A DNA stretch of 64,000 nt from Somniosus microcephalus (Eukaryota), in NCBI GenBank assembly GCA_052327205.1, contig CM126205.1:119350001-119414000 (forward strand), in the 5' to 3' direction. A program made the translations under genes and the position numbers. The notes below the pieces were generated by a model, which was not told the origin of the DNA, made no database searches, and was given only the letters and a program-made list of their open reading frames with translations. This document shows positions 1-64,000 of the stretch, one piece after another (position 1 is the stretch's first letter; each line of letters begins with the position of its first letter).

Positions 1-29
1 GCATCCAATTGCAGCTCCCACGCCGCAAT

Positions 30-1225
30 GCACTAGACACTGTCTATGATTATATTACACTACACAGGGTCTCTGTTTATATTACACGAGGCAGGGCCTC
101 TGTTTATATTACACTAGGCATGGTCTCTGATATAGTACACTGGACTCTGTCTCAGTTTATATTACACGAGACAGTGTATCTCTTAAAATTACACTAGACA
201 ATGTATCTGTTTATATTTCACTAGTCCCTTTCTCAGTTTTAACTACACTAGTGCCTCTCTCTTTTTATATTACACTCGACCCTGTCTGTTTATATTGCAC
301 TAGTCCCTGTCTCTGTTTATTTTGCTCTAGACCCTGTCTCTGTTTATATTACACTGGACGCTATCTCTGTTTATAATGCACTAGACCCTGTCTTTGTTTA
401 TATTACACTAGACCCTATTTCAGTTTATACTACACTAGAGCCTGTCTCTGTTTATATTACACTAGACCCTGTCTCTGTTTCTATTACACTAGGCTCTTTC
501 TCCATTTATATTACACTAGACCCTCTCTGTTAATATTACACTAGACACTGTTTCTGTTTATATTACACTAAACCCTGTCTCTGTTTATATTACACTAGGC
601 CCTGTCTCTGTTTATATTTCACTAGACCCTGTCTCTGTTTATATTACACTCGTCCCTGTCTCTGTTTATTTTGCACTAGACCCTGTCTCTGCTTATATTA
701 AACTGGACGCTGTCTCTGTTTATATTACACTAGACACTGTCTCTGTTTATATTACAATAAAGCCTGTCTCTGTTTATATTACACTAGACCCTGTCTCAGT
801 TTATATTAAACTAGAGCCTGTCTCTGTTTATATTACAGTAGACCCTGTCTCTGTTTATATTACACTAGGCCCTTTCTCAGCTTATATTATCCTAGGCCCT
901 CTCTGTTTATATTACACTAGACCCTGTCTCTGTTTATATTATACTCGACTCTGTCTCTGTTTCTATTACACTAGAACCTGTCTCAGTTTATATTACACTA
1001 GACCCTGTCTCTGTTTATATTACACTAGACCCTGTCTCTGTTTATATTACACTAGACACTTTCTATATAAATATTACACTAGACAGGGTCTCTGTTTATA
1101 TCACTCATGACAGGGTCTATGTTTATAATACACTAGACATGGTCTCTGGTTATAGTACACTGGACCCTGCCTCTTGTTGTATTACACGAGACCCTGCATC
1201 TGTTTACATTACATTAGATAATGTC
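30..1225. repeat. 27-bp minisatellite (TATATTACACTAGACCCTGTCTCTGTT)n, about 44 copies
   Basis: Tandem unit read directly; the edges are more diverged than the core. Confidence 0.95.
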
Positions 1226-1599
1226 ACATGGTCCTTCGAAGTTCAGCATAATGACTTGTAGGAGACATGTAATAAAATCAAAATGCTGATATATGAAATA
1301 TGTCCAAGTATAACTTTAATGGAAAAGTTTCAGAATTTTAAAATAGATGTAATTGCATTGGAAGACACTGAGAGATATTTCTGTGGCTTTGGCTTCATTT
1401 TGACAGCTTTTGTGGGCGTGTCCTCCACGTGAAGAGGCGGTACGCTGCCCTCCTGGCCCTCCTGAGGTCATACACTGCTCAGAACTCTGCAGCGCCGAGA
1501 AACCAGTCCTTATTCTGGACCTCACACTGGCTACGTTCGTTTTCTTTTTGTAGATCAGTGGCATAGTCCGTGTCTATGCTGCCCAACCGCCATTTTTCA

Positions 1600-4500
1600 G
1601 CCAATGTCCTCTCCCCCCACAAACTCCGTTCCCTGCTTACCGAATGCATCTCTCTCCCTGGCTTCTGTCTGAGGATTAAATTAGAATGTTGAAAACCTTG
1701 GCCTTCTATTTGACCCTGAGATGAGTTACCGATCACTTATCTGGTCCTTCACCAAGATCGCCTATTTCCACCTCTGGAACATCACCCATCTCCGCCGCTG
1801 TCTCAGCTCATCTGCTGCTGAAACCCTCATACTGGCCTTTGCTGCCTCAAGACTTGACTATCTATTGGTCTTCTGATCCGGCCTCATAACTTGCATTTTT
1901 AAGAGCTTGAACTCATCCAAAACGCGAGAGTTCACATCCTAACTCACACCAAGACCCATTCACCCACCATCCTAACTCACACTATCCACCATTCACCCAT
2001 CATCCTAACTCACACTAACCCCCATTCACCCATCATCTTAACTCACACTAACACCCATTCACCCATCATCCTAACTCACACTAACCCCCATTCACCCGTT
2101 ATCCTAACACTAAACCCATTCACCCATCATTCTAGCTCACACCAAGACACCTTCACCCATCATCCGAACGCACACCAGGAGCCATTCACCCATCATGCTA
2201 ACTCACACCAAGACCGATTCACACATCATCCTAATTCACACAAAGCCCCAACCACGTAGCATGAAAACTCTCATAAAGCCCCATTCACCCGTCATCCAAA
2301 CTCACACCAAGACCAATTCACCCATCATCCTAACTCACACTAAGCCCCATTCACCCATCATCCTTACTCAAACAAAACCCAACTCACCCATCATCCTAAC
2401 TCACACCAGGCCCCAGTCGCCCATCATCCTAACTCACACCAGGCCCCAGTCGCCCATCATCCTAACTCACACCCAGACCCATTCACCCATCATCCTACCT
2501 CACTCCATAAGACCCATTCACCCATCAACCTAACTCACACCAGGCCCCAGTCGCCCATCATCCTAACTTACACCCAGACCCATTCACCCATCATCCTAAC
2601 TTACACACAAGACCCATTCACCCATCATCATAACTCACACCAAGACCCATTCACCCATCATCCTAACTCAGACCAAGCCCCATTCACTCATCAACCTAAC
2701 ACGCACTAAGCCACATTCACCAATCATCCTAACTCACACCAAGACCCATTCAACCATCATCCTAACACACACCAAGCCCCAGTCGCCCATCATACTAACT
2801 CACACCAAGTCCCATTCACACATCATCCTAACTCACACCAAGGCCCATTCAACGATCATCCTTACTCACACCAAAACCCATTCACCCATCATCCTAACTC
2901 ACACCAAGGCCCAGTCACCCATCATCGTTACTCACACCCAGACCAATTCACCCATTATCCTAACTCACACCAAGACCCGTTCAGCCATCATGCTAACTCA
3001 TACCAAACCACATGGACTCATCATCCGAACTCACACAAAAACCCAATTCACCCATCGCCCGAACTCACACCCAGACGCATTCACCCATCATCCTAACTCA
3101 CACCCAGACCCATTCACCCATCATCCTAACTTGCACTAAGCCCCATTCACTCATCATCCTAACTCACACCAAGCCCCATTCACCCATCATCCTAACTCAC
3201 ACCAAGACCCAATTCACTCATCATTCTAACTCACACCAGGACCCATTCACCCAGCATCCTGACCCACACCAAACCCCATTCACCCATCATACTAACACAC
3301 ACCAAACCACATTTACCCATAATCCTGACTCACACCAAGACCCATTCATCCATCATCTTAACTCACACCAAGCTCCATTCTCCCATCATCCTAACTCACA
3401 CCACGCCCATTCACCCATCATCCTAACTCACACCAAACCCCATTCACCCAACATCCTAACTCACACCAAGCCCCATTCACCCAATATCCTAACTCACACC
3501 AAGACCCAATTCACCCATCGTCCGAACTCACACCCAGATGCATTCACCCATCATCGTTACTCACACCCAGACCCATTCACCCATCATCCTAACTCACACC
3601 AAGACCCGTTCACCCATCATGCTAACTCACACCAAACCACATTGACCCGTCATCCGAACTCACACCAAGACCCAATTCACCCATCGTCCAAACTCACACC
3701 CAGATGCATTCACCCATTATCCTAACTCACACCCAGACCCATTCACCCATCATCCTAACTTGCACTAAGCCCCATTCACCCAGCATCCTAACTCACACCA
3801 AACCCCATTCACCCATCATCCTAACACACACCAAACCACATTTACCCATAATCCTGACTCACACCAAAACCCATTCATCCTTCATGCTAACACACACCAA
3901 GCTCCATTCTTCCATCATCCTAACTCACGCCAAGCCCATTCACCCATCATCCTAACTCACACCAAGCCCCATTCACACAACATCCTAACACACACCAATC
4001 CCCATTCACCCAACATCCTAACTCACACCAAGACCCATTCACCCATCATCCTAACTCACACCAAGACCGATTCACTCACCATCCTTATTCACACCAAGAC
4101 CCAATTCACCCATCATCCTAACTCACACAAGGCCCCATTCACCCAACATACTAAATCACACCATGCCCCATTCACCCAACATCCTAACTCACTCCAAGAC
4201 CCATTCACCCATCATCCTAACTCACACCAAGACCCATTCACCCATCATCCTAACTCACACCAAGACCCAATTCACCCATCACCCTAACTCACAAAAAGCG
4301 CCATTCACCCATCATCCTAAATCACACTAAGCCGATTCACCCATCATCCTAACTCACACCAAGCCCATTCACCCATCATCCTAACTCACACCAAACCACA
4401 TTCACCCATCATCCTATCTCGCTCAAATCCCCATGCACCCATCATCCTAACTCACACCAAGCCCCATTCACCCATCATCCTGTGCTTGCTGATGTACATT

Positions 4501-4900
4501 GGCTCCCAATCCATTAACACCTTGATTTTCAAATTCTCCCCCTTGATTTCAAATCCCTGAATGGCCGCACCCCTCCCTATCTCTGTTATCTCCTCCAGCC
4601 CTACAACTCTCCATGATCTCTGCACTGCCCCAATTCTGCCCTCTTGTGCATCCCCGATTTTCATCACTTCACCATTGGTGGCTGTGCCTTGAGATGCCAA
4701 GGCGCTAAGCTTTGGAATTCCCTTATCTCTCCGCCTCTGTCCCGCTCTCCTCCTTTAAGACGCTCCTCTTTGACCAAGCTTTTTAATCACCTCTCCTAAT
4801 ATCTCCTTACGTGGCTTTGTGTCAAATCTTGTTTTATTTATGTTCCTGTGAAGCGCCTTGGAAGGCTTTACTCAGTTAAAAGTGGTTCATGAATCAAAGT
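1600..4900 (+). mobile_element. Degenerate L2-clade LINE 3' fragment, split by an internal minisatellite
   Basis: 1740-1935 translates to TKIAYFHLWNI..SSSAAETLILAFAASRLDY..LELIQN; after the array, 4480 onward gives (frameshifted) PVLADVHWLP..LDFQIL and SLNGRTPPYL. Both are typical of the L2 RT C-terminus. Confidence 0.85.
1935..4480. repeat. 33-bp minisatellite (ATCCTAACTCACACCAAGACCCATTCACCCATC)n, about 77 copies, derived from L2 coding sequence
   Basis: The unit encodes ILTHTKTHSPI, matching the L2 ORF2 motif ILTRTKSRSPI; L2 sequence continues on both sides. Confidence 0.93.
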
Positions 4901-5374
4901 TAATGCTAATTAATGCAATTTAAAGTTTATCAATTGTTGTACCTAGGCTTCACCAACCCCTTCACGTGAGATATGAAGCAACCATCATTTCAGCTGAAAC
5001 GAGGTTTAGTCTACATCTCAAAGCCGCTGTTTTTCTGTTCATAGGTGTCGAAATGTTGCTTTAGTGGGAGGCTGAATAATAACAATCGAGAATTACATGG
5101 GTGGCATAACTTTAATTTGGGGAGGGCTGCGATCAGAACCTCAGACTGTGAGATTAGTGACAAGCTGACAAGGCTCCCTGTCACTGAACAACACGGAAAT
5201 TACAGCACGGGGAACAGGCCCTTCGGCCCTTGTTGTCGGTGTTAGCTCTCTACAACTGCACTATTCCTAATCCCGCTTTCCAGCCCTGTGTCCATATCCC
5301 TTTATCCCCCTTTCTTCAACCACATATCCAACCAATTCTTCAAGGTTGGCACACTCTCTGCTCCAATCAGTAAG

Positions 5375-5530
5375 AAAGGACTGTATTGATACGGGACCTT
5401 TATTAACCTCAGTCATTCCAAAGCACTTCACTGCCAATGAAGTGCTTTTGAAGTATAGGCACTCTTGCCCCTTGAGTCGGAAGGTTGTGAGTTTGAGCCC
5501 CGCACTCCAGAGACTTGAGCCCCATAATTA
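5375..5530. mobile_element. SINE fragments (tRNA-derived head and L2-type tail pieces)
   Basis: CTTGAGTCGGAAGGTTGTGAGTTTGAGCCCC..CTCCAGAGACTTGAGC resembles the reverse complement of the SINE head at about 49460-49515. The tail motif CCCAAAGCRCTT..GCCAATGAAGT recurs at about 61240. Confidence 0.55.
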
Positions 5531-7100
5531 AGGGCCCACATGTCCGGTGCCAATACTTGATTTGATTGGGAGTGATGAAAGTCTGGGGAATCATTGCTAG
5601 ATCAAGAAACGTCAATCGATTCGGAGTGATAACAATGTTTGGAATATTTGAAAGGTCGAGAAACATTAATCGATTGCAAGCTGTCCATTGTTTCAGAAAA
5701 TTGAGTGGTGGGGAACAATCAATAGATCGAAAACATCACTGGATTCAGAAACATCTATTGTCTGGAAAACACAACGAAGGACGAAAGTATTGAGAAATAA
5801 CACTTGTTCATAATATGGCGACCTTGAAAATATCAGTGTGTCTGGAAATCTCTCTCTCTTCATCTGTCGCAATTTCTGTCAGTTGGTGCAGAAACAGTTT
5901 ATTACTCCTGACAGCGGGAATGGGAACTGCACAGAATCCACATTAGTAATCTCTAGATTATGGAAGAGAGCCTCTTATACAAGGGGAGGGGGCCAATCAG
6001 GAATAATTCAAATCGGAGCCATTCACTGGAAAGCACATCGCCAATAACACTTCAATATTAATTACTATTTGTGAAGCACTTTGGGACATTAAGAAATGAT
6101 TTGAAGCTTTGAAGCCTAGAAAATGGCATCTTATTTCAGTCTTTATATCCCTATACCACAGTCCTCCACGACCCTAAAGAATCGCACAGCAAAAATACAA
6201 CCTTCTGAGAAATAGGATTCTTTTCATCTCATGTCATAGAGCACTGATTCTATAATCTTGTCAAAAATTATGATTCAAATCACCATGTACAGCAACTTCA
6301 CTGACTCAGCGCTGTCTGTCTGATATACCACGCCCACTCAAACCATATAGCTCCATCGCGGTGAACCCTTACCACCAACGTGAGCACATCTCAGTGAAGC
6401 ACTGACCTCACCCGCCCAACTCGTGAACAATTTATTCCATGGATGAATGGACTCAATGGAAAGACTCTGGGGAGAGCGGTTAAAGGGGTTAAGGCCATTT
6501 TAATTTGCGACCGCAATGTGCAAAATCCACAGGACATATTTCACTGTGGCAATGATTACAATGAATATATGGCGGGAAATAAAGTCACAGTTCATGCTCT
6601 TTTTATCCACGCTGTTCAGAATATTCTGACCACAACAGTCTCACAGAGGAGCAAGTATTTAGGTGGGGAAGTGAGATGATGAGGTACCCATTGATCTGCT
6701 ATGTTCCCGATGTGGTTGAAGCAATTCGGGTGAGGATATGTTGAGTTCTTTGTTGTATATGAAGGACCACATGTTCCAAATATTATACTTGTCTCTTCTC
6801 ATCCCACTCACTTGTTTGCTTTATATCTCTGAGATGAATATTCCCCATCACCAGAGAAGGAGCACCAGTACCGCATGGATTACTTCAGGGTTCTCCTGTT
6901 GAAATTCATCTCTCTGGTTATGGATGCCATAGGGATTGCAATGATGGAGAAAATCAGGAAGGACTGAAGGCACCATACTGATACAAATGTAAATGGGCTG
7001 CTTCATGTCAGATAGTAGACCATCAAAAAGATGAGAATGTTGCACGGCAGTATACATGCCCATCTATCCATCCTTCCAATCATCCATCCACCACTCCATT

Positions 7101-7327
7101 NNNNNNNNNNNNNNNNNNNNNNNNNNNNNNNNNNNNNNNNNNNNNNNNNNNNNNNNNNNNNNNNNNNNNNNNNNNNNNNNNNNNNNNNNNNNNNNNNNNN
7201 NNNNNNNNNNNNNNNNNNNNNNNNNNNNNNNNNNNNNNNNNNNNNNNNNNNNNNNNNNNNNNNNNNNNNNNNNNNNNNNNNNNNNNNNNNNNNNNNNNNN
7301 NNNNNNNNNNNNNNNNNNNNNNNNNNN
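7101..7327. other. Assembly gap (N run)
   Basis: 227 N bases. Confidence 1.
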
Positions 7328-8146
7328 TCCAACTGACTGTTGCGACTAGCAGGGTATCCGAGACGTTGGTTAAAGTTTCTTTGTTAAGTGATGGGAAGAG
7401 TTTCTCACGATATTATAAAATAGGATCAGAGAATATTAAATTGGTCCACATACCATTTAATTAAATTATTGTCAAATAAATACAATTCTAGATAATTCAG
7501 TCCATTTATTCAGCACAGCATAAAGCGCTGGAGAGAGATTTTAATGACTCCATACCCACACTCTAATGAGATGAGTGGGAATCACAAAGTAAATAAAATA
7601 GAGCTGGAATTGCCTTGAACCCGCTGCACTTCCTTGAATATTCTCAGACTTCTGCACCTGATTTAAACTAAAGGCTCTCTTATTACTGATTAGCAGCCGC
7701 GCACTGGGCAGTTTAATTTGTGCTGATTCGGGTTCCTCAACAAGCCCTTTCATAACCCGGCTACCAATGGGTAGATAAATGCCCAGTTTGGGACCTGTTT
7801 CAGTGGGAGATAAAGCATTTATTCTTGTGATATTCTGTAACATACCACCAAGTCCTGATAAACATTGTGATTTTCAAATATATTAATGTGCCAAAATATG
7901 CATTTCAAGAATGTAAATGCCATTTCCAATATGTTCGACACATGATAACCGCACAAATCATCAGGTTATGGATTTATTTCAGGTACAGTCTCAGAAACCG
8001 TGTTTCAATTATGATCGGGGCTCAAAATACTCCCGCATGTCTGACAATACTTGGCTCGCGAGATATAGACCACCCACGACCACAGTTACTCCAGAAACAG
8101 CGGCACATGTTAGAGCTCTAACAGGATGAGGTGTTAGTATATTTTA

Positions 8147-8834
8147 CATAAGAACATAAGACGTAGCAGCAGGAGTTGGTCATTTGGCCCCTCGAGCCTG
8201 CTCTGCCATTCAATAAGATCATGGTTGATCTGATCTTGGCTTCAACTTCACTTCCCTGCCCGTTCCCCATAACCCTTAACTCCCTTATCATTCAAAAATC
8301 TGCCTATCTCCACCTTAAATATATTCAGTGACCCAGCTTCCATAGCTCTCTGGGGAAGAGAATGTCAAAGATTCACGACCCTCAGAGATGAAATTCCTCC
8401 TGATTTCCGTTTTAAATGGGTGCCCCCCTCATTCTGAAATTATGAACCTAGTACTGGATTCCCCCACGAGGGGAAACATCCTCTCTCTGCATCTACCCTG
8501 TCAAGCCCCATCAGAAACTTATATGTTTCAATAAGATCCCCTCTCATTCTTCTAAACTCCAATGAGTATAGGTTCAACCTGCTCAACCTTTCTTCATGTT
8601 AGGCTAACTGTTCTATCGTTGCCTGCTTTCTTTCTCCCTCCTTTCTTAAATAGGGGCGTTACATTTTCGGTTTTCCAGTCTGCTGGGACCTCTCCAGAAT
8701 CCAGGGAATTTTGTTAAATTACAAACAATGCATCCACTATCCCTGCAGCCACCTCCTTTAAGAACCTAGGATGCAGGCCATCGAGTCCAGTGGACTTGTC
8801 AGACTTTATTCCCATTAGTTTACCTAGTACTTTC
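8147..8834 (-). mobile_element. CR1 LINE fragment (3' end joined to RT N-terminal part); target of the LTR insertion, resumes about 13279-13304
   Basis: (CATAAGAA)n tail at the left end. The minus strand encodes EERLSRLNLYSLEFRRMRGDL and GLHPRFLKEVAAGIVDAL. Confidence 0.9.
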
Positions 8835-9069
8835 TGTGGTAAACCACTGTTTGTTATTGTTGTTGTTGTTGTTGCACACTGTTGTGCCTATGCATGCCTC
8901 CGCTGACTCCGCCCCTGGCTCCACCCACATTCCCGGGTATAAAGGTGACTGCTCTGCAGCCCCCTGCCCTTTTGGATACCAGGCAACCACGAGAGGCATG
9001 CTCTGTTCTTTGCTAATAAAAGCCTATTAATTAACTCTCTGTCTTTTATGAGGAATTGATAGTGTATCA
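8835..9069 (+). repeat. 5' LTR (235 bp) with TATAAA (8938) and AATAAA (9015)
   Basis: Differs from the 3' LTR by 4 substitutions and a 6-bp microsatellite indel. Confidence 0.97.
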
Positions 9070-9088
9070 ATTTTATTAGCAAAGCAAA

Positions 9089-12000
9089 ATGTCGGGTCCA
9101 AATGTTGAACAGCAGGAGCTGCATCAACCGACAGCGCCAAACACTGAGCAGCAGGCACTGCTGTGAGCCCTCAGACCAACATGCCTGGACCTAGACCCCC
9201 AAGAAGCGGGTTAGGCTACCAAATTCGCACAATGTCTGCGTTGCTTTGAGGCATACCTGGAAGCCTCAACTGTGACCCTAGATGAAAACAAGCTGAAAAT
9301 CCTGGCCTCAAAGGTGAGCCACCAAGCCTATACTCTAATCAAGGACGCGACGACCTACGCGGCGGCTATCGATCTGCTAAAAGGGCAATACGCACACCCG
9401 GTAAATACGGTCTATGCCAGGCACCTTTTAAGATCCCGCAGACAGCAGCCCAGGGAATCGGTGGAGGCTTTCCTACGGGCACTGCGGATACTCGGCCGAG
9501 GCTGCGATTGCAAAGAAGTATCAGCCGCAGCACACACGGAGGGACCGATCCGAGATGCTTTCGTTGCGGGTCTAAGGTCCGACTACTCCCGGCAGAGACT
9601 GTTGGAGAAGGGAGAAATAGACCTGAAAAAGGCAGTGTCCCTCGCGCTCTCGCTCGACGTGGCCCATAGGAATATGGACGCTTTCTCCCCTAACCGCTCC
9701 GCACCGTGGACGCCGCAAGCTTGGGTCATGGGACCGCCACCTCCAGCTGCTGCAGCGATGTCCAAGGCACAGAAATGTTATTTTTGTGGCCAGGCAAAAC
9801 ACACCAGAGCACGCAGCCCGGAGAAAAACGCCTCCTGCTCCGGCTGCGGGAAGAAAGGACACTATGTCAGCGCCTGCAAAGGCAAAACTGCTAACGCCAG
9901 CAGCGCCACGTGTGAACCGTCGGGGCAGCCATCTTGTCCACCATCTTGGGCTCCCCCAGCTGCGTGGGGATCGGGATCATGGGGGCCGCCATTTTGTCCA
10001 CCATCTTGGACGCCTCCAACTTCAATCACGGGGGACCCGGACTCAACCACCGCCTCATCTGACGCCCACATCGACTCGCTTGGCCATACACTGGCCTCCG
10101 TGACACTGGACCAATCTCTCCATCATCAACTGTCCAGGTCCATGATGGACATTACGGCAAACGGCCGTGCCACTACCTGCCTTTCTGACAGCGGGAGCAC
10201 GGAGAGTTTTATGCACCCCGACACGGTGCGCAGTTACTCTCTCCAGGTCCTGCCGACGCACCATTGGATCTCTATGGCTTCCAAAGCCCAGTCAGCAGAC
10301 GTCGGTGGCTACTGTGTGGTGACCCTTTCGGTACGGGGCACAGAATACAAAAATTTTAAACTTCTGGTCCTGCCCCATCTCTGCGCTGCCGTTCTACTGG
10401 GGTTGGATTTTCAGTGCCACCTTAAAAGTGTCACATTGGCATATGGCGGACCCCTCCCCCCACTCACAGTCTGCAGCCAGCAGCTTTTAAATCACCCGCC
10501 GCGCACCACCTGCAGCCTCTCTACCCTTAAAGTCCCCCCCCTCCTTTTTTGCTAACCTCACCCGCGACTGTAAGCCCACCGCTACTAAAAGCAGGCGTTA
10601 CAGTGCCGGGGATAGGAGTTTCATTAAATCTGAGTTAGCGAGACTCCTGAAGGAAGGGATTATTGAGAGTAGCACCAGCCCATGGCGAGCACAAGTGGTG
10701 GTGGTGAAGACTGGTGGAAAACAATGCCTAGTTATCGACTACAGCCAGACGATCAATCGCTACACCCAGTTGGATGCATACCCACTCCCCCGCATATCTG
10801 ACATGGTCAATCAGATAGCACAATACCGGGTGTTCTCGACGATTGATCTGAAGTCGGCACACCACCAGCTACCCATCAGGGCTGAGGACCGCCAGTACAC
10901 AGCTTTTGAAGCTGACGGTCGTCTCTACCACTTCCTCAGAGTTCCCTTCGGCGTCACCAACGGGGTTTCAGTCTTCCAACGGGAGATGGACTGGATGGTT
11001 GACCAGAACGCGCTCCAGGCCACTTTCCCCTATCTAGACAACGTCACCATCTGCGGCCACGACCAGCAGGACCATGATGTTAACCTAGAGAAATTCCTCC
11101 GTATGGCCCAGCGGCTGAACCTAACATACAACAAGGACAAATGTATGTTTCGTACCACGACAGAATGCGCCCCCTTATGGAGCTCCCCCTCCCCCGCTGC
11201 CAAAAAGCACTGAAGTGATGCCTAGGGTTTTTCTCGTGCTATGCTCAGTGGGTGCCCAACTATGTGGACAAAGCCAGACCCCTCATCAAGTCCGCCTCCT
11301 TCCCCCTGACAGCAGAGGCATGTGCAGCCTTCACTCTCATAAAAAGAAACATTGCAAAGGCCACAATGCACGCAGTGGATGAGTCCATCCCTTTCCAAGT
11401 GGAGAGCAACGCATCCGACTTTGCCCTAGCTGCAACCTTTAACCAGGCGGGGAGACCCGTGGCCTTTTTCTCAAGGACCCTCCAGGGCCCCGAGATTCGA
11501 CACTCTTCTGTCCAAAAGGAGGCTCAGGCCATTGTGGAAGCTGTGCGACATTGGAGGCATTACCTGGCCGGAAAACTATTTACCCTGCTCACTGACCAGC
11601 GTTCAGTAGCTTTTATGTTTAATAATAAGCAGAGGGGCAAAATCAAGAATGACAAGATCTTGAGGTGGAGAATCGAACTCTCCACCTACAATTACGATAT
11701 CTTGTACCGGCCCGGGAAACTCAATGAGCCCCCAGATGCCCTATCACGTGGTACATGCGCCAATGCGCAGGTTGATAGACTGAAGACCCTCCACAATGAC
11801 CTCTGCCACCCGGGGGTCACCAGGTTCTTCCATTTCATCAAATCCCATAACCTGCCCTACTCCATCGAGGAGGTCAGGACCTTGACCAGGAACTGCCAAA
11901 TCTGTGCCGAGTGCAAACCGCATTTTTATAGGCCAGACAGAGCGAGCCTGATCAAAGCCACGTGCCCCTTTGAGCGGCTGAGCGGCGATTTCAAAGGGCC

Positions 12001-12973
12001 CCTCCCCTCCTCTGACCGCAATGTGTACTTCCTCAATATAATTGACGAGTACACCCGTTTCCCATTTGCCATCCCTTGCTCAGACATGACCAGTACCACG
12101 GTCATTAAATGTCTGAATGACCTCTTCGCCTTGTTCGGTTTCCCTAGCTATATTCATAGCGACAGGGGCTCATCCTTTATGAGCGACGAACTTCGTCAGT
12201 ACCTGCTCGCGAGAGGTATTGCTACAAGCAGGACCACGAGCTACAACCCCCGGGGGAATGGCCAGGTGGAAAGAGAGAATGCGATGGTCTGGAAGGCAGT
12301 CCTTTTAAACTTGAAATCTAAGGGCCTTCCGACCTCTCGCTGGCAGGAGGTCCTCCCTGCGGCGCTCCATTCCATTCGGTCACTGTTTTGTACAGCCACC
12401 AATGCCACCCCTCATGAGAGAATGTTCTCCTTCCCCAGGAAGTCCACATCGGGGATCTCGTTACTGACATGGCTGACTTCTCCAGGACCCGTCCTACTGC
12501 GGAAGCACGTGAGGTCCCATAAGACGGACCCCCTGGTCGAGAGGGTGAGCCTCCTCCATGCCAACCCTCAGTATGCTTACGTGGTGTACCCGGACGGGCG
12601 GGAGGACACAGTCTCCACACGAGACCTCGCACCTTCGAGTGCTCCCGAAACACTTCCTTCGCCACCCACCACTACCCACGCCTACCCCCAGTATGCTTAC
12701 GTAGCGTACCCGGACCGGCGGGAGGATACTGTCTCCACACGAGACCTCGCACCTTCGGGTGCCCCTGAGACACCACCATCGCCACCCACCACTACCCACA
12801 CCCCGACCCCTGTAGACGGCATGCTGCAGCCCCAGGACCCGCCATTGACTACGCAACCTCTCATCAACGAGACGCCAGGTTCGGCGTTGGATGCTGCATC
12901 ATCACCGCCACTGCTACGACGATCTGGACGGCATACAAGGCCACCTGATAGACTTAACTACACGAACTTTTAG
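9089..12973 (+). pseudogene. Gypsy gag-pol polyprotein, disrupted
   Basis: Two Zn knuckles (CYFCGQAKH..., CSGCGKKGHYVSAC), protease DSGS, RT (YPLPRI, PFGVTNG, YLDN), RNase H (RPVAFFSRTL, LLTDQR), integrase (HNDLCHPG..CQIC, HSDRGSSF, GNGQVEREN). Lesions: two early stops in gag, a frameshift near 10545, and a deletion/frameshift near 11160. Confidence 0.93.
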
Positions 12974-13032
12974 TTTACACGAACTTTTAGTACACTTCAC
13001 CCCACCGGACTCAATTTTAAACAAGGGGTGAA

Positions 13033-13273
13033 TGTGGTAAACCACTGTTTGTTATTGTTGTTGTTTTTGTTGTTGTTGCACACTGTTGTGCCTATGCATG
13101 CCTCAGCTGACCCCGCCCCTGGCTCCACCCACATGCCCGGGTATAACGGTGACTGCTCTGCAGCCCCCTGCCCTTTTGGATACCAGGCAACCACGAGAGG
13201 CATGCTCTGTTCTTTGCTAATAAAAGCCTATTAATTAACTCTCTGTCTTTTATGAGGAATTGATAGTGTATCA
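13033..13273 (+). repeat. 3' LTR (241 bp)
   Basis: Direct repeat of 8835-9069. Confidence 0.97.
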
Positions 13274-13301
13274 CTTTCTCTCTAGTCAAAGTAATTGTAT
13301 T

Positions 13302-14357
13302 AAGTGGGTCATTTTCCAGTTGGCAAACGGTAACTAGTGGGGTGCCACAGAGATCAGTACTGGGGCCTCAACTATTTACAATCTACATTAATGACTTGGA
13401 TGAAGGGACCGAGGCTAATGTAGCCAAGTTTGCAGATGATACAAAGATCAGTGTGAAAACAAGTTGTGCAGAGGGCTCAAATAATCTGCAAAGGAATATA
13501 GACAGGCTAAGTGAGTGGGAAAACATTTGGCAGATGGAGTATAATGTGGGAAAGTGCGTGGTTATTCACTTTGGCAGGAAATATAAAAAAGCAAACTATT
13601 ATTTAAAGGGAGCTGGATTACAAAATGCTACAGTTCAGAGGGACATGGGGGTCCTTGTGCAGGAATCACAAAAAGTTAACATGCAGGTACAGCAAGTAAT
13701 CAAAAAGGCAAATGGAATGTTGGCCTTTATTTCAAGGGGGTTGGAGTATAAAAGCAGGGAAGTCCTGCTACAACTGTACAAGGTATTGGTGAGACCACAC
13801 CTTGAGTACTGTGTACAGTTTTGGTCTCCTTATTTAAGGAAGGATATACTTGCATTGGAGGCAGTTCAGGGGCGATTCACTCGGTTAATTCCAGCGATGA
13901 GGGGGTTGACTTATGAAGAAAGGTTGAGCAAGCTGAGCCTATGCTCATTGGAATTTAGAAGGATGAGAGGTGATCTTATTGAAACATATAAAATACTGAG
14001 GGGGCACGACAGGGTAGATGCAGAGAGGATGTTTCCCTCGTGGGGAAATCTAGAACTCGGGGCATAGTCTCAGAATAAAGGGCCACCCTTTTGGAACTGA
14101 GATGACGAGGAATTTCTTCTCTCAGAGGGTCGTAAATCTGCGGAATTCTCTGCCCCAGAGAGCTGTGGAGGCTGGTTTATTAAATACATCTAAGGTGGTG
14201 ATAGACAGGTTTTTGCAAGATAAGGGAGTGAAGGGTTAAGGGGAGCGGGCTGGGAAGTGGCTTTGAGCTCAAGATCAGCCATGATCTTATTGAATGGCGG
14301 AGCAGGCTCGAGGGGCCAAGTGGCCTATTCCTGCTCTTATTTCTTTTGTTCTTATGT
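13302..14357 (+). mobile_element. 5'-truncated CR1 LINE (RT C-terminal half and 3' UTR)
   Basis: ORF 13342-14067 contains VLGPQLFTIYINDL..KFADDTK..LVRPHLEYCVQFWSP; tail TTCTTATG. Confidence 0.95.
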
Positions 14358-14845
14358 TTTTAAGTTCCACCCAACCCCAATAGCCCCTTGATTATCAATT
14401 ATTAGCTTTTAGTTTCTTCTCCCGTGTTTCACCTTATTCTGCAATGCTTCTGCCGAATGGACTGGTATTGTATCTTCAAGCTACTTTAAGCTGTTTGGGA
14501 CGCTGAGCTTGTAAATTTTCCAATTTATCTGAGGTTAATAAAATACAAGCTCCAAGCACAATGTCTAAATTGGCCATTTATTGGACAAACTTCTTTTGTT
14601 TCATCTTGATGAAAGTCCACCCATTCTTCATTAGTGTTGTGAATTTAGCTCCTGGGTGAAGGAGGATTTGTAGCACAAATCTCCCCACAGAACGTGATCT
14701 AAATCAGCGAGTGAAGGTCTCATTCCATTGGCTCCTTCCCGCACTCTCGGTATTGGGGGCAGATGTAGGTGTACTTTACAAACTCGTTGTAAAATAGAAA
14801 TACGTTCAATTACACTGAGCATAAACCCTCCCAGGAATGTTTGCA

Positions 14846-15538
14846 CACCATCAGCTGGTTTGAACACACCGTCAGCTGGTTTGATCACACTGTCAACTAG
14901 TTTGAACACACCATCAGCTGGTTTGAACACACCGTCAGCTGGTTTGAACTCACCGTCAGCTAGTTTGAACTCACCATCAGATGGTTTGAACACACCATCA
15001 GCTGGTTTGAACTCACCATCAGCTGGTTTGAACACACCATCAGCTGGTTTGAACACACCGTCAGCTGGTTTGAACTCACCATCAGCTGGTTTGAACTCAC
15101 CGTCAGCTGGTTTGATCACACTGTCAGCTGGTTTGAACTCACCGTCAACTAGTTTGAACACACCATCAGCTGGTTTGAACACACCGTCAGCTGGTTTGAA
15201 CAAACCCTCAGCTGGTTTGAACTCACCATCAGCTAGTTTGAACACACCATCAGCTGGTTTGAACACAGCATCAGCTGGTTTAAACACACCGTCAGCTGGT
15301 TTGAACTCACCGTCAGCTGGTTTGAATATAGCGTCAGCTGGTTTGAACACACCGTCAGCTGGTTTGAACACAGCGTCAGCTGGTTTGAACACACCGTCAG
15401 CTGGTTTGAACACACCGTCAGCTGGTTTGAACACACCATCAGCTGGATTGAACACACCGTCAGCTGGTTTGAACACACCATCAGCTGGTTTGAACTCACC
15501 ATCAGCTGGTTTGAACATACCGTCAGCTGGATTGAACT
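14846..15538. repeat. 21-bp minisatellite (ACACCRTCAGCTGGTTTGAAC)n, about 33 copies
   Basis: Highly homogeneous tandem array; most units carry CAGCTG. Confidence 0.97.
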
Positions 15539-15619
15539 AACTCCAGAATTCAATCAAATTCCTGTGAACTGAATGAAATAAAAGATTTTGAGTGTCCCTG
15601 GACAAACCATGCCTACTAC

Positions 15620-16070
15620 CTCTTCTCCCGTTTCCTCCACTTCTCTCCTCTTCCAATCTCATCCCCACTCCTCTAACCCCTCCCTAATCCTCCTCCTCTT
15701 CCTCCTCCTCCTTTCCTCCCTTCTGCTTCGCTGCTCTTCCACTCTCCACTTCCCATTTCTCCTCGTCCCTTATCCTTGTTGTCCCACTCTCCTCATTTCC
15801 CTTAAGCACCACGCCGTCACCCATCCCCCTCCCTAATCTCCACCTTTTCTCTGTTTCTCTGCCACTTCTTCTCACCTATCCTCCCCTTACCTCAGCCATA
15901 TCCATACTGCTCTTCCCTTTCCTCGTTCATTATTCTCCCCCTCTCTCTCCAATCTGATATTACACACTGCTCCTCCTTCTCTCTCCTCTGCCTCTTTCCC
16001 TGCCTCCTCTCCCCTCCTCTCCTCCCATTCCGCTCCTCTTCGACTCACCTCACCCTTTGATCTCTCAATC
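15620..16070. repeat. Pyrimidine-rich (CT) low-complexity tract
   Basis: Nearly pure C/T on the + strand. Confidence 0.8.
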
Positions 16071-17579
16071 TGCTTCAGCTTCTCTGGCAGCCCTACATCC
16101 CCAGAATCCCACCCGCAGATCCGAGACAGGAGGGTTGAATCACAACGTTGGAATTTTACATAGGCAGTTCCCATGATAATTGTGGACATATTAATGCAAT
16201 ATTGAAATATAGAGATAAGGACAGAGTGCATGACTTTTAAATGGGACTCATTTATGCCTATGTGCGTTTGTCCATTTCCCCCCTGGCCTCCATACCTGCC
16301 TCATCTGTGGAATACATTTAACCTTGACTCCCTTTTTGGAACGCCAGACTAGTCTCTGTGTATATGTGTATAAACTAGCCAATCTCCCATGATATTGCAC
16401 ACAGGCAGTCAATAAATATTTCAGTCTTCAGATTAAGCTGCCCCATACCTGTAAACAAGTCCAGCCCCCTGATCCCGACTGCATTATCCAGGACTAAACC
16501 CATAATAGCCGAAATATAACCACCTGTGTGTCTCCGTCTAATCACAATCTCACAGTTCATAAGGTGCCAGCTGCGGGCAGTGCTTGACTGGTGTCCCAAT
16601 GCCTGTATGGAACCCACAGATTGCTACATGTAGTCAGGTGGGATACAGTGGGGCAGACACGGGAACTGTTAACATCAGCCCAGTAATCCCCACACCCTGA
16701 CCCTCAGAGTGTACTTGTCTGTGAACAGAGTGATGTGGCTGGGAGTGAGACCAAGTGTCTGTGAGCAGCCGTTCTGAGGCGCTTTCACCCTGTTGGAGGG
16801 CCAGTAACTGCCTTCCCCGGAGCGCAGGGAAAGGGAAGTGCAAGGAGACAAGAGGGGTTTCCTCCCGTGAGATGTATCTGTCTCTGCACCACTTTAAAGT
16901 CCCTCCCTATATGGAGACCAAGGTCTTCATTGGAAATATTGAGTATCTCAGAGCCCCACACAGCTTCCTTCAGGAATCATTCATACTAGAGGTGATGTGT
17001 ACAGGAGGAGGGCTGTTTGAATCACTGTCAACCACAGACCAGTTCATGGCCTGCAAGGAAGGTCTATGATGTCACAATACTCAGGCAGAGCGTAATGGGA
17101 GTGTCACCGCTTTATGACATCACTGATGCTGCAGTACCTAGCAACCAATCAACTGCTGTTAGGTACTGTGTGTATGCCCTTTTGAACTGGGCCATGAGAA
17201 CTGCCAACTCCATTCTGTGTTCTCACAATGTGGCCACTTCAGGGGCCCTACCCGGATACTGCATTTCATGGATTTTTGCGAATCCTACAGATGTGGTCGG
17301 AGAGTGCATGAGGGGAAATAGGAGAGAAACTAGAAAAATAAATCATTTCAGGGCTATGGTGGGGTGGGGGTTAATCTATGAGGAAGTTTTGCCCGGTGGC
17401 TGGGGGAAGGGAGGGAAGTGGCGAAGGCAGCTGAATGGATGGTCTCCATCTTTGTGACAAAGAAGTTCATAGGTTCCTTGCACTTGTTGTTTGTGGTGAG
17501 GGTGAGGACCCGTTGTACTTTATGTGGTGCAGCAAGGTCTGCCGATGAAAGGTTAAACTAGTTGTCTGCAATAGACGTT

Positions 17580-17765
17580 CAAGTCTATGTTCCTTGGACA
17601 TGGAAGCAGAGATGAGAGTCATATCATTGTGAACCACCAGAGAATGTAATGGTTTATTGGGTCAGGGGCATCAAAGGTGGAAGTGAGGGTGTGATTGAGC
17701 AGATCGGTAGCTGCAGAAAGGTCATGGTGAATGGAGGGCCAAAGGCTATACATTGTGGAATTTGA
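17580..17765 (-). mobile_element. L2 LINE fragment
   Basis: Minus strand encodes SLWPSIHHDLSAATDLLNHTLTSTFDA. Confidence 0.6.
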
Positions 17766-17859
17766 AATTCATCGCTAGGCACGCCCCTTGTCTCGCTGTT
17801 CTGGTGATGAAACTGACATATACCAGAGAAGGTAAAATATTACCTCGGTATAGCCTATC

Positions 17860-19040
17860 AACAAATTCGGGACAAGTCTCACCCGGCCAATTACCGCTCT
17901 ATCAGTTTTCTATTAATCCTCAGTAAAGTGATTGACGAGTTTTAATTATTGCTGTGAAGTCGCATCTACTCACTAATACCCGGCTCACCGATACTCAGTT
18001 TGGATCCTGCCAGATGCACCCGGATGCAAACTTCTCACAGCCTTGATACAGACATCGTTTCAATGGGGGTCCAAGGGGGGAATTCTCCAATGGTTGAGGT
18101 CATACCTGCTACAAGTAATGTGGTTGTTCTTGTCGTAACTCAGGGACGTGTCCTCAGAGTAACCAACTCCAGCTGCCTCATCAATGACATTCCGCCATCA
18201 TAAGGTCAGGATTAGTTCCATTCACTGATGATTCTGCCGTTTGCAACGCCATTTACAACTCCTCCAATAGCAACGTCTGCACAACACCCAGATTGGGCTG
18301 ATACGTGGCAGGTAATAAGCCAGTTTCATAAGTACCAGGTGTATTGATCAAAACAAAGAACACCCACCTGCCCGTGAACTTCACAGAGTCCCCAATGACC
18401 AACACTTGGTGATCACTATTGACTGGAAGCTGAACTGCACCAGCCATATCAATACTGTGACTGCAAGAGCAGGGCAGAGGCTGGGCAGAGGCTGGGCAGG
18501 GGCTGGGCAGAGACTGGGCAGAGACTGGGCAGAGTCTGGGCAGAGGCTGGGCAGAGGTTGGGCAGAGACTGGGCAGAGGCAGGGCAGAGGTTGGGCAGAG
18601 GTGGGGCAGAGACTAGGCAGAGGCTGGGTAGAGACTGGGCAGAGGCTGGTCAGAGGGCGGGCAGAGACTGGGCAGAGGCTGGGCATCCTTTGAGAGTGAC
18701 TTACTGCTTGATCCCGAAAGCCTACCAAACACCTGGAAGTCTCAGGTCAGAAATGTGATGTAATACAGACCACTCACCTGGATGGGCATCAACAACATCC
18801 AACAAGCGCAACACCATCCAGGACAGAACAGTTTTTGATCAGTGTCTGTGTACCACTAGATTCATTATCCACCCCCTCCAGCACTGCGGCTGCAGTAAGC
18901 TCGGTCTACAGAATGCACTGCATTAACTCACCAAAGTTACTTCGGCAGCACCTGCTTCCCCTGTGATCTTTACACCAGGAGGAGAAGAGAAGAAATTTCG
19001 TGAGAACCATCACTTCCAGCACACCATCCTGGCTTGGACA
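17860..19040 (+). mobile_element. Old CR1/L2-group LINE RT fragment with an internal 11-bp expansion
   Basis: NYRSISFLLILSKV and ITIDWKLNCTSHINTVTARAGQRLG[repeat]IL..SQVRNVM; same family as 50780-56000. Confidence 0.8.
18472..18685. repeat. 11-bp repeat (GGGCAGAGGCT)n, about 19 copies, expanded from the LINE codons GQRLG
   Basis: LINE coding sequence is colinear on both sides of the array. Confidence 0.9.
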
Positions 19041-19910
19041 TATAAGAACATAAGAACATTAGAAAAAGAGCAGGAGTACGCCACACGGCCCCACAAGCCT
19101 GCTCCGCCATTCAATAAGATCATGGTTGATCATCGGCCTCAACTCCACTATCCCGCCCAGTCTCCATATCTCTTGATTCCTCTAAAGTCCAAAAATCTAT
19201 CGATCTCAGCCTGGAATATACTCAAAGACTCAGCATTCACAGCCCTCTGGGCAGAGAATTCCAAAGATTCACAACCCTCTGAGTGAAGAAATGTCTCCTC
19301 ATCTCAGTCTTAAATGGCCTACCCCTTATCCTGAGACTATGCCCCCTAGTTCTAGACACTCCAGCCAGGGGAAACAACCTCTCAGCATCTACCCTGTCAA
19401 TCCCCTTAAGAATCGTCTATGTTTCAATGAGATCACCTCTCATTCTTCTAAACTCCAGAGGGTATAGGCCCATTCTACACAATCTCTCATCATAGGAAAG
19501 CCCGCTCATCCCAGGAATCAATCTACTGAGCCTTCGTTTAATCGCCTCCAATGCAAATATAGCTTTCCTTAGATAAGGAGAACAAAACTGTGCACAGTAC
19601 TCCAGGTGTAGACTCACCAAGGCCCTATACAATGTAGCAAGACTTCGTTACACTTAGACTCCAACCCCCTTGCAATAAAGGCCAACCTGTCATTTGCCTT
19701 CCTTATTGCTTGCTGTATCTGCATGCTAGCTTTCTGTGTTTCTTGCACGAGGACACCTAAATCTCTCTGAACATCAACATTTGAAAATTTCTCACCATTT
19801 AAAAAAAATTTGTTTCTCTATTCATCCTAACAAAGCGAATAACCTCACAATTCCCTACAATGTATTCCATCTGCCACCTTACTGCCCGGTAACTTAGTCT
19901 ATCTATATCC
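19040..19910 (-). mobile_element. CR1 LINE 3' fragment
   Basis: YRALVSLHLEYCAQF..RRMRGDLIET; CATAAGAA tail. Confidence 0.92.
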
Positions 19911-20179
19911 CAGACCCTTCATCGGTTCTCAGTCAGAATCCAGGAATTCTCCAACTAACACCACGTGAGAGCACCGTCAGCAGAAGAACTACTTCAGCTC
20001 ATAGAGAAGACCCACCACCAGCATTTCAGGTAGCCAAGGATCGACAATAACTGAAGCCTTGCCGGTCTCAACTACATTCCAAGAACCAACTTTAAAAATT
20101 AATTCAATGGGGGTGGAATTATTAGCTGCAGTTGCGAATTGCATGAGATTCTGACCAGGGAGGAGAACTAAGTCTATTG

Positions 20180-20760
20180 CCAGGGAGGGGAATGGTGTCT
20201 GTGTCCAGGGAGGGGAATGGATTCTGTGTCCAGGGAGTGGAATGGAGTCTCTGTCCAGGGAGGAGAATGGAGTCTGTGTCCAGGGTGGGGAATGGAGTCT
20301 CTGTCTAGAAAGGGGAATGGAGTCTGTGTCCAGGGAGGGGAATTAAGTCTGTGTCCAGGGAGGGGAATGGAGTCAATGTCATGGGAGGGGAATGGAGTCT
20401 GTGGCGAGGATGGGGAATGGAGTCTGTGTCCAGGGTGGGGAATGGAGTCTGTGGCGAGGATGGGGAATGGAGTCTGTGTCCAGGGTGGGGAATGGAGTCT
20501 GTGGCGAGGGAGGGGAATGGAGTCTGTGTCCAGGGACGGGAATGGAGTCTGTGTCCAGGGAGGGGAATGGAGTCTGTGGTGAGGGTGGGGAATGGAGTCT
20601 GTGTCCAGGGAGGGGAATGGAATCTGCAGCGAGGGTGGGGAATGGAGTCTGTGTCCAGGGAGGGGAATGGACTCTGTGTACAGGGAGGGGAATGGAGTCT
20701 GTGGCGAGGGAGGAGAATGCAGTCTGTGTCCAGGGAGGGGAATGGAATCTGTGGCAAAGG
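20180..20760. repeat. 25-bp G-rich minisatellite (GGAGTCTGTGTCCAGGGAGGGGAAT)n, about 23 copies
   Basis: Read directly. Confidence 0.95.
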
Positions 20761-21829
20761 CATGGATGTAACGGCAAGGGCCGAAGATGATGACTTCAAT
20801 TGTTTTCTGAAATTGTAATCAATAATTGAATTATTTGTTGGAAACAGAACCTTCACAACCAACGTATTTAATACATAACTTGTAAGTGGCTTAAAGGAAG
20901 ACTTTCCGAGCACATCACAAATAACCTGTAAAGAAGGGACTGTCACTTTAAATAGACTGATAATATGACCCACATTGTAAGATGTCACGGTGGAATTTCA
21001 GAAAGTGTCTGAACACAGCTGGAGCCGTGTTACCCTGCTGCCTTTCACCTGCTGTGAGAACTGAACAGATCACAAATTGTTAGAGGGAATATGAGACAAG
21101 GAAATATTGCAAGATTTCACGATTCAATCCTCCATCTTCAATCGGCAGAAATAATTTCCACCTACAGGAGATGTTGGATAGTCCATGCGGACCTCACCGA
21201 GATCTCCTGAACTGTGGCTGAACAATGGAAATAAAGCAGTTCAAACATAACTGAATAAACATTTTACTGGAACATGTATTACAGTTAAATCCTGTCCCGG
21301 CCATCTGGAATCAGTGACCGTAAGGCAGAGCGGGAGATGGTGGAAAGTAAGACAGCTGCCTGGAGCTGCATCATTAGTGGGTATTGTCGCATATTTCAGT
21401 GAATTTGTGATCTAGCTGTCAGCGCTGGTTTCCACAGATCAGTGTCATTAACTACATCAAGCAGATGTTAAAACTCCTGTTACCCCGAACAGATATTTCT
21501 GGTCCAATAATAGGGTTCAGTGCAGAGCGCAGATTGCAAGTTGTTCAATAAAGAGAATCGCCCACTAACATTTGGTAAACAATTCAAATAACAGTCACAT
21601 TCTGTGAAAGACTATCAGTGGAAGCAAGTTGTGAAAAGTAGAAACTTCAGTGAACTGGGAGCATTGAATCGGTAACTGATCAAACATTACATGATAGAAA
21701 TACGATGCATTACCAGACACAGAAGAAGAGCGTTAAACTTAATACAATTAATAATCGGGTCTAAAGGACGAGGACAGTAAATACAGCGAAACATGGTTTA
21801 CAGAATTAATTGCTGAAATAATGACTCAC

Positions 21830-21926
21830 CAGGAACACCAACAGCAGCGAGGAGCGGATAATAAATCCTTTGTACATCGAAAAATGCCCACAGTATCCGG
21901 AGTTCAGGTGGAATCTCCCACAACAT
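21830..21926 (-). pseudogene. GPR139-like class A GPCR first coding exon (exon 2 not found in window)
   Basis: MLWEIPPELRILWAFFDVQRIYYPLLAAVGVP followed by phase-1 donor G|GTGAGT. Same motif and splice phase as exon 1 at 56412-56481 (YYTALAAITVP G|GTAAAG). Confidence 0.7.
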
Positions 21927-22399
21927 GATCTCATTGATTGTGAGATCCAATGGTCGCAGTTTGTATTGGAGACCACACTCAGTCAAACACTGATGGACAC
22001 AATGAAAACTGTCCCTATTTATAGCCTCAGGGAAATCTCCAGTGCGATCATTAAACTACACACTAACTGACATTAATTATAGTCACTTAACAAACACAAC
22101 GACATAATCCTTTCACACCATCACCTTCTATTGCACAACATATTAAAAGCAACGTGGTATTCTTACCAAGTGACTTCATCCACAACCAAAAAATTTATTT
22201 TTAACTCTGTTGTTAAAAACAGAAATAGGGCATCCTGCAATCTCAAATTATGAATGTGAAGTGAGCAGCTTCACTTACACAGTTCCGATTATTACTGCGA
22301 CATGCTGTAACCATGTAATTTCAGACTTTCAATTCATTTCAATGGGTGAACTTAACATAAGTGCAAAAGAAAAAATGGATGCAGAGAGGCAGATCAAGT

Positions 22400-25247
22400 A
22401 ACGGTCAGTAAGGACTTATGGGGACTGATAATACAATGGTTAGAAAGGATACATGGAGACTGATACTACAATGGTCAGTAAGAATTCATGGGGGCTGATG
22501 ATAAAATGGTCTGTAAGGATACATGGGGACTGATAATACAATGGTCAGTAAGGATACATGGGGACTGATAATACAATGGCCAGTAAGGATACATGAGACT
22601 GATAATACAATGGTCAGAAAGGATACATGGAGACTGATAATACAATCGTGAGAAAGGATACATGGGGACTGATAATACAATGGTCAGAAAGGATACATGG
22701 AGATTGATAATACAAAGGTCAGTAAGGATACATGGGGACTGATAATAAAATGGTCTGTAAGGATACACGCGGACTGATAATACAATGTTTAGTAAGGATA
22801 CATGGGGACTGATAATACAATGGCCAGTAAGGATACATGGGGACTGATCATAAAATGGTCAGTAAGGATGCATGGGGACTGATAATACAATAGTCAGTAA
22901 GTATTAAAGGGGACTGATAATACAATGGTCAGATAGGATACATGGGGACTGATAATGCAATGGTCAGTAAGGATACATGGGGACTGATAATACAATAGTC
23001 AGTAAGGATACATGGGTACAGCTAATAAAATGGTCAGTAAGGATACATGGGGACTGATAACACAATGGTCAGTATGGATACATGGGGCTGATAATACAAT
23101 GGTCAGTAAGAATTCATGGGGGCTGATAATCAAATGGTCAGTAAGGATATAAGGGGACTGATAATACAATGGTCAGTAAGGATAAATGGGGACTGATAAG
23201 ATAATGGTCAGTAAGGATACATGGGGACTGATAATACAATGGTCAAAAAGGATAAATGGGGACTGATAAGATAATGGTCAGTAAGGATACATGGGCACTA
23301 ATAATACAATGGTCAGAAAGGATACACGGAGACTGATAATACAATGGTCAGTAAGGATACATGGGGACTGATAATAAGCTGGTCTGTAAGGATACATGCG
23401 GACTGATAATACAATTGTCAGTATGGATACATGGAGACTGATAATACAATAGTCAGTAAGGATACATGAGGCCAGGTAATACAATGGCGAGTAACGATAT
23501 ATGGTGATTGATAATACAATGGTCAGAAAGGATTCAAGGGGACTAATAACATAATGGTCAGTAAGGAGACATATGTACTGATAAGACAATGGTCAGTAAA
23601 AATGCATGGGGACTGATAATTCAGTGGTCAGTAAGGATACATGGGGAATGATAATACAATGGTCAGTAAGGAGACATGGGGCCAGATAATACAATGGTCA
23701 GTAAGGAGACATGGGGCTAGATAATACAATGTTCAGTAAAGAGACATGGGTCCAGATAATACAATAGTAATGAGGATACATGGTGACTGATAATACACTG
23801 GTTAGTAAGGATAGATGAGGACTGATAATACGATGGTCGGTAAGAATGCATGGGGACTGATAATACATTAGTCAGCAAGGCTACATAGGCTTGATAATGT
23901 AATGGTCAGTAAGGATGCAAGGGGGACTGAAAATGCAGTGGTGAATAAGGATACATGGGGGTTGATAATGAATTGTCAGATAAGGTGCAGGGGAACTGGT
24001 AATTCTGTGGACAATAAGCATCCATAGGTGCTGATACAGTAGTCAGTAAGGATATATTGTGCGGATACAAATATTGATCAGTAAGTGTACATGGGGACTA
24101 ATAAATGAATGGACAATAAGGAAACACGAGGAATGATAATGCAATGGTGAGAAAGTGTAAATGGGGGCTGCTAATGTGATGGACAGCAAGGATACATGCG
24201 GACTGATAATACAATGGTCAGTAAGAATACATGGGGCTGATAATACAATGGTCAGAATGTACAAAAAGGCATTTAATGCAATGGTCATTTAGGATATATT
24301 AGTACGGAAAATGCAATAGTCAGTAAGTATATATGTGGACTGACAATTGAATGCACAGTAAATAACACGTGGAGAGATAATGCAATGGTCCGTAAAGATT
24401 AATGGGAGCTGATAATACAATGGGCAGTAAAGATTAATGGGGACTGATAATGCAATGGTCAGCAAGGATACATGCGGACTGGAAATGCAATGCTCAGTAA
24501 GGATTCATGGGGACTGATAATGCAATGGTCAGTAATGATAACTGGGGTATATAATGCAATGGTCAGTAAGGACACATGGGGACTGATATTCCAATGGTCA
24601 GTAAGGATACATGGGGACTGATAATAGAAAGATCAATAAGGTTACATACGGACTGATAATACAATGGTCAGTAAGGATACATGGGGACTGATAATACAAA
24701 GGTCAGTAAGGATATATGGGTACTGATAATACAAAGGTCAGTAAGGATATATGGGTACTGATAATACAATGGTCAGTATGGATACATGGGGACTGATAAT
24801 GCAATGGTCAGTAAGGATACATGGGGGTGATAATACAATGGTAAGTAAGGATACATGGGGACTGATAATACAATAGTCAGTAAGGATACATGGGGACTGA
24901 TAATACAATGGTCAATAAGGACACATGGGGACTGATAATACAATAGTCAGTAAGGATACATGGGGACTGATAATACAATGGTCAATAAGGACACATGGGG
25001 AATGATAATACAATGGTCAGTAAGAATATATGGGGACTGATAATACAATGGTCAATAAGAATACATGGGGACTGATAATACAATGGTCAGTAAGGATACA
25101 TGGTGGCTGATTATACAATGGTCAATAAGAATACATGGGGACTGACAATACAATGGTCAGTAAGGATACATGTGGACTGATAATGCAATGCTCAGTAAAG
25201 TTACATGGGGAATGATAGTGCAATGGTTAGTAGGAATACATGGGGAC
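22400..25247. repeat. 35-bp minisatellite (CATGGGGACTGATAATACAATGGTCAGTAAGGATA)n, about 80 copies
   Basis: Read directly; internal ACTGA..TCAGT inverted repeat in each unit. Confidence 0.97.
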
Positions 25248-28238
25248 TTGCGGGGAGGTTTGCTACTGCTGCTGGGGGTGGCGTTTAAACTAACTTGGCA
25301 GGGGGATGGGATAGGTAGTGGAGCTATAGTAGGGGGCAATGCACAGCCAAATGTACAGGGATAATCAAGTCAGCCTGGAAGACAGAGCAAATATGTAAAG
25401 GCACAAGGGAGTATGGCAAAGCTGGATGGCATTTATTTTAATGCAAGGAGTCTTGCGAGTAAGGCAAATGAATTGACGATATTGATGAACACATGGGAGT
25501 ATGATATTTTTGCTATCACAGAGACATGTTTGAGGGAGGGGCAGGACTGGCAGCTCAATATTTGGGTGTAGAGAATCTTCAGGCGAGACAGAGGGGATGT
25601 AAAAGAGGAGGATATGTCGCAATATTAATCAAGGAGTCAATTACTGCCTTAGGAGGGATGATGTTCAGCAGGTTCCTCTAATGAGGCCATATGGGTAGAA
25701 CTTAAAAAGAAAAAGGTGTCAAGCACTTTGCTGACAGTGTACTATAGGCCCCCAAACAGTCATGGGGAGATAGAGGAACAGATAAATAAGCAAATCTCAG
25801 AGCAGTGTCGAAATAATAGTGTAATAATAGTAGGGGATTTCAACTTCCCCAATATTAACTGGGATAGTCAGAGTGTGAAAGGCTTAGAGGGCGGGAAATT
25901 CTTAAAGTGCATCGAGGAGAGCTTTTTGAGCCAGCATGCAGAAAGTCCTACAAGAGAGGGGGTGGTACTGGACCTAATTCTAGGGAATGTAGCCGGGCAA
26001 GTGGTAGAAATGTCAGTAGGAGAGCATTTTGGTGACAGTGACCATAATTCGGTGAGATTTAAGGTAGCCATGGAAAAGGACATAGATGGACCGGAAATAA
26101 AGGTTCTAAATTGGGGGAAGGCTGAATGTAATATGATAAGGCAGGATCTGGCCAAAGTGGATTTTCTATCAGCTACTTGTAGGAAAATCCACATCAGTGC
26201 AGTGGGAGTCTTTCAGAAAGGAAATAGAGAGAGTACAATGCCAATATGTTCCTGTAAAGGTCAATGGTGGGACCAACAAGCCCAGGGAACCCTGGATGTC
26301 AAGGGATATACAAGAATGGATTAGGAAAAAAAGGGAGGCTTTTGGCAGATACAAAGGACTAAAAACAGTGGAAGCCTAGAGGAGTATAAAAAGTGCAGGG
26401 TGGTACTTAAAAAACAAATTAGGAGAGCAAAGAGGGGGCATGAAAATACACTGGTGGGCAAAATAAAGGAAAATCCCAAGGTGTTTTATAAGTATATTAA
26501 GGGCAAGAGGATAACCAGGGAAAGAATAGAGCCCATTAGGGGCCAAAGTGGCAATCTGTGTGTGGAGCCGGAAGATGTGGGAGAGGTTGTAAATGAATAT
26601 TTTGCAGCTGTGTTCACTATGGAGAAGGACGATGTAGGCATACAGATCATGCAGGAGGATTGTGATATACTTGAACAAATTAATATTGAGAGGGAGGAGG
26701 TACTAGATGTTTTAGTGGGCTTAAAAGTGGATATATCCCCAGGCCCAGATGATATGTATCCCAGGCTGCTGTGTGAGGCAAGGGGGGAGATTGCAGGGTC
26801 TCTGACACAAATTTTCAGAACCTCTCTGACCACAGGGGAGGTGCCAGAGGACTGGAGGAAAGCGAACGTAGTACCATTATTCAAGAAGGGTAGTAGGGAT
26901 AAACCAGGGTATTACAGGCCAGTGAGCCTAACATCAGTGGTAGGGAAATTATTGGAAAAAATTCTGAGGGACAGAATTAGTCTCCACTTGGAGAGGCAAG
27001 GATTAATCAACGATAGTCAGCATGGCTTTGTCAGGGGTAGATCATGTCTAACCAGTTTGATTGAATTTTCGAGGGGGTGACTAGGTGTGTGGATGAGGGT
27101 AGTGCAGTGATGTAGTCTACATGGACTTCAGTAAGGCTTTTGACAAAGTCCCGCATGGGAGACTGGTCAAGAAGGTAAGAGTCCATTGGTTCCAGGGCAG
27201 TTTGGCATTTTGGATCCAAAATTGACTTAGTGGCAGGAGGCAGAGGGTAATGCTCCAAGGTTTTTTGTGTGACTGGAAGCCTGTGTCCAGTGATGTAACG
27301 CAGGGATCGGTGCTGGGTCCTTTGTTGTTTGTAGTGTACATTAATGATTTAGAGATGAATATATGATCAGTAAGTTTGCAGATGACACGAACATTATTGG
27401 AGTGGTAAATAGCGAGGAGGGAAGCCTCAGGCTACAGGACGATATAGACGGGTTGGGCAGATGGGCAGAACAGTGGCAAATGGAATTTAACCCTGAAATG
27501 TGTGAGGTGATGCATTTTGGGAGGATGAAAAAGGCAAGGGAATACACAATGAATGGTAACACCCTAGGAACGACAGATGATCAGAGCGGTCTTGCTATGC
27601 ATGTACATAGATCTATGAAGGTAGCAGGACAGGTAGATAATGTGGTTAAAAAGGCATATGGGATACTTGCCTTCATTAGCCGAGGCATAGAATATAAGAG
27701 CGGGGAGGTTATGATGGAGCTGTACAAAACGCTAGTTAGGCCACAGCTGGAATACTGTGTGCAGTTCTGGTCGCCAAACTATAGGAAGGATGTGATTGCA
27801 TTGGTGTGGGTGCAGAGGAGATTCACCAGGATGTTACCTGGGCTGGAGTACTTCAACTATGAAGAGAGACTGGACAGGCTGGGGTTGTTTTCCTTAGAGC
27901 AGATAAAGCTGAGTGGTATCTGATTGACGTGTACAAAATTATGAGGGGCATAGATCGGGTAGATAGAAATGAACTTTTCCCTTATTAGAGGGGTCAATAT
28001 TCAGGGGGCATAGTTTCAAGGTAAGGGGCAGGAGGTTTAGCGGGCATTTGAGGAAAAATCTTTTCACCCAGAGGCTGGTTGGAATCTGGAACTCACTACC
28101 TGAAAGGGTCGTAGAGGTAGTAACCCTCACAACATTCAAGAAGCATTTAGGTGAGCACTTGAAACGCCATAGCACACAAGGCTACGGAGCAAGTGCTGGA
28201 AAATGGGATTAGAATAGATAGGGCTTGATGGCCGGCAC
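25248..28238 (+). mobile_element. CR1 LINE, ORF1 end plus complete decayed ORF2 (APE endonuclease and RT)
   Basis: YYRPPNS..IVGDFNFPNINW..GDSDHN; YRPVSLTSVVGK; QHGFVRGRSC; KFADDT; stops and frameshifts. Confidence 0.95.
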
Positions 28239-29640
28239 TTGCGAGGCCCCTACAGGTGTGTACACACCTTGTACACACCCGTAGGGGTCGGAAAATCCGG
28301 GCCAATGTTTAACCTTGTTAGCGAGGAAACGAGCTACCTGAAAAAAGCGAAGTGGCCGACCATTCAATGACTTCTTGTCGCCATCATTCCAGCGCCTTTT
28401 GTCTGTTCGCAGCTTCGTTATCCGATTAAATGTTCGCCCCTCTCTTGGGCAGAGACACGTGTCCCTGAATGGACTCTGTTTCTGAAGAAATAGAACTTGG
28501 AAATTTAGGATGTTTCAGCCTCTGTAAACAAGGCGCTGTGAAAATCAGATGGGAAGAAGCCATTTACCCAGTTCAGAATCACTGTCATTGTGAAATAATG
28601 CAGGGCTTTTAGAATCAATCCCCAATCTCAGGCTATCAGAGGAATTGTCATCCTGAGCATTAGTGTCTTTTCACTGCGCTGCTTGTAATGTCGTTAGTTG
28701 AACAATACACATGTGTCCTGCAAACAATTATTCATACAAAACAATATTGATATAATATCGCGGACTATCAATAATGCATCTTGATCTGCATTGCAAACTA
28801 CCGGTAGTACAATAGTGAAATTATTATAACCCGAAAATCACCGTGTGCGATATTAATCCACCAACATTCAACGCATTAATGTGACATTCCAGCTTGCCCA
28901 ATTCTAACGCAATAAAGGAGAGAATTATTCCCTATTGAATTTTAATGCTTTTTGCCCCAATATCACAGAGTGCTATTTCTCAGCTGATGCATTGTCGACA
29001 TCCAAGAATGTCCCTAGAAATTGCCACGTTGAAAGAGGCTGTTGGGCCCAACCAATCAGTGCTGGTGTTGATCCTCCAGATGAGCGGCAGTCCTAATCTC
29101 ACAGCCCCGCCCTGTTCCCCTCTCCCTTCATCCTCTTTCATTCCACCAGCAATCTAGCCTCTTCTTCAGTGCTGACATGGCCTCTGTTTCAATCTCTGCC
29201 TTTAGTAGTACATTCCGCAGCCTCACAACCCTCTGTGTAAAACTGTTTCTCCTGCTTATAAATACAGCCCCAATTTTCAAGTGTTCCTTTTGTATTTTTT
29301 TATTCGTTTATGGGATCAGGGCGTCGCTGGCAATGCCAGCATTTATTGCCGATCCCTAGTTGCACTCGTGCCTCCCTGTATTCCCACACACCACGTCCCA
29401 TCCCAGTGACTCTGCGTCATACCCTCTCTATAACCTCAGTACCATTGCTATAGTGTAGAGCCTAAAATGGCCGACAGTTTCCAGCACAGCTGCTGGATTT
29501 CATAGGATCGCCTTTCCAGTTAATCCCCAATTAGTTCTTCCGGAGCCATTTTACGCATTTGTTATCATGGGGATGGTGGAAACCCTTCATGCTGGGCCGC
29601 TGACTCCTGCACACAGTGAGGGGTCATTCCCAAGGTCACC

Positions 29641-29680
29641 AGTGACGTGAGAACAGCAGGCAATATGTTTGCATATTTAA
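29641..29680 (+). promoter_or_regulatory. Antigen-receptor V promoter: CRE-like decamer AGTGACGTGA, octamer-like GTTTGCAT, TATA-like TATTTAA
   Basis: One mismatch to the TCR V decamer AGTGA(C/T)(G/A)TCA; about 80-115 bp upstream of the leader ATG. Confidence 0.55.
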
Positions 29681-29756
29681 ATTTGCGTTCTGAAGTTGGA
29701 AACGAGGCATAAGGCCATTGGCACTGTGATTGATTGACCGCTGGCTCAGCGCAGTA

Positions 29757-30206
29757 ATGATACACAGTTTCAGCTTTTATTTAACTACTGTATTCAATTT
29801 ATTCTGAGATATGAATAGAAAATTGACAGCACGGCGTCTTGTTCATTTTTACATGGTGTAGGAGATTGTCCTAACTTCAGAAAGAATTCCAATCGTAGAG
29901 TTGGAATGATCATTGACTTTGTTCATTTGTCTCACAGGGCTGGCGTGTGAAGTTGATTTCAAACCGTCCACTCTGTCGTCAGCAGTTGATGAAGGAGGAA
30001 ATGCAACGATGCGGTGTAACTATGAAGAGATCACAACCACATACAGGCATTGGTCGGTACAGCGAGCACGGCATCGCAGGGTTTGATACCCAATACAGGG
30101 CAGGGAAATTCTCCATTAACATCCACCATGTAAAGCGGCAAATGAAACTGGTAATCACAGGTGTACAAGTCGGAGACACTGTGCTTTACCAGTGTACGCA
30201 GGAACA
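29757..30206 (+). pseudogene. T-cell receptor V segment pseudogene (TRAV/TRDV-like): leader exon 29757-29808, V exon 29938-30206
   Basis: Leader MIHSFSFYLTTVFNLF* with donor GT mutated to AT; acceptor CTCACAG. V exon GLACEVDFKPSTLSSAVDEGGNATMRCNYEEITTTYRHW, then an FR2 deletion/frameshift, then GKFSINIHHVKRQMKLVITGVQVGDTVLYQC. Both Cys, the Trp and D-x-x-x-Y-x-C are present; cognate 23-RSS at 32369. Confidence 0.85.
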
Positions 30207-32365
30207 CAATTCACAATTCACAATTCAAATCGCTTTATTGGCATGATAAGTTACATCTTATGTTGCCAAAGCATCAAAATACATTTATGGTTTACCACAT
30301 AAACGCAGTTCTATTCATACAGTGTATAAACAGGTATATCCCTGAGTGTATAAATATACATTCGCATTGTTGATATATATTCTTTTCTTAGTTTACTGGT
30401 TGGCTCTCTGTTCATGGCAAGCTGTAACATAGCGTGCTGCCAGTGTTATACAGCTTCTCTCCTCTCCCAGTAGGAATGGGAGTTTTTGGTTGTCATTCAG
30501 ATTTCTGAAATCAGGGCATATTTGTGAGAATTTTTGGTAGAAATTCTCCCTGATGCCCTGATATTTTCCACAAGCTGTGAGGAAGTGCATCTCTGTCTCC
30601 ACCACTCCCTGACTGCAGTGCGAGCATATCCTGTCCTCTCTTGGCAGCCTGGTCTGCCTGTGTCTGCCTTTTTCGATCGCTAGGCTATGTTCGCTAAGTC
30701 TGTACCTTGTCAAGGTTCTTCTCAGTTTGTTATCCTTTACCATGGTCAGGTAATCAGCTATGTTGTATTGTCTGTTTAGGGCCAAGTAGTAATTGAGTTT
30801 GCTTTGGGTTTTTGTTGTTTCTGCCCAATATGTCAGATATTTTTCCTTTTGCTTAGCGACGATTGTGTTGGGTCGAATTCTTTGTGTTACCCTGTCACTG
30901 TCCTGGGGCTGGTTATTGTTAGTATTGTTAGTAGTTACTTCACTGAGTCCCAGGACTAGTTGACTGAGGGTATTCTTCTTTATGGTCAGCTCTTGGCATT
31001 TCAGGGCGTCGTAGTGATAGCATTGGGGATTGCTCATTTGTAGGTGATTCCAAAATTTGGTGGCTCTTTTTTGGATAGTGATTATTAATCGATATTGGCC
31101 TAGTTCCGCCCTGCATGCATTGTTTACTGTTTTCCTTTGAGTCCGGAGGATACTTTTACAGAATTCTGCATGTAGGATCTCAATTGGGTGTTTGTCCCAT
31201 TTTGCAAATTCTTGTTGAGTTAGCGGTCCCCATACCTCACTGCCATAGAGTGCAATTGGTTCAATTACTGATTTGAAAATTTTGAGCCAAATGCTAATTG
31301 GGATTTCTATTTGGATTGATTTTTTGATGGCATAGAAAGCCCTTCTTGCTTTCTCTTTCAGTTCATTCACAGCCAGTTTGAAGTTTCCCGTAGAACTGAT
31401 TTTTAAGCCCAAGTATGTGTAGTTAGTGGTTTGTTCAATTTTGGTTGTTCCTACTGTGAAATTTATTTTGGGTCCCTGATGTTTGGATCTTTGCTGGAAC
31501 ACAAGGACTTTGGTTTTTTGGGGATTTATTGTCAGGGCCCAAGTCTGGCAGTACGACTCCAGCAGGTCCAGGTTTTGCTGTAGCCCCTCTTTAGTAGGTG
31601 ACAGCAGAACCAGGTCGTCTGCATAGAGGAGGAATTTAACCTTGGATTCATATAGGGTGAGGCCGGGTGCTGTAGATTGTTCAAGTAGTTTTGCCAATCC
31701 ATTTATGTAAATATTAAAGAGTGTCGGTGAGATTGGCGAGCCCTGCGTCACCCTCCGCCCCTGTGGGAAGTATTTTGTTTGTTTGTCTCCAATTTTAACT
31801 GCACATTTGTTGTTTGTATACATTGATTTAATTACATCATATGTTTTCCCTCCTACCCCACTTTCGATAAGTTTCAGGAATAAACCGTCATGCCAGATGG
31901 AGTCGAAAGCCTTCTGGAAATCTACAAAGCATGCGTAGATTTTGCTTTTGTTATGGTGAACGTGTTTGTCAATTAGGGTCTGTAGGGTGAAGATATGATC
32001 GGATGTTCTATAGTTTGGCAGGAATCCAATTTGGCTTTTACTCAAGACATTGTGCTCCTCAAGGAAGTTTATAAGTCTTTTGTTTATGATGCTACAGAAT
32101 ACCTTCACCAGGTTACTGTTTACACAGATGCCTCGATAGTTGTTTGGGTCGATTTTGTCCCCACTTTTGTATATGGGCGTTATGAGTCCTTTGTTCCAGA
32201 TATCAGGGAAATAACCGACACTCAGAACCAAGTTGAAGAGTTTTAGGATAGCCAGTTTCATTTTGTTGTCTGTGTGTTTAATCATCTCGTTTAGTATGCC
32301 GTCTGTCCCGCAGGCTTTTCCTGGTCGCAGGTCCTTGAGTTTTTCAAGAAGTTCTTTTTCTGTGT
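30205..32365 (-). mobile_element. Young 5'-truncated RTEX-like non-LTR retrotransposon inserted between the V exon and its RSS
   Basis: Unbroken ORF; 3' UTR with AATAAA and (AATTGTG)3 tail at the left end; probable TSD ACACA (30204-30208 and 32366-32370). Confidence 0.88.
30393..32365 (-). CDS. RTEX-like ORF2 C-terminal part: reverse transcriptase and C-terminal CCHC finger (open, 5'-truncated)
   Basis: About 658 codons with no stop: NYRGICV, QIGF, FVDFQKAFDSI, QGSPISPTLF, YADD, YTYLG, LYGSEVWG, CSHC..ETEMHFLTAC. Confidence 0.85.
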
Positions 32366-32368
32366 ACA

Positions 32369-32407
32369 CACAGTGTAATAGTCACAGGGAGAGTCTGCAC
32401 AATAACA
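32369..32407 (+). other. Recombination signal sequence, 23-RSS
   Basis: CACAGTG, exactly 23 nt (TAATAGTCACAGGGAGAGTCTGC), then ACAATAACA (7/9 match to ACAAAAACC). Confidence 0.9.
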
Positions 32408-32949
32408 CAGCAGGTATCGAGATACAGCTTGGCCGCAACATTCGAATGTAACCTTTCGCTGCACAGTGCGTATTAAAGAATTACTGAGGAAGAAATAAAA
32501 GAAGGAAGAAAGAAAGAAAGAAAGAAAGAAATAAAGATCTAGACTTTGCTCACCCTGTGCTCAGGGAGCTGAATACATGTTGTTTGCCTTTTCTTACCAA
32601 TGTGTGACGTTATTTTATTTAAATATTTGAACGTCACACGTAGATTACCATTTCCTTTTCACTTTGGAACCAATTTGCCCACAGATCCGCACACCCAAAA
32701 ATGCCTTATCACGACAGTTTCCGATCCTCATACAGGATATAAAACCCCGAGTCTGAGGCCGCCCAAACGCCAATTCCGTATTCAGCTCCTTTCTGCACGA
32801 CTTTTTTTTTAGCCATTTCTGATGTCAGGCACTACAAACCTTTTCATCGGCTTCTTAACCCAAAACTGAATTCCGTTTCTCAAGCGCAAAACAACACCCT
32901 CCTCCGTGACTGTCTGTTTTCCGTGGCCTGGTGCGAGGCCCATGTGGCT

Positions 32950-33900
32950 CCAAGAATTAAAAAAGCCGAAGTGAGAACCGGAAAATTGCAGGCTCGTTAG
33001 TTTCACTTCAATGAAGTACTGTATGGCCACCTTGATGGAGAACGGGTTATTAGAGGACCTCAGAAAGGTTCCAGACAAAGGTTTGTTCTCACTACTTAGT
33101 TGAACTTTTGAGGAAGTTACAAGTTTGGTGGATGCAGGTTACTCGGTTACCCTTCTGGATCTTGAGTTTCAAATGCCCTTGACAAGGTGCCACATGTAAG
33201 GCTGCTGCATAAGTTTGAGACCTGTGGGTTTAGCAGGTAGATTTTGGGCTTACTAAGGAACCGGCTGCATTCTTGAAGACAGAGGTAGTTATTAATGGCA
33301 GTGGTTCTATGTCTGGACCTGTAACTGATGGAGTTACGTAAGCAGCAGTGATGGGACGGTTGCTCTTCACTATCTTAACAACGATCTGCAACAAGGGATC
33401 GGGGAACTTCCCACAAACTCAGATTTGATATCAGAAATTGTGTGGGAGTTAGGACCTTAGATGAGATAAATATATTACAGGCAGATGTAAATGGGGCGGG
33501 GGAATCAGCCCACATCTGGCAGACTTAAGTAAATATCGACAAATGTAGCGTGAATCACGTGGGTAGGGCCAATGCCAGTCAAGTATTCACCAGGCGTGGT
33601 TGTGTACGGAAGGATAAGGCCCTGGGTATTACAGGGCCAGAGCTATTCACATGTACACCAGGCTTGGTTGTGTGCCCAATGCTGCTGAACGGAACACAGC
33701 CCTGGGTATGCTGGGGAGAATAGCTGTCAGGTGTACACCCGGCTCGGTTGCGTGCTCAAGACTGTTGAACGAGACACGGCCCTGGATAGTCCAGAGCCAG
33801 TGTTATTCACATGTCCACCAGACTGGGTTGTGTGCTGCAGGAGAAGAACCCTGGGCCCAATGCTCGTCACGTGTACAGCAGACTGGTTTGTGTGCCCGAC
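32950..33900 (+). mobile_element. Very old CR1 RT fragment ending in a degenerate 60-80 bp tandem repeat
   Basis: Decayed MPLTRCH/DKVPH region and CSVNHVG motif; TGTACACC-like units at 33652, 33732, 33812 and 33872. Confidence 0.6.
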
Positions 33901-36436
33901 AAAGAATTTATCTTAAAGCACATTAACCAACCATAGGGAACAGAGCACGTCAACCCTGCGCCCAAAACTTACTGTGGGCTAATTTAATAAGACATCGTGA
34001 CAATGGCTTCTCCAAGCCTGTTTCACTGCAGGAGTTCGAATGCAACTTTCTTTCCTTATTTCCTTCTTTCTAACTAATAAAATCATGGTGTATGTCTTAT
34101 ACCCTTTCGGTTTATTGTTCTACTCCTACTGAATGCAACCGTAGCTCATGTTTTATAAACACCCATTTGTTTCGGATAGTTTGCCAAACAGAGTTGAGAC
34201 TGGTCGTACACGGAGTGCATCTTATACATTGTGTAAAGTTGGGAATTCGGTAAGATGGAACTCTAGTAAGTCGTGGGTGAGTAGGTCTCAATCTGAAATT
34301 TTGTTTAACATTTGGAATTTAACTTAGAACTTTAAAAACTGTAAAAAATAAGCTGCAAGTTAGTCACGAGTCTGAGCCAGCAGACCTGCGGCAGGAACGG
34401 AGTCGGAGACCGGGGATAAAGGCAGCACGGAGCAGATACTTTGGAGTCTGAGTGAGCGGACTACCTGCGAGTGAGACAGTCGGCAATCGACACAACGAAG
34501 GAATGACATCAGAATTCAAAGGTGTCGCTGGCACAAGGGAGCTGAGAGGTGAGTATCGGGTGAGTATTTGTGGTCAGTTTTTTTTTGTTCTGTTTGAGTA
34601 TATTTCTGCTTACTAGTTCATAGCCTATCTAATAGACGGAAGTGCTGATTGGTGGATCGCTGTTGAGTGTTTCTTGTTAAGTTTATTTCTGCAAAATAAC
34701 CTCCATAATCTGGCAAATAGAGTCATAGCAGGGCAGCTTAGTCCCGTGATTTGCACATCCTGTGCCATGTGGGATGTCCTGGACATTTCTTACGGCCTGG
34801 ACGACCACGTGTGCAGGAAGTGTCGCCAACTGCAGCAACTCGAGCTCCGGGTTTCGGAGCCTGAGCCAGCTGGAGTCACTGCAGTGCATCCACGAGGCTG
34901 GAAGTGGCCATCCCGCAGTCTCAGAATGTGCAGGCACAGAGAGAATGGGTGAGTGCCAGACAGAGAAGGAGGACCAGGCAGGTAGGGCAGGAATCCCCAG
35001 TGTGCATCTCGCTCGCTAACCGGTTCACGGCTCTGGAAACTGGTGGGGGTGATGTTTCCTCTGGGGAGAGCAGCCAGAGCTAAGGCTACAGCACCACGGG
35101 TGGCTCATCTGTACGGGGTTTGGGGGGGGGAATAGTCGAACAGCAATAGTGATAGGGGATTCATTGGTTAAGGGAACAGATAGGCGTTTCTGTGGACGCA
35201 GACGTGATTCCAGGATGGCATGTTGCCTCCCTGGTGCCAGGGTCAAGGATGTCACTGAGCGGCTGCAGGACACTCTGAGGGGGGCAGTGGACAGTCAGAG
35301 GTCATCGTGCATATCGGTACCAATGACATAGGCAGAAAGAGCGATGAGGTCCTGCAGGCAGACTACAGGGAGCTAGAAAAGAGATTAAAAAGGAGGACCT
35401 CAAAGGTAGTCATTTCCGGATTACTCCCGGTGCACATGTTAGTGAGTAGAGGAGTAAGAGGATAGAAGAGATGGATGTGTGTCTGGAGAGAGGGTGCAGG
35501 AGTGAGCGCTTTAGATTCTTGAGACATTCGGATTATTTCTGGGGAAGTTGGGACCTGTAAAAGCCGGAATCTCAACAAAGCCGGAACCAATATTCTCGTG
35601 GGGCGGGGGGGAGGGGGCGGATGCTAGTGCTGTTGTGGAGGGTTTAACCTAGCTTGGCGTGGGCACCAGCATGAAGAAATGGAAGGGAGGAATGGGGTGC
35701 ATGGATGATTCAGTGTGTTGGATGGTGCTGGTGGAGAAGGTTGTGCTGGAGGTGGAAGTAGTACCATATTAGATAGCAGCAGCCTAACAGAGATTACAAA
35801 AAAATGAAAAATGGGTTTAGAATGCATGTACGTAAATGAACAAAGTGTGGTGTATAAGGTTGTTGAGCTACAAGCACAATTATCCTTGTGGCAAAATGAT
35901 GTTGCGGCAATAATGGAAACGTGGCTTAAAAACGGTGAGGACTGGGCACTTAATATTCAAGTGTACAAGGTGTTCAGAAGATATAGGGTAGGAAAAAAGG
36001 GAGGTGGGGTGGCAGTGCTGATAAAGGAAGAGATTGTAGTGTTGGAAAGGGGCTATGCTCTTGAGGGGACCAGGACAGAATCCATTTAGTTAGAGTTGAG
36101 GAGTAAAAAGTGTATGATCACACTATTGGGGGTGTTCTACAGGCCTCCAAACAGTGAGAGGGAGGTAGAGGAGCAAATCTGCAGGGAAATCGCAGAGATA
36201 TGCAAGAGTTAAAGAGTGGTGATATTGGGGGAATTTAATTACCCAAATATCGATTGGTATAATGCTACGGTAAATGGAAAGGAAGGGGAGAAATTTCTGA
36301 AATGTATTCAGGAGAATTTCCTTGACCAGTATGATCTTTGCCCAACTAGAAAGGAGCATTGCTGTAGCTGGTGCTGGGGAATGAGGTGGGCCAGGTCGAC
36401 CAAGAGTCTGTGGGAGAACACTTGGGAACGAGTGAT

Positions 36437-38115
36437 CATAGAAACATAGAAACATAGAAGATAGGAGCAGGATTAGGCCATTTGGCCTCTCCAGCCTGTT
36501 CTGCCATTTAAGGAAATCATGGCTGATCATAGAAATTCAGTACCCTGTCCCTGCTTTCTTCCCATATCCCTTGATCACTTTAGCCTTAAGAAATATATCT
36601 AACACCTTCTTGAATATATTTAATGCATTGGCCTCAACTGCCTTCTGTGGTAGAGAATTCCACAGGTTCAACACTCTCTGGGTGAAGAAATTCCTCCTCA
36701 TCTCTGTCCTAACTGGCTTACCCCTTATCCTTAGACAGTGATCTCTGGTTCTGGACTCCCCGGCCATCGGGAACATTCTTCCTGCATCTAGTTGTCTAGT
36801 CCTGTTAGAATTTTACAAGTTTCAATGAGGTCCCCTCGCATTCTTCTAAACGCTAGCGAATCTAAGCATAATCGACCCAATCTCTCTTCACACGTCATTC
36901 TTGCCATCCCAGGTATCAGTGTGGTGAATCTTCACTGCACTCCCTCCACGGCAAGGACATCCTTCCTCAGATAAGGGGACGAAAACTGCACACAATACTC
37001 AAGGTGTGGTCTCACCAAGGCCTTGTACAACTGCAGCCAGACATCTTTGCTCCTGTACTCGAGACCGCTCGCTATGAAGGCCAACATACCATTTGCCTTC
37101 TTAACCGCCTGCTGCACCTGCATGCTTACCTTCAGTGACTGGTGCATAAGGACACTCAGGTCTCGTTACACTTCCCCTTTTCCCAATCTATTGCCATTCA
37201 GATAATAAACTTTCTTCCTGTTTTTGCCACCAAAGTGGATAACCTCGCATTTATCCACATTATACTACATCTGCCATGCATCTGCCCAATCACCCAACCT
37301 GTCCAAATCATACTAGAGTTTCTCTGCATCATCTGCACAGCACACACGCCCACCCAGCTTTGTGTTGTCTGCAAACTTGGAGATATTACATCTAGTTCCC
37401 TTGTCTAGTTCATTAATATATATTGTGAATAGCTGGGGTCCTAGCACCAATCCCTGCGTTACCCCAATAGTCACTGCCTGCCACTCAAAAAAAGAGCCAT
37501 TTATTCCAACACTTTGCTTCCGGTCTGCCAACCAGTTCTTTATCCAAGTCAGTACCTTACCCCCAATCCTTTGCTTTAACTTTGCGCGCTAATCTCTTAT
37601 GCGGGACCTTATTGAATGCCTTCTAAATGTCCAAATACACCACATCCACTGGTTCTCCCTGATCTATTTTACCAATTACATCCTCAAAAAATTACACTAG
37701 ATTAGTCAAGCATGATTTACCTTTTGTAAATCCATATTGACTTAGTCTGATCCTGCCACTGTTTTCCAAGTGCTCTGCTATTACATCTTTTATAATGGAC
37801 TCTAGCATTTTCACCACTACTAATGTCAGGCTTACCGGTCTATAATTCCCCGTTTTCTCTCTACCACCTTTTTTAAATAGTGGGGTAACATTAGCTACCC
37901 TCCAATCCATGGGAACTGTTCCACAATCTACAGACTTTTGGAAGATGACCAGCAGTGCATCTACTATTTCTATGGCCACTTCCTTAAGTGCCCTCGGATG
38001 TAAATGATCAGGCCCTTGGGATTTATTGGCCTTCAATCCCGTCAATTTCCCTAACACCATTTCCCTACAAATAATGATTTCATTCAATGCCTCCATCTCA
38101 TTAGACCCTATGTTC
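36437..38115 (-). mobile_element. Nested 5'-truncated CR1 (element B)
   Basis: (CATAGAAA)n tail at left; RT ORFs on the minus strand. Confidence 0.92.
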
Positions 38116-38938
38116 AGCATATCATAAGGTTTAGATTAGCAATGGAGAGGAGCAAGGAACAATCTAGAGTAGAACTTCTAAACTGGAAAAGGGCGAACTT
38201 CAATGGGATGCGAAAGGATCTAGCCAGGGTAAAATTGAACCAAAGGCTAACAGGAAAACTGGAGCAAAACAATGAGTGACCTTTAAGGAGGAGGTGTTCC
38301 AAGTACAGGCTAGGTACATTCCAACAAGAGGGAAGGGGAAGGGAACCAAAGAAAGAGCCCCTTGGATGGCGTGGGAGATAGAGAAGATGATGAAACAAAA
38401 AAGAGGGCGTATGATGCATGTCAAGTGAATTCTTCAATGGAGAACCAGACCAAATGCAATAGGTTAAGAGAGGATGTGAAGATGAAAATAAGATTGGCAA
38501 AGAGAGGATGTAAGAGTAGAATGCTGGTGAACATAAAAGGGAACTCTAAAATCTTCTACCGGCACGTAACTAGTAAGAGGCGGGTGGTGCCTATTAGAGA
38601 AAAAGAAGGTGACAAATGCTTAGAGGTGCAGGGCAAGGCTAGAATATTCAATGAGTACTTTGTATCGGTGTTTACTATGGAGGTGAAGGCTCACAAATTA
38701 TTGTTAGAAGTGGAAAAGGTAGAAGCAATGGAAGGGGTGAAAGTTGATAGACAGAATGTACTGGAAAGATGCGGGGGAGGTGCTTGTGGATTGGAAAATG
38801 GCAAATGTGACACCAATGTTCAAGAAAGGGTGTGAGGACAATCCTAGTAACTACAGGCCGGTCAGTTTAACATCAGTGGTGGGTAAAGTTTTAGAAATGA
38901 TAATCACGGAAAAATTAACGGGCACTTGGAGAGGTTTA

Positions 38939-39059
38939 AGCAAAGCAAGTACGGGGTACTGAGTTTGAATGATCAGCCATGATCTCATCGAATGGCAGAG
39001 CAGGCTCGAGGGGCCGAATGACCTACTCCTGCTCCTATCTTCTATGTTTCTATGTTTCT
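38939..39059 (+). mobile_element. Nested short CR1 3'-end fragment
   Basis: GATCAGCCATGATCTC..(TTTCTATG)n inserted in the RT of element A. Confidence 0.8.
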
Positions 39060-40059
39060 ATTAAGGAGAGTCAACACGGATTTGTAAAAGGCAGATAGTG
39101 TTTGACTAATTTAATTGAATTTTTTGATGAAGTAACAGGGAGGATAGATGAAGGGAAGACAATGGACGTTGTCTACATTGATTTTAGGAAGGCGTTTGAC
39201 AAAGTACCACATAGGAGGCTGGTTAAGAAAATTGAGGCTCATGGAAGAGGTGGGTCAGTGGCAGCTTGGATACGGAATTGGCTTAAGGACAGATAAAAGC
39301 ATGCTGTGGTAAATGGCTGTTTTTCAGACTGGAGTATGGTAGATAGTGGTGCTCCCTAAGGGTCAGTGCTGGGGCCACTGCTTTTTTGATATATATAAAC
39401 GACCTGTATATTGGAATACAGGGTAGAATTTCTAAATTTGCCGATGACACCAAACTTGGGGGTTTGGTGAACAGTGAGAATGATACCAATCGACTGCAAC
39501 AGGACATAGAAAGGCTAGCAGAATGGGCAGACAAGTGGCAGATTAAATTTAATACAGGGAAGTGTGAGATGATGCATTTTGGCAGAAGGAGCAGGGAGAG
39601 GCAATATGCATTTAATGGCACAGTTGGAAAGTTTGTGCAGGGACAGAGGGACCTGGGAGTTAATGTGCATAGGTCCCTGACGGTGGCAGGATATATTGAG
39701 AGAGTGGTTAGAATCCGAAATGTGATCTTGGGCTTCATAAATAGAGGTATTGAGTACAAAAGTAGAGAAGTTATGCTGAACCTTTATAAAGTGCTGGTTA
39801 GGTCACAACTGGAGTATTGCGTCAGTTCTGGTCACCACAGTTCAGGAAGGATGTGGCGGCACTTGAGAGCGTGCAGAGAAGATTTACCAGAATGGTTCCG
39901 AGGTTGGGGGATCTTAGCTACAGGGACAGGTTGGAGAAGCTGGATTTGTTTTCATTAGAGCAAAGGAGGAAGAGGGGTGAATTGATATATGTGTACGAGA
40001 TTATTACGGGTTTGGATAGGCTAGACAGGGAAAGGCTGTTCCCACTAGTTGATACAGAC

Positions 40060-43000
40060 TAGAATGCAGGTAAGTGATTGGTTGGTGAGTATTTCTCTCC
40101 TTTTTAAACTTTAACTCTGTGGTTTATAGTTTTTAAGATCTCTGTGGTGTCGCGGGGACTGTTGCTAAACCAGGGCCCTTAACTATATCATTTATGTGCA
40201 GTGTAATTGGCGGGATTGATTTGTTTAATTTAATTTCAATTAATTAAAGGGTAAGTCATGGCAGGACAGCCCAGCCCCGTGGTATGCTCCTCCTGCGCTA
40301 TGTGGGAACTCAGGGACACTTCCTGTGTCCCTGACAACCATGTGTGCAGGAAGTGTGTCCAGCTGCAGCTACTGGCAGACCGCATTGCGGTGCTGGAGCA
40401 GCGATTGGATAGATACTGGATCATTCGCGTGGCTGAGGACGTCGTGAATAGCACGTTTGATCAGTTGGTCACACCGCAGGCAAAGGTTGGACAGGCAGAA
40501 AGGGAATGGGTGACCAACAGGCAGAATAGTATGTACAGTGCAGGGGTCGGTCCCCTGTGGCCATCCCCCTCTCAAACAGATATACCGCTTTGGATACTGA
40601 TGGGGGGGATGGCTTACAAGAGGAAGGCAGCAGCAGCCAACTTCTTGGCACCAGGGGTGGCTCTTCTGCACAGGACGGGAGGAAAAAGAGGGGGAGAGCT
40701 ATAGTAATAGGGGATACTATTGTAAGGGGAATAGATAGGCGTTCCTGCGGCCGCAAACGAGATGCCAGGATGGTGTGTTGCCTCCCTGGTGCAAGGGTAA
40801 AGGATGTCTCAGAGCGGCTGCAGAATATTTTGGAAGGGGAGGGTGAACAGCCAGTTGTCGTGGTGCATATAGATACCAATGATATAGGTAAAAACCGGGA
40901 TGAGGTCATAAAAGCTGAATATAGGGAGTTAGGAGGTAAATTAAAAAATAGGACCTCAAAGGTAGTAATCTCAGGATTGCTAACAGTGCCACGTGCTAGT
41001 CAGAGTAGAAGTAGAAGGATATTTCAGATGTATACGTGGCTAGAGGAATGGTGCAAGGGGGAGGGATTCAAATTCCTGGGTTATTGGAACCGGTCCTGGC
41101 GGAGGTGGGACCAGTTCAAACTGAACGGTTTGCACCTGGGCTAGGCCGGGACAGATGTCCTAGGGGGAGTGTTTGCCAGTGCTCTGGGGGAGGGTTTAAA
41201 CTAAAATGGCAGGGGGTTGGGAACCTGAGCAGGGTGACAGAGGAAAGGGAAACAAGGATAAAAACAAAAGATAGGAAGGAGAAAAACAAAAGTGACAGGC
41301 AGAGAAATCAAGGGTTTAAATCAAACATGGCCACATTAAATAATAATTCTAAAAGTTCTAATAGCGTTAAAAAACAAGCCTGATGGCTTTGTGTCTTAAT
41401 GCGAGGAGCATTCATAATAAGGTGGATGAATTAGCTGCACAAAATAGAGGTAAATGAATATGATATGATTGGGATTACAGAAACATGGCTCCAGGATGGC
41501 CAAGGCTGGGAACTCAACATCCAGGGGTATTCAATATTCAGGAAAGATAGGCAAAAATGAAAAGGAGGTGGGTAGCTTTGCTGGTTAAAGAAGGGATTAA
41601 CACAATTGAAAGGAAAGATATTAGCTCTGACGATGTGGAATCTGTATGGGTAGAACTGAGAAATTCCAAAGGGCAGAAAACGTTAGTGAGAGAGGTATAT
41701 AGACCTCCAAACAGTAATGCAGAGGTCGGTGATGGCATTAAAAGGGAAATTAGGGAGGCGTGCAATAAGGACACAGCAGCTATCATGGGTGACTTTAATC
41801 GACATATAGATTGGGCTAACCAAATTAGTAAAAATACTGCAGAGGAGGAATTCCTGGATTGTATACGGGATGGTTTCCTGGACCAATATGTCGAGGAACC
41901 AACTAGAGATCAGGCCATCTTAGCCTGGGTATTATGTAATGGAAACGATTAATTAGCAATCGTGTTTTGCGACGCCCCTTGGGTCGGAGCGATCATAATA
42001 TGATAGAATTCTTCATTAAGATGGAGAGTGAAATAGTTGACTGAGAGACAAGGGTCCTGAATTCAAATAAAGGAGACTATGATGGTATGAGGTGCGACTT
42101 GGGTTGGATTGATTGGGGAATGTCACTCAAAGGGTTGACGGTGGATGGGCAATGGCAACCATTCAAAGATCACATGCATGAACTAATGAATTTGTTCATC
42201 CCAGTTTGGCATAAAAATAAAACAAAAAATGTGACTCAACCGTGGCTAACAAGGGAAATTAGGGATAGCATAAGATCCAAGGAGGGGACATATAAATTGG
42301 CCAGAAAATGCAGTAAACCTGAGGATTGGGAGCAGTTTAGGATCCAAGAAAGGAGGACAAAGGGATTAATTAAGAGGGCGAAATAGAGTATGAGAGTAAG
42401 CTTGCAGGGAACATAAAAACTGACTGTAAAAGCTTTTATAGATATGGGAAGAGAAAAAGATTGGTGAAGTCAAACGTAGGTCCTTTGCAGACAGAATCAG
42501 GGGAATTTATAATGGGGAACAAAGAAATGGCAGACCAATTAAATACATACTTTGATTCTGTCTTCACAAAGGAGGACACAAATGACCTCCCAAAAATGTC
42601 GGGGAACATAGGGTCTAATGAAAGGGAGGAACTGATAGGAATCAGTATTTGTAGGGAAATGGTGTTAGGGAAATTGATGGGATTGAGGGCCAATAAATTC
42701 CCAGGGCCTGATAATCTGCATCCTAGGGTACTTAAGGAACTGGCCCTAGAAATAATAGATGCATTGCTGGTCATCTTCCAAAATTCGATAGGCTCTGGTG
42801 CAGTGCCCATGGATTGGCGTGTAGCTAATTTTACCACACTGTTCAAAAAGAATGGTAGAGAGAAAATGGGGAATTACAGACTGGTAAGCCTGACATCGGG
42901 AGTGGGGAAAATGCTAGTGTCCATTATAAAGGATGTAATAGCCGAGCACTTGGAAAAAAGTGACCGGATCGGACAAAGTCAACATGGATTTACAAAAGGT

Positions 43001-44279
43001 AAATCGTGCTTGACTAATCTACTGGAGTTTTTTGAGGAAGTAACTGATAAAATAGATAAGGGAGAACCAGTGGATGCGGTGTATTTGGATTTTCAAAAGG
43101 CTGTCGATAAGGTCCCGCATAAGAGATTTGCGTGCAAAATTAAGGCACATGGGATTGGGAGCAAGGTATTGACTTGGATAGAGAACTGGTTGGCAGACAG
43201 AAAGCAAAGAGTTGGAAAAAACGGGTCGCTTTCCGAGTGGCAGGCAGTGATTAGTTGGATACCACAGGGATCGGTCCTTGGACCCCAGCTATTCACAATA
43301 TATATTAATGATCTGGACGAGGGAACGAGATGTAATAACTCCAAGTTTGCAGACGACACAAAGCTGGGTGGGCGTGTGTGCAGTGAGGAAGATGCCGAGA
43401 AAATGCAGTATGATTTGGACAGGTTGGGAGATTGGGCAAAAGCATGGCAGATGCAAAATAACGTGGAATAAATGCGAGGTTATCCACTTTGCTGTCAAAA
43501 ACAGGAAGGCAGATTATTATCTGAATGGCAATAGATTGGGAGAAGGGGAATTGCAACGAGACCTGGGCGTCCTTGTGCACCAGTCGCCGAAAGTAAGCAT
43601 GCAGGTGCAGCAGGCGGTTAAGAAGGCAAATGGTATGTTGGCCTTCGTAGCGAGAGGGTTTGAGTACAGGAACAAGGATGTCTTGCTGCAGGTGTACAGG
43701 ACCTTGGTGAGAGCACACCTTGAGTATTGTGTGCTGTTTTGGTCGCCTTATCTGAGGAAGGATGTTGTTGCCATGGAAGGAGTGCAGCGAAGATTCATCA
43801 GGCTGATACCTGGGATGGCAGGAATGACTTATGAGGAGAGATTGGGTCGATTGGGCTTGTACTCGCTGGAGTTTAGAAGAATGAGAGGGGATCTCATCCA
43901 AACTTATAAAATTCTAACAGGACTAGACAGACTAGCTGCTGGAAGGATGTTCCCGATGGTCGGGGAGTCCAGAACCAGGGGTCACAGTCTAAGGATAAGG
44001 GGTAAGCCATTTAGGACAGAGATGAGGAGGAATTTCTTCAGCCAAGAGAGTGGTGAACCTGTCGAATTATCTGCCAAAGAAGGCAGTAGAGGTCAATTCA
44101 TTAAATATATTCAAGAAGGAGTTGGATATATTTCTTAAGGCTAAAGGGATTAAGGGATATGGAGAGAAGGCAGGAACAGGGTTCTGAATTTGGATGATCA
44201 GCCATGATCTTATTGAATGGCGAAGCAGGCTCAAGGGGCCGAATGGCCTACTCCTGCTCCTATCTTCTATGTTTCTATG
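40060..44279 (+). mobile_element. Nested near-full-length CR1 (element C): ORF1 40258-41200, ORF2 about 41380-44140
   Basis: MAGQPSPVVCSSCAMW..CRKC; GDTIVRGIDRR; VYRPPNS; KFADDTKLGG; TTTCTATG tail. Confidence 0.93.
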
Positions 44280-44764
44280 CTACAGGGGCTTAGGGACACA
44301 AATTTAAGGTTTTGGGCAAGAGATACAGAGGGGTTGTGAGGAAAAACTTTTTAAAGCTGTGAGTGGCGAGGTCCTGGAACTCGCTGCCAATGGAAGTAGT
44401 GGAAGTGGAGACACTCGATATTTTCAAGGGGTGTCTGGAAAGGCACTTGTGGGAATACATTTGCAGGGCTATGGGGATAGAGCGGGGTAATGGGACTAAC
44501 TGGATGGCTCTGCAGAGAGCCGCATGGACTCGATGGGCCGAATCTCCTCCTTCTTTGCCGTTATGACTCTGTGACCCTATGACTCTATGACTATGACGAG
44601 TTAACAGAGTCATGGCATGTCACTGGCAGATAACAGTTGACAACTTTAAGTGATTGGATGAATCGCGGGTAATGATTGCGAGCAGGAAGCTCAGTGAGCA
44701 TTTGTAGCCTGGGTGTGGCTCGAAAAGTTGTATAAAAGTAAACAGTTATCTGCTGACACAAGTA

Positions 44765-47700
44765 ATGGTCGTACAGAGTTGTAATAAACGGAGTGCATCA
44801 TAACCAGAGTGTAAACGTGGGAATTTGTTGAGAGTGGGATTTCGGTGCATAGCAGGAAGGAAGGGCTGGTTTTACCTCCAATACTTGCAGTGGTTTGTGC
44901 TACCGGTGACTATTTAGTTTAATCTGTCTATAACATAAGCTAGGTCAGGTAATTAGTTAATAACTAAAAACTGTAAGCTAAGTTGATTAAATACATTAAC
45001 TTTAATTAACTAAATAAATAAAACGAGGTTTGATAGGGATGGCAGTGCAGGTGGCGTGCCACAACTGCAGCATGTGGCAGTTTGTGGGAATATATCGATC
45101 CCGGACAACCACATCTGCAATAAGTGTCTGCATCTCGAGGAACTTCTGCTCAGAGTTGTTGAACTGGAGTCCAAGGTTCGGACATTGCCTGGTCTCAGGG
45201 AGGGGGCGAGTTACCTCGACACTTTGATCCAGGAGGCACTCACACACCTTAGGTTAGGAAGTGGTACAGACCAGGTCATAGAAAGGAGGTTGTGACTGCG
45301 ACTCAGCCAGTTAAGTTGACACCAGGTGCAGTGCTGGAGGAGCCTCGGCCTTTGCCCTTATCCAACAGATACGAAGTTCTTGCGGCCTCTGTGGACGAGG
45401 GCAAATCTGCAGAGTGGATAAACAAACTGACCATGGCACCGTGGTACATGTGGCCTTTCAAGGGACGGGAGTGAAAAGGAATGTGGTACTGTTAGGGGAC
45501 AGTATAGTGATGGAGATAGATACTGTTCTCTGCAGCTGCAAGCGGGAGTTCCAAAGGCTGTGTTGCCTGCCCGGTGCCAGGGTTAAACACATATCCGCAT
45601 GGCTGGAGAAGAACTTCGAGCATGAGAGGAGGATCCAGTTGTCATGGACCACGTAGGAACCAATGACATAGGTAGAACTAGGAATGAGGTCCTGCTGAGG
45701 CAATTTGAGGAGCTAGGGTTCAAGTTAGAAAGCAAAACCTCAAAGGTAATAATCTCTGCATTGTTACCTGAGCCACGCGCAAATTGGCATAGGGACAAAC
45801 AGATCGGCGAGTTGAATGCATGACTCAAGGAGTGGTATGGAACACAGGGGTTTCGATTCACAGTTAATTGGCATCTGTACTGGGGAAAGAGGGGGCAGTT
45901 CCGTTGTGACGGGCTCCACTTAAAGGATGACATAAGGCCAGTAGTGAGGAAAGATCTTGACTCAGAAGAGCAAGAAGTAGAATCAGTCTGGGCGGAGATA
46001 CGAAATAACAAGGGGCAGAAAACACAAGTGGGGTTAGTTTGTAGCCCCCCGAACAATACCTATACTGCTGGACAGAGTATTTATCAAGAAATAAGAGGAG
46101 CCTGTAACAAAGGTAATAAAATAATCATTGTGGACGTTAATCTTCATAAAAAATGGTCAAATCAAATTGGCAAATGTAGTTTGGAGGAGGAGTTCATGGA
46201 ATGAGTTCGAGACAGATTCCTGGAAGAAAACGTCGTCGAACCAACCAGGGAAGAGGCTATTTTAGATCTTGTCTTGTGTAATGAGACAGGGTTAATTAGT
46301 AACACCATAGTAAGGGATCCTCTGGGGAAGAATGATCATAATATGATAGAGTTTCACATTGAGTTCCAGAGTGACGTACTTAAGTACGAAACTAGAGTAT
46401 TAAACTTAAATAAAGATAATTACAAAGGTATGGGGGCGAGTGCACTGAGGTAAATTGAGAAAATAGATTAAAATATATGATGGTAGATAAGCAATGGGAA
46501 TATTTAATTAAATATTTCATAATTCTCAACAAATTTATATTCCATTGAGAAATAAAAACTCCACAGGAAAAGTGATACATCTGTGGGTCATTAATGAGGT
46601 TAAGGATAGTAATAGATTAAAAGAAGAGGCTTATAATGTTTCTAAGCAGATAAATTACCTGGAGGAATGTGAGAGTTTCAGAAACCAGCTAAGGATGACC
46701 ATACATTGATAAAGCGGAAGAAAACACAATATTGGAGTAAACTATTAAGAAATAGCAAAACAGATGGTAAGAGCTTCTACAGTATATTAAAAGGAAGAGA
46801 ATAGTAAAAGTAATCGTGGGTCCGTTAGAGGCTGAGACAGTTGAAATTACAATGGGGAATAAGGAAATGGCTGAGACGTTAAACAAATATTTTGTATCTA
46901 TCTTCAGAGTAAAAGGCACAAAAAGCATACCAAAATGGTAGGGAGCCAAGGGTCTAAATATCGTGAGGAACTTAAACTAATTAATATTAGTAAAGAAACA
47001 TTACTGGATAAATTAATGGGACTGAAATACGACTAATCCCGTGGACCTGATGGCCCACATCATACGGTTTTAAAAGAGGTGGCCACAGAGATAATGGATG
47101 CATTGGTTCTGAACTTCCCTAGATTTTGGAACGGTCCCATTGGATTGGAAAGTACCAAATGTAACACCGCCACTCAAGAAATGAAGTAGAGAGAAAACAG
47201 GGAACTACAAGCCAGTTAGTCGTCATAAAATGCTGGAATACATTATTAAGTAAATGAACACAGGGCACTTAGAAAGTCATAATATGAAAAGGCACAGTCA
47301 ACATGGTTTTATGAAAGGGAAATAGTGTTTAACAAATTAATCAGAGTGTTTTGAGGATGTAACTAACAGGGTAGTTAATTGCTAACCAGTGGATGTAGTG
47401 TATCTGGGTTTCCAAAAGGCAGTCGAGAAGATGCCACATAAAACGTTGCAAGGCAAGGTAAGGGTTCATGGGTTTGGGGGTAACATATTTTCGTGGATGG
47501 AGGATTGGTTCACCAACAGAAAACTGAGAGGAGGGATAAACGGGTCATTTTCCATTTGGCAGGTTGTAACTAGTGGGGTGTCGCAAGGATCACTGTTTGG
47601 GCCTCAGCTATTCACAAGCTATCTCAATGACTTAGATGAAGGGGTTGAGAACAATGTATCCAAGTTTGCTAAGGATACAAAGCTAGGGGGAATGTAAGCT

Positions 47701-48588
47701 CTAAGGAGGACACAAAGAGCTTTCAAACTGATATAGACAGGTTAGGTGAAAGGGTAATAAGGTGGTAGACGGTGCATAATATGGGGAAATGTGAGGTTAT
47801 TCACTTTGGTAGGAATATTAGAAAAGCAGAATATTTTTTTAAATGTTGAGACCCTATTAAATGTTTGTGTTCTGACAAAATAGGTCTCCTCGTGCAGGAA
47901 ATACAAAAGGTTAGCATGGAGGTACAGCAAACAATTGAGAAGGCAAATGGCATGTTGTTCGTTATTGCTAGTGGGTTGGAGTACACGACTGAGGAGGTCT
48001 TACTACAATTGTACAGGGCTTTGGTGAGACCACACCTGGAGTACTGTGCACAGTTTCGGCCTCCTTATCTGAGAAAGGACATACAGGCCTTAGCGGTGGC
48101 GCAACGAAGGTCCACTAGATTGATTCCTGGCATGGGCGGGTTGTCCTATCAGGAGAGATTGAGTGAATTGGGCCGATACTCTCTGGAGTTTAGAAGTATG
48201 AGAGGTGATCTCATTGAAACATATAAGATTCTGAGGTGGTTGACAAGATTGATGCTGAGAGGTTGTTTCCCCTGGCTGGAGAGTCCAGAACTATGGGGCA
48301 TAGTCTCAGGGTAAGGGGTAGGCCATTCAAGACTGAGATGACTAATTTTTACCCTCAGAAGGTTGTGAATCTTAGGAATTCTCTGCCCCAGAGGGCTGTG
48401 GATTCTGAGTCGTTGAGTATATTCAAGGCTGAGATAGATAGATTTTTGAACTCTAGGGGAATCAAAGGCTATGAGGACGAGGCGGGACAGTGGAGTTGCA
48501 GTCGAAGATCAGCCATGCTTATATTGAATGGCAGAGCAGGCACAAGGAACCGTATAGCCTACTCCTGCCCCAAATTCTTATGTTCTTA
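44765..48588 (+). mobile_element. Decayed CR1 (element D) with a deletion across the ORF1/ORF2 junction near 45920
   Basis: 5' UTR motif shared with element A (TGGTCGTACA..CGGAGTGCATC); GDSIV..CCLPGARVK; RT motifs; TTCTTATG tail. Confidence 0.9.
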
Positions 48589-49225
48589 CCACGCTCCCCA
48601 CGGGCTGTTAGACCCTGCGCCCCAATACCACCACAACACACAAACTCTCAATGCTACTAAACCGCCATCCAAACACTGTTTGACTTCCAGCCATCCCAGA
48701 TCACCAGCCTCCCACCGGTGTTCCTAGAACCTTATTTTCCATTGCTTCAAGAACCAAGAAAATCCTCCACCAAGTACTCACAGACCCCGGAAAGACACCT
48801 GGAAATACTCGCAGCTCACGTCTCAGTAACGCTTGATCCTGTGTCAACAGCGTTGGTTGGTTTTACAATGCGGATGACACTTTACGTGTGAAGTTTTCAA
48901 TCTCCATTAACGCGACAGTCGTTGACGCCCGGGAACTTTATGACCGGTTTCTGCTCTGCATGCAGTGACAGGATCGGTCCACACGGTGCCACTGTGGAGC
49001 AGCAGTGAACGCTGGGAGAGGTTTACAATCCTACACTCGGCTCCGAGTAAGAGCCATGCTGGAATGTCACTGTGCGAGAAAAGAACTGAGGAAAATCATC
49101 AGACTTTATTTGTATTTTACCGTGTTTATTAATCTTTTACTTTGCCTCTCCAGATAAGAATATTGTTTGCACTGCCACTTGGTCCAGTTGTTATGTCGGG
49201 AAACTGGGCAACCAATTACCCTATA

Positions 49226-49518
49226 AATAGCAATGAGATAAATGACCAGTGCAGCTGTTTTAGTGATGCTGTTTAAGGGATAAATATTGGTCAGGATATG
49301 GGAGAACTCCTCTGCTCTTCTTCCAATGGTGCCATGGGGTTTCTTATGTCCACTTGAGCGAGCAGATGGGGCGAACTTGGTTTAACGTCTCATCTGAAAG
49401 AGGTGAGCTCTGACAGTGCAGCACTCTCTCAGGGCACTGGAATGCCAGCCTGGATTATATACTCAAGTATCAGGAGTGGGACTTGAATCTGAAACTACAA
49501 CCTTCTCACACAGAGGGA
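49226..49518 (-). mobile_element. tRNA-derived Deu-domain SINE (SacSINE1-like)
   Basis: Minus strand B-box-like GATTCAAGTCCCACTCC followed by GCTGCACTGTCAGAG..CTTTCAGATGAGACGTTAAACC. Confidence 0.75.
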
Positions 49519-49519
49519 G

Positions 49520-49790
49520 TGGAGTTGAGTGGTCGGGAATTCAATGTGCTGGGATCAACGGGAAAGAGGTTGGTGTTATGGAGATAATTAATGTGGAGGA
49601 GGCATGAGAGAATTGTGCGGGCAACTGCGGAAAGATGCGCTGGGAGTGTACAGTTGTTAAGAGTGGAGGGAATGGGCTGGAGACGGTTAGCTGGGGATCG
49701 AAGGAACGGGAGAAAGCAACGACATCCGCTCGGAAGAAGTTCCCGATCTTGGAGATAAGGAAATCCATGAGCTGGTTGACTGTTCTCGGG
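49520..49790 (-). mobile_element. L2 LINE fragment
   Basis: QLMDFLISKI..SHASSTLIISITPTSF, similar to L2 pre-RT linker motifs. Confidence 0.6.
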
Positions 49791-50315
49791 ATGTATTTCG
49801 TGAGTTGAAAGAAGGCTGCCCACCGCATATCCAATATGAACACATTTTAAATGAACCATTCCCGTGTGGCGATTCCCCACCCGTGCTGTGTGAATGTGGG
49901 TTTTTCTCTCAGTTTTCTCCCCTTGTCTCCTGCTGCCGGTGCCTCGTGCTGGGTCCGGTTCCCCTGCACCGGAGGAAGCCACGCCTCCTCTCCGTGACCT
50001 CCCCATGGTAGGCATTCTTCATGTTTGGCTCGGGATAGTAAGACTGGACAGACTATTCGCCAAGTAGAGCGGGGAGTCTGGGCTGAGACTGATCCCGTCT
50101 CCAGCCCATACTCACACACGGGACCTTTGCTGCAGGTGGGTCCCCGGATACCGATTGGGAAATTTCAATCTTTGTGTTGACAATTTAACAGGGAGACTCG
50201 GACTGAAACTAACACCCAATATGTTGCCTCAGCTCAAATCTCTTAACTGAGCATCAATGGGTGCCGAAGCCAACACTGTCCGGCGTGTGATGGCCAGTTC
50301 CTGCATTTACATATC

Positions 50316-50663
50316 AGCCTACAAATTCATCTCTGGCGGTGGCGCAAAACAGGCGGTAACGGGTCAGCTGCCCGTTAAACGCTGCACCTGATACTCAGTC
50401 CCACAATGGAATGAATATCAGGCGCTGGATATAACGGGCTGCCGATCCGATACCGCCCGTTAAACGCTGCACCTGTTACTCAGTCCCACAATGGAATGAA
50501 TATCCGGCACTGCAGAAAACGGGCGGCCGATCTGATACCACCCGTTAAACGCTGCACCTAATACTCAGACCCACAATGGAACGCATATTAGGCGCTGCAG
50601 ATAATGGGTGTCCCATCTGATACCGCCCGTTTCGCGCCAACGCCCATGACGAATTTCTAGGCC
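50316..50663. mobile_element. Palindromic MITE with an internal 85-bp triplication
   Basis: TIR-like AGCCTACAAATTCATC / GACGAATTTCTAGGCC; copies start at 50371, 50456 and 50541. Confidence 0.85.
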
Positions 50664-53465
50664 CTCCAGTTTAAAATATATATAGGTTCTGAAGAATTTT
50701 GAAGGAAAACTCCAGAAAGCTGCAATGTGATTCTAATATTCAGATAATAATGCAGATATTTGGTGTTTTGATTCTTTCTCAGGATGTGGGTGTCGCTGTC
50801 AAGGCCGGTATTTATTGTCCCTCTCTAGTTGCCCTTCAGAAGGTGGTGCTGGGCTTTCTTCTTGCACCCCTGTGCTCCGTGTGTTGAAGGGACTCCCACA
50901 GTGGAGTTCCACGACTTTGACTCAGCGCGACGAAGGGATGGCGAGATATTCCCCTGTCAGAATGGCGAGTGACTTGAGGAAAGTTTGAGGTGATTGTGTT
51001 CCCATGCGGCTGCTGCGCTTGCCCTTTCCAGGTGATAGAGGTCGAGGGTTTGGGAGGTGCTGTCGAAGAAATCTTGGTGAGTTGCTGCAGTGCATCTTGT
51101 AGATTCTACGTACTGCAGCCACGGTACACCAGTGGTGGAGGGAGTGGATGTTTAAGATCGTGGATGGGGTGCCAATCAAGCGGGCTGCTTTGTCCTGGAT
51201 AGTGTCGAGCTTCTTGAGTTGGAGCTGCACTCATCCAGGCAAATGGAGCGTATTCCATCACACTTCTTACTTGTGCCTTGCAGATGGTGGAGATACATTT
51301 CGGGGCTGGAGGTCAGACACTCACTGCAGAATATCCAGCCTCTGACCTGCGCTTGTAGCCATGACATTTAAGTGACTGGTCCGGTTGAGTATCTGATCAA
51401 TGATGATCCTCAGCATGGTGATGGTGGAAGTTTCGACGTTAGTATGCCATTGAATGTCAAGGGGGGGTGGTTAGATTCTTGCTTGTTGGAGATAGTCATT
51501 GCCTGCCACAAATGTGGCGCGAATGTTACCTACCACTTAACAGCCCAAGCCTGAATGTCGTCCAGATCTTGCTGCATGCGGGCATGGACTTCTTCATTAT
51601 CTGAGGAGTTCTAAATCGCGCTGAACACTGTGTGGTTATCAACGAACATCCCCACTGCTGACCTAATAATGGAGGCAAGTTCATTGATGAAGCAGCTGAA
51701 CATAGCTGGGCCTAGCACACTGCCCTGAGGAACTCCTGCAGCGATGTCCTTGAAATGAGATCATTCGAGTCCAACTACCACAACCATTTTTCTTTTTGCC
51801 AGGTAGGACTCCAGCCAATAGAGAGAACACCCCCCTCCCCCCGTCGCCCCTGACGATCCGCATTGACCTCTGTCTTATTGTCTACATTACAACGGTGACT
51901 ACATTGCCTGAGTGCTTCATTGGCTTTAAAGCATTTTGTGACTTCCTGAGATGGTGAAGGTCGCTATGTTTATCTCCTTGGTGCCACATTCTGTCGAATG
52001 TACCATTGACATTAAGGGTATTCTCTCTCACTCTACCTCTGGAGTTCAACCTTTGTTTAATGTTGGACCAACAGTGTAATGAGGTCTGGAGCAAAGTGGT
52101 TCTGTCGGAACCCAAACCGTGCCTAGTTGAGCAGGTTACTGGTCAATAAGTACTGCTTGATAGCGCTGCTGACGATTCTTCCATTACTTTGTTGAGGATT
52201 GGGGAGTAGGTCTGTGCAGCAGTAATTGACCGGGGTGGATGTATTTTGTACACACGATATACCTGGGCTGTTTTGTACATTGTTGGGTAGCTGCCAATGG
52301 CGGAATTTAGGAATATACAGGACACTAGGAACAGGAGCAAACCATTCAGCCCCTTGAGCCTGGCCCGGCATCCAATCAGATCATGGCTGATCTGTATTTA
52401 AGCTCCATTTACCCGCCTTGTTTCTGTATCCCTTAATAACATTATCTAATAAAAATCTATCAATCTCGGTTTTGAAGTTTTCAATTGATCGAGCTTCAAC
52501 AGATTTTTGGGGAGAGAGTTCCTGATTTTCACTACCCTTTGTGTGAAGAAGTGTTTCCTGAATTCAACCGTTAATGGCCTCACTCTAATTGTTAGCTTCG
52601 GCCCCGTTTTTCTGGATTCTTCAGCAGAGGAAATTATTTCTTGCTAACTAGATTATTGAATCCTTTAATCATATTAAACACCCAAATTATTTCACTCCTT
52701 GCTCATCTATATGAAGTCTGTGCAATCTGTTCTCAATATTTGACACTTTTAACCCCGTATCATTCTGGCGAATGTGTGCTGCACCACCTCCAAGCACAAT
52801 CTATCCTTCCTGAGGTGCGGTGCCCAGAACTGGTCAGGGTCTAGGGACTGAATGGCCTGCTCCTGTTCTTATGTTGATATGCATGTGGTGCAGTGTTGTA
52901 GCTTCGCCAGCTTGGTGCCTTATGTTTAGATGATGCTTTTCGGCAGCCTTTTCAACAGTTCCCGTTGAACCAGGGTTGGTTACCTGACTTGATGGTGAAG
53001 GAGGAGTGAGGGGTATGCCGGGACTTGAGTTACAGATTGTGGTGGAATATAATTTTGCTTCTGCTGATGGCTCACAGCGCCTCATGTATGCCGAGCTTTG
53101 AGCTTCTACATCTGTTCTTGATCTATCCCACATAGCACGGTGGCACTGTCGTGCAAAACAATGAAGGGGGTCATCAGTGTGAAGACGGGACTTTGTCTCC
53201 ACGAGGACGGTGCAGTGGTCATTCCCACCAATGCTGTCATGGAAAGATACATCCGTGAAAGATAGCTTAGTGAGGACGAGGTCGAGTAGGTTATTCTCCC
53301 GTGTTGGCTCTCACCACAAGCACACTCTGGCAGATATGAGCTTCAGGACACAGTCAACTTGGCCAGTGGTGGTATAAACGAGCCACTCTTGATGATGGAC
53401 ATTCAAATCCCCTCACCCACAGTATATTCTGTGCCCTTGCTAACGCCAGTGCTTCTTCCGGTGAT

Positions 53466-55547
53466 ACAATAGCAAAATACGGCGGATGCTGTCTCCGACA
53501 ACTCCTCCTACCTCCACCTTGACCATGACCCCACTACCGAACATCAAACCACCGTTTGCAAGACTGTCACTGAACTCATCTACTCTGGAGATCCTCCCCC
53601 CCCCCACGGCCACCAAACTCATAGTTCCCCAACCCCGCACAGCCCGCCCCTACCTCCTTCCTAAGATCCACAAACAGGACTGCCCTGGTAGACCCATCGT
53701 TTGAGCCTGTTCTTGCCCCACGGATCTTTTCTCTTCCTATCTCGACTCTATGTTTGTTCCCCTTGTCCAGGCTCTTCCCACCTACATCTGCAACTCTTCT
53801 GACGCCCTCTGCCACTTTAACAGTTTCCAGTTTCCTGGCCCCAACCGCCTCCTTTTCACCATGGACGTACAATCCCTCTACACATCCATCCCCCACCAGG
53901 ATGGCCTGAGGGCGCTCCGCTTCTTCCTTGAACAGAGGCCCAACCAGTCCCCATCCATCACTTCCCTCCTCTGCCTGGCTGAACTTGTTCTCATATTGAA
54001 CAACTTTTCCTTTGACTCCACTCATTTCCTCCAAATTAAAGGTGTTGCTATGGGTACCCGCATGGGTCCTAGCTATGCCTGCCTTTTTGTGGGATATGCA
54101 GAACACTCTTTGATCCAGTCTTACTCGGGTCCCCTCCCTCACCTCTTTTTCTGGTGCATTGATGATTATATCACTGCCGTTTCCTGCTCTCGCCCTGAAA
54201 TAGGCAATTTCATTCACTTTGCCTCCAATTTCCACCCTTCCCTCACCTTCACATGGTCCATCTTCGACTCTTCCCTTCCCTTCCTCGACTTCTCCATCTC
54301 CATCTCTGGGGATAGGTTATTGACCAACATTCACTACAAGCCCACTGACTCCCACAGCTACCTGGACTACACTTCCTCCAACCCCGCCTCCTGTAAGGAC
54401 TCTATTCCATTCTCCCAGTGTCTCCATCTCCACCACATCTGCTCTGATGATGCCACCTTCCACACCATTGCTTCTGACATGTTTTCCTTTTTCCTCAACC
54501 GAGGATTCCCTTCTAAGGTGGTTGACATGGCCCTCGATCAGGTCCGTTCTATCTCCCGCACTTCAGCCCTCAACCCTGTCCCTCCCTCCTGGAACCACGA
54601 TAGGATTCCCCTTGTCCTCCACATTCAACGAATCATCCTCCACCATTTCCGCCAGCTCCAATATGATCCCACCACCAAATGCACCTTCGCCTCCCCTCTC
54701 CCTTCAGCATTCCACAGCGACTGCTCCCTCCTAGACACCCTAGTCTACTCTTCTATCACCCCCAACATCTCTTCCCCTTCGCCCGGCACCTTCCCGTGCA
54801 AGTGCAGGAGATGCAGCACCTGCCCATATACCTCCCCCCTTCCCATTCTCCAGTGCCCCAAACACCCCTTCCAGGTGAAACAGCGATTTACTTGTGCTTC
54901 TTGCAATCTAGTGTACTTTATTCATTGCTCACGATGTGGTCTCCTGCACATTGGGGAGAACAAACACATTTGGGTGACTGCTTTGCGGAATACCTCCGTT
55001 CAGTCTGTAAGGGTGACCCCGGTCATCCGGTCACCTGTCATTTGAATTCACCGTTCCATTCCAAATCAGACCTCACCGTCTGTGGCCTCTTGCATTGTTC
55101 CACGGAAGCTCACCGTAAACTCGAGGAACAGCACCTCATCTTCCCATTAGGCACTTTACAGCCTTCCAGACCCAATATCGAGTTTAACAACTTCAGATCA
55201 TAACCTCGGCCCCTATTATATTTTTTATCCACACTGTTGGCTTGTGACTTTTCCTTTTTTCTCTCTCTCTCCCACATGGCAGCTGTCTTTCACTCTGCCA
55301 GCGCATTGCACACTTCATTTAGAGCCATTTACCTATCCTATTACTATCTTGTCTCACCTTGAATATCTCTTAATGTCTCTTCTTTCATCCCCTCCCCCAT
55401 TTCCCAGCCCCCTCTGCCTTTTGTTTCATTTCCTGTCGTTTCTGTCAGTTCTGTAAAAGGGTTTCGACCCGAAACTTTGACTCTATTTCTCTCTCCACGG
55501 ATGTTACCCGGCCTGCTGAATTTTCCCAGCATTTTCTATTGTTATTT
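53466..55547 (+). mobile_element. 5'-truncated Penelope-like element (RT and GIY-YIG endonuclease), frameshifted
   Basis: YLLPKIHK..PGRPIV; TMDVQSLYTSIP; QIKGVAMGT; CIDD; NLVYFIHCSRCGLLHIGE; 13-bp TSD TTCTTCCRGTGAT at 53453-53465 and 55548-55560. Confidence 0.92.
55447..55482 (+). ncRNA. Degenerate minimal type I hammerhead ribozyme in the Penelope pseudo-LTR
   Basis: AGTT-CTGTAAA-A-GGGT TTCG ACCC-GAAAC-TTT-GACT. Helix II and GAAA are intact; the CUGANGA core has two changes. Confidence 0.6.
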
Positions 55548-56411
55548 TTCTTCCAGTGATGTTGAACATGGAGGAGCACCGATTCGTCAGCTGAGGGTGG
55601 GTGGTGGGTGGCAATTAGCAGGAGGTTGCATTGCCCATGTTTCAGCAGAAGGAATGCGCTGTCAAGGGATACAGCGATAACACCCTGACTGTATACCACT
55701 GTACCCAGATCTGTGGTGGGTCGGTCCTACTGGTGGGACAGGACATACCCAAGGATGGTGATGAAGGAGTTTTGGACCTTGGCTGAAAGGTATGCTTCTG
55801 AGAGAATGAGCAAGTCTGTGAGGCAGCTCTCCCAACTTTGGCACTGGTCCCCAGATGTTAGTGAGGAGGAATTTGCAGAGTGGGCCGGGCTGGGTGTGCC
55901 TTTGTTGTCTTCGAATTCAATGCTGAGGTCGCAGCCCAATGGTCCATCCGGTGATATTATTTTGTTTCTTTCCAATTGTTTGATACAACTGCCTGGGTTG
56001 CTAGGCCCCTTCAGAGGGCAGTTATGAGTCAACCACGTTGGTGTGGGATTAGTGTCACATGTAGGCCAGGCTGGGTAAGGAAAGCAGGTTACCTTCCCTA
56101 AAGGACATAAAGTTTCCCTTTAACACCATGTGACCTCGATTTTATCCATTCTATTGCACAAGGTAACATAAAGGTAAAATCGACTGCATTAACTTGTTTG
56201 TTCAATAATTGTAAGTAACATTTAGCTGATGTAACTAATATAAATGGGGATGTCACCAATCTAGTTTGTTCAGTGACTGTAACTAACATTAATGGTGATG
56301 TCATCTAATTTTGTCTCTTGGCATTTGACAACTGGTATAATAAGGAATCCTTTGAATGTCGAACAGAGCACGTGTGGGATCCCAAACAGACATTGCTGCT
56401 TCTCACAGAAA

Positions 56412-59400
56412 ATGCACTCCCTGCCTAGAGGCCTAGTATATGCCGTTTACTACACTGCCCTTGCAGCTATCACTGTTCCAGGTAAAGTACTGCAGTAAGT
56501 TATTCATTATCTAATTAAATGTTAGCCTTTATCTCAAGGGGGCTGGAATACTAAATCGCTGCTTAGCCTGCATCTGAAGAACTGTGGTCAGTTCTGGGCA
56601 CCGCAGCTCAGGAAGGATTTATTGGCCTTGGAGGGGGCACAGCCCAGATTCACCAGAATGATACCGGGCTGGGAGGGTTAAATTATGAGGACAGGTAGCA
56701 TAAATGTGGTTTGTATTCCTGAGTATAGAAAAGTAGTGCGTGTTTACGATGATGAAATGATTTGTTGGGGTAGATGGGGTCGATTTTCATTAAGCTGTCG
56801 GGAAGGAGGCAGGACTACAACTTTCGGGTTTTAGTCGTGCCTACATCGACGTCCGGCCAATCCACGCGATTTCCCCTTGATTGACCTTGTTGAGCCCGCC
56901 CAGCGGGCTCAGCAGGCCAATTAAGGGGGCAACAGGTGACGTCACAGACTGAAATTTCATCTGTCAAGAGGTCTTGACAGATAAAATATCAGTGTTTCAC
57001 AGCTTTTTGGAGCTGTCAAACACTGGCAGTCTGATTCTAACCTGAGTCCTTCGCCACAGACTCAGTTAGAACTCACACCGGCAATGAAAGCTGAAGGCTG
57101 TCACATTTGACAGCTTGCAGCCATTTTGCTTTCAGAGCAGGCTGAGTGATGGACTCCTGAAACCCAGAGGAAGAAAGGCTGTTATGGTAAGTACAGGTAA
57201 TTTAAACTTCTTTACACACTTTAGACACACCAAACACATTTACCTTTGCACTCATGCACCCATCACTCTCCTGAACACTGACATGACGACCCCTCCAAGT
57301 CCTTCAACCAGGCGGCCCATCTGCTCTAACCTGGCGTGGTTTGGAGCCGTCGGGAATCCCACAGGACACCCCTCAAAATAGGGATTAGGCTAAAAATTGC
57401 CTGTTAACTACCTGTTAACAGGCAGTTAATTGGCAGTAATCCCTTCCCGCCTCGGGTGGGTGGGTCCCATTGCGGGGCGGGTACCCGCCTCCTCTGAAAC
57501 TTACGTGGAAGCGGGTTTTGGGCGGGATAGTGTCGGGACCCCCGAATTCAGGATTTTTGCCCCCGCCTGCCTTAAAGCCCGCCTCACGGCACACTGAAAA
57601 TCTAGGCATTTTTTCCCTCTGGTGGGCAAGTCCAAAAGACGGCGCATGACCTTAAAATTAGAGCCAGGCCGTTCACTGTCGATATCAGGAAGCACTTCAA
57701 TTAGGCACTTTACAGCGTTCCGGACTAAACAATGAGTTCAGCAATTTCACAGCATAACCTCTGTCCCCATTTCTCGGACAGCAGGTGCTGATTCTGCTAT
57801 TGCCCTTTACTCCTCCTCTAGACACATCTTTTGTTTCTTTACTTGTCCCATTGCCAGCGCCTTTTGCTTTGCACCATCATCCCTTTTGTCATTAGATCTC
57901 TCCGGCATTCCATTCTATCACAGACCTTCCCTTTTGTTCTTTCCTCCTATCCCCACATCCCTGCCTTGGTACTTGCTTAAATCCTGTTAGGGGGTCACAT
58001 CATTACAAGACTCCACAATCTTTGTTTCATTGGTGGAATATTCATTTTCAATTTGTTTGGCATTTTATTCTATTTGTTACTGTGTTTATTGAGTGGTTTT
58101 AATTCATTATTTAAATCTATATGTATTACTTAATCATTCATTTTATTCAACATTACACATGCGATTCTATTAATTTGTTTGAAATTCCCATGTATTTTAA
58201 TGGTTGTTGTTTCACAATGAAATGAAGTATTACTTTTTATTCTCCCGTGGTCTCTATTGTGTCTCAGCTCCAGCTTGGATATTTATATCAGTTCTCATCA
58301 CTACAACTATGAAAGCTAAGACATAGGATCATAGCAGCAGGACTTGGCCATTAAACCCATCGAGCCTGTTCTGCCATACAATGAGATAATGTCTGATCTG
58401 TAGAAACTTCATAAAATTTCGCTCAATATATGACTTCTGCTAGGAGTCTATATTCTGTAACATTTCGTCTCCCTCTGTCTCTCTTTACAGTTAATTTAGT
58501 GGCGAATTTGATCCTGTCCCAAGGAAGGTGCGGTCTCTCCAGATGTGTCACTCGATAACTGGTGTCCATGGTGGGGACGTATCTCCTGGTCATTATCAGT
58601 GCTGTGATATTAAACCGGATTCCTAGTATTTATTTTCCAGGTAACTTCCTGGCCATCACTCCTTTAATTTATGCATCTAGAGACAGTTCTGTCTGGTTAA
58701 CGGTCGCTTTCACCTTTGATCGAATTGGGGCCATCTGTTGCCAGAAGCTGAAAACAAAATATTGCACCGAGAAAACGGCGGCCGTGGTTATAGGAACGTT
58801 CTCTGCGCTGGGCTGTTTAGTCAATATTCCCTGGTACTCTTTACACGAACCCATCATCATAATTGATAATATCCCGTGGAATTGTAGACTGAAGGAAATC
58901 CGTTATACTTCTCCGTTATGGGCAGCTTTTCAATGAAGTGACTGTATTTTAACCCCGGGTCTCCAGTTCCTCCTGATTCTTCTGCTCAAACCTCTCACCG
59001 TCAGACACATTCAAGCGGCCAGTAGAGCCCGCAGGAGACTCTGGGCCCACAGCAATGGAGAGAATCAGAATGTCCCAGAGATGGAGAGCCGGAGAAAGTC
59101 CATTGTCTTACTCTTCGCCATCTCGGGAAGTTTTATACTGTTGTGGATGGTGTATGTTGTACAGATCTTTTAAGATCAATTTACAAATGATTATAAAATC
59201 AATGGTTTCAGTGACCCCAAATTTATTCTCCGAGAAAGTGCAAATATGCTTCAGTTGTTGAGCTGCTGCACAAACACATTTATTTACTCCAAGACTCAGA
59301 GCAAATTCAGGGAAGAGTTCAAGAGTATGGTGAAATATCTGCTGAATCTAATAGGTAATTTAATTAAAGAAAGAAAAACATATGTTCCACCAATAAATAT

Positions 59401-59416
59401 GTATTATCAGAATTGA
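56412..59416 (+). pseudogene. GPR139-like class A GPCR pseudogene; exon 1 56412-56481, exon 2 58491-59416
   Basis: MHSLPRGLVYAVYYTALAAITVP|VNLVANLILSQGRCGLSRCVTR*..SVWLTVAFTFDRIGAICCQKLKTKYCTEKTAA..EMESRRKSIVLLFAISGSFILLW..SCCTNTFIY. Canonical GT/AG; in-frame stops at 58556, 58934 and 59171. Confidence 0.9.
56774..57606. mobile_element. Non-autonomous DNA transposon/MITE (Harbinger-like ends) in the GPCR intron
   Basis: Ends GTCGATTTTCA..TGAAAATCTAG; GC-rich partly inverted arms. Confidence 0.55.
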
Positions 59417-59599
59417 CCTAGCCTGCTTTAAATTTGGTGAAGCTATATTTTTCCACCGCTTGGAATGGATTGATGTAAACAGGAAACATTTCCCTTTTTG
59501 GTGGCGTACAAAAATCACCATTTATATTAATGTAAAGAAAAGTTTCAAACAATGGAATGAGTAGTGTGGTTTTTGTGCAATGGAGCAGGAGAACATAAA

Positions 59600-60350
59600 G
59601 CCCAATTTACTTACAGGTGATCTTCCTGTGCCAGAGACAAAAACATCCCAATTTACTGACAGGTGACCTTACTGCAGCAGAAAAACACACATCCCAATTT
59701 ACTGGCAGGTGATCTTCTTGTACCAGGGAGACAAACATCCCAATTTACTGACAGGTGACCTTTCTGTACCAGAGACACAAACATCCAAATTTACAGATAG
59801 GTGACCTTCCTGTACCAGGGACACAATCATCCCAATTTACAGATAGGTGACCTTCCTGTACCAGAGACACAAACATCCCAATTTACTGATAGGTGACCTT
59901 CCTGTACCAGAGACACAAACACCCCAATTTACTGACAGGTGACATTCCTGTACCAGAAACACAAACAGCCCAATTGATTGACAGGTGACATTCCTGTACC
60001 AGAAACACAAAGATCCCAATCTATTGACAGGTGACCTTCCTGTACCAGAGACACAAACATCCCAATTTACAGAGAGGTGACCTTCCTGCACCAGGGAGAA
60101 AAACATCCCAATTTACTGACAGGTGACCTTCCTATACCAGAGGCACAAACATCCCAATTTACTGACAGGTGACCTTCCTGTACCAGAGACACAAACATCC
60201 CAATTTACTGAGAGTTGGACTTCCAGTACCAGAGACACAACATCCCAATTTTCTGGCAGGTGTCCTTCCTGTACCAGAGAAACAAACATCCCAATCTACT
60301 GACAGGTATCCTAAGCTAGCAGTGACACAAACATTCTAATTTGCTGTCAA
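59600..60350. repeat. 46-bp minisatellite (ACAGGTGACCTTCCTGTACCAGAGACACAAACATCCCAATTTACTG)n, about 16 copies
   Basis: Read directly; ACAGG..CCTGT hairpin in most units. Confidence 0.95.
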
Positions 60351-60689
60351 TTGTCCTTGCTGTCCCAATGATACAGACATTACTAACCACTGACATGTGA
60401 GCATTAATTTCTCAGTGACAAGAGCTTTGCAGGTGTTGGGCCTTGATTTTCTCTGCTAGTTGGTAATCTTCGTGAGAGCATGAACTCAACGTCTATCACA
60501 GGTTGTTGCACGTCTCGCTCTACTATAATGTCGTTATTTAATTTTATTGCATTAGGTGGTAGCTGCTTATTAAATCTGGAATAAGTTTGTTAAATTTCTA
60601 TTGTTGTTTTAATCCTGTGCACCTTTTCTGGCATTGAGCAATCCATTGATCTGGGATCTCTGTGTGGCATCATCGTTCATGGTCCCTCT

Positions 60690-61195
60690 GACTGGGATTA
60701 GTTTGGGATTGACACCGCACTATCGGGAGAAAGTGTAACCATGGCGATACATCAGGATTGATCCAGGTCTTTGGGGAGAGTGTTGGGGAAGAGGGATGAG
60801 TTTGGGATTCATACAGGATTATGGGGTTGAAGCAGGACCTTGTGAATAGTTTGAGATTGAAAAACGGCTCTGTGGAGAGCTTGAAAGTTGAGATTGGTTT
60901 TGGATTGCTAAGGGGAGAGAGCATGGCAATGCGGTTCTGTCTGGATTGATATAGGGCCATGGGTAGAGAGTGGGGTAGTCGCATTAGTTTTGAGATTTAT
61001 ACAGGGCTGTGTGTAGAGTGCGCAAATGTGATTAATTTGGGATTGATACAGGACTATGGGGACAGAGTGGGCAGTAAAATTAGTTTGGAACTGCTACAGG
61101 GCTATAAGGAGAAAGCGGCACATTGAGGTTATGGTTACATTGATAGAGGGCTAGAGAGAGAACGGAACAATGGGAACTGTTTTGGATTGATCTAT
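60690..61195. repeat. Degenerate ~49-bp tandem repeat resembling the CR1 3' end
   Basis: Recurring GATTAGTTTGGGATTGATACAGGGCTATGGGGAGAGAG-like unit; compare CR1 44462-44505. Confidence 0.6.
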
Positions 61196-62020
61196 GACGA
61201 AAACTAATCTCACCGTTCGCTTTGGAATGTCCAGAGGTCCCAAAGCGCTTTATAGCCAATGAAGTACTAGTGAAGTACAGTCACTGTTGTAATAAAGGTA
61301 TTGCAGCAGACAATTTACGCAAATTAGTTGAAAGACACTGATTTAGGAATTTTGATAACTATGCCTGTCGCTTATATTAATTGAAACAATTGATCCTTTG
61401 CAAATATCCTCACAATAACAACCCGAAATCAGATTAGTATTAACAATGATACAGTACAAATATCAACAGGAATCACCAAACACAAGTCTGATTCTAATTC
61501 TACACAGGTCACTCACTGCCTGTCCACGAGTCAGTGCAATGCAGAGACAACATTGTATATAGTTAGAGTAACACATTGCGGATGTGGGGACAGAGATACT
61601 GATTTAAATGTAAACTGTTTAGGACATTGAGCTTGGGGAACTCTTTTTACACTAAGGATTGTGAGGCTGTGTGACTCCCTATCAGAGGTAGTGACTGAAG
61701 CAGAGACCGTGTTAATATTGAATAATAAATTAGAGGGGTGGTTGAAGGGAAGGGTTAAAGAGATAAGGGAACAGGGCGGGTACATGGTATTAGGATAAAC
61801 ACCACCAATGTACTAATGAATCCAAATAACCTATTTCACTGCCATAAACTCCATGGCCTAGAAATTCGTCTCGGTGGTGGCGCAAAACGGGCAGCAATGG
61901 ATTGTCTGCCTCAATTATGCCTCCATCTGCAAGTGGCAGCAACATGTTATTGGTCATTTCGAAAATAATTGTCTCCAACACAATCTTACATGAAAGATTA
62001 TGGAAGAAACAACTTTAAAA

Positions 62021-62205
62021 CGGCTAGCAATTCGTCTCGGGCATTGGTGCAATATGAGCGGTATCAGATCGGTTGCCCGCTAACATAGCGCCTGATATTC
62101 AGTTCTATTGCAGTCAATGAAATTGAATATCAGGCGCTGCATATAACGGGCGACTGATCCGACACCACTCGCTTTTCACCACCGCCTGAGACGAATTTCT
62201 AGGCC
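62021..62205. mobile_element. Palindromic MITE, same family as 50316-50663 (partial copy also at 61855-61910)
   Basis: CTAGCAATTCGTCTC..GAGACGAATTTCTAG; central GCGCCTGATATTCA..TGAATATCAGGCGC. Confidence 0.85.
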
Positions 62206-62326
62206 AAAGAATATAAAAGGATCCCAAGACTGGGAATTATCTGATACAAAGAGCATTGGGATGAAATTAGTCTTGGGCTGGAGCGCAAAATGGGCGGTAG
62301 TGTTTCTGCCGCCCATTTTTCCCCTG

Positions 62327-62925
62327 GGTAGACACTGGACAAGGGGAGAAAAAATAAAGTCGAGATAGGAAGAGATAAGTTCCATGGGGCAAGAACAGGC
62401 TGAAACGATGGGTCTACCAGGGCAGTCCTGTTTGTGAATTTTGGGAAGGAGGTAGAAGTGGGCTGTGCGAGGTTGGGGAACTTTGAGTTTGGCAGCCATG
62501 GAGGGAAGATCTCCAGAGGAGATGATGTCAGTGACAGTCTTGGAAATGGTGGCTTGATGTTCAGTAGTGGGGTCATGGTCCAGGTGGAGGTAAGAGGAGG
62601 TGTTGGAGAGTTGGTTTTCAGCCTCTGCTAGATAGAGGGTGGTTTGCCAAACAACAACAGCACCACCCTTGTCAGCAGGATTAAAGACAATGTTGGGGTT
62701 GTATCTGAGACAATGGAGTGCTGCAAGTTCAGAGGGAGGTAGACTGGAGTGAATGAGGAGAGCAGGGAAACTGAGACGGCCAATGCCACGCCGGCAGTGT
62801 GCAATTAAAAAATCTAGAGTGGTTAACCTGTTTCTCTCTCAACAGATGCTGCCTGACCTGATGAGTATTTCCAGAATTTTGTTTTTATTTCAGATTTCCA
62901 GCATCTGCAGTATTTTGCTGTTGTA
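62327..62925 (-). mobile_element. Penelope-like RT fragment with an adjacent oppositely oriented pseudo-LTR piece
   Basis: PQPRTAHFYLLPKIHKQDCPGRPIVSAC on the minus strand; 62820-62890 resembles 55480-55545. Confidence 0.8.
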
Positions 62926-62929
62926 TTTT

Positions 62930-64000
62930 TTAAATGTGATGAGCGTTTCTGCTTCTACCATCCATTCAGGCAGCACCCGGACCCCCCGCCATCCTCGGCA
63001 TGAATAAGGTTTGCTCAACTCCCCTCTAATTGTTCTAGGATTTACTTTAAATCATTGCCCACTGCTTATTGACCTCTCTGCTATGGTTAATAGGAGCTTC
63101 CTATCCACTAAATCTAGGCCATTCATACACGTCAATCAAGGCTCCCCTCAAACTCCTCTATTCCACAGAAAACAACCCCAGCCAATCCAATCTTTCCTCG
63201 TATCTAAAATTCTCCAGTCCTAACAACATCCATATAAATCTTACCTGTACCTTCTCTAGCGTAATCACAATATTCCTGTAATCGTGACCAGCACTGCAGG
63301 CAGTACTCTAGCTGTGACCTAACTAATGTTTTATACAGTTCCAGCATAAGCTCCCTGCTCTTTTTCTATGCCTCGGCTAATAGAGAAAAGTATCCCGTAA
63401 GAATTCGTAACCACCTTATCTACCTGTCCTGCTACCTTCAGGGATCAGTGGACATGCACTCCAACATAAGAACATAAGAAATAGGAGCAGGAGTAGGCCA
63501 TACGCCACCTCGGGCGTGCTCCGCCATTCAATAGGATCATGACTGGTCTGAAACTAGATTCACGTCCACTTCCCTGCCCTTTCCCCGTACCCCTAATTCC
63601 CTTATCAGCTAGGACAATGTCTATCTCCATTTTAAATTTATTTAATGTTGCAGCTTCCACAGCTCTCTGGGGTAGCAAATTCCATAGATTTACTACCCTC
63701 TGAGTGAAGAAGTTTCCCCTCATCTCAGTTTTGAAAGGGCAGCCCCTTATTCTAAGATTATGCCCCTAGTTCTAGTCTCACCCATCAGTGGAAACATCCT
63801 CACCACATCCACCCGATCAAGCCCCCTCACAAACTTATATGTTTCGATAAGATCGCCTCTCATTCTTCTGAACTCCAATGAGTAGAGTCCCAACCTACTC
63901 AACCTTTCCTCATACGTCAACCCCCTCATACCTGGAATCAACTGAGTGAACCTTCTCTGAACCGCCTCGAGAGCAAGTATATCTTTTCTTAAATATGGAA
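62930..64000 (-). mobile_element. Two CR1 3' fragments (about 62930-63460 and 63464-64000)
   Basis: YEERLSRLGLYSLEFRRMRGDLIETYK; CATAAGAA tail at 63464. Confidence 0.9.

Follow-up and report, generated by a model that had tools for sequence, protein, structure and literature searches.

The Ty3/Gypsy element identified in the window (the whole analysed stretch of DNA, 64,000 nucleotides long) represents a clade of elements in which the primer-binding position is complementary to a segment of the element's own LTR. This self-complementary primer site is real, extends across the clade and covaries, and the clade itself is very large and diverse in the host genome. The initial annotation of the window had proposed self-priming for this element, and the proposal is strongly supported by inference from the conservation of the complement, its two-sided covariation, the pairing type (free of G-U pairs), the fixed one-nucleotide spacer and the lack of a tRNA that fits across families. 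Judging from sequence comparisons, elements of this clade very probably prime reverse transcription with their own RNA in some form, and they probably do so in cis, from a primer that lies inside R and is released by a cut of the RNA after AAUAAAA.

The element is 4.44 kb long and encodes domains of protease (PR), reverse transcriptase (RT), RNase H (RH) and integrase (IN) in gypsy order. Its LTRs bounded by TG...CA, target-site duplication, polypurine tract and the gag-PR-RT-RH-IN arrangement of domains are those of the Ty3/Gypsy elements, and the nearest solved structure to its RT is that of Ty3. The LTR segment that is complementary to the primer-binding position is referred to below as the partner. 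The features, all on the forward (+) strand, are as follows:

8830-8834 (+): 5' target-site duplication CTTTC (5 bp), repeated at 13274-13278
8835-9069 (+): 5' LTR, 235 bp, TG...CA
8938-8943 (+): TATA box (TATAAA), 70 nt upstream of the partner; putative RNA start near 8966
9008-9021 (+): partner (putative self-primer), ending on AATAAA (9015-9020) plus one A; putative cut after 9021
9022-9065 (+): inner stem-loop, starting at the first base 3' of the partner; core 9024-9032 / 9054-9062
9070 (+): one-base spacer (A) between the LTR and the primer site; likewise 1 nt in 24 of the 24 relatives with two located LTRs
9071-9084 (+): primer-binding position, exact complement of 9008-9021
9089-10555 (+): gag and aspartyl protease; ATG 5 nt past the site, zinc knuckles at 9776-9877, two stops in gag
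10491-11213 (+): reverse transcriptase, in a different frame in the window copy; catalytic YLDN aligns with YLDD of Ty3
11219-12973 (+): RNase H and integrase, without a match to SH3_Tf2-1 or chromodomain
13019-13032 (+): polypurine tract, directly 5' of the 3' LTR
13033-13273 (+): 3' LTR, 241 bp; differs from the 5' LTR by 4 substitutions and a 6-bp microsatellite indel
13274-13278 (+): 3' target-site duplication

With its two gag stops and the RT shifted to another frame, the window copy is broken. Its first zinc knuckle is devoid of the final Cys (relatives carry two knuckles), and the 3' LTR has TATAAC at the position of TATAAA of the 5' LTR. The named proteins closest to those of the element come from rays and catsharks, pointing to a cartilaginous fish as the likely host. 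A LINE-like RT frame (13267-14067) starts at the 3' edge of the element, and minisatellite arrays (units of 27, 33, 21, 11, 25, 35 and 46 nt) as well as dispersed LINE-like repeats occur throughout the window (32-1200, 1870-4300, 14718-15630, 18425-18730, 20045-20870, 22288-24500 and 59501-60350). Among the 40 best copies of the window family, 15 are located within one 14-Mb stretch (host C4:105-119 Mb) and five within half a megabase (host C1:22.5-23.0 Mb), a local clustering.

The description of the site given in the initial annotation held in all its parts. The sequence at 9071-9084 is the exact reverse complement of 9008-9021 (14 of 14 pairs), with the helix extending on neither side; the 5' LTR is followed by an A (9070) and by no TGG; the inner stem, of 9 bp including one G-U, lengthens the hairpin; the part of the LTR that forms the hairpin, including the partner, is identical in the 5' and 3' copies; and the distance of the partner from the TATA box is about 70 nt, as claimed. 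The 3' LTR also contains the partner, and, since no complement is present downstream of it, the outer stem cannot be formed there. The longest LTR complement among 5000 dinucleotide shuffles was 12 nt, none of the 5000 reaching 13, and the fold of the whole hairpin (-36.1 kcal/mol, z -2.4) was equalled by 2 of 200 shuffles. When the 30 best family copies were taken, the window copy among them, 28 of the 29 that could be parsed were found to keep all 14 pairs. A chance origin of the complement is ruled out by the shuffles together with the host junctions and cross-family controls described below.

An alignment of 30 pol proteins used as a query retrieved 80 metagenome loci and 11 loci from metagenome-assembled genomes (MAGs). 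Both LTRs could be located in 24 of these 91 outside loci, which represent about 12 families with pol 41-66% identical. In none of the 24 is the LTR followed by TGG, and the 3' end of a tRNA was accordingly rejected as the primer. The site of these two-LTR relatives pairs at 12 of 12 positions with their own 5' LTR in 17 cases and with the better of the two LTRs in 20, and at no fewer than 11 of 12 positions in all 24, whereas the cross-family control pairings reached 12/12 in 1 and 11/12 in 9 of 132 combinations. The complementarity is therefore kept in relatives, with the partner lying 21-56 nt upstream of the site. In three of them (L072, L075, L121) the 5' LTR has drifted and the 3' LTR retains the full match to the site. 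Ten further junctions, obtained from single-LTR contigs, were selected for at least nine pairs and thus measure diversity rather than frequency; the set of 25 junctions referred to below includes these 10, chosen by demanding complementarity. In 57 of the 91 loci, which are short, truncated or decayed, the junction could not be fixed, and a relaxed scan of 26 of those 57 yielded a few candidates with 10-11 of 12 pairs. No relative was found in the viral_contigs collection, and a GTDB scan with RT alone returned no informative match. Named relatives belong to cnidarians, molluscs, echinoderms, crustaceans, a nematode, a rotifer and elasmobranchs.

Several individual loci deserve mention. Contigs placed in bacterial MAGs (L111-L121) bear these animal retrotransposons, likely as a host contamination. 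The LTRs and site of L076 are in opposite orientation to its matched pol segment, which may reflect an internal inversion or a misassembly. In L063 and in the candidates L041, L045 and L105, the partner end is not a poly(A)-type hexamer, and they may constitute a sub-branch whose priming is no longer tied to the signal.

In the host genome (6.45 Gb), a junction pattern with a fixed hexamer, a fixed LTR end and seven prescribed pairs gave 20,877 matches, and its reversed counterpart, run as a control, gave 0. Among 50 junctions examined from the host (the first 30 listed and 20 hand-picked for diversity), 49 have six or more exact pairs in addition to the 7 forced ones. When distinct hexamer pairs were compared, 15 of 16 matched at 6/6 positions versus 2 of 240 crossed pairs, a result reached in 0 of 20000 permutations. 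The compensatory changes that the initial annotation proposed to look for in related families were found: in 10 aligned families, 6 of 13 pairs have changed in both of their members, and one-sided changes are absent (0 of 500 shuffles). A second host family, fetched by protein (40 loci, L128-L167, of which 33 were parsed), comprises two subtypes with a both-sided difference at one pair (18 and 8 fully read copies), plus one mosaic and one copy with a mismatch. Both-sided variants at one pair, albeit unphased, were also seen in RNA reads of a related organism (L234, positions 271 and 345). Two loci (L048 and L165) have a variant of the partner in both LTRs that is unmirrored in the site, as in uncorrected intermediates. 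Six members of the second host family (L137, L142, L149, L153, L154 and L161) lie within duplicated or tandem flanks, which may point to a preference for repeats.

The outer helix is composed of Watson-Crick pairs. Of its 300 positions in the 25 junctions, 294 are Watson-Crick and 6 are mismatches, with no G-U pair; likewise, there is none at the 180 free positions of the 30 host types, a set from which de-duplication removed L208, which has one mismatch. The predicted inner stems have G-U at 38 of 234 and 78 of 431 positions. By position 15, 5 of 30 remain paired, which places the edge of the helix at 13-14 bp. Since a stem acting solely as RNA would tolerate wobble, the absence of G-U suggests that the primer is copied to the plus strand and pairs again as DNA. 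The one-nucleotide spacer would put the 3' end of the primer where the start of the minus strand must define the LTR edge.

The bases that follow the partner are also conserved, with positions +2 and +3 occupied by C in 21 of the 25 junctions and position +4 by T in 20. The first four bases 3' of the partner have a mean predicted paired probability of 0.74 versus 0.30 in shuffles, and of 0.86 versus 0.37 in a second analysis. What is retained is thus a stem that opens right after the partner, the sequence with which it pairs being family-specific; the exact inner stem of the window element was rejected as a trait of the clade, as the consensus fold of 10 families returned the outer helix only. 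The junction between the partner and this stem is likely the site of the cut.

Taken together, these features may be accommodated in the following course of events. The RNA would start about 28 nt past the TATA box, placing the partner about 40 nt inside R. The partner and the site would pair in cis, and the second stem, which begins at the next base, would stack on the helix. Element RNase H, acting as it does in Tf1, would cut the junction after 9021, and the 3' end so released would serve as the primer of reverse transcription in place of a tRNA. The RT would then copy the spacer, U5 and a short part of R as far as the cut. The R piece extending from the cut to the poly(A) site would carry the first strand transfer. 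The primer would remain on the minus strand and be copied into the plus strand, so that the site would be rewritten from the partner. At the second transfer, such a rewritten site would have to form its pairs as DNA, and this would account for the Watson-Crick-only helix and its sharp 13-14-bp edge. To judge by the title of a 2006 paper by Atwood-Moore, the primer of Tf1 is reportedly not removed. Against this course of events, an internal primer leaves an unpaired leader of 40 nt, which is without precedent in Tf1. Speculatively, RNase H could remove this 5' leader after the minus strand has been extended across the 3' R. A search for a conserved leader fold able to stop plus-strand copying gave no signal (mean z -0.24 vs. 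-0.10 in the U3 control).

The primer could also be supplied by R at the 3' end of the RNA, of the same or of a co-packaged molecule, if the partner located there paired with the site, was cut after AAUAAAA and lost the poly(A) tail. The identity of the partner in both LTRs would permit this, covariation is blind to which of its copies pairs, and end-to-end pairing would suit a primer ending on a poly(A) signal. However, the 5' copy is 49 nt away from the site and folds first, and the conserved stem past the partner relies on U5, which is likely missing at the RNA 3' end. Additionally, such a primer would presumably be open to RNase H after the strand transfer. We consider priming from the 3' R unlikely and favour priming in cis from inside the 5' R.

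Whether the partner is internal to R depends on where the RNA starts. In the geometry of Tf1, the RNA would start at the partner, which would constitute the first 13-14 nt of the message. The sharp end of the complement at 13-14 bp, behind a triplet that hardly varies, is what a fixed 5' end could produce, and there would be no leader problem. The position of the TATA box argues against it: among the 50 host junctions, 29 have a TATAWA motif 64-80 nt upstream of the partner and 0 have a TATA-like motif at 15-40 nt, whereas in Sushi-type elements of the same genome the TATA-like box precedes the partner by 30-31 nt in four of four LTRs, with a loop of 149-162 nt, as expected of the Tf1 geometry. 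The latter come from 20 other gypsy loci, fetched by Pfam family as same-genome controls. Five of the controls are of the one-knuckle (Sushi) type and have a self-complement of 9-11 nt far upstream; the one that was scanned (L169) has SH3_Tf2-1 and a weak chromodomain match. The six two-knuckle controls with an LTR pair all have a TGG site and a self-complement of 5-6 nt. Three Sushi-type copies are arranged head to tail with a spacing of 4644 nt (host C6:113013102-113022572). The spacing of about 70 nt, as opposed to 30-31 nt in the Sushi-type controls, indicates that the partner is likely inside R, and an RNA start at the partner seems improbable. The other 21 of the 50 junctions from the host, together with almost every invertebrate junction, have no TATA at the 64-80 nt spacing, and so the start may differ there. 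Two RNA runs of a related organism contained sense-biased gag reads (under the usual strand convention) and no usable pile-up at a start or poly(A) site.

The end of the partner coincides with AATAAA in 11 and with ATTAAA in 6 of the 25 junctions, and with another word in the remaining 8; in 4 of the 25, AATAAA or ATTAAA is located within the loop. This raises the question of whether the helix serves solely to hide the poly(A) signal of the 5' LTR, with another primer being used. With the RNA start assumed at 8966, the 5' hexamer is predicted to be unpaired with a probability of 0.54-0.78 when 25 nt past it have been transcribed and of about 0 once the site has been transcribed, the HIV-1 hairpin acts in this manner, and the signal ends the partner in 17 of the 25 junctions. 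Nevertheless, the helix is kept in the 8 junctions without a signal at this place, four junctions have a signal in the loop, an RNA-only stem would be expected to hold G-U pairs, as the inner stems do, and there is no alternative primer site at the LTR edge of the two-LTR relatives. We regard masking as the sole role of the helix as quite improbable. With the signal lacking from the partner end in 8 of 25 junctions, masking appears to be optional and priming the common denominator. Hiding of the 5' poly(A) signal, as modelled by folding, is quite possibly a side function in those elements whose primer ends on the signal, rather than the core function, although we stop short of calling it probable. 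The initial annotation had inferred a switch hiding AATAAA in the 5' LTR only. This is predicted for the window family, but it is not general, and equilibrium folds do not show a clearly accessible signal at the 3' copy: the hexamer at the 3' end is predicted to be unpaired in 56-78% at the same point and in 11-57% when the fold runs into the flank. Because the 3' signal is partly paired in such flank folds, the contrast between the 5' and 3' copies is not clean.

Half of a tRNA-Ile(AAU) has been proposed as the primer of Bianca copia elements (half-tRNA-Ile priming is described in the available part of PMC6317226), and if it acted here, the self-complement would be a by-product. A comparison of the site with host tRNAs, tRNA-Ile being the one compared, revealed a match of 9 of 14 nt in the window family, the host tRNA-Ile(AAT) genes having these 9 nt of the partner within their anticodon arm, and the 5' half of tRNA-Ile would pair over them with -11.8 kcal/mol, versus -14.3 kcal/mol for the self helix; yet 23 of the 24 other junctions match at 4-7 nt and one at 9 nt, none of the 14 genome matches that extend the match is a tRNA, and each of the 15 host hexamer variants tracks its own LTR, so that there is no fit across families and a half-tRNA primer is disfavoured as very improbable. 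A tandem array of tRNA-Ile(AAT)-like genes (some 70 copies listed, with a period near 2.05 kb) is present at host C38:2.97-3.11 Mb.

The RT of the clade is 27-33% identical to those of the same-genome control groups, namely 27-31% to the Mag-type group, whose label rests on markers and not on named reference sequences, and about 30% to the Sushi-type group. In quick RT trees, the window element and 30 or 16 relatives form one branch with a long stem (SH-aLRT 95). The unrooted tree separates the clade and Sushi from the Mag-type group and one other row with a support of 92. The clade is not nested in chromoviruses in the quick tree, which is compatible with a sister relation; nor is it nested in the Mag-type controls (a set without named references), and a sister grouping of the clade and Mag is not rejected (p-AU 0.08). 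SH3_Tf2-1 and the chromodomain are absent from the window element and from three of three full-length clade proteins. The sequence comparisons thus assign the clade neither to Sushi nor to the tRNA-primed Mag elements. The initial annotation had described the gag as having two zinc knuckles and being Mag-like; the two knuckles were found in relatives (the first is degenerate in the window copy), but the RT of the clade is separate from those of the two-knuckle elements that, in the same genome, are primed by tRNA. Self-priming may have evolved here independently, as the initial annotation suggested, the unrooted RT tree being compatible both with a kinship to Sushi or Mag and with its absence.

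The catalytic motif of the clade RT is mostly YxDN: among 225 relatives (P0001-P0225), the motif matches have N in 143 and D in 28 cases. We read YxDN, which departs from the YxDD norm of Ty3/Gypsy, as a variant of the clade. In Ty1, the same change of aspartate is reported to block transposition. YxDN is also present in 39 of the 40 copies of the second host family, which is young and has long open frames, and the self-complement occurs with both YxDN and YxDD. As families with LTRs 98-99.6% identical carry YLDN, a natural YxDN RT has likely been working recently. The fuller picture, in which a second, separately evolved form of self-priming operates in a large animal Gypsy clade, with one helix silencing the 5' poly(A) signal and then being cut there, an internal-R primer trimmed to 13-14 nt, the site rewritten in each cycle and an enzyme mostly of the YxDN type, is tentative, and as a whole we hold it to be doubtful.

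Among described elements, Cigr-1 has a size near 4.2 kb. It is listed with two knuckles (PMC2774666, the portion of supplement 3 available to us) and reported from tunicates, molluscs and annelids (available text of PMC6238403 and PMC8556966). Cigr-1 or a MolGy/PolGy clade, set beside our clade by description only, may be a lead to its published name.

To our knowledge, self-priming has been demonstrated for Tf1 alone and predicted in the chromoviruses related to it and in a few lines of copia. In the portions available to us of PMC6934838, PMC3601003, PMC6238403, PMC8556966, PMC2774666, PMC4600332, PMC6317226, PMC8220671, PMC7175516 and PMC7472051, it is named for Tf1/Sushi/Tcn1 and the copia TAR lineage only. 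Our literature search, which left subscription journals and Repbase reports outside its scope, found no account of self-priming, the primer site or YxDN for the present clade, and an earlier mention is possible.

Tf1/Tf2 of S. pombe, Tj1, Sushi and Tcn1 resemble the clade in having no tRNA site and an LTR-adjacent site complementary to their own LTR (PMC7175516, PMC4600332 and PMC6317226, in the parts accessible). In Tf1, the RNA's first 11 bases pair and RNase H cuts between bases 11 and 12 (accessible part of PMC7175516); the cut in the clade is proposed by analogy. While the Tf1 primer, according to the same partial source, consists of the 11 nt with which the RNA begins, the partner in the clade is 11-19 nt long, lies about 70 nt past the TATA box and puts the primer end on a poly(A) hexamer. 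In the Sushi-type elements of the same genome, a self-complement of 11 nt is located 30 nt past the TATA box and the loop of 149-162 nt has AGTAAA inside, compared to a loop of 21-68 nt in the clade. Unlike the Tf1/Sushi chromoviruses, the clade has two knuckles, is without a chromodomain or SH3_Tf2-1, and its RT is about 30% identical to theirs. The U5 of Tf1 is said to form a stem that adjoins the helix, a likeness to the clade.

Mag elements use a tRNA-type primer site. The Mag lineage (A/B/C clades: Mag, CFG1, Hydra2-1, SURL) is similar to our clade in its two CCHC knuckles, short LTRs and wide metazoan range (accessible portion of PMC2774666, supplement 3). The Mag-type elements of the same genome differ from it by the TGG site, an RT 27-31% identical and a separate branch in the tree. 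With respect to the poly(A) signal, in HIV-1, a tRNA-primed virus, AAUAAA is enclosed by a stem located at the RNA 5' end. This hairpin is local, is present at both RNA ends and tolerates wobble, whereas in the clade the masking arm is found only behind the 5' LTR. The TAR copia lineage (Houba, Osr-1) and fungal GalEa with its hairpin site are akin to the clade in that tRNA-free priming was predicted from sequence (PMC6317226 and PMC6934838, as far as their available text goes); they differ in belonging to the Copia superfamily, and no link to a poly(A) signal is reported in that text.

If our reading is true, the clade would escape control by 3' tRNA fragments and is overlooked by tRNA-based annotation, and one short RNA could serve to probe the way in which an LTR evades its own 5' poly(A) signal and whether priming is linked to the choice of the 3' end. 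Thus, in addition to Tf1 and its kin, a separate and abundant animal clade appears to self-prime with a layout other than that of Tf1.
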